A stretch of DNA of 64,000 nt from Pecten maximus. Taxonomy: Eukaryota. The notes beneath the pieces were generated by a model that had not been told where the DNA came from, searched no databases, and saw only the letters and a program-made list of their open reading frames with translations. Both the position numbers and the translations under genes were made by a program. Positions 1 through 64,000 of this stretch are shown piece after piece; the first letter of the stretch is position 1; each line of letters opens with the position of its first letter. Location of the stretch: positions 9,982,001-10,046,000 of the forward strand of contig NC_047020.1 in assembly GCF_902652985.1 (NCBI RefSeq), read 5' to 3'.

Positions 1-563
1 AGGCTGTTAGTATACCACTTCAATAGACAGGAGAACGTCATCAACAGGCTGTTAGTATACCACTTCAATAGACAGGGGACGTCATCAACAGGCTGTTAGT
101 ATACCACTTCAATAGACAGGGGAAAGTCATCAACAGGCTGTTAGTATACCACTTCAATAGACAGTGGAACGTCATCAACAGGCTGTTAGTATACCACTTC
201 AATAGACAGTGGAACGTCATCAACAGGCTGTTAATATACCACTTCAATAGGCAGGGGACGTCATCAACAGGCTGTTAGTATACCACTTCAATAGACAGGG
301 GAACGTCATCAACAGGCTGTTAGTATACCACTTCAATAGACAGTGGAACGTCATCAACAGGCTGTTAGTATACCACTTCAATAGACAGGGGAACGTCATC
401 AACAGGCTGTTAGTATACCACTTCAATAGACAGGAGAACGTCATCAACAGGCTGTTAGTATACCACTTCAATAGACAGGGGCCGTCATCAACAGGCTGTT
501 AGTATACCACTTCAATAGACAGGGGGACGTCATCAACAGGCTGTTAGTATACCACTTCAATAG
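1..563. repeat. 45-bp minisatellite, ~12 copies, truncated by the window edge
   Basis: Unit aggctgttagtataccacttcaatagacaggggaacgtcatcaac repeats head-to-tail. ORFs 65-247 and 244-471 are its translations. Confidence 0.95.
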
Positions 564-2416
564 AATCAATACCGTGCTGATTACGACTGCCGACTTGTGC
601 ATTTATATGATGTGAGTTCGGAAGTATTTTTTTGTGATCAAGAGAAATTTTAAGTGTTAGCTTAGGGAAACATTTTCTATTCATATTGTATATATAAGAT
701 CGTGATTAAATTGTATTGTATTGGTGATTTTTTGGAGATATCTCGGAATGCTTGATTATCGGTCTCTTCACGGGAAGGGGAAGGGGAGTCCTGCGGATTG
801 GTAGGGAGGGAAGGGGAGTCGATCGGATTGGTAGGGAGGGAGAGAAAAGAGGGGATATTATGCAATTGACTTGAATTTACTGATGGGTAAAATCTTGCTG
901 TTACAACAATGTAGTTGCTCCTTATACAGTAATTTGCTATCAGTTTGTTTATAGATTACTATAATTTATGCTATTGTACTATAATTGGATAGGATATTGC
1001 CAATGAATTCCGTGTGTGATGTGTGTGCCATTTGTATATATGTAGATTCTAGTAAGTTTTTCGGCCAATCCTATTCCTGTGTCGTGTGTTCATGCAGATA
1101 ATTGTATAGTAATTAATAGGGTGTCGATCGGAGTTAAATTCCAACATGCGTACACATTGTAACCCTTCGAGTTCATTCTGAATATTTAAAATGAATAATT
1201 CATATATCATTTCTGAGGAATTATTTCTTTCATTGAAGACTGCGCGGTACAGTTTTATTACGAAAAAAAAACTTTAAAACATTTCGTTGTCATATTTGTA
1301 ATGATCTTGACGCGTGACAGACGGCAATCCTCAGGCTAAAACTCGGGAGTTGAATCATAAAATGAGCCAACTGTTTCTATGATAATGTGGTGACATGTAT
1401 GTCTGTATTGTTGAGTGTGTCGAATCTAATGTTTCGATATACATTGTATGTGTGTTTTCTATCCCACACGACGGTATTGAATAGTTGAAAACACACGACG
1501 ATGTGCCGGCCCGGGGACAGGTCGGCTTCCCCCCTAGATTCTATATATGTCTCTGTTATTTTACTTTTGCATTTTAGTGAAAACTTTTTTGTCATTATGC
1601 ATTTTTTATTATGTAATGTGAAGAAGTTTTGTACTTACAGTAAGAAGTGCCTGTTTTTTTTATCCTAAAACGGCCGCACATATAGTGATACTACAGTTAT
1701 TATATCAGCCGTTTGGTGACATAGAATCTATAATCAGCTTTGTATAAAGAGCGCGTAATTTTAGGGTGTGTCTCATTAAGCCAATGCAAATACATTTCCG
1801 GTGGGATAACTCTCGCTGAAGGTCATTGAAATCTAATGAAAACACAACGTGTGTAACACTTGGTTTCCATTATACCAGCTGCTTACCGTTTGTAATAAGG
1901 TACCTTTTTCAAACTCATCAGATACACATGATTCGTATATATTTTAACTGCATTGGTAATTTATGATGTAACCTTTGTTTTTATGTAACAACAGTATCAA
2001 GCACCAGGTATTTTTTATCGAACTCCCTTGATTTTCCCACAGTCGACTCCGATTTCACCTGGCAGTGTGTGCGGAGTGATTTGTATTGCAAATGCCACGG
2101 ACGCCTGTCTGGTTTCAGCGTTTGCAAATATTCATTATTTACTCTAGTTTACTCGTTGTTTACAATATTTGTGATTTACTTTCAACCTTTATTAGCTGCA
2201 TGTATCTTGGTTATGACCGATTTACAATTTGCTCGATGTATCATAAAGGCACAATATCATTCATTCATGTTGAAGGTTATTATCACTCTCCCTATGTTGT
2301 TTGTACGTTTTGTGTTGTCTTATAATAGCAATAGTTAAATTATCTCAATACGACCAGACCATGTTCGCTGAAGGATCTCGCTTTTTTTTCAATAGAGGTC
2401 CAGGGCAATTTCCAGC

Positions 2417-5400
2417 ATGCCTACTGATGAGAAGGGAGCCCTGAATGGACCAGTGGGAGCTGTCTCCCCTCTCCGGCAGACAGTTGATGCTAGTATTGAC
2501 TTTATAGGAGGTGTCAATGGTAATATCTGGCTGTTATTAAAGATGTGTAATATGTTTCTGATGGGAATTTTTTTACTGTTTTTGATACTTTGATAAAGTA
2601 GCTTTTAATAATCTAGTGTATGTCCAGTAAATTGTATTTCTGACAATCTAATCCTAAAACTACCTTTTGATTATTTTAGAACTGTGTGATTCGTTATAGA
2701 GTAAAACAGGCTTGGTAGCTGATATAGATTTTAAAAGTAAATTTAAATCCACAAATAGGACTGTACCTGATTAGGTGATTTATTTCAAAATCCAAACAAA
2801 TTTCAGATCACAAATGTACATTGTATCAACATTTTCTCTGCATGGTCCTTTGTTATTTATTACATATACATGAAAAAAGCGTGAACAGTGTTTTTCAAAT
2901 TCAAATTTGAATGCAAGCAAGTTTGCTACACAACGAAGATGATTTTGTATTGAAATTCACAGTCTATTTGATAAATATTGTTTTCATGAATTATCTTAAA
3001 ATTGTATAATGTGTACATTTGTATACATGTATCTCTGATAGACACTGTCTGATTGAGTCTCCTATGTATGTTTCTACATCCATGATTCAAAGAATGACCC
3101 TTGGGTCTCAAATGTATGTTTCTGATACTGTCTGATTCATATACATCCAATGATTCTATGAATGAGTCTCAAATGAGAATTTCAGTCTGATTTGTTAAAA
3201 GTCTCAAACTACTACTATTATAGAGTTTCGGATTGACTGTAGTCCAAAAAACACTTTGGCACAAAATTATGTTCACAAATGTCACCAGTGTTCTATATTT
3301 ACAGGTGGAATAGCCAATGTCATAGTAGGGCAATCCCTGGATACAGTCAAGGTGAAGATGCAGACATTCCCAGGAATGTATAAGAATGCATTTGATTGTT
3401 TTATGAAAACATTCAGACAGGACGGTATACGAGGACTTTATGCTGGTACAGTCCCAGCCATGACAGCTAATATAGCTGAGAACTCGGTTCTATTTATGTT
3501 TTATGGTCTCTGTCAAAAGGTTGTAATGAACATATCAAAGAAGAAAAGTGTAGCTGATTTAAATCCTGTGGAGAATGCTTTATCAGGGAGCGGAGCAGCT
3601 TTCTTTTGTTCCTTCAGTCTCTGTCCAACAGAACTCATCAAATGTCGTCTACAGGCCATGAGAGAGATGGCGACACATGGAAAACTGGAGGGAGGCATAG
3701 AACAAATGAAAATGTTTGTAAAGTTTGGTGTTTCTTCCATTCATCCAGTGTTGAAGCACTGTTCAAATATTAAGTCAATCAAATAGTTTAAATGAAATAT
3801 AGCAACAGAACAGTTTATCTAACAGCTTCACTAAATACAGTGATTCCAAGTTCTAAATGATTAACACTGAGATGCAATGTAAATGTCAGTATGTAGCCAC
3901 AAATCAATACTGGTAAGATTGAATTATCAAACTTATTCATAGGTATAAGTCTTTTGTTAAATATTATTTAAAAGTTGTAAAGTCTGTTTTGTCTTTCTCT
4001 GACAGTGGTCCCTGGGGAATGACAAGAGAAATTCTGAAGCAGGAAGGAATTCCAGGAATGTTCAAGGGTCTCACCAGTACCATGGCTAGGGAAATGCCTG
4101 GATATTTCTTCTTCTTTGGAGGCTATGAAATCTCTCGTCACTACCTCACACCTCCAGGCAAAACAAAAGATGAGATTGGTATGTTTGATTATATCGGGAA
4201 TATAATAATACAAAAGATATGTAGACATGGAGCAGCTTTATGGGTAACATAAAGTACAATAATGTACCTTGATAAATGACAAGTGTTATGCATGTATCTG
4301 TAAAGTCATCAGCCAAACCTTGCAAACTTATTCAATATAATGTTACATCATTTTGAAGGTCAGCTAGGAAACATCTGATACATGTATATAAGATGGTGGG
4401 AGATATTGGATATGTAAGATGGTGGGTGTGTCTGATATATAAGATGGTGGGTGTGTCTGATATGTAAGATGGTGGGTTATGTCTGATATGTAAGATGGTG
4501 GGAGATGTCTGATATGTAAGATGGTGGGAGATGTCTGATATGTAAGATGGTGGGAGATGTCTGATATGTAAGATGGTGGGTTATGTCTGATATGTAAGAT
4601 GGTGGGAGATGTCTGATATGTAAGATGGTGGGAGATGTCTGATATGTAAGATGGTGGGTGTGTCTGATATGTAAGATAATGGGTTATGTCTGATATGTAA
4701 GATGGTGGGAGATGTCTGATATGTAAGATGGTGGGTGTGTCTGATATGTAAGATGGTGGGTGTGTCTGATATGTAAGATGGTGGGAGATGTCTGATATAT
4801 AAGATGGTGGGTGATGTCTGATATGTAAGATGGTGGGAGATGTCTGATATTTAAGATGGTGGGTGTGTCTGATATGTAAGATGGTGGGTGTGTCTGATAT
4901 GTAAGATGGTGGGTGTGTCTGATATGTAAGATGGTGGGTGTGTCTGATATGTAAGATGGTGGGTGTGTCTGATATGTAAGATGGTGGGTGTGTCTGATAT
5001 GTAAGATGGTGGGTGATGCCTGATATAAGATGGTGGGTGATGTCTGATATGTAAGATGGTGGGTGATGTCTGATATGTAAGATGGTGGGTGTGTCTGATA
5101 TATAAGATGGTGGGTGTGTCTGATATGTAAGATGGTGGGTGTGTCTGATGTGTAAGAAGGCGAGAGATATGTGATGTGTGAGAGACAATTTGGTATTTAC
5201 AGGAAATGTGATGTGTAAGATGGTGAATACTATTGTGACCTGATATCAGGATTAGAATACATGAATATTTTGATAAGAAGTTTTTATTAAAAATGTTTTA
5301 AGTTCTGATTATACATATAACTAATTTGTGTTTTATTGTAGGTGTATGGCGGACAGTGGTGTCTGGAGGGATAGGAGGGGTTTGTTTATGGACCTCTATC

Positions 5401-8400
5401 TTCCCTACAGACGTGGTTAAGTCAAGGATCCAAGTACAGAGTACAGTGGGTAAAAAGGCCCCATCTTTTTATAAAACTCTCACACATATCGGAAGGACAG
5501 AAGGTAATTATTGTAACAGGTATCATGGCCCTATATAATGGAATGTTTTTGTATTATAACAGGTATCAGAGCCCTATATAATACACTGTTTTTGTATTAT
5601 AACAGGTATCATGGCCCTATATAACATTCTGTTTTCTGTATTATAACAGGTATCAGGGCTCTATATAACATTCTGTTTTTGTATTATAACAGGTATCAGG
5701 GCTCTATATAACATTCTGTTTTCTGTATTATAACAGGTATCAGGGCCCTATATAACATTCTGTTTTTGTATTATAACAGGTATCAGGGCCCTATATATAA
5801 CATTCTGTTTTTGTATTATAACAGGTATCAGGGCCCTATATAACATTCTGTTTTTGTATTATAACAGGTATCAGGGCCCTATATATAACATTCTGTTTTT
5901 GTATTATAGCAGGTATCAGGGCCCTATATATAACATTCTGTTTTTGTATTATAGCAGGTATCAGGGCCCTATATATAACATTCTGTTTTTGTATTATAAC
6001 AGGTATCAGGGCCCTATATATAACATTCTGTTTTTGTATTATAACAGGTATCAGGGTCCTTTATAACATTCTGTTTTCTGTATTATAACAGGTATCAGGG
6101 TCCAATATAACATTCTGTTTTCTGTGTTATAACAGGTATCAGGGCTCTATATAACATTCTGTTTTCTGTGTTATAACAGGTATCAGGGCTCTATATAACA
6201 TTCTGTTTTTGTATTATAACAGGTATCAGGGCCCTATATAACATTCTGTTTTTGTATTATAACAGGTATCAGGGTCCTATATAACGTTCTGTTTTTGTAT
6301 TATAACAGGTATCAGGGCCCTATATATAACATTCTGTTTTTGTATTATAACAGGTATCAGGGTCCTTTATAACATTCTGTTTTCTGTATTATAACAGGTA
6401 TCAGGGTCCAATATAACATTCTGTTTTCTGTGTTATAACAGGTATCAGGGCTCTATATAACATTCTGTTTTCTGTGTTATAACAGGTATCAGGGCTCTAT
6501 ATAACATTCTGTTTTTGTATTATAACAGGTATCAGGGCCCTATATAACATTCTGTTTTTGTATTATAACAGGTATCAGGGCCCTATATAACATTCTGTTT
6601 TCTGTATTATAACAGGTATCAGGGTCCTATATAACGTTCTGTTTTCTGTATTATAACAGGTATCAGGGCCCTATATAACATTCTGTTTTCTGTATTATAA
6701 CAGGTATCAGGGTCCTATATAACATTCTGTTTTCTGTATTATAACAGGTATCAGGGCTCTATATATAATGTTCTGTTGTTGTATTATAACAGGTATCAGG
6801 GCTCTATATAACATTCTGTTTTCTGTATTATAACAGGTATCAGGGCCCTATATAACATTCTGTTTTCTGTATTATAACAGGTATCAGGGCCCTATATAAC
6901 ATTCTGTTTTCTGTATTATAACAGGTATCAGGGTCCTATATAACATTCTGTTTTCTGTATTATAACAGGTATCAGGGCTCTATATAACATTCTGTTTTTG
7001 TATTATAACAGGTATCAGGGCCCTATATAACATTCTGTTTTTGTATTATAACAGGTATCAGGGCCCTATATAACATTCTGTTTTTGTATTATAACAGGTA
7101 TCAGGGCTCTGTATAACATTCTGTTTTTGTATTATAACAGGTATCAGGGCCCTATATAACATTCTGTTTTTGTATTATAACAGGTATCAGGGCTCTATAT
7201 AACGTTCTGTTTTTGTATTATAACAGGTATCAGGGCCCTATATAACATTCTGTTTTTGTATTATAACAGGTATCAGGGCCCTATATAACATTCTGTTTTT
7301 GTATTATAACAGGTATCAGGGCCCTATATAACATTCTGTTGTTGTATTATAACAGGTATCAGGGCCCTATATAACGTTCTGTTTTTGTATTATAACAGGT
7401 ATCAGGGCCCTATATAACATTCTGTTTTCTGTATTATAACAGGTATCAGGGCCCTATATAACATTCTGTTTTTGTATTATAACAGGTATCAGGGCTCCTA
7501 TATAACATTCTGTTTTTTGTATTATAACAGGTATCAGGGCCTATAGTAACATTCTGTTTGTTGTATTATAACAGGTATCAGGGCCCTATATAATAACATG
7601 TCTGTTTTTCTCAATGATAGCAGGTATCAGGCGTTAAATAAAGAGGGACATTCTGTTTGTGTATTATAACGGTATCAGGGCTCTATATAACATCCGGTTT
7701 TTGTATTATACACAGGTCCAGGCTCTATATAACATTCTGTTTTTGTATTTAACAGGTATCAGTGGCTCTATATAACATTCTGTTTTTTGTATTATAACAG
7801 GTATCGAAGGGCTCTATAAACATTCTTGTTTTCTTTATTATACAGTATCCGGGTCCAATATACGTTCTGTTTTGTAATTATAACAGGTATCGGGAGGGCT
7901 TCTATATAACATTCTGTTTTCTGTATTATAACAGGTATCAGGGCTCTATATAACATTCTGTTTTTGTATTATAACAGGTATCAGGGCTCTATATAACATT
8001 CTGTTTTTGTATTATAACAGGTATCAGGGCTCTATATAACATTCTGTTTTCTGTATTATAACAGGTATCAGGGTCCAATATAACGTTCTGTTTTTGTATT
8101 ATAACAGGTATCAGGGCTCTATATAACATTCTGTTTTTGTATTATAACAGGTATCAGGGCCCTATATAACGTTCTGTTTTTGTATTATAACAGGTATCAG
8201 GGCCCTATATAACATTCTGTTTCTGTATTATAACAGGTATCAGGGCCCTATATAACGTTCTGTTTTTGTATTATAACAGGTATCAGGGCTCTATATAACA
8301 TTCTGTTTTCTGTATTATAACAGGTATCAGGGCTCTATATAACATTCTGTTTTCTGTATTATAACAGGTATCAGGGCCCTATATAACATTCTGTTTTCTG

Positions 8401-9186
8401 TATTATAACAGGTATCAGGGCCCTATATAACATTCTGTTTCTGTATTATAACAGGTATCAGGGTCCTATATAACATTATGTTTCTGTATTATAACAGGTA
8501 TCAGGGTCCTATATAACATTATGTTTTTGTATTATAACAGGTATCAGGGCCCTATATAACATTCTGTTTTTGTATTATAACAGGTATCAGGGCCCTATAT
8601 AACATTATGTTTTTGTATTATAACAGGTATCAGAGCCCTATATATAACATTCTGTTTTTGTATTATAACAGGTATCAGGGCCCTATATAACGTTCTGTTT
8701 TTGTATTATAACAGGTATCAGGGCTCTATATAACATTCTGTTTTTGTATTATAACAGGTATCAGGGCCCTATATAACATTCTGTTTTTGTATTATAACAG
8801 GTATCAGAGCCCTATATAATACACTATTTTTGTATTATAATAGGTATCAGGGCTCTATATAACATTCTGTTTTTGTATTATAACAGGTATCAGGGCTCTA
8901 TATAACATTCTGTTTTTGTATTATAACAGGTATCAGGGCCCTATATAACATTCTGTTTTTGTATTATAACAGGTATCAGGGCCCTATATAACATTCTGTT
9001 TTTGTATTATAACAGGTATCAGGGCCCTATATAACATTCTGTTTTTGTATTATAACAGGTATCAGGGCTCTATATAACGGGCTAGGACCAACGATTGTTA
9101 GGACTTTTCCATCTACTGGTGCCTTGTTTCTGACATATGAGACAACAAAGAAAGTACTGACAGACCTTGCCGACCAGAATGTGTGA
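2417..9186 (+). CDS. SLC25A15: Mitochondrial ornithine transporter 1-like carrier (SLC25 family), 5 coding exons, 324 aa
   Basis: Exons 2417-2519, 3305-3713, 4006-4178, 5342-5503 and 9059-9186 have GT-AG boundaries with compatible phases and sum to 975 nt. Three carrier repeats: GQSLDTVKVKMQ, CPTELIKCRLQ, FPTDVVKSRIQ. ORNT1-typical segments: ANIAENSVLF, AREMPGYFFFFGGYE, GGVCLW, PTIVRTFP..GALFLTYE. Confidence 0.93.
4373..5157. repeat. 25/26-bp minisatellite in SLC25A15 intron 3, ~30 copies
   Basis: Alternating units gtctgatatgtaagatggtgggtgt and gtctgatatgtaagatggtgggagat. Confidence 0.95.
5510..9078 (+). repeat. 43-45-bp tandem array (~80 copies) built from the acceptor site and first ~20 nt of SLC25A15 exon 5; fills intron 4
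   Basis: Unit attctgtttttgtattataacag|GTATCAGGGC(C/T)CTATATAAC. The last copy runs directly into unique coding sequence GGGCTAGGACCA at 9079. Confidence 0.97.
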
Positions 9187-10220
9187 TGATTTGTTTTTGT
9201 TGTGTTATTTTAGTTGAAATTTTTTAACTTTGTACATTGTAAACAGGTATTTATTGAACCATACATGGCATGGAATCTAACTTGGTCATCTTTGGTTTAA
9301 AAATAAGTATAATACTATTGCTATTGCTGCAGGGCAGTGTACTACTGTGGTAAAGAGAATTGGGTAAATGGAACCATTCATAATGGAATAATACTCAGAA
9401 CTACTAGCTATAGCTAACTATTATATTGACATAATACAGAAGATAATTAAAACTTGGAAAGTCAAAGCTCTACACACAAAAATGACGTTATGCACTTAAT
9501 GTTTTAGAGTGAGTTCTGAATTAAAGGTCATTGATTGATTAGCATAATGAAGAAGCAGGGCTTCCAGTAGACCTTTGAGAGTGTTTTTAGGAACAAGTCT
9601 ATTGGACATATGTTTTGAACATTCAGATTTCTGAGAAATAGTCATTTGACTTCTGATATTGCTAAAAATCAAGAGTTAGCAGGGTGCCTTGATGTGGTGT
9701 TATAATATTGAGTTAATGCTGTTCCATCATTAATTGTACAGAAGTGTCGATTGTGAATTGCTTACAGTAATAAGCCAGAGCTTTTATCCAAAGGTTTCTG
9801 ATATTTTATCCGCCTTTTGAATATATTATAAAATATGACACAATGTATCGGACACTATCATTTTTTTAAATGTTGATAAAACATTAGAAACCTTCGGATT
9901 ATTGGGGATTTAAAGTGTCACCTAGAGTTTTATTCAATGTATTCTTTAAAATCACTAATCTAATATTTGTGCCAAATGTTGTAGATTGATAGTGAATTTT
10001 AGATTGTAGAAATAGAATATTAATTACACGTCATATTTCCATTTCTCCAAAATCATTTATTGATATTAGATAACCCCAGTGTGTGAGAGGATTGGTATTA
10101 ATCACATTCCATCATGGAAGATTATGGCTGTTACATGTACAGAGGACTTTGTTAATGTTTGTATGACAGAATTCAATACCACGGAAATTTTATATTTTTA
10201 TGGCCAATGTCAGGAGATGT

Positions 10221-10872
10221 GGTCCCCTTATAGTAAACAGGTTGTGTGTCTGTCTGTCTGTCCGTCCGTCCGTCCGTCCTTCAATCTGTCCATCTGCTGT
10301 CACTCTGTTTCTTTGTCTGTCCTTCCCTCATTCTGTCTGTTTTTTCGTTTCTGATAAAGTTTTACGTTTTGCTTTGCCAATTACACTCAGACTCTATCCA
10401 ATGCTTCCTCAAAAGAATGTGCTTGTTTTTGGATAGCTTGTTTGGCCAGTTAGGTTAAAGGGCAAGGTTAATGGTACCATACCAAGTAAATAAAAAAAAA
10501 GTTTATGCATAATAATTCAAGTTCTGTTGAGCCGATTGCACTCAGACTTCACCAAGTGTTTCCTTGGAGAAATAGCTTGCTCAGGATAGCTTTCCAGGCT
10601 CTAGGTCGAAGGTTAGATTTGGGTGGTCATTATTCAATGTTAAATGGTCAAAGTACCATGCTTTTCCACTTTTGATATAAAAAGTTTGTACAAAATATCC
10701 TAAGAACTCTTTTAAATAATTGAATTCTCCATGATATGATATCAAAAATTGTATAAATGTGTTATTTGTATCAGCAGCAATTTAATAGCAATGTAACACT
10801 TAAGTGTTGCTCAGGTTTTAGACACACAGGTTATAGGACCCTTCCTGACATGTCCGTTCTCTACTGACTAGT
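10221..10872 (+). mobile_element. Degenerate Helentron-associated (HINE/DINE-1-like) non-autonomous element
   Basis: (GTCT)n/(GTCC)n microsatellite at 10247-10280 follows ggtcccctata, with a distant partly complementary ataggaccc near 10833. The layout resembles bivalve HINEs; boundaries are uncertain. Confidence 0.4.
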
Positions 10873-11292
10873 TTGTCTATATCAAAAAATGAAATTGTCT
10901 GTTGAAAAACAAAATATTCATTGAAAAATCGTGTCAGGTCTTGTGTGACACTGTGGACAATGAAGTGACCAAGTTTTGTGTGAAACAATTTCTGGATGAA
11001 AGCAGTATATCATTTTCGTTCTTGTTATTGAAATATTTCATCTGATTGCTTTTGTTCTCAGAGGTGTACCTGAAAACACAATCTGATCTCTAAATGTATA
11101 GGTCAGTGTTTTTTCACTTAATCTTTTAATCACATTTTGTTAAAATATTGATAATTTTGTGTTTATGTAAGGCTATTTAGCTTGTTAACAGAAATTATTG
11201 ATACATTCCAAAAAATCTCTGGTTGAATAATTCTACTCGACTTCAGTACCTGAATATTAGAACACAATCCTATAAGAGATCCGCATCCTTCC

Positions 11293-11913
11293 TGGAGAAG
11301 TCATTAACTTTGTGGGGGAGTTAGGGAGTTATAAACTTCCCAGAGGAGTTATAAACTTCCCAGAGGAGTCAATAACTTCCCAGAGGAGTTATAAACTTCC
11401 CAGAGGAGTTATAAACTTCCCAGAGGAGTTATAAACTTCCCAGAGGAGTCATTAACTTCCTGGAGGAGTCGATAACTTCCCGGAGGAGTCAATAACTTCC
11501 CGGAGGAGTCATTAACTTCCCGGAGGAGTCAATAACTTCCTGGAAGAGTCATTAACTTCCTGGATGAGTCATTAACTTCCTGGAGGAGTTATTAACTTCC
11601 TGGAAGAGTCATTAACTTCCTGGAGGAGTCATTAACTTCCTGGAGGAGTCATTAACTTCCTGGAGGAGTCAATAACTTCCCGGAGGAGTCATTAACTTCC
11701 TGGAGGAATCGATAACTTCCTGGAGGAGTAGAGGAGTCATTAACTTCCTGGAGGAGTCGATAACTTCCTGGAGGAGTAGAGGAGTCATTAACTTCCTGGA
11801 GGAGTCGATAACTTCCTGGAGGAGTAGAGGAGTCATTAACTTCCTGGAGGAGTCGATAACTTCCTGGAGGAGTTTTTAACTTCCTGGAGGAGTAGAGGAG
11901 TCATTAACTTCCT
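11293..11913. repeat. 20/21-bp minisatellite, ~30 copies
   Basis: Unit tggaggagtcattaacttcc with variants. Distal copies form a higher-order pattern with an extra gtagagga. Confidence 0.93.
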
Positions 11914-12499
11914 GTTACTATATGTTGTTGGGATGTTGTAAGGTAAAACTTAGGTTGACACCAGAAATAGACTTTGGGTTGATTTGGAACTTAAGATATA
12001 GAAAATTATTCTCCTTTTAAGTAAGTTTAAGGAACTGATCGAGTGTTGTTGGTATAAAGTTATGTACTGGTTAATGTTTTATTATGTAGTTATACAGGTA
12101 AAGTTTTATTCAGCATGCTTATACTTACTATGCTTTCTTATTAATGTTTGGATGTTTTTGTCATTTTGATTATGTGAAGTCATACTTATGTGCTTAGCAA
12201 GCAAAAGCCCTTGTATTTTGTTGATGTGCTGCTTTGCAAACCACATTTTATATCTTGTTACATTTTATAAATTTTGTCTGATGACCATATTTGTCATATC
12301 AACAACAGTTAAGATAATATCCATCATGTCCTTCACAGCACAGTGAATACTGGAACATTAAGCCTTTCTCCCAATAGATAATACAAAATAATAATAAACA
12401 TATACATAGATACTGCATCCTTCTGATTCTAGTAACAATATAATTAGTGATGAATGGCATGTATGGAATAACATCATTGTAGTAGTGATCCTGACTAGA

Positions 12500-13310
12500 A
12501 CTGTGGGAGAGCTGTATTAGTGGTTTCATGAACCCTGTCACCATAGTGAATAGGAATGGGAGACAACTGTATCAGTGGTTCCAGTATCCTGTCACTATAG
12601 TGAATAGGAATGGGAGACAACTGTATCAGTGGTTCAAGTATCCTGTCACTATAGTGAATAGGAATGGGAGACAACTGTATCAGTGGTTCAAGTATCTTGT
12701 CACTAGTAGTGACTAGATATGGAGGACAGGTGTATTAGTTTCAGTACCTTGTCACCATAATTACTAGAAATGGGAGACAAGTGTAGTATTGGTTTCAGTA
12801 TCCTGTCACCATAGTTACTAGATATGGGAGACGTTTGTATTATTGGTTTCGGTAACCCTGTCACCATAATTACTAGAAATGGGAGACAGGATCAGCTGTA
12901 TGAGTGGTTCCAATTACCTGTCACCCTAGTTACTAGAAATGGGAGACAGGATCAGCTGTATGAGTGGTTCCAATTACCTGTCACCCTAGTTACTAGAAAT
13001 GGGAGACAGGATCAGCTGTATGAGTGGTTCCAATTACCTGTCACCCTAGCTACTAGAAATGGGAGACAGGATCAGCTGTATGAGTGGTTCCAATTACCTG
13101 TCGCCCTAGTTACTAGAAATGGGAGACAGGATCAGCTGTATGAGTGGTTCCAATTACCTGTCACCCTAGTTACTAGAAATAGGAGACAGGATCAGCTGTA
13201 TGAGTGGTTCCAATTACCTGTCACCCTAGTTAATAGAAATGGGAGACAGGATCAGCTGTATGAGTGGTTCCAATTACCTGTCACCCTAGTTACTAGAAAT
13301 GGGAGACGTT
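12500..13310. repeat. 54-bp array grading into a homogeneous 60-bp array
   Basis: The 54-bp unit cctgtcactatagtgaataggaatgggagacaactgtatcagtggttcaagtat is followed by ~7 copies of cctgtcaccctagttactagaaatgggagacaggatcagctgtatgagtggttccaatta. Confidence 0.93.
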
Positions 13311-15250
13311 TGTATGTTACCAGCAGTGACTAAATATTTGTGATGAGTGTGGAAGAAGTGAGTGTTTACTAGAACAACCTGTATTACAGGGACTGGTTAT
13401 CGAGAACTATTTGAAATCAATGGACCATTGGTAACTTAATCATGAACCACTACAAATATAGGGATGGTTGGATTGTGGAATAACTAAATTGCTGGTAGAT
13501 TAAAGTTTAACTTAATGGAATGAATAAATATATAATCTTGCCTCTCTTGTTGAAATATTACAATGTTCACTTTGATCACGTGATCAAAGGTACATTTCTT
13601 TTTTTCTTTGTTGTAAAAAATATGGCAAGCGATGTTAATTCGATTTTGATTGAGAAATAACTTGTTTTTATGCATTATTTCGAATTATGTTAAAGTGTAA
13701 CATATATTGTAAACTTATATCTATTATTTCGGAGTTACTTCCACAACACCCTTCAAACTGGTGAAGTCGATTTGTTAACAATATGCCATGACTATTCAGA
13801 ATCTCATTTTACAGTAATATTAGATAGTATATGCGTTGTTATTTAAGATAATATACCTACCATTGTAACCTAATAACCTCTGATGTCCTTAAATCTGCTT
13901 TGTCCGCGTGTCCGTCCGTTTGAAGGATATCTATCTTAGACGTTGCAGTAAGTTCTAAGTTTGGCTTTCATCAATTAAAGAGTCTGTCCTATTAGTGTTA
14001 AAAGAATACATGTACCATGCTTTCTCTTTGTATGGTTGTTCTTAAAAGAACTTTTTCTGGATTTCAGATAAAAATTACATTTCATGATTTTTTTTTGAGA
14101 GAGAGGATTCAAGTAAGACATCAGCACCCTATCAATTATATTTCGTTATGAAACGTTAATATTCAGTTATAAACACGGTCAGGATTAAATTCGCGAGACA
14201 ACGGTTTCCTCGGGTATTGGTCTTCAGGGAGTGTGACATACAGATAGTGTCTGATAAGGCTTTTATTGGTTATTATGAAGAAATTGGTTATACATGCTTT
14301 TAAAATGAGATTGCAATATATCTATTCACTAAATCACGTTGCTCAGTGATTGGAAGCTTGTAAAGCTCAAATGTTTTTTCTCTTATTCGATCCAGTATGA
14401 CATCACAGTCATATATTTGTTAAATATGCTGCTTTCGATGATATTATTGAAGAATGGATTCATTAATTTTGTAATAAATGAAAAAGAATATTTCACATTT
14501 TGTGTTTTAATTTCACGTATTATATGTGTATATACTATTCTAATATCAGTGCTTTCCTGTGACTGACTCCCACAAGGTAGGCATTGGGAATCTGTGTTTT
14601 GTAGTTACAGTGTACAGACAGAAGTCTGATATGAAGTCATTCCATATGGTTGAGACAACTTGTGGGCCGAAAGCTAAAAAGTCGAAATCTAATTAATAGT
14701 GATCTTTTACTGAGCAATAAATCAAAGATTCGTCAGCTCATCACAGATGTCGGATAAAGATTGGTGTTACAAGGTAGCTATGTTAACCAGGGTCATGTTC
14801 ATTGTGATTTACCAACGTATGGCCCGATAAAGAGCTTTGTCAGCTGGTATTTTACAATGATTGATATTTCGTTCTGTTTGGTTATGAAACATTAATTTGT
14901 ATCAATATTTGAACAATGATTCCTGAAGCTGCACTGTAATCGTGCACTGATGAAAGAGTATCAACAATTGCTGGGAATAGATAGCATGGCATGGGGCTGA
15001 AACAATAAAGCATGTCGATTGTTCTACATGTTATTGTGTGACATAGACGTTCAGGAAATAGTATTTACACTATCAACATGACCATTGACAATACGATCAC
15101 CCTGTCGTTAATTGTGAATTCAATATTCTACTGCTGGTGCATTATCAATATGACTGTTTTGTGCTGTTCCTATAATGTGACTTCGGTGAAGATAAAAAAG
15201 GAACGTCATACCTGTGTGTCCTGAAGGAATGTCGTATTATTATGGTTTTT

Positions 15251-16455
15251 GATATCAGTAGACGGTCGTATTGTTTCTGTGTATAATAGCAATATTAGTA
15301 GACGGTCGTATTGTTTCTGTGTATAATAGCAATTTTAGTAGACGGTCGTATTGTTTCTGTGTATAATAGCAATATCAGTAGGCGGTCGTATTGTTTTTGT
15401 GTATGATAACAATATCAGTAGACGGTCGTATTGTTTCTGTTTATAATAGCAATAACAGTAGACGGTCGTATTGTTTCTGTTTATAATTACAATATTAGTA
15501 GACGGTCGTATTGTTTCTGTCTAAAATAACAATAACAGTAGGCGGTCGTATTGTTTCTGTCTATAATCGCAATAACAGTAGAGGTCGTATTGTTTCTGTG
15601 TACAATAACAATAACAGTAGACGGTCGTATTGTTTCTGTGTATAATAACTATAACAGTAGACGGTCGTATTGTTTCTGTGTATAATAGCAATAACAGTAG
15701 ACGGTCGTATTGTTTCTGTGTATAATAGAAATATCAGTAGACGGTCGTATTGTTTCTGTGTATAATAGAAATATCAGTAGACGGTCGTATTGTTTCTGTA
15801 TATAATAACAGTAGACGGTCGTATTATTTCTGTTTATAATAACAATAACAGTAGACGGTCGTATTGTTTCTGTGTATAATAACTATAACAGTAGACGGTC
15901 GTATTGTTTCTGTGTATAATAGCAATATCAGTAGACGGTCGTATTGTTTCTGTGTATAATAGAAATATCAGTAGACGGTCGTATTGTTTCTGTGTATAAT
16001 AGAAATATCAGTAGACGGTCGTATTGTTTCTGTATATAATAACAGTAGACGGTCGTATTGTTTCTGTATATAATAACAGTAGACGGTCGTATTATTTCTG
16101 TGTATAATAACAATATCAGTAGACGGTCGTATTGTTTCTGTATATAATAACAATATTAGTAGGCGGTCGTATTGTTTCAGTTTATAATAACAATATCAGT
16201 AGACGGTCGTATTGTTTCTGTATATAATAACAATATTAGTAGGCGGTCGTATTGTTTCAGTTTATAATAACAATATCAGTAGACGGTTGTATTGTTTCTG
16301 TATATAATAACAATATTAGTAGGCGGTCGTATTGTTTCTGTATATAATAACAATATTAGTAGGCGGTCGTATTGTTTCAGTTTATAATAACAATATCAGT
16401 AGACGGTTGTATTGTTTCTGTATATAATAACAATATCAGTAGGCAGTCGTATTGT
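15251..16455. repeat. 41-bp (35-bp variant) minisatellite, ~30 copies
   Basis: Unit cagtagacggtcgtattgtttctgtgtataatagcaatat and variants. Confidence 0.95.
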
Positions 16456-18635
16456 TAGTGCCAATTGCTAATCATGATAACAAAGTGCAGACAACAGTAG
16501 ATCCGTCCAAAAGCGTCCGTTATAGGCGCTTACAGATTGGTTACCGGTATCATGTAGCGTACTACAGACAGAAATAAATAAAACTTCCAATCTCAAGCCC
16601 CAAGGTCATGTCGAAATAACAAGAGTGTAGAATCTAGTAATAACAATTTGAAATGTCCAAACTCAATAAATGTAAGCAACTATATTTTGTTAGCTACTTA
16701 ACCATACCTTTAATATCATATTGAGTTCCGACGACGAAGTCTGTAGTTAGGAAGAAAGCGCGATTGTGTAAAAAGGCTAGTGATCTCTTCCCTACACGAC
16801 GTTTTTACCGAACGATGAATACTTCGCCAGTCGCCAACCATTTTCTTTATGTCTGATAACACTATAACGGAACACACTAGAATTAGGATAAATCCTCCAA
16901 TAAAACCGAAGGCCCTGGCCGAGCTTCTCTCGTCCTCAGCACTAATACGCTTGTTCCTGTAAGAAGACAGGGCTTTCACATCTACCGTATTCTCCTCCCT
17001 TATGATCTGGATACTTTCCTCTATCTGACTTTCGCCATTGCCTGAAATGTGCAAATCAAGACAAAATCAGCGTTGGTGGTTTACAGCGATGAGGTGGCAT
17101 TGCAGAAACCCATATTATTCACCAATAAATTAATCGACTGGGGGTAACACTGTACTACATTGTATACGATGTTGGTCTACACATGTCTTCATATTTCCAT
17201 CCCGTCCGAACCTTATCCTTTTTTTACATTGTTTTTTTCAGAAACAATTGTATGGATTATTATCGTTTCATTCTTCTTTTATTCATCTTAATCAATACCT
17301 TTTTGGTTAAGCAGTTATGAATAAGGTAATTGGATATGGTGCCATTTTATAAACAGTTTTGCTTCAAATATCGCGTACAGGTGATGGTGATATCGAAAGA
17401 CAATCCAGAAAATTCTAGTGGTAGAAATGCAGCAAAATATCTTTTTAAGTTTGTTTAGGAAATCCCTGTCATTTTTGGGAAACCCGTGGTACGATGATAT
17501 CAAAAAAAAAACCACATTCAACTTTTGAAGAGCAAAACAATGACCATTCTAATGAGTCAGTGACAGGTCAGAATAAGGTAATCGTACACGTATCTGGCTA
17601 CAACAGAACCTCAAATGATAGTATTCCTTACGTGTGGTGATGTCTCGTCCTGTTGTAGTCTCTGACGTCTGCTGCGAGGCGGTGGCTCCTGTCTCCCCTA
17701 CATCTACGTGGTCCACGTAACCTACAACAATAGTTCTCTTTGTGTGGTGATTCGTACCTTGAATACATCGTGTTGCCTAAATGGAAGGCACATGACCAGC
17801 TACTTGATACCATTTCTTTTTTACGATAAATTCACAGTAACAAAATTTAACGGTATGCCGAACTCAGTTTCATTTTAAGCACATCAAAGGATAAAGCCAG
17901 TCTGTTTTATCAACAATGAGACTGAGCCTTTGATATTGCTGTGACGTTTTATTCCAGGGATTCAAAGTGCGAAAGGGACGGTAACCCCTATGTATCAAGG
18001 GTCTGTTTGAGATTTCTAGGGATGAATGGACAGAAGCCACTATTTTATAGGGTAGTTGAGGGTAGTCATGAAGCTCGCTGGACTACTATCATCGTATGTG
18101 GATATGGTTAATCACATAATTCATACCACGGCAATTAAGTGTGACTATAAACCCTATTCTTCAATGTTTAGTGAATAATTACATAGTTTTTCATTGTAGG
18201 TATAAATCATAATGGGCCGCCTCCGCGCTGAGTGAATATTGTTTTTCATATAAACTGTATATGACTAGAATACTTACACGGTAAGTCAGTGTAGTTGTAA
18301 GTCGTGGTAAACGCGGCATCCGATACGTTAACGATGTTCACTAAAACATAAAGAAATGCAACTTATTATCACATATATTATGACAGTTTCTAACTTCTCT
18401 CTATTATGATCATTGTATGGCGCTAGATCCAACTATACACCATGTAAATATGATTATAATATCACTGTATTGTCATCTGGTATCCAGACACTTGCCGGCG
18501 TTGATGTGTCTCCTAAATAAAAAGAGATGGAATCAATTCGGTGATAATATACCAACACATTTGTGAATATTACAGATTTATCATTAATAGGTATACTTCC
18601 AATGTATTGTATGCAACACTATCAACATATCTATC

Positions 18636-20853
18636 ACATACCTCTGTTTTCCTCACACCTGACGTAGGGGGGCAATGATGTTACCTTTTGTTACCCTGTA
18701 CTATAAACAAGACACCTCTATTTTCCTCACACCTGACGTAGGGGGGCAATGATGTTACCTTTTGTTACCTTACACTATAAACATGACATACCTCTGTTTT
18801 CCTCACACCTGACGTAGATGGCAATGATGTTACCTTTTGTTACCTTACACTATAAACAAGACATACCTCTGTTTTCCTCACACCTGACGTAGTTAACAGT
18901 GATGTTACCCTTTTGTTACCTTACACTATAAACATGACATACCTCTGTTTTCCTCACACCTGACGTAGGGGGGCAATGATGTTACCTTTTGTTACCTTAC
19001 ACTATAAACATGACATACCTCTGTTTTCCTCACACCTGACGTAGGGGGACAATGATGTTACCTTTTGTTACCTTACACTATAAACATGACATACCTCTGT
19101 TTTCCTCACACCTGACGTAGAGGGCAATGATGTTACCTTTTGTTACCTTACACTATAAACATGACATACCTCTGTTTTCCTCACACCTGACGTAGGGGGC
19201 AATGATGTTACCTTTTGTTACCTTACACTATAAACATGACATACCTCTGTTTTCCTCACACCTGACGTAGGGGGCAATGATGTTACCTTTTGTTACCTTA
19301 CACTATAAACAATGACATACCTCTGTTTTCCTCACACCTGACGTAGGGGGCAATGATGTTACCTTTTGTTACCTTACACTATAAACATGACATACCTCTG
19401 TTTTCCTCACACCTGACGTAGGGGGCAATGATGTTACCTTTTGTTACCTTACACTATAAACATGACATACCTCTGTTTTCCTCACACCTGACGTAGGGGG
19501 GCAATGATGTTACCTTTTGTTACCTTACACTATAAACATGACATACCTCTGTTTTCCTCACACCTGACGTAGAGGGCAATGATGTTACCTTTTGTTACCT
19601 TACACTATAAACATGACATACCTCTGTTTTCCTCACACCTGACGTAGGAGGGCAATGATGTTACCTTTTGTTACCTTACACTATAAATATGACATACCTC
19701 TGTTTTCCTCACACCTGACGTAGGGGGGCAATGATCTTACCCCTTGTTACCTTACACTATAAACATGACATACCTCTGTTTTCCTCACACCTGACGTAGG
19801 GGGCAATGATGTTACCTTTTGTTACCTTACACTATAAACATGACATACCTCTGTTTTCCTCACACCTGACGTAGGGGGCAATGACGTTACCTTTTGTTAC
19901 CTTACACTATAAACAAGACATACCTCTGTTTTCCTCACACCTGACGTAGGGGCAATGATGTTACCTTTTGTTACCTTACACTATAAACATGACATACCTC
20001 TGTTTTCCTCACACCTGACGTAGGGGCAATGATGTTACCCTTTTGTTACCTTACACTATAAACATGACATACCTCTGTTTTCCTCACACCTGACGTAGGG
20101 GGCAATGATGTTACCTTTTGTTACCTTACACTATAAACATGACATACCTCTGTTTTCCTCACACCTGACGTAGGGGGCAATGATGTTACCCTTTTGTTAC
20201 CTTACACTATAAACATGACATACCTCTGTTTTCCTCACACCTGACGTAGGGGGCAATGATGTTACCCCTTGTTACCTTACACTATAAACATGACATACCT
20301 CTGTTTTCCTCACACCTGACGTAGGGGGCAATGATGTTACCCTTTGTTACCTTACACTATAAACATGACATACCTCTGTTTTCCTCACACCTGACGTAGA
20401 GGGCAATGATGTTACCTTTTGTTACCTTACACTATAAACATGACATACCTCTGTTTTCTTCACACCTGACGTAGTTAACAGTGATGTTACCCTTTTGTTA
20501 CCTTACACTATAAACATGACATACCTCTGTTTTCCTCACACCTGACGTAGGGGGCAATGACGTTACCTTTTGTTACCTTACACTATAAACAAGACATACC
20601 TCTGTTTTCCTTACACCTGACGTAGTTAACAGTGATGTTACCCTTTTGTTACCTTACACTATAAACAAGACATACCTCTGTTTTCCTCACACCTGACGTA
20701 GACGACAGTAATGTTACCTTTTGTTACCGTACACTATAAACATGACATACCTCTGTTTTCCTGACTCTTGACGTAGGGGGCAATGATGTTACCCTTTTGT
20801 TACCTTACACTATAAACATGACATACCTCTGTTTTCCTGACTCTTGACGTAGG
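18636..20853 (-). repeat. ~75-bp tandem array (~30 copies) built from the PAN-exon end and splice donor of paralog A
   Basis: Minus-strand unit ...CCTACGTCAGGTGTGAGGAAAACAGAG|gtatgtcatgtttatagtgtaaggtaacaaaaggtaacatcattgccc. The true exon end reads CCTACGTCAAGAGTCAGGAAAACAGAG|gtatgt. Confidence 0.96.
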
Positions 20854-22309
20854 AGACAGTGCTGTTATCGTCCACACTGACGAGAGTGAACTCCAGTGGT
20901 AGGTCGTGTAATGGTCGGTAGTACCGTCGACATGTACTACTGTTGGAGTTGTAAACCATGTGGAAACATGACGACTGTATCTGACATCTCTCCAGGCAAA
21001 TTTGTAATGTGGTGTTTTTCGTGCTCACCTCGTTTGTCAATGTGTCCCATTCCTGTATCTCCATACCATGGTATTCGGTCATCTCAACTGTACCTTAGGA
21101 GAAATCACCTTTGCATTAATACTATAGCAGTCTTCAGTATCAATCATTCATATTCAGTTAACTGGGAAATATCTTTTCTCGCTAGCAATCAATTAGATGT
21201 GGCCTCACTTTTTATAACAAGCAGTTACTGATTTAAAGTATAAGTTTATATAGTTTTGATTTCAGTGATAAATGCTGTGTATGCCTGTTCGAAACATTCT
21301 TTGAAGGAATCTGATTTGTACGATTAAAAATGGGCTTTTTGAATTCATTTTATTCGTGCAATGAACGGATCCTGAAATCAAGATCCATGTCACCATCTAG
21401 TCAGAAATATCTGAAGCCTGAAACTGTTTATTTTCAAAAGACACGCATTGGTTGAAGTGTTGGTATTAATTATTACGTTATATAAATGAGCTAGTGAATA
21501 CATTTTCATTTAGGTATTGGAAGGGCGTATGTTGTTCCCCTCCGCTTAACTCTTGTGTAAATTTTATACTTTACAATTATACTTGAGAGGGAACATACCA
21601 TCTTTCTGTCAGGTCTAACATGAAGTGTTTTCTTAGAAAAAAAGACTACTAAGGTATATCATGTTGTCTAATTCTTTTTACAATGCTATATTTACTTGTA
21701 TACGTGGTTTAATATCGTTAATAAATTGGTGAAAAAAGTATATCAAGATATTTGTATTTTCCTAATTCTTACCAGCACCGGCTGCACAGACGAAGGAATG
21801 CCTTTCTTGGCACGACGCGGCGTACCAACTTTGTGTTATTACCCTGGTATTCTCTGTCATGTTAAGTAGAAGGCACTGTCGTTGATTATCATCATCATTA
21901 GAAAAGGAACTGTCGTCAGCCAATGGACTTGAACACTTCCCGCTTATGTACCACTACCCGTCCAAGTTAGGATTTATAAATCCTAACCACAGCGGATGTC
22001 TTACCTGTCTAAAAAGACACAAACCTGATGTATTCATTTTCCATTCTGTCATAGAATATCACAAGTATCGACACTTTCTATCAAATCTCACATTTACACA
22101 TTAATTTATTCACAAATCTGAAATCACCACTAAAGAGATCATTTTTGATAAGGCTCCAATCGAGAACAAACTGGAAGGACCACAAAATTCATATTGTTTT
22201 ACATTTATACAATATGTAGTACGCTCGATACGTTAGATGTGGATTCAACCTCAAATAAGTTATACTAGATAAAACAACCTCTACCGACAGATAACACATG
22301 GAGTTCCAT

Positions 22310-23649
22310 GCTTGGCTCCACTGTATTTATTCCTGGTTCCACTATTTATTCTTGACTCCACTGTATTTATTCCTGGTTCCACTATTTATTCTTGACTCCA
22401 CTGTATTTATTCTTGGCTCCACTGTATTTATTCTTGGCTCCACTGTATTTATTCTTGGCTCCACTGTATTTATTCTTGGCTCCACTGTATTTATTCTTGG
22501 CTCCACTGTATTTATTCTTGGCTCCACTGTATTTATTCTTGACTCCACTGTATTTATTCTTGGCTCCACTGTATTTATTCCTGGCTCCACTGTATTTATT
22601 CCTGGCTCCACTGTATTTATTCCTGGCTCCACTGTATTTATTCTTGACTCCACTGTATTTATTCCTGGCTCCACTGTATTTATTCCTGGCTCCACTGTAT
22701 TTATTCCTGGCTCCATTGTATTTATTCTTGGCTCCACTGTATTTATTCTTGGCTTCACTGTATTTATTCCTGGCTCCATTGTATTTATTCCTGGCTCCAC
22801 TGTATTTATTCTTGGCTCCACTGTATTTATTCTTGGCTCCACTGTATTTATTCCTGGCTCCACTGTATTTATTCTTGGCTCCACTGTATTTATTCTTGGC
22901 TCCACTGTATTTATTCTTGGCTCCACTGTATTTATTCCTGGCTCCACTGTATTTATTCTTGGCTCCACTGTATTTATTCCTGGCTCCACTGTATTTATTC
23001 CTGGCTCCACTGTATTTATTCTTGGCTCCACTGTATTTATTCTTGGCTTCACTGTATTTATTCCTGGCTTCACTGTATTTATTCCTGGCTCCACTGTATT
23101 TATTCTTGGCTCCACTGTATTTATTCCTGTCTCCACTGTATTTATTCCTGGCTCCACTATATTTATTCTTGGCTCCATTGTATTTATTCTTGACTCCACT
23201 GTATTTATTCTTGGCTCTACTGTATTTATTCCTGGCTCCACTGTATTTATTCCTGGCTCCACTGTATTTATTCCTGGCTCCACTGTATTTATTCTTGGCT
23301 CCATTGTATTTATTCCTGGCTCCACTGTATTTATTCTTGGCTCCACTGTATTTATTCTTGGCTCCACTGTATTTATTCTTGGCTCCACTGTATTTATTAC
23401 TGGCTCCACTGTATTTATTCTTGGCTCCACTGTATTTATTCCTGGCTCCACTGTATTTATTCTTGGCTCCATTGTATTTATTCCTGGCTCCACTGTATTT
23501 ATTCCTGGCTCCACTGTATTTATTCCTGGCTTCACTATTTATTCCTCACTCCACTGTATTTATTCTTGGCTCCACTGTATTTATTCTTGGCTCCACTGTA
23601 TTTATTCCTGGCTCCACTGTATTTATTCTTGGCTTCACTGTATTTATTG
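22310..23649. repeat. 21-bp minisatellite, ~63 copies, intronic in paralog A
   Basis: Unit ggctccactgtatttattc(c/t)t. The three 400-450 aa ORFs here are translations of this unit. Confidence 0.97.
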
Positions 23650-24149
23650 AACACATGTATGTTCCAACGAGATTTACATAATGATTTTCATGCATGATGT
23701 CACGAAGCATATTAGCAAAGTAAGTATCTTAGTATGTAGTATATAGTATATTTTATTATTGAGTATGGTATTTCGTTCCGATATTTATTAGCTGAAGATT
23801 TCGGACATTATACTGACCATTGTACAGGTAAAAGTATTCACACACAGTCACTGACCACCATACCGGTAAGACGTGTGTCATTTTTGAGGCCATAACCAGA
23901 CATAGAGTCGCAAAGACCACCAATTGACGGGGCAAGTATCTTTTACTACCATCTTATTCACTGTATGCAAACCTGTATTACTATATTTTTCCATTTTCAA
24001 CGGGTTTTTAGATCATTTACAGTGTGCATGTATTAAACAGGTAGGCTAGGCTAGGTACGTACGGGTGTGCGTCACTCAAGCGTAACTTGTTTACGTGTAC
24101 ATTGCGTGATTACTGTTGTCCGCATCGATGTATAGTATACATCAGAGTA

Positions 24150-25066
24150 ATTGTAGATCATAATACTAAATTCTACCTGTATGTTATACTATATAAGTCG
24201 TATATATCATCATCATTTATTCTGCTGCGCAGAATTTGTCATACATATACAGTATAATACATTGTAGTAACTGTTTGGTCAATTCCGATTCATTATATCT
24301 ATGTTATTTATATAGACTTTAGTCTATTATATAGATAATAATATACATACATGTATATAATAGACATGTACACTAGGTCATTATAATATGTGTCGTTTTG
24401 TTGTTTAGTTGTAGCTTGATGTATTTAGGAAGTGTAATTATTACATATCAATATGAATGGTTTATGTATGGTGTGTAAAAGTTCGTATGGCGCATTTGTA
24501 TGATTTTATACGTCTGTACATTACAGATGTCTGGTTTTTACGTTGGGACATGGACCCAAACATACACGGCCTGAGGTGGATGGATTTGTGGGGAAGACAA
24601 CTGACGGTGGATTATGTCGGTTCCACGTAGAGGAGCACTCGCGGTTCATACTATACAATAGGTGCAGCAGTAGCAAATAGAGGTCGGAGTGGCTCGCTGG
24701 ATACAGGCTGCAGCTCCAGCAGTGTGTCATCATCAGGTGATATAGGGTTTGGGAACGCCCTTTTATTTGGTTTAGCGAAACCATGGACTGGTCAAACGAC
24801 CACGTTTCTTCATGGTGTCATATCCTATGGTGGCCATAGGGAGGAGACAACATTTGTGTAGGCCAGGAGAATCCATGAACTTTTCTGAGTCATTCATATA
24901 TATGCAGTGTAAATACCATCTGAGTGAGTGAAAGAGTTGTGTGTGTAATGGGTAGAGTGTATATTGTGTATATTTGTAGTAAATAAATTGTAAATATTGT
25001 CAGTGATCATCTCCCTTGTTTATTTTGAGATTCGCCGCCGCTCTCCTACACTACACATGATCTACA
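24150..25066. mobile_element. Possible solo-LTR-like insertion
   Basis: Short inverted ends tgtagatcat (24152) and atgatctaca (25066), a more GC-rich interior, and AATAAA near 24982. No convincing target-site duplication. Confidence 0.25.
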
Positions 25067-25519
25067 TCAAACTAAAACCAATGATGGAATCGAAAATACC
25101 ATTTTATGCAAGATGACAATTTATTATTGAAACATAATAATCATTACGATCAGAATATAATTGAAAAGCTCATCATTCAAACTAATTTTACAACAAGATA
25201 TATGGCAATTTACATCCATAGATGAGAATTCAACAGAATTACGCTGATTGACACTTATAACCATAAGTATTGTGTTATAACCATGCTATGTTTGTTATAC
25301 TCTGTAATAAATCATCTGTCATACGTAGCATATAACCTGTAGAGAACAGTTGTCTAAATATCCTTATCCATAACCCGATAGAGGGTAATAACTCACAATA
25401 AAACGTTTTTAAATACTCACGTTTCGGATTACTAAACAGGTGATTTCGCAAATGTAGGAACTTATATCCTTCACAACATTGCGATAAACATTTTTTTGGT
25501 ACTTTTTTATTTGGTATTG

Positions 25520-26158
25520 TTTTATTTTGGCTCCAATGTATTTTTTTCCTGGCTCCACGTATTATCTTGTTTCACTGTATTTATTCTTCCCATTGTATTT
25601 AATTTGCCTCCACTGTATTTATTCTGGCTCCACTTATTTATTTTTTGGCTCCACTTTATTTATTCTTGGCTCCACTGTAATTTATTCCGGGCTCACGTAT
25701 TATCCTGCTCCACTATTTATTCTGGCTCCCTGTATTCCTGGCTTCACTGTATTTATTCTTGGCTCCACTGTATTTATTCCTGGCTCCACTGTATTTATTC
25801 TTGGCTCCACTGTATTTATTCTTGGCTCCACTGTATTTATTCCCGGCTCCACTGTATTTATTCCTGGCTCCACTGTATTTATTCTTGGCTCCACTGTATT
25901 TATTCCTGTCTCCACTGTATTTATTCTTGGCTCCACTGTATTTATTCTTGGCTTCACTGTATTTATTCTTGGCTCCATTGTATTTATTCTTGGCTCCACT
26001 GTATTTATTCTTGGCTCCATTGTATTTATTCCTGGCTCCACTGTATTCATTCCTGGCTCCACTGTATTTATTCCTGGCTTCAATGTATTTATTCTTGGCT
26101 CCACTGTATTTGTTCTTGGCTTCACTGTATTTATTCTTTGCTTCAGTGTTTTTATTGA
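25520..26158. repeat. Second copy of the 21-bp minisatellite
   Basis: Same unit as 22310-23649, followed by the same unique flank (gaacacatgtatgttccaacgaga...). The first ~200 bp are indel-rich. Confidence 0.95.
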
Positions 26159-26384
26159 ACACATGTATGTTCCAACGAGATTTAATAATGATTTTCATGC
26201 ATGATGTCACGAAGCATATTAGCACAGTAAGTACCTTAGTATGTAGTATATAGTAAATTTTATTATTGAGTATGGTATTTCGTTCCGATATTTATTAGAT
26301 TTCGGACATTATACTGACCATTGTACAGGTAAAAGTATTCACACACAGTCACTGACCACGATACCGGTAAGATGTGTCATTTTT

Positions 26385-27046
26385 TTTTATATATATAATT
26401 TTTTGGGCTATATTGATATAAACGACTTCTTCTCTGAAACTGAGCAATGTATATTGCTTATATTTGCCTGGTACCATCACTATTGAGTGAGGATTCAAAA
26501 TTGTACAAATGACTGGGCTGACCCCCCAGGGGACTGAGGGGCGGGGCCAAATGTGGTCAATTGGGCTATATTGATATAAACGACTTCTTCTCTGAAACCG
26601 AGCAATGGATATTGCTCATATTTGCCTGGTACCATCACTATGGGGTGGGGATTCAAAATTGTACAAATAGTGAGGCTGACCCCAAGGGGGCCTGAGGGGT
26701 GAGGTCAATTTGGCTAAATTGATATGAACAATTTCTCCTCTGAAACCAAGCAATAGATATTGCTCATATTTGACTGTGAGCATCCCTTTGGGGCCAGGAT
26801 TCAAAATTGTACAAATGGTGGGGCCGACCTACCTGGGGCCTGAGGGGCGGGGCCAAAAGGGGTCAATTTGGCTAAATTGATATAAACAACTTCTTCTCTG
26901 AAACTAAGCAATGGACATCACTCACATTTGCATGGTAGCATGGTCATGGGGTGGGGATTCAAAATTGTACAAATTTTAGGGTTGACCCCCCCCCCCCCCC
27001 CCCCCCCCCCCCCAGGTGAGCGATACAGGCCCTTTGGGCCTCTTGC
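26385..27046 (+). mobile_element. 5'-truncated HINE (Helentron-associated) element with ~4 internal ~158-bp repeats
   Basis: Internal repeats start near 26405, 26563, 26712 and 26870 (ggcta.attgatataaacgacttcttctctgaaac...ggattcaaaattgtacaaat). The 3' end caggtgagcgatac-aggccc-ttt-gggcct-cttg has a sub-terminal motif plus palindrome typical of bivalve HINEs. Confidence 0.7.
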
Positions 27047-30000
27047 TATTGAAACATAATAATCATTACAATCAGAATATAATTGAAAAGCTCATCATTC
27101 AAACGACTTTTACAACAAGATATATGGCAATTTACATCCATAGATGAGAATTCAACATAATTACGCTGATTGACACTTATAACCATAAGTATTGTGTTAT
27201 AACCATGCTATGTTTGTTATACTCTGTAATAAATCATCTGTCATACGTAGCATATAACCTGTAGTGAACAGTTGTCTAAATTTCCTTGGATGGTTGGAGT
27301 CGTATCCGCAGTTTATCTGGCGAATACAATTTCCCAGTGTATTAAGATTTTCGCGACCACGCCCGCGAAATGGCGAAAATATTATCCCCGCGAACATAAC
27401 CCGATAGAGGGTGATAACTCACAATAAAACGTTTTTAAATACTCACTTTTCGGGATTATTAAACAGGTGATTTCGCAAATGTAGGAACTTATATCCTTCA
27501 ACATTTGACGATGGAATCAAACCATAACCTAACGATTTGCATCCATGGAACGCATTCATCCACGTGGCGTTTGTGTTCACGACAGTGAAGTTAATGACAT
27601 TTTTGTAACCGTAATATCCTGAAATGACAGATGATTGTTATTAGATTTCAAGTATGCTTCGAAACAAGGAGGATTATTTCATTACTCTTTAAAAGAACCA
27701 TGTTGTAGTTTCAGAGAACAAACCACAAATTGGCGAAATGTGGAAAACAAAGTAAAGAAATTACACGCACACAATCAGCTAGAATGTATTTATCTGAAGG
27801 TTTTCTTATCAAAGAAATCTTCCAGTTGTTTAGTTTTCTTTTTATCAAGCAAATATGGGACTACAGGTAAAATTACGTTATCGAATACATTGCTTTCCTA
27901 TCGTCCGTAATTATATATCACCTGTTACATTCATTCCCGCTACGGTGGCCACCCGGGATACCGTGAACAGAGTATCTGTAAAGACATGTTCCGTATATTC
28001 CAGTGTTTCTTTTATAAAAAATTAAGTTTTAAGGTATTAAAACAATATCTAATTTATTATGACCATAGTGTGTGATTTGGTTTTTATTTTTCAGTATAAA
28101 AGACATCTGGCCAATGCAATTCTTGGCAATTCGTTATCATTGAATGCCTCTAATTAAATGATAGAGTGATGGTGGTAGTGTTATGAACAAGTACAAAAGA
28201 TGAATACAATTCAATTGAATCGAAAATAACATTAAAAGTGATAAACGTTATGTCGAACCTAATATATAGATGGTTGTAAGTTTTAAGGTCCATGATAACA
28301 TCCCTTCAATCTTTCTCCTACTTGTCTTGCGCTGCAATAAACAACAAGATGTATATACTGCCTGTAGGAAATGGCATCAATAAAACAAGGCAAATAAACC
28401 ACTTATTATTGTGAGATACAATAATTAAATATGTGAAGCCTTTACATGAAAAGAAATTAATCATAATCTATCTATATACAGTTATGGAACAAATATATAA
28501 CACTTTGTAATTGTCATTTGTAGTGACTCAAATCGGCACACACAGGGAGAGTGGGATGCAACTGAAGCACTTAAAGAAAACAAACACTGTCGGTCAGAAA
28601 ATCCTATTCTTTTCCGTGCAAGGTCAGGAAATCGAATCCCACTCTCTTTATAAGAACAATCACCAAAACCTCCATTGCGATGTCCAATGGTTGAAAGGAA
28701 AGACCTGTGTGTTTGGCATGGTAAATGGGTCAATACTTACTGTTGGTCGAAAATGAATATCAAGCAAACACTTCCAATACACTAGGAACAAACGTCCCTA
28801 ATTATCCTCTGATGTCAGTTAGTGGAGGACAGTTTGGTTCAAGAACAATATGTAGACAGATACAAACACTTTTGTGATACGTACATTATCATCAGGGAAA
28901 CTGGTAAATGACTCAGATCCTGTCGGCAACGTTCTGTTTATTCTCTCATTTGTAGTTCATTATAGCCATCACGTTTGATTTCTAATAACTTGGCATACAA
29001 AACCTACAATTATTAAGAGTTGATCTTTTATGTTATATCGGGTTTTTAATGTAGATATTTGTTAGCATATGATTTTAACTGCGCTATCCCTATTGTTGTG
29101 TAAGAACAAAGAACGAGTGTATTGTCTGGTATAGACCGAAATATCATTAACCGTCGGTATCTATTGATTTACTGAACTTACCAATCCATACACATTTCTG
29201 CTTGAATAATATAACTAACTTGCTCAGAGCGGTGTTGTTAACAAACAATTTATCAACCATTAGCTATAATATTTCACTGAATGATGGATATACTAACATG
29301 TATATGTTTTGATATGAAGATATGCAACTTATACGGTGTATATTCCAAAATGTACAATACAATTAAATATCGGTTTTCTGAACTCGATAATTCAAAGACC
29401 CTGTTAAACTCGAAATAAAAATTCCGTCCCTACATTTATAATTGCAAAGAAAATATTTTCTCTCAACTAAAATACTCTGGCTATCCATACTGAATATTAA
29501 TTTTAATACCGTGCAAATATATCTACTATTTGAAGTCGTTGATGGATATGCGTTTGTTTTGAAAGAAAGATGAAGAAAACATGAAAGTGGAAATAAGTCT
29601 ACAACAAAAGTAAACACACATAGACAGATATGACCTAAGTATGGGGTAACAAAAGGAGCATTGCGTGTACCAACATTGTCTCTTCTCAAAGACAAGGTGA
29701 ACAGCTAAACAACAACCATCTGTAGGCAAAACAAGGTTTTCATAAATGAAAGTGTGTCCCTTCCCAGATGCTATGTAGGACCCAGTTATACAGTGACCTT
29801 GACCTTAAACACACCACGAGTCTTACTAATCATAAACTGTATCAAGGCGCCGGTTTACTAGCATTGATGTCGCAGAACTGATTGTATGTATTTCATACAG
29901 TTTAAAGGTCTTGCTGCTGGTTTCAAGATATTCTGTGTTTGTATTATACTATGTAAATACCAATGGATAATAACAGTAATATAACATCTGGTTATCTGTT

Positions 30001-31176
30001 TCATGATAGTCTATATCAGTAAATATTTGGACCATTCACATGATGTTTGATGTTAATATCTAAACGAGATACACACAGTAAGTGTCAATTATTAGCGACA
30101 ATTTGAAACCGGTCTCAGACAGATGATTGGAAATCAATATATAGCAACTGGAATGAATGCAGCTTTGCTGTAGAATATTTCACTTTAGGTTTTGAAATTA
30201 TATGATAAAGATCAAAGTAGAGTAACATTAACTGAACAGCATTGAATGATGAACGTTTCATTCAGAGTGCACATCGGTGATTGGTCTAGCTACAGATAGA
30301 TGTGGACCAAGTTATGACCTAATTCAATTCTTCGATAGAACAAAAATGTAACAAGAGCGATTATGGTACAGATTCCGTTTGATCGCTTCGGCCCATTAAC
30401 TGAACCGATCATGCTGACAGTCTATATGGAATTATAATTACGCAATGCTTTACTATACCGTTATCATAAAACACGAATAATCAATATGATATGCTGTTTA
30501 TGAAACATTTTATGAATTGTTTACTCATCCCACGCGAACAAAAAACAATTTAATGTATATTGATGATTGGGCCACACATCATCGTACCACCAATTAGTTG
30601 TCATGTGATCGAGAGTAAACAGCAATCCATCAGCCAGTCATGGAATTGTATTCAATTAACAAGGGGAAATTTAAGGCATAACTATGAATACAAACTTAAA
30701 GTTTTTAAAACGTCTATTGATTCGATTATTGATCTACATCTGTCAGGGCAAAGATTTACTTGCTTGGTGAGTTTTGGAATTCAATTTCGCTTTACATAGC
30801 TTTGAAGGTGACATGTGCAATTGGACAACTGAAGGCGTGGAGGTGAGAGCTTTGGTTAAAATATGTTCGAAACATCAATATCAAAAGATTTATTTGTAAG
30901 TTCTTTGTATCATATTCAAATTCATATATATCACGCACAATTTCATGATAAAAAATAGTTTAGAACCATCCAAGAAAAGGGATCCGTTTTGAGAAGTCTG
31001 CCAGTACAGTGTTTAAAAAGGCTGTTTTATCAAATGTTCTTACATTCTTATGTAACGTGTTTGGACCTTTGGGGAATCCTTTCAGCTATGTGCAATATGT
31101 AACACTGATATGTGCACTCACTTTTTTTGTGGAACTCGGCTATAATATCTCCAGAACGCATCTCAAGTTGATATTA

Positions 31177-34100
31177 ATGAATGACGATATGGATTTACTT
31201 TACCGTCTTCTACTCTTGGATTTTACAGGTGAGTAATTACATCTTTGGTATATGTTTATCGTGTGCATCGCTTCACCAGAAAACCCATAATTATCGAGTG
31301 ATAGCCGATGATATATTGTTAAGGAACAGCAAGATTTCCGTTTTGCCAATGTTATTTTGTAAGTTTTCATTACAACAACAAAAAAGCACGGAAAATTAAG
31401 TGTATGCGCGGATGTTTTGAAATCTCGCTAAAAAAAGTCCTGAAATTGTCGCTAATTCCGAGGATGATTAAGCATCAACTATTGTGTAAACACGTGTAGA
31501 TACTCTTTCAAAGAAGAAATACATGTACCATGTCATTAAATACGTTTTGTATCAATTAAAAAGATATAACTGGTCACTAAACAAGAATTTGTATTACAAT
31601 ACATATTACAGTCATCCTTCAAGTTCACACAGCATGTTGGACTACGTTGACATATAGTTGCATTATACTTTTGTTTTATATTTCACAGCAATTCTTGTGA
31701 CAGCGAATCCTATGATGTTTAATGCAACGCTAAGCGTAATAGGTATGTGATATTAAGTTCACCCATTAGCTTATGTTATAACAAAACATTGCCATTGAAT
31801 GAACATTGAAAATAGTTTTGGGGTTAAGTTTTGTATCCATTACTAGAAATAAAGTATGAATTAGTGCCTAACAATCTTGATCAGACACAAATGATAATGC
31901 AAGGTTAACAGTCATCAGTAGTTTATAATATTAAGTTTTATATTCAAAATAATATCACAATGTAACGCCATGAATAGTTGGTAACTATGTAAATGTTTTC
32001 TTTTATTCATTTATAGAATTTAAAGAGAAACATCGTATATGTCAGATTATTAAAGGTTATTTACAATGTGATAATGAAAACATAAAAAAAAAAAGTTTTG
32101 CATTGCATTCAGTTATTGATTAATCATATTATTGCTAAATTTGACGTATGTTTCAACTTTATTTACCTTAAAGGTTATTTCGGGTCACAAAACTGGCAAA
32201 ATATGGTAGTAGGTAACGCTAATGCGTCATGGATAGATGCGTTCGAAGAGTGTAGATCACTTGGTTACTCCATCGCGACAGCATCATCTACCGGAAATAA
32301 GTTCCTACATCTCCGCAACTTCCTATTCCTTCATCACCCAGAGTAGGTATAATATTGGAGGAAAGCTGGTCAATTAAAACATAATAATCTGTATACTCGA
32401 TATTTGATTTTCCTGAAATGCCACTTCATCAGGCTGCTGTACTAGAATAACATTACTTACGTTTTTTGTTTTTTTTTTTTTTTTTTATTTAAGTTTTTTG
32501 GGGATTTATTGTTGACTTATTTGATTATATTTGTTATGGAATTTTAAAGGATATTGGGTTTTCTTACAGAAAAATCTCCAATAAAACATACGTAAATCAC
32601 ATTATTTATTCCTGTAATTTAGGAAATATTGGTTACATTTCTTCCCTTTAATATACACTATAATACTGCATCTGGTTTGCATAACAGACTGGTTTATTAG
32701 ACCAGTATGGTATCTCAACGCATATATGCAAATGTGATGAAATATTGTTTCATTTTGATTAATTATGCTTTGTAATGAGAGTTACAGTCTTATATTCTCA
32801 GTTATACCGCAATGATTATATATTTGCGTTCATATTGTACAGATTTATAAACGTGCCACTATGGACTGGAATGTTGAAACCTAACCTAGACGACGCATGG
32901 TATCTTCGGGATCAGTGTGACAAAACAGTGAACGAAAATGTAAAAAATACTTATGTAAACAATACCGTTGGTGACAGACAATGTCTGCTAATCAATATGT
33001 CAGTGAATGCAGTGAGGATGGCGTACACCTGGTATGCTTCGTCCTGTTTCGAGCACCATCCGTTCATTTGTGAACAAACTATCGGTAAGTCAGCTCCAAA
33101 TACTTGATGGAATTCAGCATACGTGCATTAATATACAAAATATCGTATTTAAAATGTATATTAATCTCGAAGCTAAAATAGCTATACTTTGGATGAATTC
33201 ATCCTCTCGGGCAAAAACATAAGCATTATCAAACAAACCACTATCAGTCTGTTTTGTGATAGACGTTTGAACGGGGTACAAAGTGTTTTTACGAATGATT
33301 TTGCGAACGTACAAAAATTCCCAACTAACGATTCAGCTAACTCATTATAGTACATGGCTTTAAGTTTTTGTCATATACGAATTATTGCAAGAGCATTAAA
33401 CATTTCAGTTAAGAAAGTGAGCGGTAAGTTCTATAAATATTATGACATTATATTTATGACGCTTTAGCACTCTTTCTATAATATGTATTTCACATACAAA
33501 TATATAAATCTGTATAATTATACTGTAAACTACCATATTTTTACGTCACGATGCACGTGAATGAGATTACATTGAGGGAGAATGTTTATATATGGATTGT
33601 ACAAAAGACAAACTAGATATTAGCTCCTTTCAAAACATACATCAGAGCCACAACGAAATAAACTGTTTCGTAAAGCTGTTTCGTGCTTATACATAATGTA
33701 GGAACCGACTCGTCAGTGGTGCTACTAGCCTAGCGTTGTCATAGAAGGAGACCAAAAACTAATTTAGACAAAATAGATGTCATCATTTGAATTGGGCGGA
33801 GAAAAAGATCAATAATTCATTAAATGTTATAACTATAGATGTTGGATTCCAAAAGAGTGTTTAATATATTTGTATATCTATCAGGGAGCAGACCTGTGGA
33901 TTCATATGAAGACATGCAGCTACAACATATTGACAGTGACACATCCGTGACTATATCGTCAAATACGACGGTTGAAGACTGCAAGAGAAAACTGGAAGTG
34001 GTTTCAAATGTATTTACTGCTGAATATAATTCCACTTCTAAACAGTGTACCTCATATACTAGATATGCTATCGACCTACCGATTGAAGTTAATTTGACCG

Positions 34101-37100
34101 TCTTCAGTGAGGATAACACCACTATCTCGTTTGTGAAGAGCGCGGAAAATATCGGTAGGTTTGCTAACTGCGCCCTTGTACACTTAAAGGTTTATCATTA
34201 TTATTATTATCATCTTGACGATTCAATAAAATATATACATTACGTATTCTGACAGTGGTCATTGCAACGTCTGTGAAATTTATTTAATACGAACACTTTT
34301 GGTGGTTAATGAACACATTTGTTTGGGAAAATCGTGCTAATTTCAGGAGAAAACGTTTTCCTTAAAAACTGTAAAGCCGAGTTCTTATTATGTTTTCATC
34401 AAGTTGAATTCTTAAAATAAATCATACTCTAATGCAATAGGTTATCGTAGCCGATTTGTTCTTTCAAATGTAAAATAATTTCAATGAAAAATATCATGGT
34501 ATAATGTATGTCGTACGAACAATCTTTGATTCAAAACAACTACGTATAGGCCTGAGGTCGTTTGATATCGTAGATATTGGGTCAATAGGGCAATTAGTGT
34601 TATTCATACAAAAGTGAGCTTAACAACACATGTTGTAATCAACCGTGACATTGGTCACAGAAAAGTTAATGTCATATTTTTAAACGAGTTCAATTATCAT
34701 GTGATGCATTGTTGTTATTTATCCGTTGTACATTATGTATCTTTATTTTAGTTGATGTGATTCAGATGTCGAATGTTGGTTATACTGACAATTATCAAAT
34801 TACAGATTTACCATGTAAGTGTAACATACTAAGGTGGTGTACTACATATTATGTTCGTAACCATAGTACATGTTCTGATAGCCATCATCAAAATGCGAAC
34901 AATACTGAAATGTTTCTGTTGATATGTAAGCTATATTTTAAGAATCAATCATGATATCAAGGGCATATTAATTACATATAATGTAGTACTCGATATTGTA
35001 TTAGTATCGCCGTCTCGGCTTTCACCTCTTTCTTATATTTTTATGGTAAAGAATCGTTTCAATCTTCATCTGAAAACTGGCATTACATTTACTGCACCTG
35101 CACATTTATCTAAGAATGTGATACTTGTCTCAATCATTTCTTACCTGAATAGGTTACGGGTATGGTGAAACAACAGAAACAACTATTGTCCCAGATTCTA
35201 CAGGTAAATAGTGATAGAAAAAAATCAATCAATTAAAATCTGTATTGTATTTGACGCTGTCATATCTGATATGTAAATGCTGCTATGTGTGTGTACTTGA
35301 ACAGGTTATGACTACGACATTCTAACAGAAACTACAACAGCTCCTACTCCGTCTTTAGGAGGTAAGTGTATATAATGATACTTTGTATATAATAACGATT
35401 TAAAATGTATACATTGTATAATGATATTATGTATATTATATTAGTTTGGGGCGTAAATTCCTATAGAATTATAAACTGATAATCTTGTAAAGAATAAACA
35501 TATCAGAGTGAACCAGTACTATTCGAGAGATAAAGGGGGTAGTAGATACGATGAAAAACCTGGACTCCGGAATATTCCATACTGCTCTGTTCCGTTCGAT
35601 CATTCCCGAATCAATATCATCACTCTATCAATCCACTCCCTTTCCCGATTCAATTAAGCTAAGCATGATATCAAAGTCTAACTATTATTTTTACCCCACA
35701 GATTTATCATTGATCAGGGTACAAGTAAACATTCATCTTCCTTTAGAATTTCCACTTGATTTAGCATCACTTTTAGAAAGATTTCATAATAGATATGGGG
35801 AAGAATTCGCGAGTTTGAGGATACCCTTCATTGAATCAGACCTGGCAAAGCCTTTTGATTTCACTTATATATTATATACTGACGATAGGTTATCTTTAAA
35901 TAATTAATTTCTTATTGACCTTGTCGATCGGATATATTCTGTAGAACTTGAAACCAATGACACTACAGATTCCTCAACATCAGTCGCTTACCTTAATCAT
36001 TACTTTCAACGGAACCCAAAAGCGACAACGTTTCCGTAATCATTACTTTTAACGAGTAATAATGAACATTTGTCTGTTAATTTTTTTTTTTTTAAATCAA
36101 TCATGATATCAACAGTATATTTAATTCTAAAGTTGTTCTCAATATTGTGTCAATATTTCCCGTCCCGACTTTCTCTTCTTTCTTATCAGTTCTCACAGTG
36201 GTAAACATCGTTATGATTTTCAGCTGGATACTGGTATTACATTTGCTGCACTTGCACGTTATTCTGAGAATGTGATACTTGTCTCAATTCATTTCTTATT
36301 TGAACAGGTTACGACTATGGTGAATCAACAGAAATAAGCATTGATCCTTCATAGTCTACAGGTAGATAGTGAACGAAAATATCAATCAATTCATCTTTAA
36401 TTCATCTTTCAATTTTATTAAATTCTGTATTGTATTATGTTATGTGTGTGTACTTGAACAGATTATTACTACGATACTCTAACAGAAACTACAACAGATC
36501 CTACTCCTTCTTTAGGAGGTAAGTGTATATAATGATACAATGTATATGATGATGATTTATAGTATATACATTGTATAATAATATTAGATATATGAATATA
36601 ATTTTGGGCGTTAATACTTATAAAATTGTAAACCGATAATCTTGTAAAGAATTAACATCTCAGAGTGAACCAGTACTATTCGAGAGATAAAGGGAGAAGT
36701 CGATACGATGACAACCTGGCCTCCTGATATTCAATACTGGTGTATTCTTAAATTATATTCCGGTAATGTATGTGACAGATTTCAAATATAAGACGTTGAT
36801 ATGATTGTATTTATCAAATGTAACACCTTCTGCTTACCTGTACAGTTTCTAGCTTCGGTGGACCAACAGAAACCGCCATTTTTCCTACTTCATCTGCAGG
36901 TAGAATAAATTTTGCTTTTTCGTTTATGTTGTTGTTTTTTTTAAATAAATGATAAAGTCTTGTCATTAACTCATATTTTGATTTTGCTGTATGCTTATTC
37001 AAATTTAGTCGATGTTTAATGTTCACATTTACATGATTTTGCTTAAAGCCCTCGGAAATATAAGTTAAGCTAATTGATATTGACATTTAATTCATTTGGG

Positions 37101-37492
37101 TCACGGTAAATATAGAGAAAGTTTGTTTATATATATTTCCAGCTGTGACCATTGTAACGACCACTTCAACTTTGGATAGTTCCAGCTCACTGAATCAGTG
37201 GATATCTATAGCAAAGGAGGAGAACATCGTTAACGAGAAGACCCTATCGTCTTATCGCAATAAACGTGTGAGCGCTTATGACAGTCGCCCCTCCTCCCAG
37301 GCCATGGGTGTGCTGGGTGCTGTATTTATTGCTGCTGTGGTTAGTCTTATCGTCATGTCAGATTTACCAAATATAATACGAGATTTACGACGTGATTTAC
37401 ATGAGCGTAAATCTAATAAAACTAAGAGGACACTACACGACGTGTTATTTTACAAAACAAAACCTCCATGTACACGTCGATCCTCGGTGTGA
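31177..37492 (+). CDS. Paralog B: C-type-lectin-like + PAN-like + Thr-rich stalk single-pass membrane protein, ~472 aa
   Basis: Exons 31177-31228, 31689-31742, 32174-32342, 32843-33084, 33885-34154, 34752-34814, 35153-35203, 35305-35361, 36462-36518, 36846-36899, 37143-37492; all GT-AG and in phase. Motifs ASWIDAFEEC, PLWTG, RQCLLIN, WYASSCFEHHPFIC; TM GVLGAVFIAAVVSLIVMSD; ends RRSSV. Inclusion of individual stalk micro-exons is uncertain. Confidence 0.8.
35835..36005 (+). mobile_element. Degenerate Penelope-like reverse transcriptase fragment
   Basis: Translates (with a stop) as DLAKPFDFTYILYTDDRLSLNN*FLIDLVDRIYSVELETNDTTDSSTSVAYL. This resembles the recalled F.FTFRYIDDVLSLNN...IYP.ELEIKDTTD...S..YLD segment of mollusc PLE RTs. 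Confidence 0.65.
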
Positions 37493-38427
37493 TAAATATA
37501 AAGCACGGCTTAAAATAAGTGAAACCGTTATGTTTTTACCACATTGTATACTATTTTAAATTTGTACTCCAACATTACTATGAATGAAATAAATATATTT
37601 TTCAAAGTTGGATTAGTTAGTAATGTATGTATGTGTGTTTATGTATGTATATACAAACAAAAACATGTTTGTTTTGAGAAGATTGAAAAAAGTTACAAGG
37701 ATAAGAAGACAGGGTGTTCCGTAAGGGTAAGAATATTATGCTTCATCGGAACATCCGCCATATCTCACGTTTGTATGTGCTGGTAGGTCATGTTAGAAGT
37801 TAATCTAATACCAAGAGTAAGAACCGAATGATTTATTAAAGCGACAGTATTTGCCATTTTCTTTTATTAATTACTATTTATAAAAAAACTCTTAAAAAGT
37901 ATAAAAGACGGGACACGCTTTGTTTTTAGGTAGAATATTTCCTTAAACATCCCAATTTGATAGGTATATGTTCTCATCATGATATGTTGGTCTCTGTTAG
38001 AAATGGCATTTTAGTAATATACATGTTGATGTATCTCCTTAGCAGGAAGGAATTTATTCATATTATTGATGACGGCATAACCGATGGATGTTTTTACTTG
38101 CTTTATTCAACTGTTAAATTTTTACTTATAACTAGGAGAACTTGCTTTCTTTAACTTAGTCTTCAGCGTACCATGAAAATGCTAAATTCTTTATTCTTTA
38201 GCAACTTTATTAATAACTTATGCAAATTATCCCGCATGGCACATACATGAAAAGCTGCCAAATTAAATAATCTAAAAGTACTTTCTAATAGTACGTATGT
38301 GTAGTTTTGCGAGAAAAATCTTAATTTGATGAGTATACCTTTATATTCGCCAAACACTTCCAGTACAATTGCATTTTATCTGACCATTACATTACTTTTG
38401 CGATATACGAACTTCACAAATCTCTAC

Positions 38428-38690
38428 GGAGGCACGGCGTTCTAGTGGTAGGACACAGGGCTGCGTGCCCAAAGAGTCGCTAGTCCTGACACGGGCCCTT
38501 TGTCGTATCCTAGAACAAGATACTTTACTATGTTATGTTCCAGTCAACTCACCTATAAATGGGCACGTGGTAGGGCAGTTCAGGAAGTGCCATGTTTCAG
38601 CCACTAGCGCCGAAATGGCAGCTCCAGCTGTATGCTCCCCTGGCTGGTTGCTAAGGGCCCAATAACCACATATAAAAGTTTTTGAAGATT
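38428..38690 (+). mobile_element. tRNA-derived SINE with CORE-like central domain
   Basis: Head ggcacggcgttctagtggtagg (A-box-like), then gtatcctagaacaagatactttac...ccagtcaactcacctataaatggg (CORE-like) and atgctcccc. Confidence 0.55.
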
Positions 38691-38748
38691 TTTCTATCGC
38701 TATGATATAGCAGTATACTCGTATAAAACTCAAAATTATAACTATTAT

Positions 38749-38971
38749 TGTTTCCGATATTACAAATGATATTTATCACTTCCAATAGCCATACAAAGAA
38801 TATCTTAAAAAGGACTAAATTACCCATATCTTTGAACCGACGAAGGCCATGCTAATGAATTGACTTATATTATCAATATAGTGACTAATATAGAAATCAA
38901 AAGTAATTGGTTTCCGATATTCTTTGTATGGCTATTGGAAGTGATAAATATTATTTGTAATATCGGAAACA
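38749..38971. repeat. 56-bp inverted repeat (one mismatch) with 111-bp spacer; MITE/foldback-like
   Basis: tgtttccgatattacaaatgatatttatcacttccaatagccatacaaagaatatc (38749-38804) is the reverse complement of 38916-38971 apart from one base. Confidence 0.9.
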
Positions 38972-41388
38972 CAGGCTTAACAATGTTCGTATACAAACAA
39001 ATTGATCGTACATAAATCTTCTTTTCATGAATCGTAAATGTTGATATATCATGTCTTAAAAATCAATAAAACATTAGGAGACAATTGTCTTATCTTTTTC
39101 ATGTTAAAATGTATATCTTTCATATTCATACAACCTGCCGTCCATTCATCGATTTTACGTCGGAATGTATAGTTTTGTAGGGTAAGGGTTAGGGTTATCA
39201 TCTATCATCCCTCAAACAACAGTACAGAATATTTAGACTAGACAGTAGTTGAATCGAAACCAAATATAAATATTTAAAAAGTGCTTCTTTTAAACAGCAA
39301 TGTTACCGAAAGAACGGTTTTTCCTAAAGGGCGTTATTATTTTTCTAAACTTGTTTACTAGTTGTTCTATAATACTTCTACCTATACATATCACGTACAA
39401 TCGGTCCTATGGATTTATTTCGACAATTCGATATTCTGAACTGTTAAGGGCACATCACGGTAAAACCATTATCTTTTTAATTGATTGTTCGTGTTTTGCA
39501 CACTTCTAGTTACATTTCTATGATATCCCGATATTCACATCGATTTCTAATGTCCAGCTTGATCACTCGATCTAGTCGGGGAATGTCTCACAAATTTAGC
39601 GCTGAAAATACCACGTGGCTGTTTTGAAAACAAAGCTGTCGTTTTGTAAACAGGAACACATCATGTACAGAGTACATAAACAGCTTGTTTTATACATCAG
39701 AATTGATTTGTGCGATAAAATATCAAAGTATATTAGGTTTGTATTGGTAATTTTACACTGTACTCTTGAAATGTAGATATAACTACAAAACAGTAAGTGA
39801 CCACGACCATAAAATATGAATTTAGGATCAGATCCATTAAATGCCGAATAAGGAATGCTTGTACAAATAACATCCAAGCTAATAGCACCTTTCCGTTCAA
39901 ACTGAGAGATAGATGCCGCACAACCAAAATGAGTTAAAGCCAGGTTTTCATAACATAAAAATCATGACAAAATCACAAGAAAATATGTTAAATGTATCTA
40001 CCCTAATGAAGATATATTGTGAAAACCAATGCCGTCGTTCATTATAACTTCAATTGAAACCAGGAAACTACCACTACCAAATGATTGTGAGGAATCTCCG
40101 ATCTTTATATGTAAATTAACCGCAGAAATATGTCATACACTCATGCGGAAACCGGTTTGTTTTGAAGAATGGCGGACTTACGATCAGAGCATCAGAAGAC
40201 TACAGCCGATCAGACGTAATGGTTGCTGCCGCGAAGATAAAGAAAGGAAGTTAGCTAAAACACGACATCATATAAAACTTACAAAATCAATGTGTGTCAG
40301 TTAGACAAAATTATAGATAGGTAAAACGTGAAAATCACGATGAATGGACATTGAAAATTCTCGGCATTGGAAAACAAACCTATGCTTTTCTGTTTATCAT
40401 CCGGAGATGTAACGCGGCAGGTGCAGGGTTGGTTCACGTTCTGTGTTTAAATGTTTGACGTAACTGAGCAGCTTTGCCGATTTTGTTTATGAAGATAAAC
40501 ACATAGGAGAAGTTTAACTTGCTAAAGTGTTATATTCATTAACGAAAACAAAGAGAGACTTACAGCTGCAGATACAGTGTTTCGTTCCTATAGGACTCCT
40601 CGGTGATGCTAAGGACCTAAAGTCGACACATAATGGATAACTCAAAAGGGTCAAACAAAAAGTCAAAACATGGACGAGGAACAACAAATAATTCAATACA
40701 TTTAATGTGTTTGTTCAATACTGGATTTCAAGAAGAACGTTATGAACCCTATGATCCAATCAATTCGTATCTTGGATATCGAATATATAAAGCATACAGC
40801 CATAAAAGTATCTAAAATTCTGGGTTAATACAATGCTTTATTCATACAATCATGATCAGTTTTTTGTATCTGTTCTAAGGGAGTGTGATCGGCACTTAAT
40901 GGTGTTTTGATACTTTGAACAAAACATTATTGATCCCTTCAGTACTAAAATGGCCCCTTGACACGAAGTGTACATTATAGGCATTGATTGCACATAGGAA
41001 CTAGAGTTACAATATGAAGTCGTACGAATTGTATTGGTCTTAAAAGATAAAACAGTGGTCATGCCAGGTAGCCCTAGAGTTTAATCTGGTGTAGATGGGT
41101 AAAACGACACTCATTTCATTACTGTGATTTATTTTCAGTTTAAATGTATTCCTGTACAGGATTTTGGCTATCAACATAGAACTATGGTATGACCATTTAT
41201 CATATCACGATATTTTGAACTTATCCTCCTACCGAACTAAATCCTAACACTGGATTAGATGTACAAATAGGAAAGAATCGTGCAGAAATGGTTCCCTCGA
41301 CAGCAATGGAGGCTCAACGATAGAAGATAGGTTCTGCACATCAACTAATTTATGTTACATTAGAAACTAGCGTTAAGAATAGTGCAGG

Positions 41389-44300
41389 ATGATTTTGATG
41401 CGGAAACTATGGCTGCTCTACACACAATATGTGCTGATTTTAGTAGGTAAGTTTCACAATTTTAATTTTAGAAATAGTGGAGGAGGATTTTGATGAGTTA
41501 ACTATGACTGCCACTAATGCTATATATGTGTCTATTTTAACAAGTTTCACAATTTTATGACTAACAGTCTATGGCTAGCGCAGATACTCGATCCTTCCTA
41601 GATAAGTGTAATAGGTTGACAATACACAGGAATATCATGTACATGTATAGGAAGGGATAAGCCTATGTTCCTTCATGTCAATCTACTGAGACAAATGTAT
41701 GCGCATGTTCTAACGATATCGTAATAAAACCTCACGTTATTCTTAAAAGGAGTTTGTATCATATCGTTTCCTGAATATGGTTATCGCTAATAATGTTACA
41801 TAATTAGTAATCTGAAAAAAGTGACTCATTGACTTTGATGTTAATTACAGGTTTGTAATATGAATATCATTTTGTGGTAAAATCGTTATATTTTCGTGGT
41901 AATCCCTTATTCATGATATGTCAACAAGAAACGCTTATCAGGAGGAAAATTGTCTCTTAAAATTGGGTCAATGCTTCTTGGATAACCAGATTCTTGATGA
42001 GTTTATCAATATTAATTTCCTCCGTTCAAAAGTGATATTGTAAATGTACTCGCTCCAATCCATCCATTGGTTTCTGATAATGTTTTGTATACTACTGTGT
42101 CATCGGAGAGTAATAAAATACAATAACCTCTTATGACATCTTTTTGACTTTATACATGTCCTATTATGATTATGTTCAGATATATAAAACAGGTGTTGAT
42201 GTTGTTCAGAAATCTCTCTCAGCATTGACTCAAATGATGTCTTTTTTCAGTTCATTATGCAGATGCGTTCCCTATACCCACAAGCGATACAATTAACGTA
42301 ACAGGTAATGTATCTTTGACAATAAATTTAACTAAGTAGTGATGCTATGGGCTAAAGGTGTAAACCAGAAAGGAAGAAATTCAAACACTACCTGAGGAAA
42401 TGTTAATAACAGCAGTGGAGGTGGTTTACCTCCATATTTTGATAATGGGTGTTTTTTATAAAGAACGTAAAGTTCGCGTATTCTGAACTGATGTCAGTAT
42501 TTGACAGAATCAAAGCATGACGGTGTGAAGGAAAACCTCGCGGAATAAATTCCCCGGCAGAATTTTCCACCCAGACATCTCGTAGGGTTGTGTAGTACAA
42601 CAGTATGACTTCCCACCCAGTAACTCAAAGAATTGCACAGTCCACCAGTAGGACTCATCATCCAGCAATCTCATAGAATTGTACAAAAGATGTACAAGTG
42701 TACTGCATTTGAAAACTAATAGTAAAGATAAAGTATAGACCGAATCAGGAATATGAAAATGCCCCATACAAACTAATACAAGACATCCGCAATATAGTAT
42801 GACTGGTATTGAAATGAAGATAAACAAAATCAGGTCTATGACCGTGTTCATGTGATAATAAATGTATTTTAGTCGTTTATCATTTTCATACAAAACCAGT
42901 CGAAATCTCATTTCATATGGAATTCATGAACTCGTTCAGTAAATTCAATATTACATAAGCACCATTTTAAGATCTTCATCATCGGCCAGTAGACAAGACA
43001 TATCGAAACAACTATATCTAAATAGTTAAAATGAAATGCTTTAAATCGTACCAACCTTCCTTGAAGGTAATGAAATGAAGATAATTAAGTGCTGTTCCAA
43101 ATCGTATTAGCCTTTCTTGAAGGTAAAAAAAAATATGCGAGAAATGAGGAATTATCAAACCAAATGACCATACGTTTCCAAATATTTCAGTTTGTTTTAA
43201 AGGAACAAAAGTTATAATGTATGTCATGGAATTGACAAATATTAATGTGAACAAAGAAGATTAGTGTTAGACAACTGAGGAAATACTAACAATTGTTGAT
43301 AATTAACGGAGGTTCTTGCTTAAAACATTTCACGATAGTGCATCTTTTTAGGGGAGGGGTGGTAATCATGATAGGGAATGCTTTGACATTGACACTGAAG
43401 TAGTACATTTTTAATTTTGAGTAATTGATAAGTCTTGACTTCAGTTATTTGAATCATTACATCATTTACTAGATATATTTGGGAAAGACTTAGACCGACA
43501 CTATACTTCGTTATTTACGTAGATTTCACCGTAGAACCTGTCACTTAATTCGGATACTTTTTTCAGGGTACACAGCATGGGGCGATAATTGGAAGGAGGA
43601 CATCATTGTAGTCTCAAATGCTACTTGGTTTGATGCAGTCGAAGAATGTAAAAACCTACATGGTTCAATTGCCTCATCTGGATCAAATGGAGTTCCTTTT
43701 AGATATATTAGACAACAAATGTTTCTTCATTTACCGGAGTAATAATCATTTTCATTGGACATGCTTATAGTAAAGAAATCTCATTTCATCAATCAAGTTT
43801 AAGGTCAAAGATAATGTACATGATATCTTACGAATCCCTATTTAGCTCATATTCTTGTTATGATATGATAACATTAGGTCCTATACCTGATTAAATGTAT
43901 GTGTCTATTGGTCGAGATTTTAGAGGAAAGGTTATGCTAAACCTTTTGCCAAAAAAACACTTTTGGTGGTCATTTCGGAAACAACTAACGAGTCAATGGT
44001 CACACCTAAATATTGTTGATGGGGAGTTATTTTTAGATCAGCCTCTGTTTGAATACCTTTCATTTCATTTTAAATGCAGATTGATTGGACAACCGCTGTG
44101 GACAGCTTTTCATAAGCCAAATTTGGACGGCATATGGTATAAAGGGACAAAATGTGGTAATCCCTTGGACAAGACATCTTACAACACATTTGACAATGAT
44201 GACGCCACCAAGCGACAATGTGTCTTACTAAACACAACAAGTAATCCTAGTAATATAGATTTCAGCTGGTATGCAGCATCATGTCATGAACGCCACTCCT

Positions 44301-46588
44301 TTATTTGCAATAACCATTTAGGCAAGTATTCAATTTATAAAAAAGAAAGTGAGTGCCCACATAACAAGAGTTTCTTTGATATTGTGTTTACAATTGTTTA
44401 CTATGAATGTGATCCAAATCAGCATGCATCAAAATCACAGGGGCGTTTATCTTCAATCGAAAAGAAAAACGTTAATATTCCCGTGATCATCTGTGAAAGG
44501 ATACATGTAAAGTTATAAGATATTTACTGTAAGCGTCCATACCTCACTTAAACCTGACCTAGACAGATTTCGTCGTAACAATTGTCACTATAACGTGAGT
44601 GAATATCATGCCAATTATAACAGTTTCTTTAAAAAAAAAATACGTAACTAAATGTGTTTGTTTGATTATATCAATGTTTATTAAATTATGCCCGGGAAAA
44701 GGAACTTATCGTTTGGTTACATATGAATAAACAAGGTTCTACATAACCCCAACAAGACCCACGGTATAAGTCAAGAGAATGCACGACAGTATGTGTTTCT
44801 TGTTCTGATTACAATCTAGATACTGGATATCTGAAGGAGTACGTAGGAATGGCGAAACTAAAGAAGGATGAGCTGGATGAGGTCAAAACTTTCAATTCCT
44901 CGTCACCTGAGGACTGTAAACAGCAGTGTGATAACTATGGAAACTATTACTGCGAGTTCAACTCTTCATCAGCTACGTGTGCTAGATCTCGGCGTGATAT
45001 TGAATATTTACCTTTCGAGTTCAACCTTACCTTTGTTGACAACGATACAATTTCATACGTGAAAAGTCAACATAACAAAGGTTTGTATTTGATACTCCAA
45101 ACACAAGCTTCATATAATTAAGTTTGACAGTTAGAAATTAAATTGTGAATAATAACAAAAACTAAATTAATTAATTAATAATAAACATTGAAATACTTAT
45201 TTAATATACAATATATATTAAATAAGTTATGATATTTTAAAATTTATATAATATATATATATCAATATACATTTTTCTGTTTGTACAGTTGTCACAACAA
45301 CAGTTGCTGTCCCCAATAATACCTATAACTACACAAACCTACCTTGTAAGTGTATCGTTGTATTCCTATGTTACCTATAACTACACAGACCTACCGTGTA
45401 AGTACATTGTAGTGGGCCAATGTTACCTATAACTGCACAGACCTACCTTGTAAGTATATTGTAGTGTTCCAATGTTAGCTATAATTAAACAGACCTACTG
45501 TGTTATGACATCAATATCTATAAAATGACTTCGATATTGTTTTCTTTACTGTATCTAAACACCATTTATTTATTTCAAGCAGTTATTACTAATTATAACG
45601 ATGAAAACCGAAGACGATAATTATATACAAATATGTATGACATTTTTGTGATACTTTGTACGCAATGCAGTTAATAGTTCTTTATTTTAGGCTACAAAGA
45701 TCCTGTGCTGACAACAACAACAACTATTATCAGTTCGCAGCAATCAACGGATGGTAATATCTTTGTCGATTCATTGTATTGTTTTATTAGAAATTGTGGA
45801 TTGTGAATATATCAATCAATTAAAAACATAGAAGATAGAAAACAAAACAAAAATATTTGCATTACTGGCGTATTTACGTAAATTCACTGGAACTATCTTA
45901 TCTTAGCAACCACAGCTGCGGTAGACTGTACCAACACAACCAGACTTGCATTTTCTGCGTACGGTATTTCACCAGCTTGTTTGATGTAAATATAAAACCT
46001 GTACCTCATTTTGATTGCATATACGGTAGTAAGTTATATCCTACCGCGCTTACCATTGAAGATGATATTTGCCAACTGCGGGCATACAACCGTATACGCA
46101 GTCAAAATGAGGTACAATCTTTCAATATATAGATAGATAGATAGATACCCTGTGTCTTGTCTCATCATAATATGTACACTGACAGTTGTGTCGCTCACTC
46201 TGTTCCAGGTGACATATCCGCGGTGACTGTCGATCCCGGTGTAAGCAATACAGTCAACATCAGTCCGGAGAATGTAGAACAACTTGTTGTTGATATAAGA
46301 GAGGAGAACACGATTGATGTTAAAACTCTTTCCTCATACCGGAATAAATTGATATCCATTCAGGATAATCGACCCTCGGCAAAAACTATTGGATGGGTTG
46401 GTGCAATATTTATAGGTTTGCTGACTGGACTAATAGTGGTGTCAGATGTGCCAAAATTTATAAAGGACATAAAGTCACTACATACGGCGCAACCAGGACA
46501 CACTGTACGAACTGAACGGCAATTTGTTGTTAAATCGTCACAAGTAAGGAGGATCACATTGTTGAAATTGCGACGAAATTCTATCTAG
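41389..46588 (+). CDS. Paralog C: C-type-lectin-like + PAN-like single-pass membrane protein, ~447 aa
   Basis: Exons 41389-41446 (MILMRKLWLLYTQYVLILV), 42251-42304, 43567-43738, 44080-44321 (GC donor), 44820-45080, 45289-45345, 45691-45753, 45907-45963, 46209-46588; sum 1344 nt and open. TM GWVGAIFIGLLTGLIVVSD; ends LRRNSI. Confidence 0.82.
45318..45502 (+). repeat. Four 52-bp copies of the exon-6 end and donor of paralog C
   Basis: acctataact-like starts at 45321, 45373, 45425 and 45477. GTAAGT occurs at 45346, 45398 and 45450. Confidence 0.9.
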
Positions 46589-48539
46589 TCATGTATCTAC
46601 TACACACATAGTAGCTCCGGCAAATGTCATTGTACAGACATTATGACATCGTTCTATCATTGATGCGTTGCTATCTAGTTGGTGTTCTCTATGACATTAA
46701 AATGTTTTGCACTTTGTTTTTTTGTTTCTTGTTGTTGTTGGGGTTTTTTTTGGTTTTTTTTTAGAAGTTCATAAATATTGGTCCGTGTGGTACATCAAAA
46801 ATTTCAACGAACAACGCTACTATCCACCAATGTTTTATTCGGACCTCTTGATGCGGTTCACATTTGTGAGTTCCATTTATAAACCGGAACTGAATTGGTA
46901 CTTCACGTGTTATACCATCATTAATGTTTTAGTATCATATATTACTGATATTGGATAAAGGCGAAGGAAAATGTAATGTATCTGTATTCTGAACCTTGAC
47001 ACTATTTATAAGAAATTCCGCCATATCAAACATGACTCTTGAAACATTTGCAAGCAGAACTTACGTTCCGACAACCTCAACAATTTGTACAGAAGAGAGG
47101 CATTTAAATAGCACCTTTGATTAGTTATTTAACCCTAAATTCAGTAGGTGTTTAAATTGTCCCAACGACCGGCTTCGTCCTTCTTTTCTTCTTAAGTGAT
47201 TTAGAATTTCAGTGATTTGGGTAATCTATAATTAAGTACTTCATTGATTGTTTACTTCAGTGATTTAGTACTTAACTTATTAAGTACTTCACTGATTAAG
47301 TACTTCAAATAAAAAATCAAGTGGATGCCAGTTTTGTAAACGTGTATGAAACAGGGCAAAATCTAAACAGAATATTTTTATAAACGGGGAATTATGGGGG
47401 GAAATAGTATCTATGTATATATTTTCATAGATAATTAATGTAAAAGAACATGGTGATTTCATACTTAAGATGTAGTGTGACATTACCATTGTATAAAATG
47501 CGAGACACGGCTGTTGAAATTATTCGATCGAACAATAATGGGCACTCTATTTTTGTATGTTGGGTGTGGTTGCATAACCAGCATATAACATTCCAAACTA
47601 TTTGTAAGTGTACTCACATTTCGCAGTATAAATGTATTTAATTTTTTCTATGTCAAAAAAAAGTTTCTTTTTACTTCTTTCTACGAATCATTTTACTTTT
47701 CCTGGTGTCCAGGTCGATAATAAAGTGAACGGTGGGGTTTCCAGCAATGTTAAATTCCATAGAGGTCGGCCTAGAAAATTGTTTTAACTTAAAGACCACT
47801 CACCGAAACATTGCCTTCTGCCATCAAAGTAAGTTGTCTTGGATACATTTAACCCAAATAGACCGATGATGCACTTGCCTAATTAACTAATAACGTAACT
47901 AAATATTAAACTAAGAACGCGTATGGTCAAAAATCAGATAAATATTATTTTTTTAAACGAAATAGGAATTTTTGATCCATAAAATAAAAACATCAAAATG
48001 CTATAGGTTCTTTTTAGCATTTTGAGGAAAAACGTCATTTTTTGTGAACAAATGACATTTTGAATGTCTTCCATATCAAGTCCATTCAAAATCATACAGT
48101 GTTTAGATACCATACTTATTAATTAAGTAAATAGCATCTATGTCCATTATTTAAAACAGTATATCAAAGCGCTTCTATCCTATTCACAAAATAGCGCCTG
48201 ATGGAGACTATAAACACCTTAATACAGTACCGTTCTGACATGGAGGGATAGGTGTGTAGGTACGGATTGTAAAGCTTTGTTTCGGAGTGACATTAAAACA
48301 AAAATAATCTCCGAGAACATAGGACTTTTTCCCAGCACAATTGGTCGCAGGATATTTTAAAAGCAGGTTGCAATAACTTAACTGATGTTCTGCGAAGTGT
48401 TTCAAGAATTATCAGAAATGAAAGCTGCAATCTAAAGATTAAATATCAAAACTCTATCATTTTGCACAAGCGCGTAAACACTAACTCATATTTCATCTCA
48501 AACTGTGATGTCCTTGGTCCTCACGTATTTGTTTATATC

Positions 48540-49320
48540 ATCTCATAGGGATATTCATTAAGCCTAACGTTGACATTTGCACTGATGAAAGAGAAGTGTT
48601 TACATTTTGGCTATATTACAAATGGAAGGAAATCACCAATGATGTTTTGAAGATATCAAATATACTATCATAGCAGAAGTTATCCTTTTCTTCTGCGTTT
48701 CTCCACTTTGAACGATTTAAAACCTGGACAGGTTGGACAAGAAGACAAATTCTAGAAATGCCTTTATATTGTTCGTCCTCAGTTAACACTAGTATTTACA
48801 GCCAACCACGAGGATGTATGAATGTTTTCCTTGGTATAAGTGAAGATGGACCTATGTTAGTAACATTGTTCATCTCTTTATAACAGTATATCGAAATCAT
48901 TTCATCCAATAGAAAAAGCATAGGCATAACTATTTTTCCATTATTCCTTTAATGTGAACATCTTACAACAGAAAACATTCTGGAGTACAATACTGTTTTC
49001 TCCGAAACATATTTTGGCAAGCGAGCAATTGTCATACTTAATGGTACAAATATCATTATTCCTTAGAGTTGGGATCACAAGCTCCAGGGCATAAGTCCTG
49101 TTGTGACCAAAAGAAGCGGAACTATTTGAAGTTCGTGAACATAGCCCTGCCTGATTACATGCTGGACAGAGTAGGACATTTTCCTGGAAGCAAAAATGAT
49201 GCAAAGTTTACAAAAGCCATCATGGATAGTCTCTCCAAGATGAAGAAAGATGGAAATGCCGTTGTATTTATTTCAGCTTTCTTTGCTATATTTCAATGCA
49301 AATGCTCGTTTTTCTTTTAG
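48540..49320 (+). mobile_element. Degenerate DDE_Tnp_4-type (PIF/Harbinger-ISL2EU-like) transposase relic
   Basis: With a stop and a frameshift: HLTTENILEYNTVFSETYFGKRAIVILNGTNIIIP*SWDHKLQ / KSCCDQKKRNYLKFVNIALPDYMLDRVGHFPGSKNDAKF. This fits the IxDGT...K...K...PDG...G.F.G..ND pattern; the first catalytic D reads N. Termini were not located. Confidence 0.65.
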
Positions 49321-51284
49321 AAATTATTAAGCAATATTTTCAATAAATTTGAAATATTTTGCACAAAACTTCTAATTAATAATTTAGCGCAGTTTATGTT
49401 GTACTGTTTGTTTGAGGATGATTAAGCAGATAAATGTGAAAGGAATGCAGCAGGATGTTTTATTTTTGTTTAATGTTAAAAGAGCATCATCTTATTTAAA
49501 ACCCATCACATGTTTATCTTCTGTTCCTTATGCATTCAAATATGTAAACTTCTTGCTTTGCATATATGATATTTAATATGTTATTTTCAGCATGTTGATT
49601 TTTACTTTTCTCAATAAAATGAAGAAATGATATAATAGCATATTCTCCGAAAACTACATTTTTCATATTCTGTATACTCTTGCTTTATATATACATGTTT
49701 GGACTTAGAAAATGCCTAATTGCAAACATAGGACAACAGAGGCTACCAATGGCATTTGCTTAGAAGCCATTTTAAAAACCAGCCTTTGAAATAAAGGTCG
49801 AAACAAGCTTTAAACCAATCCAGTGGGAAACTACATTGAGTGTATATAATGATGTATACAAATTTGTAGCAATTTCAAGCATGGAGTGAGAGTCATGGTG
49901 TGAGAATGGTAGCTTCCCAAGTAATCCCATAATGCAACTGACAAGCCAATAGCGACAACCAGATAAATCGACCCACACTAGCACCGTTTTAATAAAATAT
50001 CATCACAGACGCGCAGTATTTCCGGTTTCGGGGTTTTACAATATTTCCATAATCTTGATTTTTAAAACAACACCGTTACAATAGATAATCTCAATAAATA
50101 TCCAAATACCTGAAGCTCTGAACCTGAATTTACTAACACTGATATACAACCACATGGCGGACATTATGTATAATCGATTAGTGTGTGTGTGGGAACGCCT
50201 TTAACCTCTTTGACTCTGTAGTATATATAGTTCATATATGAACTTCGACACGTCCATCCCTGACTTTTAAAGGAAAACAGACCGACCATTATGTGTACTA
50301 AAACGATGAATCAATAATATCAGTATGGAAAACGAAATTAAGAAAACATTCAGAAAATACAAACGTTTCTTATTGCTACCTCTGATATCATTAACGAACC
50401 TACATTTCACATTACAGATTTCTAAAGTATATGGTCACATAAAAACATAATTATCCTATCAAACATAAATGATAACATGTATAATTTCTGTTGAATTGCA
50501 AAAATACAAGCTTTTCGACATTTTAGGTGTGTAAAGTCATGCCTGTCTGTGTAGCACATGTATAAATAATGCTATTTTTCTGTGAAACTCTAGCTGTGAT
50601 ATTTTGTCAAATGTATTGGAATATCCTAATTCGATCGTAATATACAAAAGGAACATTATCTACTCATATTGCGAGAAATTAAATAAAATACTCTGAAATT
50701 TAAATTGCGTTGTAATAATGAAACGTGTCGTGAAATAGCTATGTTTTGCATCAGTAGTTTCCTTTTAGGCTAATAATATATGTAGTAAAACGTATAGTTC
50801 AGAAATTATTGTTCTTGAACTAGTAAAATATTTGTATGCTAGTAAAAAGTATTGATTTCTAAAGTACTGAAATGGTACCTTGACTCAGAGTGTACAATAG
50901 AGCACTAGGCCCTGATTACACATAGAGAGTATAGATACAATATTTCATGTGGTCGTACTTTTTATTGATCTTTATCTAGTAGATATAGCGTTGGACGTGC
51001 CTCCTTTACTTATAGATTAACGTGGTAAAAACGGGTACGAAGAACTTTCATTTTATAGCTAAGTTTTATTTCCAGTTTGAAAAGAATGAGTTTGTTCAGG
51101 TACATTGAAGTGACAGAATAACGGCATAACATGAATATACGGTGAACCGCATGGTCATTATCTCCCAAACAGTCACTAGCATCGGATCAGATGATTCAAT
51201 AGGAAGGAATCTACTTCTAAATCAACTGATTAATAATAGGACTTACTCTAAATTGCCAAAATATCGTTTAGACAGAAAAAGTGG

Positions 51285-54200
51285 ATGATGGCTACAACTC
51301 GGAGTCTATGGTGCATGCTATGTGTGTTTTACTTAACTGGTAAGTGTCAACGGTTTAATTATAGCGTTGCTATAGATATTTGAGTATTTATCATATATTT
51401 GTTTGCATTACTCTCGTAGAATAAAGATGTCATAAAGAGGTTTTCTTTGTTGCTTAACATTGACATTATAATCACTGTTATTTCTGTAATATTGCTAATG
51501 ACATATATGATTGAAATATTTTTTCTGTAAATGCATATAATGACATAGATACAGTTACAGCGGAACTGGACTGGACTGAGCTCCGGTGGTCAGGTAGATC
51601 AAATTGTTAGGGCATCCGTCTATAGAAACTTTTGAAATGTGATATGCCTGATTTAGATGATTAAACGGTTGGTCAGAAGCTTCATTTGTTGATACGGTGT
51701 CCGGAATTGTCAGCTTTAAAGATTTTCTGGTTTAGAAAATTTGTTTTCAAAAAGTCATCCAGGGAACTCAAATAACTATGATAGAATTAATCTATTGGGG
51801 TTAAGTAATCTAAATCTTTTGCGAATCTAAGTGCGGCAAGATTATTTATTTACAAAAGAAGAAATATGATGTTGCTCCATAAAGGAAATGACCAAATATT
51901 ACGGGTATTTTATTTATTTTTATTTTATTTATTCATTTTATTTTATCTATTTTATTTATTTATTTTTTTACACTAAGAAAATTCATTAGATTTGCTTTCA
52001 ACCCATTATGGAAGTCATAATAATACTTAACTTTAAAACAAAATCTTCAATAGTTGTAATAGATGCGTATCTGTAGAAGACGGCATCGTAAAAGTTGACA
52101 TATAAACTCGCTATTATTCAAACTGTCAATGAAACTGTGATATTATAATTTCGTTTATATCTTATTGCATATGATCTTTGATAAGTTCTGTGAGGAACTT
52201 CAGAGGCCCGAACCCCCGAGACTCTATGCTTGAGGCAATAAAATGTTTTACTTTCAAGAGAAAAAAACGAGCGTACGATGTATGATCAAATTTGGGACTC
52301 TCCTACATTGCAGTATGTCCACAATTGCAATGCGATCGTTGAAAACTCAAATGTATACGAAACATTGTCGTTTGTTTAGTAAAATGATTTCTTTTTTATA
52401 GTCGTATGCCCGACGTAAATAATGAATACTAATTGAGAGTGGAAGCAGAAGACTTACCATTCTATAAAATCTGTAGACCCTGTGGAATATATATCGTCCG
52501 AATAGAAGTTATAGTTATTTACGGGAGATATAATGTCGGTTTCCTTTACACGACGGTGTTCTCTTGATGTCTTCAGAAAGTTCTGTCATTTTGATAAGTT
52601 ACAGCTGTAACAATGCTATACAGATTGTATGCGTATATACGAGGGCTGATTGATATGCTGTGAGCCTCATGTTGAAGGATTTGAATTTTGCCGGACATAT
52701 CGTATCATTTTTCAACATAATTCCCTTCAGTATCTATACACTTTTGCCAGCGGCGTTTAGGGGCCTCAATGCCACTTTTATAGAACTCCTTTTTCTTGGC
52801 TGTTCAGACAGTCGTCCACTGCATGTATGACGTCAAACATCGGACTGAAAGTGGGTGCCTGAAATAGCTGGTTTCAGTTTGGAAATAGATGAAAGACTGA
52901 TGAAGCGAGATCAGATCAATAAGGCGGATGTTCAATCAATTTAAAGCCACAATCTTGTATGGCAGCCATGGCATGGACAGATTTGTGAACAGGAGCATTG
53001 TCCTGATGGAATTACACACCTTTAGTGAGCTTTCCGCGGCGCCTTAAGTTTAATCTGTCCCGTAACTGCCTCAGAAGTGAAGCATAGTAAGTGCCATTGA
53101 TTGTTTGTCCCTTTTTGAGATATTCTATCAGTAGAATACATCTGTATCCAAAAAAACCTAGACCATAACACCTTCCCAACTGATGGAACAGTCATTGCCT
53201 TCTGTGGCGGGGGAGAGCCAGAGTGTTTCCATTGTTTCGATTGTTGTTTGGCCTTTGAGGTCAAATGATGGACCCATGTTTCACCCATAGTGACAAATGA
53301 GAGACGAAAGTTGAAAGGATCTCCCTCAAAAAGGTTCAGATAAGCACGCGATAATGTGCGCCTGGTGTGCTTCTGATCAACTGTCAGAAGTCTTGGTACC
53401 CATCCGGCCGAAAGATTTCTCATTGCAACATCCTCGGTCAGAATGGAATGTACTCCTTCCTGTGAAATGCCACTTCTAAGGCTACATATATTTCTGTCAT
53501 AACAATATCATGAACTTTATTAACCATTTCTAGGGTTGCAACATTGACAGGCCTTCCAGTACGGGGTTCATTCTCAATGCTCTGTCGGCTGCGCTTAACT
53601 TACGCCACCCACCTTTTCACTGTAGCATATGAAGGGGCATATTTTCTCAGTGTTGCTACCATAGCATTATGGATATTCTTAGATGAGACCAGTCGTTGGG
53701 TACACGGCCCTATATAGTCAAAGAATAGAAGGACTTAAAAAGAAGATCCTTTGGTACCTCCTTCATTACGAGGCTCACAACTTATCAATCAGCCATGGTA
53801 TTATATCTATAAATATATATTCCCACATGCAGTTTCGCTATTTGTCAAAATATCGTCATTTTGCAAAATACCTACAATGAACCTGATGTTGATAAAGGTC
53901 GTTCCATTTACTACCCAGTAGTAGCACAGGTCACTCCCTACTCACTATCTTGTAATGTCACCACCCAGTATTGGTAAAGATCACTCCATACTCACTATCT
54001 TGTAATATCACCACCCAGCAATGATACAGATCACTCCATACTCACTATCTTGTAATATCACCACCCAGTATTGGTACACAACACTCCATACTCACTATCT
54101 TGTCATGTCACCACCCAGTAATGTTACAGATCACTCCATACTCACTATCTTGTAGTATCACCCAGTAGTGGTACAGATCACTCCATACTCACTATCTTGT

Positions 54201-56096
54201 TATATCACCACCCAGTAATGTTACAGATCACTCCATACTCACTATCTTGTAGTATCACCCAGTAGTGGTACAGATCACTCCATACTCACTATCTTGTAGT
54301 ATCACCCAGTAGTGGTACAGATCACTCCATACTCACTATCTTGTAGTATCACCCAGTAGTGGTACAGATCACTCCACACTCACTAACTTGTCATATCACC
54401 ACCCAGTAGTGGTACAGATCACTCCATACTCACTATCTTGTTATATCACCACCCAGTAGTGGTACAGGTCACTTATTTACCGATAACGATTGATGTTCAC
54501 AGCAAATACTTTTACATTTGTTTATATCTTGTCTTTTTCAGTTCAGTATACAGATTCCATCACTGAACCAAACAACACAATAATAAACGTAACAGGTAAC
54601 TATGTCCTTAATATATTCGAGATTTACAAAGAGGACTGTTTTATATGACATTGTCATCATTAGATTAACATAAACGTTAGATTCTCTATAATGACAGACA
54701 ATGATCTGAATCGTATTAGTTTTTGCTTTAAAAAAAGGCGAGAAATCTGACTAAGTAAAGATGGCCAAGACTTTTTTAAAAGTAACACATGTCTATTTCA
54801 TACATCGTGATATGAGAGGAAAGAAGCCAGCTTATTGTTGGACAATTAAGTCATTATCATATTGTCTAATTTTTTTTCGTGTAAATTTCAAGATTATCAA
54901 ACTTTTTTTTATTCCATTGCTTTGGTGAATGCCTTGTCATTTGAATACTACTTTTATTCGAGAGGGATGAATATGATATATCCTTGTCTTCAATTGTAAT
55001 ATTGATTAATCCTTTGCTAAACGTTTTAAAATTATAGGCCGAAGCTATGTCTTTTTCTATTTTTGTTATTGATGTAGCAACATATGGTTCTGCTGCAAAA
55101 CATGTAACTAATTCTGGACACGCTTACAGGTTACTTAGCATGGGGAGAGGATTTAACGCAGACCATCATCGTAGTATCAAATGCTACCTGGTTTGATGCA
55201 GTCGAAGAATGTAAAGCCTTGCAGGGTTATATGACTTTGTCTGGACCATTTGGCGTTCCTTTTGTTTATATAAGAAAACAATTGTTTATCCATTTCCAGG
55301 AGTAAGTATCACCTACTTTTGCCAGGTATGTCGTAAATACTACGTTTATCGTCATTCGTCTTTCCATAAGCGATTAACATGACATGATTCTACTATTTTT
55401 TATTTAATTTAGGTTGATTGGAGAACCGCTGTGGATTGGTTTTCACAAACCAAATTTGGACGGAGTATGGTATATCGGCACAGACTGTGGTAATCCCCTG
55501 GACAAGACATCTTACAACACATTTGACAATGATGACGCCACCAAGCGACAATGTGTCTTACTAAACACAACAACTAATCCTAGTAATATAGATTTCAGCT
55601 GGTATGCAGCATCATGTCATGAACGCCACTCCTTTATTTGCACCAAGTATCTAGGCAAGTACTTGTTATTCAAATTTCAGATATTCTATAGTATATAAAG
55701 AAATGCAGTNNNNNNNNNNNNNNNNNNNNNNNNNNNNNNNNNNNNNNNNNNNNNNNNNNNNNNNNNNNNNNNNNNNNNNNNNNNNNNNNNNNNNNNNNNN
55801 NNNNNNNNNNNNNNNNNNNNNNNNNNNNNNNNNNNNNNNNNNNNNNNNNNNNNNNNNNNNNNNNNNNNNNNNNNNNNNNNNNNNNNNNNNNNNNNNNNNN
55901 NNNNNNNNNNNNNNNNNNNNNNNNNNNNNNNNNNNNNNNNNNNNNNNNNNNNNNNNNNNNNNNNNNNNNNNNNNNNNNNNNNNNNNNNNNNNNNNNNNNN
56001 NNNNNNNNNNNNNNNNNNNNNNNNNNNNNNTGATGATTGATGATGATGGTGGTGGTGAGAACGAGGATGATTATTGCAGATGAGGATGATGACTAT

Positions 56097-56138
<42 letters not shown>

Positions 56139-57875
56139 GATGGTGATGATAAGGATGAGGAAGATGATGATATGATGAGGATGAAGATGAGTGTGAGTAG
56201 TGAGGATAATTGTTAAAAGATTATGGCAGTAGTGTACATGTGCAGGTGATATATTAAAATTATTGACTGTTAATGATATATGTGTTCTGGAAAATAAAAA
56301 AATTATATAAAAAAAAACAAAGTGCAGTCTAAATATGTTAAGTATTAATGGTGTTGAAATATTTAGTCCAAATAAAAATCTATACGTTAATGATAAATAT
56401 GTCATAAGTTGCATTAAATAAACCTCAGTGCTTCAAAATGGCTCACTTTGTATCTATAGTCCTAACCTTGTAGAGGTGTATTTATTATCATTGAACAATG
56501 GCTTGTTTTGGTGATTGTTTTAGTAAGTCTACTTGTTATGACTGTAGATACTGGGTATTTGAAGGAGTATATAGGAATGGCAAAGCTAACAACAGATGTC
56601 CTGACGTACGTGAAAACTGTTAATGCCACGTCGCCTGAGGATTGTAAACATCTGTGTTATAGCTATGAACGCTATCACTGCGAGTTCGACTCTTCAAGTT
56701 CTACTTGCACCACATCGGAGCGTGATATGACAGTTTTCCCTATTGAGTTCAACCTTACCTATGTTGGCATCGAAACCATTTCATATGTGAAAAGCCAAGA
56801 TAACCCAAGTTTGTATACTGTAAACATGTATATTTTGGTAGTAATCTCTATTTTCGCGATTACTGCAATATAACCATTGCACAAAGATATTATTGTGCTA
56901 ATGAGTGTCGACACTGTATATATTAACTCCGAAGCAAATAATGTGGTTTAGTCGATGTGATAGTATGTTGTAACTTAATATGAGGTTTTTATCGACCATC
57001 GAAATACGTTTTATTTACACTAACTTTGTATCCTTAAATAACTTTTTATTTATCACAAGATAAATGTCCATCACTTGATAGACTAAACATTGAAACAACT
57101 CGAGTAATATTATTATTTACTATAACACATTATCTAAGGACAAACATGGGTGCCATTTCGAAATGTTTATTACGTAAATAATATATAGAAAAAATGTTTT
57201 TACAGTTGTCATAACAACGGTTGCTGTCCCAAATGTTACTTATAACCACACAGATTTGCCTTGTAAGTATAGTAGTGTTATAATACCGGTATAGATATTA
57301 CTACATATCTAGAAAGAAACAATTAACCATTAGTTAAGTTGTCGTAAGTATAGAATATTAATCATTGTTAGAACAATCTAACATTCCTATTTCAGACTTG
57401 GTGTACGTTCTCTGCCAGTTCATGAGAAGCACCTTTAAACGTAAATTTAACAACAGATTACCATGAAACCAAATGATAAATTCTAAAATACAACATACAA
57501 TTATTTTCTCCTTCTAGAACGCCTCAGTAATATCAAGGGTTAAACTTGTGTGATTCCATAACTAATCTTCTTAATGGGCGTAAAAGAAACCAAATAAAGA
57601 AAAGGGTTAGGTGCATCAACACCATAATTGAATGATTTCGTAATTTATGGATTTTATTCAGACATGGAATGTAGAACAACAGCAAATTTCATTTTAAAAT
57701 ATCTTTCTAATTACATGTTCATCATTTTAGGCTACACTGATCCTGTGCAGACAACAGCATCAACAGTGGCAACAACAGAAATCGCAATATCACCACCTGC
57801 AGCAACATCAACTATAGCAACAACAACTGCAGTAGCAGTATCAACAGCAGTAAAAACAACAACGTCAGCAGTATC

Positions 57876-57906
<31 letters not shown>

Positions 57907-59661
57907 GTCACACCGGCAGCAGACGTATCAGCAACAACTACAGGTAGTGGAGCGTTTGTTTGGCCATATCTGACTTTATAAAAACATAAACATAGATTCT
58001 CTTTTAACATTGAAATGCAAATGACGATTGTGAATTACATTGCACAAGTATGGCATATAAGGAAAGATTTCAATTACGAAAAATGTCCATGTCAGATATC
58101 ATTAAGACATCTGAGCAAAGTAAGAGAAATATTTTCGAGACAAATTGTTAAACAGTGGGGTTAGGTGGGTTTTTTTCAGAAATCTGCATATTTTACCTTA
58201 AAATCTGCAGTTTGAACTATTTTTCCTATATACATGTTTCTTGCTATGTTCAGAGTTCTTCATAGCGCCTTAAAGAGCGTTTTTGATGAACGAAATGCCT
58301 CCATATATGCCATACTTATTATATATTATTCACAACCGCCATTTGCTTTTTAATGGCAATGCTTTTATAAAATCAAATCTGGTCAACCAAACGCTCGCAC
58401 TACCTGCTATAGACAATTGTGCCCGTAACGGTGTGATTATTTTGTGCATTGTGTCTGATCCACATAGGCTTTCTGTGTTCTCCTGAAATTTGCATAGTAG
58501 CTTAGTAAATCAAATGTCAAAAGCAAGACCCATAGATAACCATGATACATATTATCAATTGGTCAAGTTACTGTTGTTTTTTTTTTAATTACAACAGATT
58601 AGGGATTAATATGCTTGTAAAAAAGATTGGATTTGATATCTACATGAACCTTGATTTGAATATTTTATATTTTTACATTATAGGGACCAACCAACCAATT
58701 GTTTTTCCATAGACATTATTGTTAAAGTTTTGGAGTATTTCATTCAAATTCTTGAATTTAATATGACAATTATGGTTTATAACAAAAGTTAAGGGTCTCA
58801 TATAACACCTAATCCAAAAAACAAAAGTTGGGTCCTTCAGCTCAAATTTTCTCCATGGTAGCCATTTTGAAAATGGGTGAATTTCGCAGTAAAAATTCTC
58901 AAAAATTTGACATGTTTATCTGTTAATTATTATAACCTGAACTTTTGGGGAAAAAATCAATCGGACTTACGGAATTTATATCAACATTTCTTATGGATAG
59001 TTACCTATCAGGCTACATATCTATTTTCTTACTTCATAACATACTGGCCAATCAGTGGCTACCAGACATTTTATCCTTGGATCAACACAGGGGATGTTTC
59101 AAAAATCTATTTTTTTTTCAATTGGTTGGTTGTTCCCTATAATAATGAGCAATGGTTCATTACATAAAATTGCGCTTTTTGAAATGTTTCGTCATTTGAA
59201 CCTTTGATTTGAGAGTTGTAAATTGTATCATTAGCCCTTTATCCATTATTTAGATATGGTCTCCACTGATACATGGATATTCTATTGCAGCAGACTTCCC
59301 CTCCTCCGTGACAGTAAGCAATACATTATACCTCAGTCCAGAACAGGTACAACAACTTGTCGTCGAAATAAAACAGGAGAACACGGTTGATGTCAAAACT
59401 CTTTCATCGTATCGGAATAAATTTATAAGTGTCCGGGATAACCGACCTTCGTCAAAAACTATTGGATATGTTGGCGTAATATGTATAAGTCTGTTGGTAG
59501 GTCTTTTAGTGGTTTCAGATGTACCTAAATTTATAAATGACAGTAAGTCTTTACACAACATTCAAGCAATAAACAATGTAAAATATAAAAAGAAATTCTT
59601 CTTTAAAAAGTCAAAATTGAAGAACAGACTAATGTTGAACTTGCGACGTAATTCCATTTAG
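51285..59661 (+). CDS. Paralog D: C-type-lectin-like + PAN-like + long Thr-rich stalk single-pass membrane protein, ~474 aa
   Basis: Exons 51285-51339 (MMATTRSLWCMLCVFYLT), 54542-54595, 55130-55301, 55413-55654 (GC donor), 56548-56808, 57206-57262, 57731-57943, 59291-59661 (CAGCAG tandem acceptor); sum 1425 nt and open. TM GYVGVICISLLVGLLVVSD; ends LRRNSI. Confidence 0.83.
52640..53798 (-). mobile_element. Near-full-length, inactivated mariner transposon in intron 1 of paralog D
   Basis: Imperfect ~40-bp TIRs (cgagggctgattgatatgctgtgagcctc and gaggctcacaacttatcaatcagccatgg), with TA on both sides. Transposase motifs WVPRLL, VTMGETWVH (D to G), HQDNAP and a degenerate HPPYSPDLA, with frameshifts and stops. 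Confidence 0.92.
53913..54472. repeat. 47/50-bp minisatellite, ~11 copies
   Basis: Unit cacccagtagtggtacagatcactccatactcactatcttgtagtat, with or without an extra cac. Confidence 0.93.
55710..56030. other. Assembly gap (N run) in intron 4 of paralog D
   Basis: Continuous run of N. Confidence 1.
56031..56190. repeat. Imperfect (GAT)n microsatellite abutting the gap
   Basis: gatgatgat... tract with gag/ggt interruptions. Confidence 0.9.
58683..59137. mobile_element. MITE with 19-bp TIRs and TA target duplication, in the last intron of paralog D
   Basis: gggaccaaccaaccaattg ... caattggttggttgttccc (one mismatch), with TA(TA) on both sides and no coding capacity. Confidence 0.8.
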
Positions 59662-61236
59662 TCGTGGAGAAACTACGGTTCATTACAAATCTTCAATGTA
59701 AGAATATGATGTTGTTGACTCGTGTGATAGGGTACGGAAAGGATCAACAGTGCTCAGTGAACGTTACTGTTAAGTATCAGGATGATATTAAAATGTGTTG
59801 TGCTTTGACCAAAGTCTTTTGTGTTTGTTATAATGCTGTGTTTCGACAGTTAACAAAATACGCCATTGTGTAATACTTCATATCAAGACATTTTGTTGAC
59901 ATAGATTTTGTCTTTTGTCTTGTACAGGATAACAATAAATTCATGAGCAATTTACATCTCGCTTATTTTGCTGAACTTACAAATAATCACGTCATCAAAT
60001 CCTTCTCCTTAAAAACCAGAATATAGCCAGGATAGTACTCAGATCCTTAGCTACATGTTTGACTTTATTTCTATTTAAAATCGATTAGGTTTCTTATTCA
60101 CAAACAATGGAAGTAACCATCACTGGCATGGGGCTATATACGGAGCGAGTGTTGTCAGTGTCGTCAATGCTTATACATGAATGACCATTCTCTTCCATGT
60201 CACTCGTTAACGTCACAAAAAGCGATGAATGAATGTGTAGATGATTTTTAAATTAAAATTAGACTTATGATTTCCGCACATCTACGATATTCAGGCGCGC
60301 AGCTGCCTGTAGGCAGGTACGCAGGTGAATCCAGTTTTTTATATATAAAAAATGTATCAATATGAAGTCAAACGCACCTTGTATTCATAGTAGAACCATA
60401 TAGTGACACTGACACATCGGGAAGTAAATGGAAATTAACGTTTACTGGGGGAAAAGCCGGACCATCGAATTTGTTTGAACTCCATTTTGATATTTTCAAA
60501 ACTTCAAAACTTTCCAAAACTTTCGGACTCGCGCCTACGGCGCTCGTGAATCCATTTAATCAAGGGCCCAGCTACGCCCCTGATACTCTACGATACACTG
60601 CAATAGATCTGTTAGTGTATCACAGAGTATCGTACAGGAGTGGAAATAACAACTCAAATTTTAATTTGTTTGAATTGATTCATTACTTCATCAGAAACAT
60701 TTAATCGTTTAAGTTATTAAAGATGTTTGTCTGGTCACTCCGGCAATATGAGTGATTGTACAAACAGATAAAACTTGTCTGAACACCAAATCACGTTGAT
60801 TTTTATCCGGAATGTGTAATAGACTTGCATGTAAATATCATTTTGATTCAAAAAAGGAATACAACTGGCTCTTCGATTATACTGGAGATCAAAGGTCTGG
60901 ATATCCAGAATGGAATCTGAATACGATAGTATGCTTTTCAAAACATTTTCTTTTGATTAGTCAATATATATATATATATATATATACATTTGGTACAATA
61001 TCCTATAACATAAATGTGTTTGTGACAATTGTCATTGACCTGGGCAATATGTACATGTAATTCTGACTCAAAATCGGTAGAACCACGAACAAAAAAAGAT
61101 AGATTTGCAGGGAGAACATGTACAGGGAGAATAAGACTATGCTTTAAATAATGATCATATCTTCAACAATGGCCTTTTGTGTTATAAACAAATGAGAAGA
61201 CGATCACACGCAATATAATTTCTAAACGAAATGCAT

Positions 61237-61454
61237 GTTGTTTGTTTTTGTTTAACGTCCTATTAACAGCCAGGGTCATTTAAGGACGTGCCAGGTTTTC
61301 GAGGTGGAGGAAAGCCGGAGTACCCGGAGAAAAACCACCGGCCTACAGTCAGTACCTGGCAACTGCCCCACGTAGGTTTCGAACTCGCAACCCAGAGGTG
61401 GAGGGCTAGTGTTAAAGTGTCGGTACACCTTAACCACTCGGCCACCGCGGCCCC
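61237..61454 (-). mobile_element. Full-length tRNA-derived SINE with V-domain
   Basis: Minus strand: ggggccgcggtggccgagtggttaagg (A box), gagttcgaaacc (B box), ggtttttctccgggtactccggctttcctcc (V-like core), and tail ggacgttaaacaaaaacaaac. Confidence 0.8.
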
Positions 61455-62234
61455 TACGAAATGCATGTACTACAATCCTCTGAAAATAACAATCACAAAA
61501 AAATGTAGATATATAGATCCCGAGAATCATGTGTGAGTTTCAATTTGACATGAAAAAAAAAAAAAAAAAAAAAAAACTCTAACGAGTTATATTACTTCAT
61601 GTCACTCTCTTATGAAATTGAAACTAATCTTAAGACTTTGTTAATAAGAAAGGTAACATACTATTCTTTAAAAAATAGTCATGGAAAAAGCCGCATTTTA
61701 TCAGACTAATATGAACACTATCGTCGGTTACGTCACAATTCATATTACAATACACTTCAATAAATTATGAATCTCAATTACAACTATTGAAAGGACCTGT
61801 TACAGGTTAAATTGATTTTTGCCAACGAGCCAATTTAATAATTACCGGGTGATATTTGTAGTTCTATAGGAGACAACCTATGAAATATATTAAAAAATTC
61901 AAAAGGTCACAGGGCCCTGTTATTTGACCTATTTTAATATCATCCTTCATGGGAGTGTGACAAGGTTCCATTTTTAGTCAAAATAATGCACATTTAACTC
62001 TTCTTTTTTTTTTGCTTCAAAAAGTTATCATTTTCTTTAGAGTGATATTTACTGCAAATCATAGAAGCATTTATGCAACAAAAAAAAAGATCTATTAAAA
62101 AAATTACACAATCTTAAACCCCAAAATATCTATATTTTTAAGCCAATTTTAAGCCATGTTCACTTTTTACGGAATTGGTACAACTACTTCCGGTTCTTTT
62201 ACACCCAAAATATTTGGCAATTATTTGGATCATT

Positions 62235-62531
62235 ACCTGCTGTCCGCATTGCATGATCGTAAGAGGCGACTAAATTTGGGATCTTATCTTTTCTCTTTTT
62301 TTTCTTAGGAACTTTCTTCTTCCTATTGTCTCCCTTGACAATGCCTCGCTTTTGGCCTTTAGTTGAGCGTTCGCCCCTGTGAGGAAGGCTTTGGGTTCTG
62401 TCCCCTGGCCAAGATATACCAGAGTCTTTAAAATTGGTAGTTGGCTTGCTACTCCTGCTTAGCGTTCAGCATATTAGGAGTGGGACGACTGGTTCGCCCG
62501 TTGTCAGTATAATGTGACCGGGTGGGGTGTC
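62235..62531 (+). mobile_element. SINE-derived composite (Deu/Nin-like piece, tRNA-like head, Meta-like domain)
   Basis: gatcgtaagaggcgactaa; then tggcctttagttgagcgttcgcc...gggttctgtcccc; then ctttaaaattggtagttg...cctgcttagcgttcagcat. Domain names are from recalled consensus only. Confidence 0.5.
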
Positions 62532-63934
62532 ATTTCCACATTACAATACACCAGTGACACATGTACAGCACAAGACTAAGAACACCATATGAATCAACAT
62601 GTACATAGTAATTAAAATATCCACTAATTTGTACCTGTGACATGTAATCTATTTGGTGGACATTTTAAATTTGAATCTAATATCATATAGATCACGAAAA
62701 CATAAGATTTGGATCACTGTTGGAGATAATAAGATATGTTTCTTTTCATTTGTTACTTGTTAATTATGAAAAGTCGATCGAGTTGTTCATCCTGTCATAT
62801 AATCTCTGGGTACATGCTATAAAGTATATTAGGTTGTCCTTAAGAATTAAGCTTCCTCTCGTGTATAACCTATCACAGTATTCCCTTTCATCATTAGACG
62901 ACATCTAAAACAAATAAGAAAACATATACGAACAACATATGCATAGATGCAGTTACTAGATAATATTTCTACATAACTATTTTTACTCACTGGTTCACAC
63001 TGAAAAAATATGGTGTGCTACCATGATTAATCGTTACACGAGTTACATCCCCTGAAATACTCCGTTCTGTTCCGATATTTTCCGTCGAATGTATTGGCAA
63101 TTTTTCGTATTTATCGTTTAAAGTTTACTTTTTATCTCAGACTCTTTGAACATAACATAAAAAAAATCATAAATCAACAGTTTATAGTATATTAAACTTC
63201 AAAATATTTCTATTGCGAGCTTTCTGATCCCCCCGCCAAAAGAGCCGGTGTTTCGAAAGAAATCGGGACAAAGACAGAAGACAGGGGTAAACGAACAGAA
63301 AAGTGTAGCCTACAACTGTCAGGATGTCGGGCTCAGAATCAGAAAGTAACGATGAGGCTATGGACCAAAGTGACTCATTCATGGTAATAATAGCAAACAC
63401 GTAATTTACGAATTAATCCTGATATGGCTATCACTTTCTCTTCTTTGTCATACCAAAATTCCAAGTCAGTTTTTCTCGGTTAAACACATTTTACCGTCAT
63501 GGTATGCAGTCATAAACGTCGATGGAGTAGGAATAATAAAGATCCTTATCCGTTTTCACCACTATCAAATTGACATCATTGTGTTATTCACCAGGTAAGG
63601 CACTTTATATCGCTATAATTTATAAACAACATCTTCGGATAAAAATGCATGCGCGCAGAAGCGACGCATGGAACTTGCTGGGAGTTTATAGAACAAAGTG
63701 CAAGTCTTTTTGCTCTGCATCTTGTTCCTCGTCAGAACCCACTGATATGATTAACGACGAGAGTGGTACCCTGGTTCTGACTGATATTGTTGAGTGCGCA
63801 CGGATCTTAATGCCTCGCGATCGACTGATATGCGCTGACTGTATCTTCGTCCAGTTGATTCCAAACTATTTAGTTAGTTTTAAACGGGGGTAACTTTTCC
63901 AATGACTATCCATTTGAAAATGAAATGTAACAGG

Positions 63935-64000
63935 AGAAGAGAAAATGTAGCAGCCAGACCGGGGTTCGAACCCGGGACCTCCAAACACTAGCCGGATGCT
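63935..64000 (-). mobile_element. tRNA-derived repeat (SINE-like), truncated at the window end
   Basis: The minus strand reads ggaggtcccgggttcgaaccccggtctggc, a T-arm/B-box. Confidence 0.55.

What the first reader, a model, noticed from the sequence alone, without database searches (positions are those of the whole stretch)
5504..9078. An entire 3.5-kb intron made of ~80 copies of its own 3' splice site
Seen: within about 10 nt of the exon-4 donor the intron becomes a 43-45-bp array. Each unit is pyrimidine tract + taacag + the first ~20 nt of exon 5 (G-I-R-A-L-Y-N). Only the final copy (9059) leads into the rest of the protein. Using a typical earlier copy gives GIRALYNILFLYYNRYQGPI-stop and loses TM helix 6. 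An apparently intact housekeeping gene must therefore pick the last of ~80 near-identical acceptors. The hexamer tataac occurs both in the exon start and in the intron, a plausible slippage microhomology (inference).
Basis: seen in the sequence. Interest (0 to 1): 0.9.

Follow-up and report, generated by a model that had tools for sequence, protein, structure and literature searches.

The report
Splice-acceptor minisatellite filling a scallop intron
The last intron of the king scallop's single-copy mitochondrial ornithine-transporter gene consists almost entirely of about 80 tandem copies of its own intron/exon border, a real and striking example of an already known repeat type ("mirage" minisatellite) that recurs in this genome, and how the cell avoids the false copies could not be tested here.

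Summary
Window 5509-9078 is a 43-45 bp tandem array of 81.7 copies. Each unit is the last 23 nt of intron 4 plus the first 20 nt of exon 5 of a five-exon mitochondrial carrier gene.

The gene's exons are 100% identical to Pecten maximus XP_033742414.1 (ornithine transporter 1-like, 324 aa). That model joins exon 4 to the last copy at 9059. The gene is single-copy, and the unit occurs nowhere else in the 918-Mb assembly.

38 decoys match the true acceptor exactly over -20..+3. Using a decoy without further splicing would end the protein after 13-95 residues and remove transmembrane helix 6.

This is not a new kind of element. [quoted passage not shown] The human F7 gene has a donor-side equivalent. 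This scan has already reported many such arrays elsewhere in this same genome, and I re-checked three of them.

The mechanism for choosing the last copy stays open. The decoys are either ignored (my favoured reading) or used and then corrected by re-splicing, since every copy is AG|GT.

The parts
2417..2519 (+). Exon 1, coding part (ATG at 2417) of the mitochondrial ornithine transporter 1-like gene
   Evidence: The translation is 100% identical to P0211 / XP_033742414.1.
3305..3713 (+). Exon 2. It uses the weak donor AAT|GTTTGT.
   Evidence: Pfam Mito_carr E 4.5e-25. The end at 3713 is required by the ...MKIGPWG... junction of P0211 and its orthologs. Donor listing.
4006..4178 (+). Exon 3
   Evidence: Mito_carr E 1.8e-9; 100% identical to P0211.
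5342..5503 (+). Exon 4, ending ...GGACAGAAG, with donor AAG|GTAATT
   Evidence: Mito_carr profile positions 6-57, E 4.4e-9; 100% identical to P0211; donor.
5504..9058 (+). Intron 4 (3555 nt). Everything except its first 5 nt belongs to the array.
5509..9078 (+). Junction ('mirage'-type) minisatellite: 80 decoy copies plus the true copy of [23 nt of intron end + 20 nt of exon-5 start]. Every copy carries AG|GT.
   Evidence: TRF; unit list; identity to the true site; found only at this locus in the genome.
5981..6580 (+). Recent higher-order duplication inside the array: a 7-unit, 306-bp block repeated, with a 294-nt exact match
   Evidence: Offset scan and unit-type string ...EHIJBAP EHIJBAC....
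7486..7934 (+). Indel-rich, degenerate copies in the middle of the array. They are either poorly polished long-read consensus or truly decayed units. Both AG losses lie here.
   Evidence: 2-9 or more indels per unit here, against 0-2 elsewhere. The assembly method (wtdbg2 + Arrow + freebayes) is described in PMC7191990.
9030..9035 (+). TATAAC, the best branch-site candidate for the true acceptor (branch A at about -25). It lies in the exon-derived half of the last decoy unit.
   Evidence: Position. Its role as branch site is inferred from the UNAY core and the spacing, and was not tested.
9059..9186 (+). Exon 5 (G)IRALYNGLGPT...DQNV-stop. Its first 20 nt (9059-9078) form the exon part of the repeat unit.
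   Evidence: Mito_carr profile positions 60-94, E 9e-9; 100% identical to the P0211 C-terminus; conserved in Ylistrum, Mizuhopecten and Argopecten.

Best explanation
This is a locus-specific splice-junction minisatellite of the 'mirage' type in the last intron of the Pecten maximus ornithine transporter 1-like (SLC25A15-type) gene.

Origin. A 43-bp segment spanning the intron-4/exon-5 border was duplicated in tandem. It holds 23 nt of polypyrimidine tract plus AG, and 20 nt coding G-I-R-A-L-Y-N. The array then grew by slippage or unequal exchange to about 80 copies. A recent 306-bp block duplication shows this process at work. A secondary deletion or homogenisation removed the rest of the old intron, so the array now begins 5 nt after the donor. 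The exon part is the ancestral sequence, because GIRALYNG is conserved in carriers from arthropods to molluscs.

Structure of each period. Each period is a complete 3' splice-site module. It has a branch-site-like TATAAC about 25 nt upstream, a pyrimidine tract, and AG. Each AG is followed by GT.

Splicing. The mature mRNA joins exon 4 to the last copy.
- Most likely (about 0.5), the decoys are passed over. Only the last copy is followed by real exon body and by the terminal-exon/poly(A) context that stabilises U2AF/U2 binding.
- Less likely (about 0.2-0.25), some decoys are used and the product AAG|GTATCA is re-spliced to a later copy until none is left.

On either reading the array is a tolerated by-product of a minisatellite-rich genome and not a device.

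Shown: the anatomy, the locus specificity, the identity of the host gene, and that the annotated product uses the last copy. Inferred: the origin steps, the branch site, and the way the last copy is chosen.
For: Array and unit anatomy. The unit is found only at this locus in 918 Mb. The exons are 100% identical to XP_033742414.1, 324 aa, whose C-terminus needs the acceptor at 9059. The gene is single-copy, with the next-best matches about 33% identical. The same GRTE|GIRALYNG junction and C-terminus appear in three other scallop genera, and in a transcript-sized Logan contig protein, P0270. GIRALY(N/S)G is conserved in distant orthologs. A 306-bp higher-order duplication is present. Published precedent: amphioxus BflGb6 has tandem copies of an intron 3' end plus exon start, and RT-PCR shows regular splicing (PMC3087553). 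Human F7 IVS7 pseudo-donors are functional yet silent (PMC1557585). Recurrence in this genome that I verified: a donor-type array at window 18636-20867 beside a PAN-domain exon, and acceptor-type arrays in L019 and L020.
Against: The use of the last copy therefore rests on a RefSeq model and on conservation. With 80 decoys, even 1% use per decoy would spoil about 40% of transcripts, so 'ignored' requires a near-absolute rule that is not identified. Predicted local RNA accessibility does not set the true acceptor apart: it ranks 52 of 79 over -23..-1. The last few decoys sit only 43-200 nt upstream of the true site and share the same terminal-exon context. The noisy stretch 7486-7934 means the copy number is approximate.
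Confidence: 0.8

Rival explanations
1. Self-correcting (recursive, 'ratchet') splicing is the main route. Exon 4 is first joined to any decoy. The junction AAG|GTATCA then acts as a new 5' splice site and is spliced to a later copy. AG|GT sites inside the array can also splice to each other in register. The only end state with no acceptor left downstream is exon 4 joined to exon 5, so the final mRNA is correct whichever decoy is hit first.
For: Every copy is AG|GT with a pyrimidine tract and a TATAAC about 25 nt upstream. By a simple count, the regenerated site matches the 5' splice-site consensus at 5 of 9 positions, with a run of 5 contiguous matches. That equals the gene's own intron-1 donor and is no worse than its intron-2 donor. 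The internal CAG|GTATCA matches 6 of 9. The array sits in the last intron, so the regenerated donor at the true junction has nothing downstream to splice to. Outside the noisy stretch, the AG, GTATCA and TATAAC columns show variants in only 1 of 14 columns, against 19 of 32 other columns. AGGT dual-specific sites are used in human tandem repeats such as UBC and VCX3A (PMC10809524). A second acceptor array (L019) has AG|GTGAGC in every copy.
Against: GTATCA lacks the +4 to +6 consensus found at known ratchet sites (GTAAGT or GTGAGT). Exon junction complexes are reported to repress re-splicing at regenerated 5' sites; this is from my own knowledge of Blazquez 2018 and Boehm 2018, which were not read here. 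In a third array (L020) the decoys are AG|GC, so AG|GT is not required for such arrays to persist. The invariance of the signal columns can also come from homogenisation, and columns 1-5 were used to anchor the units. No junction or lariat reads are available.
Confidence: 0.2
2. Decoys are used at a substantial rate and are not corrected. The gene yields a mixture of full-length carrier and transcripts that end after 13-95 extra residues without helix 6. The loss is either tolerated or acts as a copy-number-dependent brake on expression.
For: 38 decoys are identical to the true site over -20..+3, and accessibility does not favour the true site. A premature stop would lie in the last exon, where junction-dependent decay does not act (general knowledge). 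Early duplicated-site experiments reported use of the proximal copy (as summarised in PMC1557585).
Against: The protein is highly conserved in length and sequence among four scallop genera (87-93% identity), and the gene is single-copy. RefSeq lists one product, which uses the last copy. A search with exon 4 found no decoy-terminated fragment in a 5.8-billion-protein collection, although Pecten maximus transcripts seem absent from it. Other follow-ups of this scan reported that only the genuine copy was joined in assembled RNA at similar arrays (not checked by me).
Confidence: 0.12
3. The array is an assembly artefact, or its length is grossly inflated or collapsed.
For: The stretch 7486-7934 is full of small indels, typical of an unpolished long-read consensus. 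The assembly was built with wtdbg2 from PacBio Sequel reads (PMC7191990).
Against: There is no gap in or near the array; the only N run is at 55710-56030. There are 36 distinct unit variants in an ordered pattern with a 306-bp higher-order block, which is not what a collapsed or looped assembly gives. Both borders join cleanly to unique exons. Coverage was 65.9x with reads long enough to span 3.5 kb. Many similar arrays exist in this genome.
Confidence: 0.05

Closest known systems
Amphioxus 'mirage' minisatellites (Adh3, Canestro et al. 2002; globin BflGb6/BflGb9, Ebner et al. 2010, PMC3087553)
   Same: They are tandem repeats whose unit spans an exon-intron border. BflGb6 repeats the 3' end of an intron plus the 5' part of the next exon, with the authentic copy at the end of the array. 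Many units keep AG/GT signals. RT-PCR shows regular splicing. Array edges are more diverged than the interior.
   Different: BflGb6 has 3-6 units of 150-160 bp and Adh3 has 10-72 bp units. Here there are about 80 units of 43-45 bp that occupy the whole intron up to 5 nt from the donor. The host is a mollusc, and the array sits in the terminal intron. Splicing at this locus is not yet shown by RNA.
Human F7 intron 7 37-bp VNTR (Borensztajn et al. 2006, PMC1557585)
   Same: The minisatellite's end unit contains the real splice junction, so identical pseudo-sites follow the authentic one. The pseudo-sites are functional when tested but silent in vivo.
   Different: F7 repeats the donor 5-9 times and the copy next to the exon (the most upstream) is chosen, which the authors explain by 5'-to-3' scanning. 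Here the acceptor is repeated about 80 times and the most downstream copy must be chosen, which simple 5'-to-3' scanning does not explain.
Dual-specific splice sites in tandem repeats (UBC, VCX3A; Duan et al. 2024, PMC10809524)
   Same: An AGGT motif recurs once per repeat unit, so units can be spliced out in register. The authors argue that such expansions are less harmful because they can be removed.
   Different: In UBC and VCX3A both ends of the intron are repeat copies, and the repeat is coding. Here the donor (exon-4 end) is not a repeat copy, the intron length (3555 nt) is not a multiple of the unit, and use of the sites as donors is untested.
Recursive (ratchet) splice sites of long Drosophila and vertebrate introns
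   Same: A polypyrimidine tract plus AG is directly followed by GT, so that splicing regenerates a 5' splice site.
   Different: Known ratchet sites are single conserved sites in very long introns with a strong GTAAGT or GTGAGT. Here there are 80 young copies with a weak GTATCA, 43 nt apart. There is no read evidence.
Other junction minisatellites of the same Pecten maximus genome reported by this scan
   Same: The construction is the same. I re-checked a 75-bp donor-type array in this window (18636-20867), a 45-bp x 16 acceptor-type array (L019) and a 52-bp x 48 acceptor-type array (L020) on the same chromosome.
   Different: This one replaces the entire intron and lies in the terminal intron of a single-copy metabolic gene. 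An array of about 240 copies elsewhere is reported to be larger (not checked by me).

Membership tests
Mirage-type splice-junction minisatellite | Tandem array of minisatellite-sized units | tested here: met
   Period 43, 81.7 copies, 92% matches.
Mirage-type splice-junction minisatellite | The unit contains both intron and exon sequence of the adjoining junction, and the authentic junction is the terminal copy | tested here: met
   The unit is 23 nt of intron end plus 20 nt of exon 5. The array ends at 9078 inside exon 5. The exon is confirmed by 100% identity to XP_033742414.1.
Mirage-type splice-junction minisatellite | Derived from the gene itself, not from a dispersed repeat | tested here: met
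   All 39 genome hits of the unit lie inside this array, and the control gives 0. The exon part encodes the conserved carrier motif GIRALYNG.
Mirage-type splice-junction minisatellite | Regular splicing is maintained despite the copies | tested here: inconclusive
   Only the RefSeq model and the conservation of the C-terminus speak for it.
Mirage-type splice-junction minisatellite | Length instability or polymorphism | not testable with these tools
   The assembly holds a single copy of the locus. A recent 306-bp internal duplication shows turnover but not polymorphism.
Recursive (ratchet) splice site | A 3' splice site juxtaposed with a 5' splice site (Yn-AG|GT) | tested here: met
   78 of 80 copies read ...TTTTTGTATTATAACAG|GTATCA.
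Recursive (ratchet) splice site | Strong regenerated 5' splice site (GTAAGT or GTGAGT type) | tested here: not met
   AAG|GTATCA matches 5 of 9 consensus positions and none at +4 to +6. It is, however, no weaker than two genuine donors of the same gene.
Recursive (ratchet) splice site | Junction reads, lariats or a sawtooth read pattern showing stepwise removal | not tested
   No run ids could be obtained.
Dual-specific-site repeat intron (UBC/VCX3A type) | Both intron ends are copies of the repeat, so the intron length is a multiple of the unit | tested here: not met
   The exon-4 end and donor are not repeat copies. 3555/43 = 82.7.
Mitochondrial carrier SLC25A15 / ornithine transporter (host gene) | Three Mito_carr repeats and orthology to named ornithine transporters | tested here: met
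   PF00153 is found on all four tested exons. The best full-length relatives are named mitochondrial ornithine transporter 1 across arthropods and molluscs. Identity to the Pecten maximus entry is 100%. Transport activity itself was not tested.

The most novel reading that the evidence does not exclude
Large acceptor-side junction arrays in this scallop are tolerated because they are splicing-neutral by construction. Every copy is a dual AG|GT site, so any first choice of decoy regenerates a donor. Stochastic multi-step re-splicing then drives all transcripts to the single end state with no acceptor left, which is the genuine exon. That would make this 80-copy intron a natural recursive-splicing ratchet with a weak, non-canonical regenerated donor. 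It would also predict that acceptor-type arrays are enriched at exons starting with GT and in terminal introns.
Probability: 0.2. Interest if true: 0.7.

Novelty: new member of a known kind. Interest (0 to 1): 0.35.

Why it matters
The locus is a natural experiment in 3' splice-site choice. There are 80 acceptors, 38 of them letter-for-letter identical to the real one across the window that splice-site scoring uses. They compete in a conserved single-copy gene whose product needs the very last one. Whatever rule gives the right answer (terminal-exon definition, distal preference, or re-splicing at AG|GT) must be almost absolute. The same genome offers many arrays of different size, side and sequence for comparison. 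For annotation, the locus is a warning that splice-site predictors cannot place this acceptor from local sequence. In itself it is one more member of a known repeat class, probably without function.

Tried and rejected
I did not resend it in another form, so read laying could not be used.

The age of the array and the ancestral intron are therefore unknown.

3. Decoy-terminated or unspliced products in the protein collection. A search with exon 4 alone returned three fragments, none from Pecten maximus. The closest, P0270, is a normally spliced relative. This is uninformative for this species.

4. RNA structure masking the decoys. The array folds better than shuffles (z = -3.98). But local unpaired probabilities do not single out the true acceptor: it ranks 52 of 79 for -23..-1 and 74 of 79 for -8..-1. 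No support.

5. Dispersed repeat or transposon origin. Rejected, because the unit is unique to the locus.

6. TATAAC microhomology as the cause of the 43-nt unit. Rejected as stated, because the two copies are 21-23 nt apart inside the unit.

7. Intron birth by duplication of an exonic AGGT (Rogers model). Not supported. The intron start GTAATTATTG and the intron end do not match the exon-5 start or the exon-4 end beyond GTA.

8. A backup paralog. None: the next-best genomic matches are about 33% identical.

9. Joined protein model. Exons were searched one by one by reference, and the database entry P0211 served as the full-length form.

10. The N run at 55710-56030 was left untouched.
Full report
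WHAT IS THERE. Tandem Repeats Finder reports one array at window 5509-9078: period 43, 81.7 copies, 92% matches, score 5755. Reading it directly and splitting it at GTATC gives 80 unit starts before the exon start at 9059. Units are 43, 44 or 45 nt long, and 36 distinct variants occur. The commonest unit is GTATCAGGGCCCTATATAAC + ATTCTGTTTTTGTATTATAACAG. The second half is the last 23 nt of the intron, and the first half is the first 20 nt of exon 5. 78 of 80 unit starts are preceded by AG, and all begin with GT. 38 decoys equal the true acceptor over -20..+3, and 5 equal it over -23..+20. The array begins 5 nt after the donor G of exon 4, so the 3555-nt intron is array throughout.

HOST GENE. 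The exons are 2417-2519, 3305-3713, 4006-4178, 5342-5503 and 9059-9186. Each tested exon hits Pfam Mito_carr. Their translations are 100% identical to P0211, which is XP_033742414.1, 'mitochondrial ornithine transporter 1-like [Pecten maximus]', 324 aa. The genome handle has 918,306,378 bases in 3,983 contigs. That is exactly the published king-scallop assembly (PMC7191990). The gene is single-copy: the next-best genomic matches are about 33% identical carriers, and no second haplotype contig carries the 3' end. Orthologs of Ylistrum, Mizuhopecten and Argopecten have the same length, the same ...GRTE|GIRALYNG... junction region and the same C-terminus. A transcript-sized contig protein from a related scallop (P0270) is spliced the same way. 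The database entry stood in for the full-length protein.

DIRECTION OF COPYING. G(I/V)RALY(N/S)G is conserved in ornithine carriers from springtails to molluscs. The unit occurs nowhere else in the genome: 39 hits with up to 3 mismatches all lie inside the array, and the reversed control gives 0. So the repeat was copied from the gene's junction. The exon did not arise from a repeat, and no transposon is involved.

ARRAY HISTORY.
- The unit-type string shows a seven-unit, 306-bp block present twice, with a 294-nt exact match. This is the mark of recent unequal exchange.
- The first two units and one unit near the 3' end (8801) are the most diverged, as is usual for array edges.
- The left edge is a truncated unit (TATTGTAACAG) directly behind GTAAT. 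A secondary deletion or homogenisation must therefore have removed the rest of the old intron while sparing the minimal donor. This is inference.
The two TATAAC copies lie 21-23 nt apart within the unit, not 43 nt apart at its borders.

IS IT REAL? There is no gap in or near the array. The ordered variant pattern argues against a collapsed or looped assembly. Both borders join to unique exons. Units at 7486-7934 carry many small indels and both AG losses. Given a wtdbg2 assembly of PacBio Sequel reads polished with Arrow and freebayes, this looks like poorly polished consensus. The copy number is therefore approximate. I could not lay reads on the locus.

CONSEQUENCES OF DECOY USE. Reading from exon 4 into a decoy without further splicing gives a stop after 20 residues (35 decoys) or after 13 residues (19 decoys). 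Through runs of 45-nt units the stop can come after up to 95 residues. In every case the last carrier helix, encoded by exon 5, is lost (profile positions 60-94). The stop would lie in the final exon. Junction-dependent decay would therefore not remove such RNAs, although a long 3' UTR might. Both points are general knowledge.

HOW THE LAST COPY COULD BE CHOSEN. Each period holds a full acceptor module. It has a TATAAC with its branch-type A about 25 nt upstream of the AG, then a pyrimidine tract, then AG. For the true acceptor, that TATAAC (9030-9035) lies in the exon-derived half of the last decoy. This is inference. I tested or weighed three ideas.
1. Masking by RNA structure. The array folds better than shuffled sequence (z = -3.98). 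But local unpaired probabilities do not single out the true site: it ranks 52 of 79 over -23..-1. No support.
2. Re-splicing. Joining exon 4 to any copy creates AAG|GTATCA, which matches the donor consensus at 5 of 9 positions in one run. That equals the gene's own intron-1 donor and is no worse than its intron-2 donor AAT|GTTTGT. The internal CAG|GTATCA matches 6 of 9. Because this is the last intron, the regenerated donor at the genuine junction has no acceptor left to use. Re-splicing is therefore possible and would be self-correcting. Against it, the site lacks the +4 to +6 consensus of known ratchet sites, and no reads exist.
3. Exon context. Only the last copy is followed by real exon body and the poly(A) region. 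ATTAAA occurs 260 and 334 nt after the stop, and AATAAA at 1303 nt. This is my favoured reading, by analogy with the silent but functional pseudo-donors of F7 and the regular splicing of amphioxus mirages. However, with 80 decoys it needs a nearly absolute rule that I cannot name.
My odds are: ignored about 0.5, re-splicing 0.2-0.25, leaky use 0.12, artefact 0.05.

WHAT IS KNOWN.
[quoted passage not shown] They were found again in globin genes. BflGb6 repeats the intron 3' end plus the exon start 3-6 times, and RT-PCR shows normal splicing (PMC3087553).
- Human F7 intron 7 carries a 37-bp VNTR whose first unit contains the donor. The 5-9 identical pseudo-donors are functional but unused (PMC1557585).
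- AGGT dual-specific sites recurring in tandem repeats (UBC, VCX3A) are spliced in register, and are argued to make expansions less harmful (PMC10809524).
The present array is an acceptor-side mirage. It fails the UBC-type criterion, because its donor is not a repeat copy.

RECURRENCE IN THIS GENOME. Earlier notes of this scan list many such arrays in the same assembly, several already followed up and filed as mirages. I re-checked three myself.
- Window 18636-20867, minus strand: about 30 copies of a 75-bp unit made of the end of a PAN-domain exon plus CAGAG|GTATGT.
- L019: 16 copies of 45 bp, each ending TGTAG|GTGAGCAG, before a deubiquitinase-like exon.
- L020: 48 copies of 52 bp. The true copy is CTAG|GT but the decoys are CTAG|GC.
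So AG|GT decoys are common but not universal.

NOT DONE. No RNA or genomic reads could be examined, and no orthologous introns could be fetched.

VERDICT. It is a new member of a known kind and one of many in this genome. No evidence of function was found.

Noticed in passing
window 18636-20867 (minus strand): A donor-type junction array of about 30 copies of a 75-bp unit. The unit is made of the last ~30 nt of a PAN-domain exon (PF00024, E 5.9e-6) plus the donor CAGAG|GTATGT. The genuine copy is the one next to the exon, at 20827/20828.
   Followed up: partly
window 4385-5157: Intron 3 of the same ornithine-transporter gene holds 30 copies of a 26-bp unit. Each unit contains a consensus-like donor motif (GTAAGA). 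I saw no sign that it derives from a junction.
   Followed up: no
L019:1028-1744 (G000:C6:9576027-9576743, minus strand): An acceptor-type array of 16 copies of 45 bp. Every copy ends TGTAG|GTGAGCAG, which is a strong ratchet-like AG|GTGAG. The exon behind it reads [28 protein letters not shown], which looks like USP12/46 by eye. A 56-aa piece gave no Pfam hit.
   Followed up: partly
L020:1518-3981 (G000:C6:28799517-28801980, minus strand): An acceptor-type array of 48 copies of 52 bp. The genuine copy is CTAG|GTCTGG but the decoys are CTAG|GCCTGG, so here the decoys cannot regenerate a GT donor.
   Followed up: partly
window 3305, 5342, 9059: Three of the four acceptors of this gene are AG|GT (phase-1 introns splitting glycine codons). 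The background frequency of AG|GT may therefore be high in this gene family, which weakens any enrichment argument.
   Followed up: no
window 3710-3723: Exon 2 uses the weak donor AAT|GTTTGT, although a better-looking GTAAAG lies 4 nt downstream. The choice is fixed by the conserved ...MKIGPWG... junction in four scallop genera.
   Followed up: partly
window 9583-9700: A dispersed repeat of about 110 bp lies roughly 400 nt after the stop codon. It has at least 40 copies of 83-88% identity across the genome.
   Followed up: no
window 22311-23648 and 25521-26156: Two arrays of the same 21-bp unit (CTTGGCTCCACTGTATTTATT) lie 2 kb apart. In all, about a dozen minisatellite arrays occur in 64 kb.
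   Followed up: no
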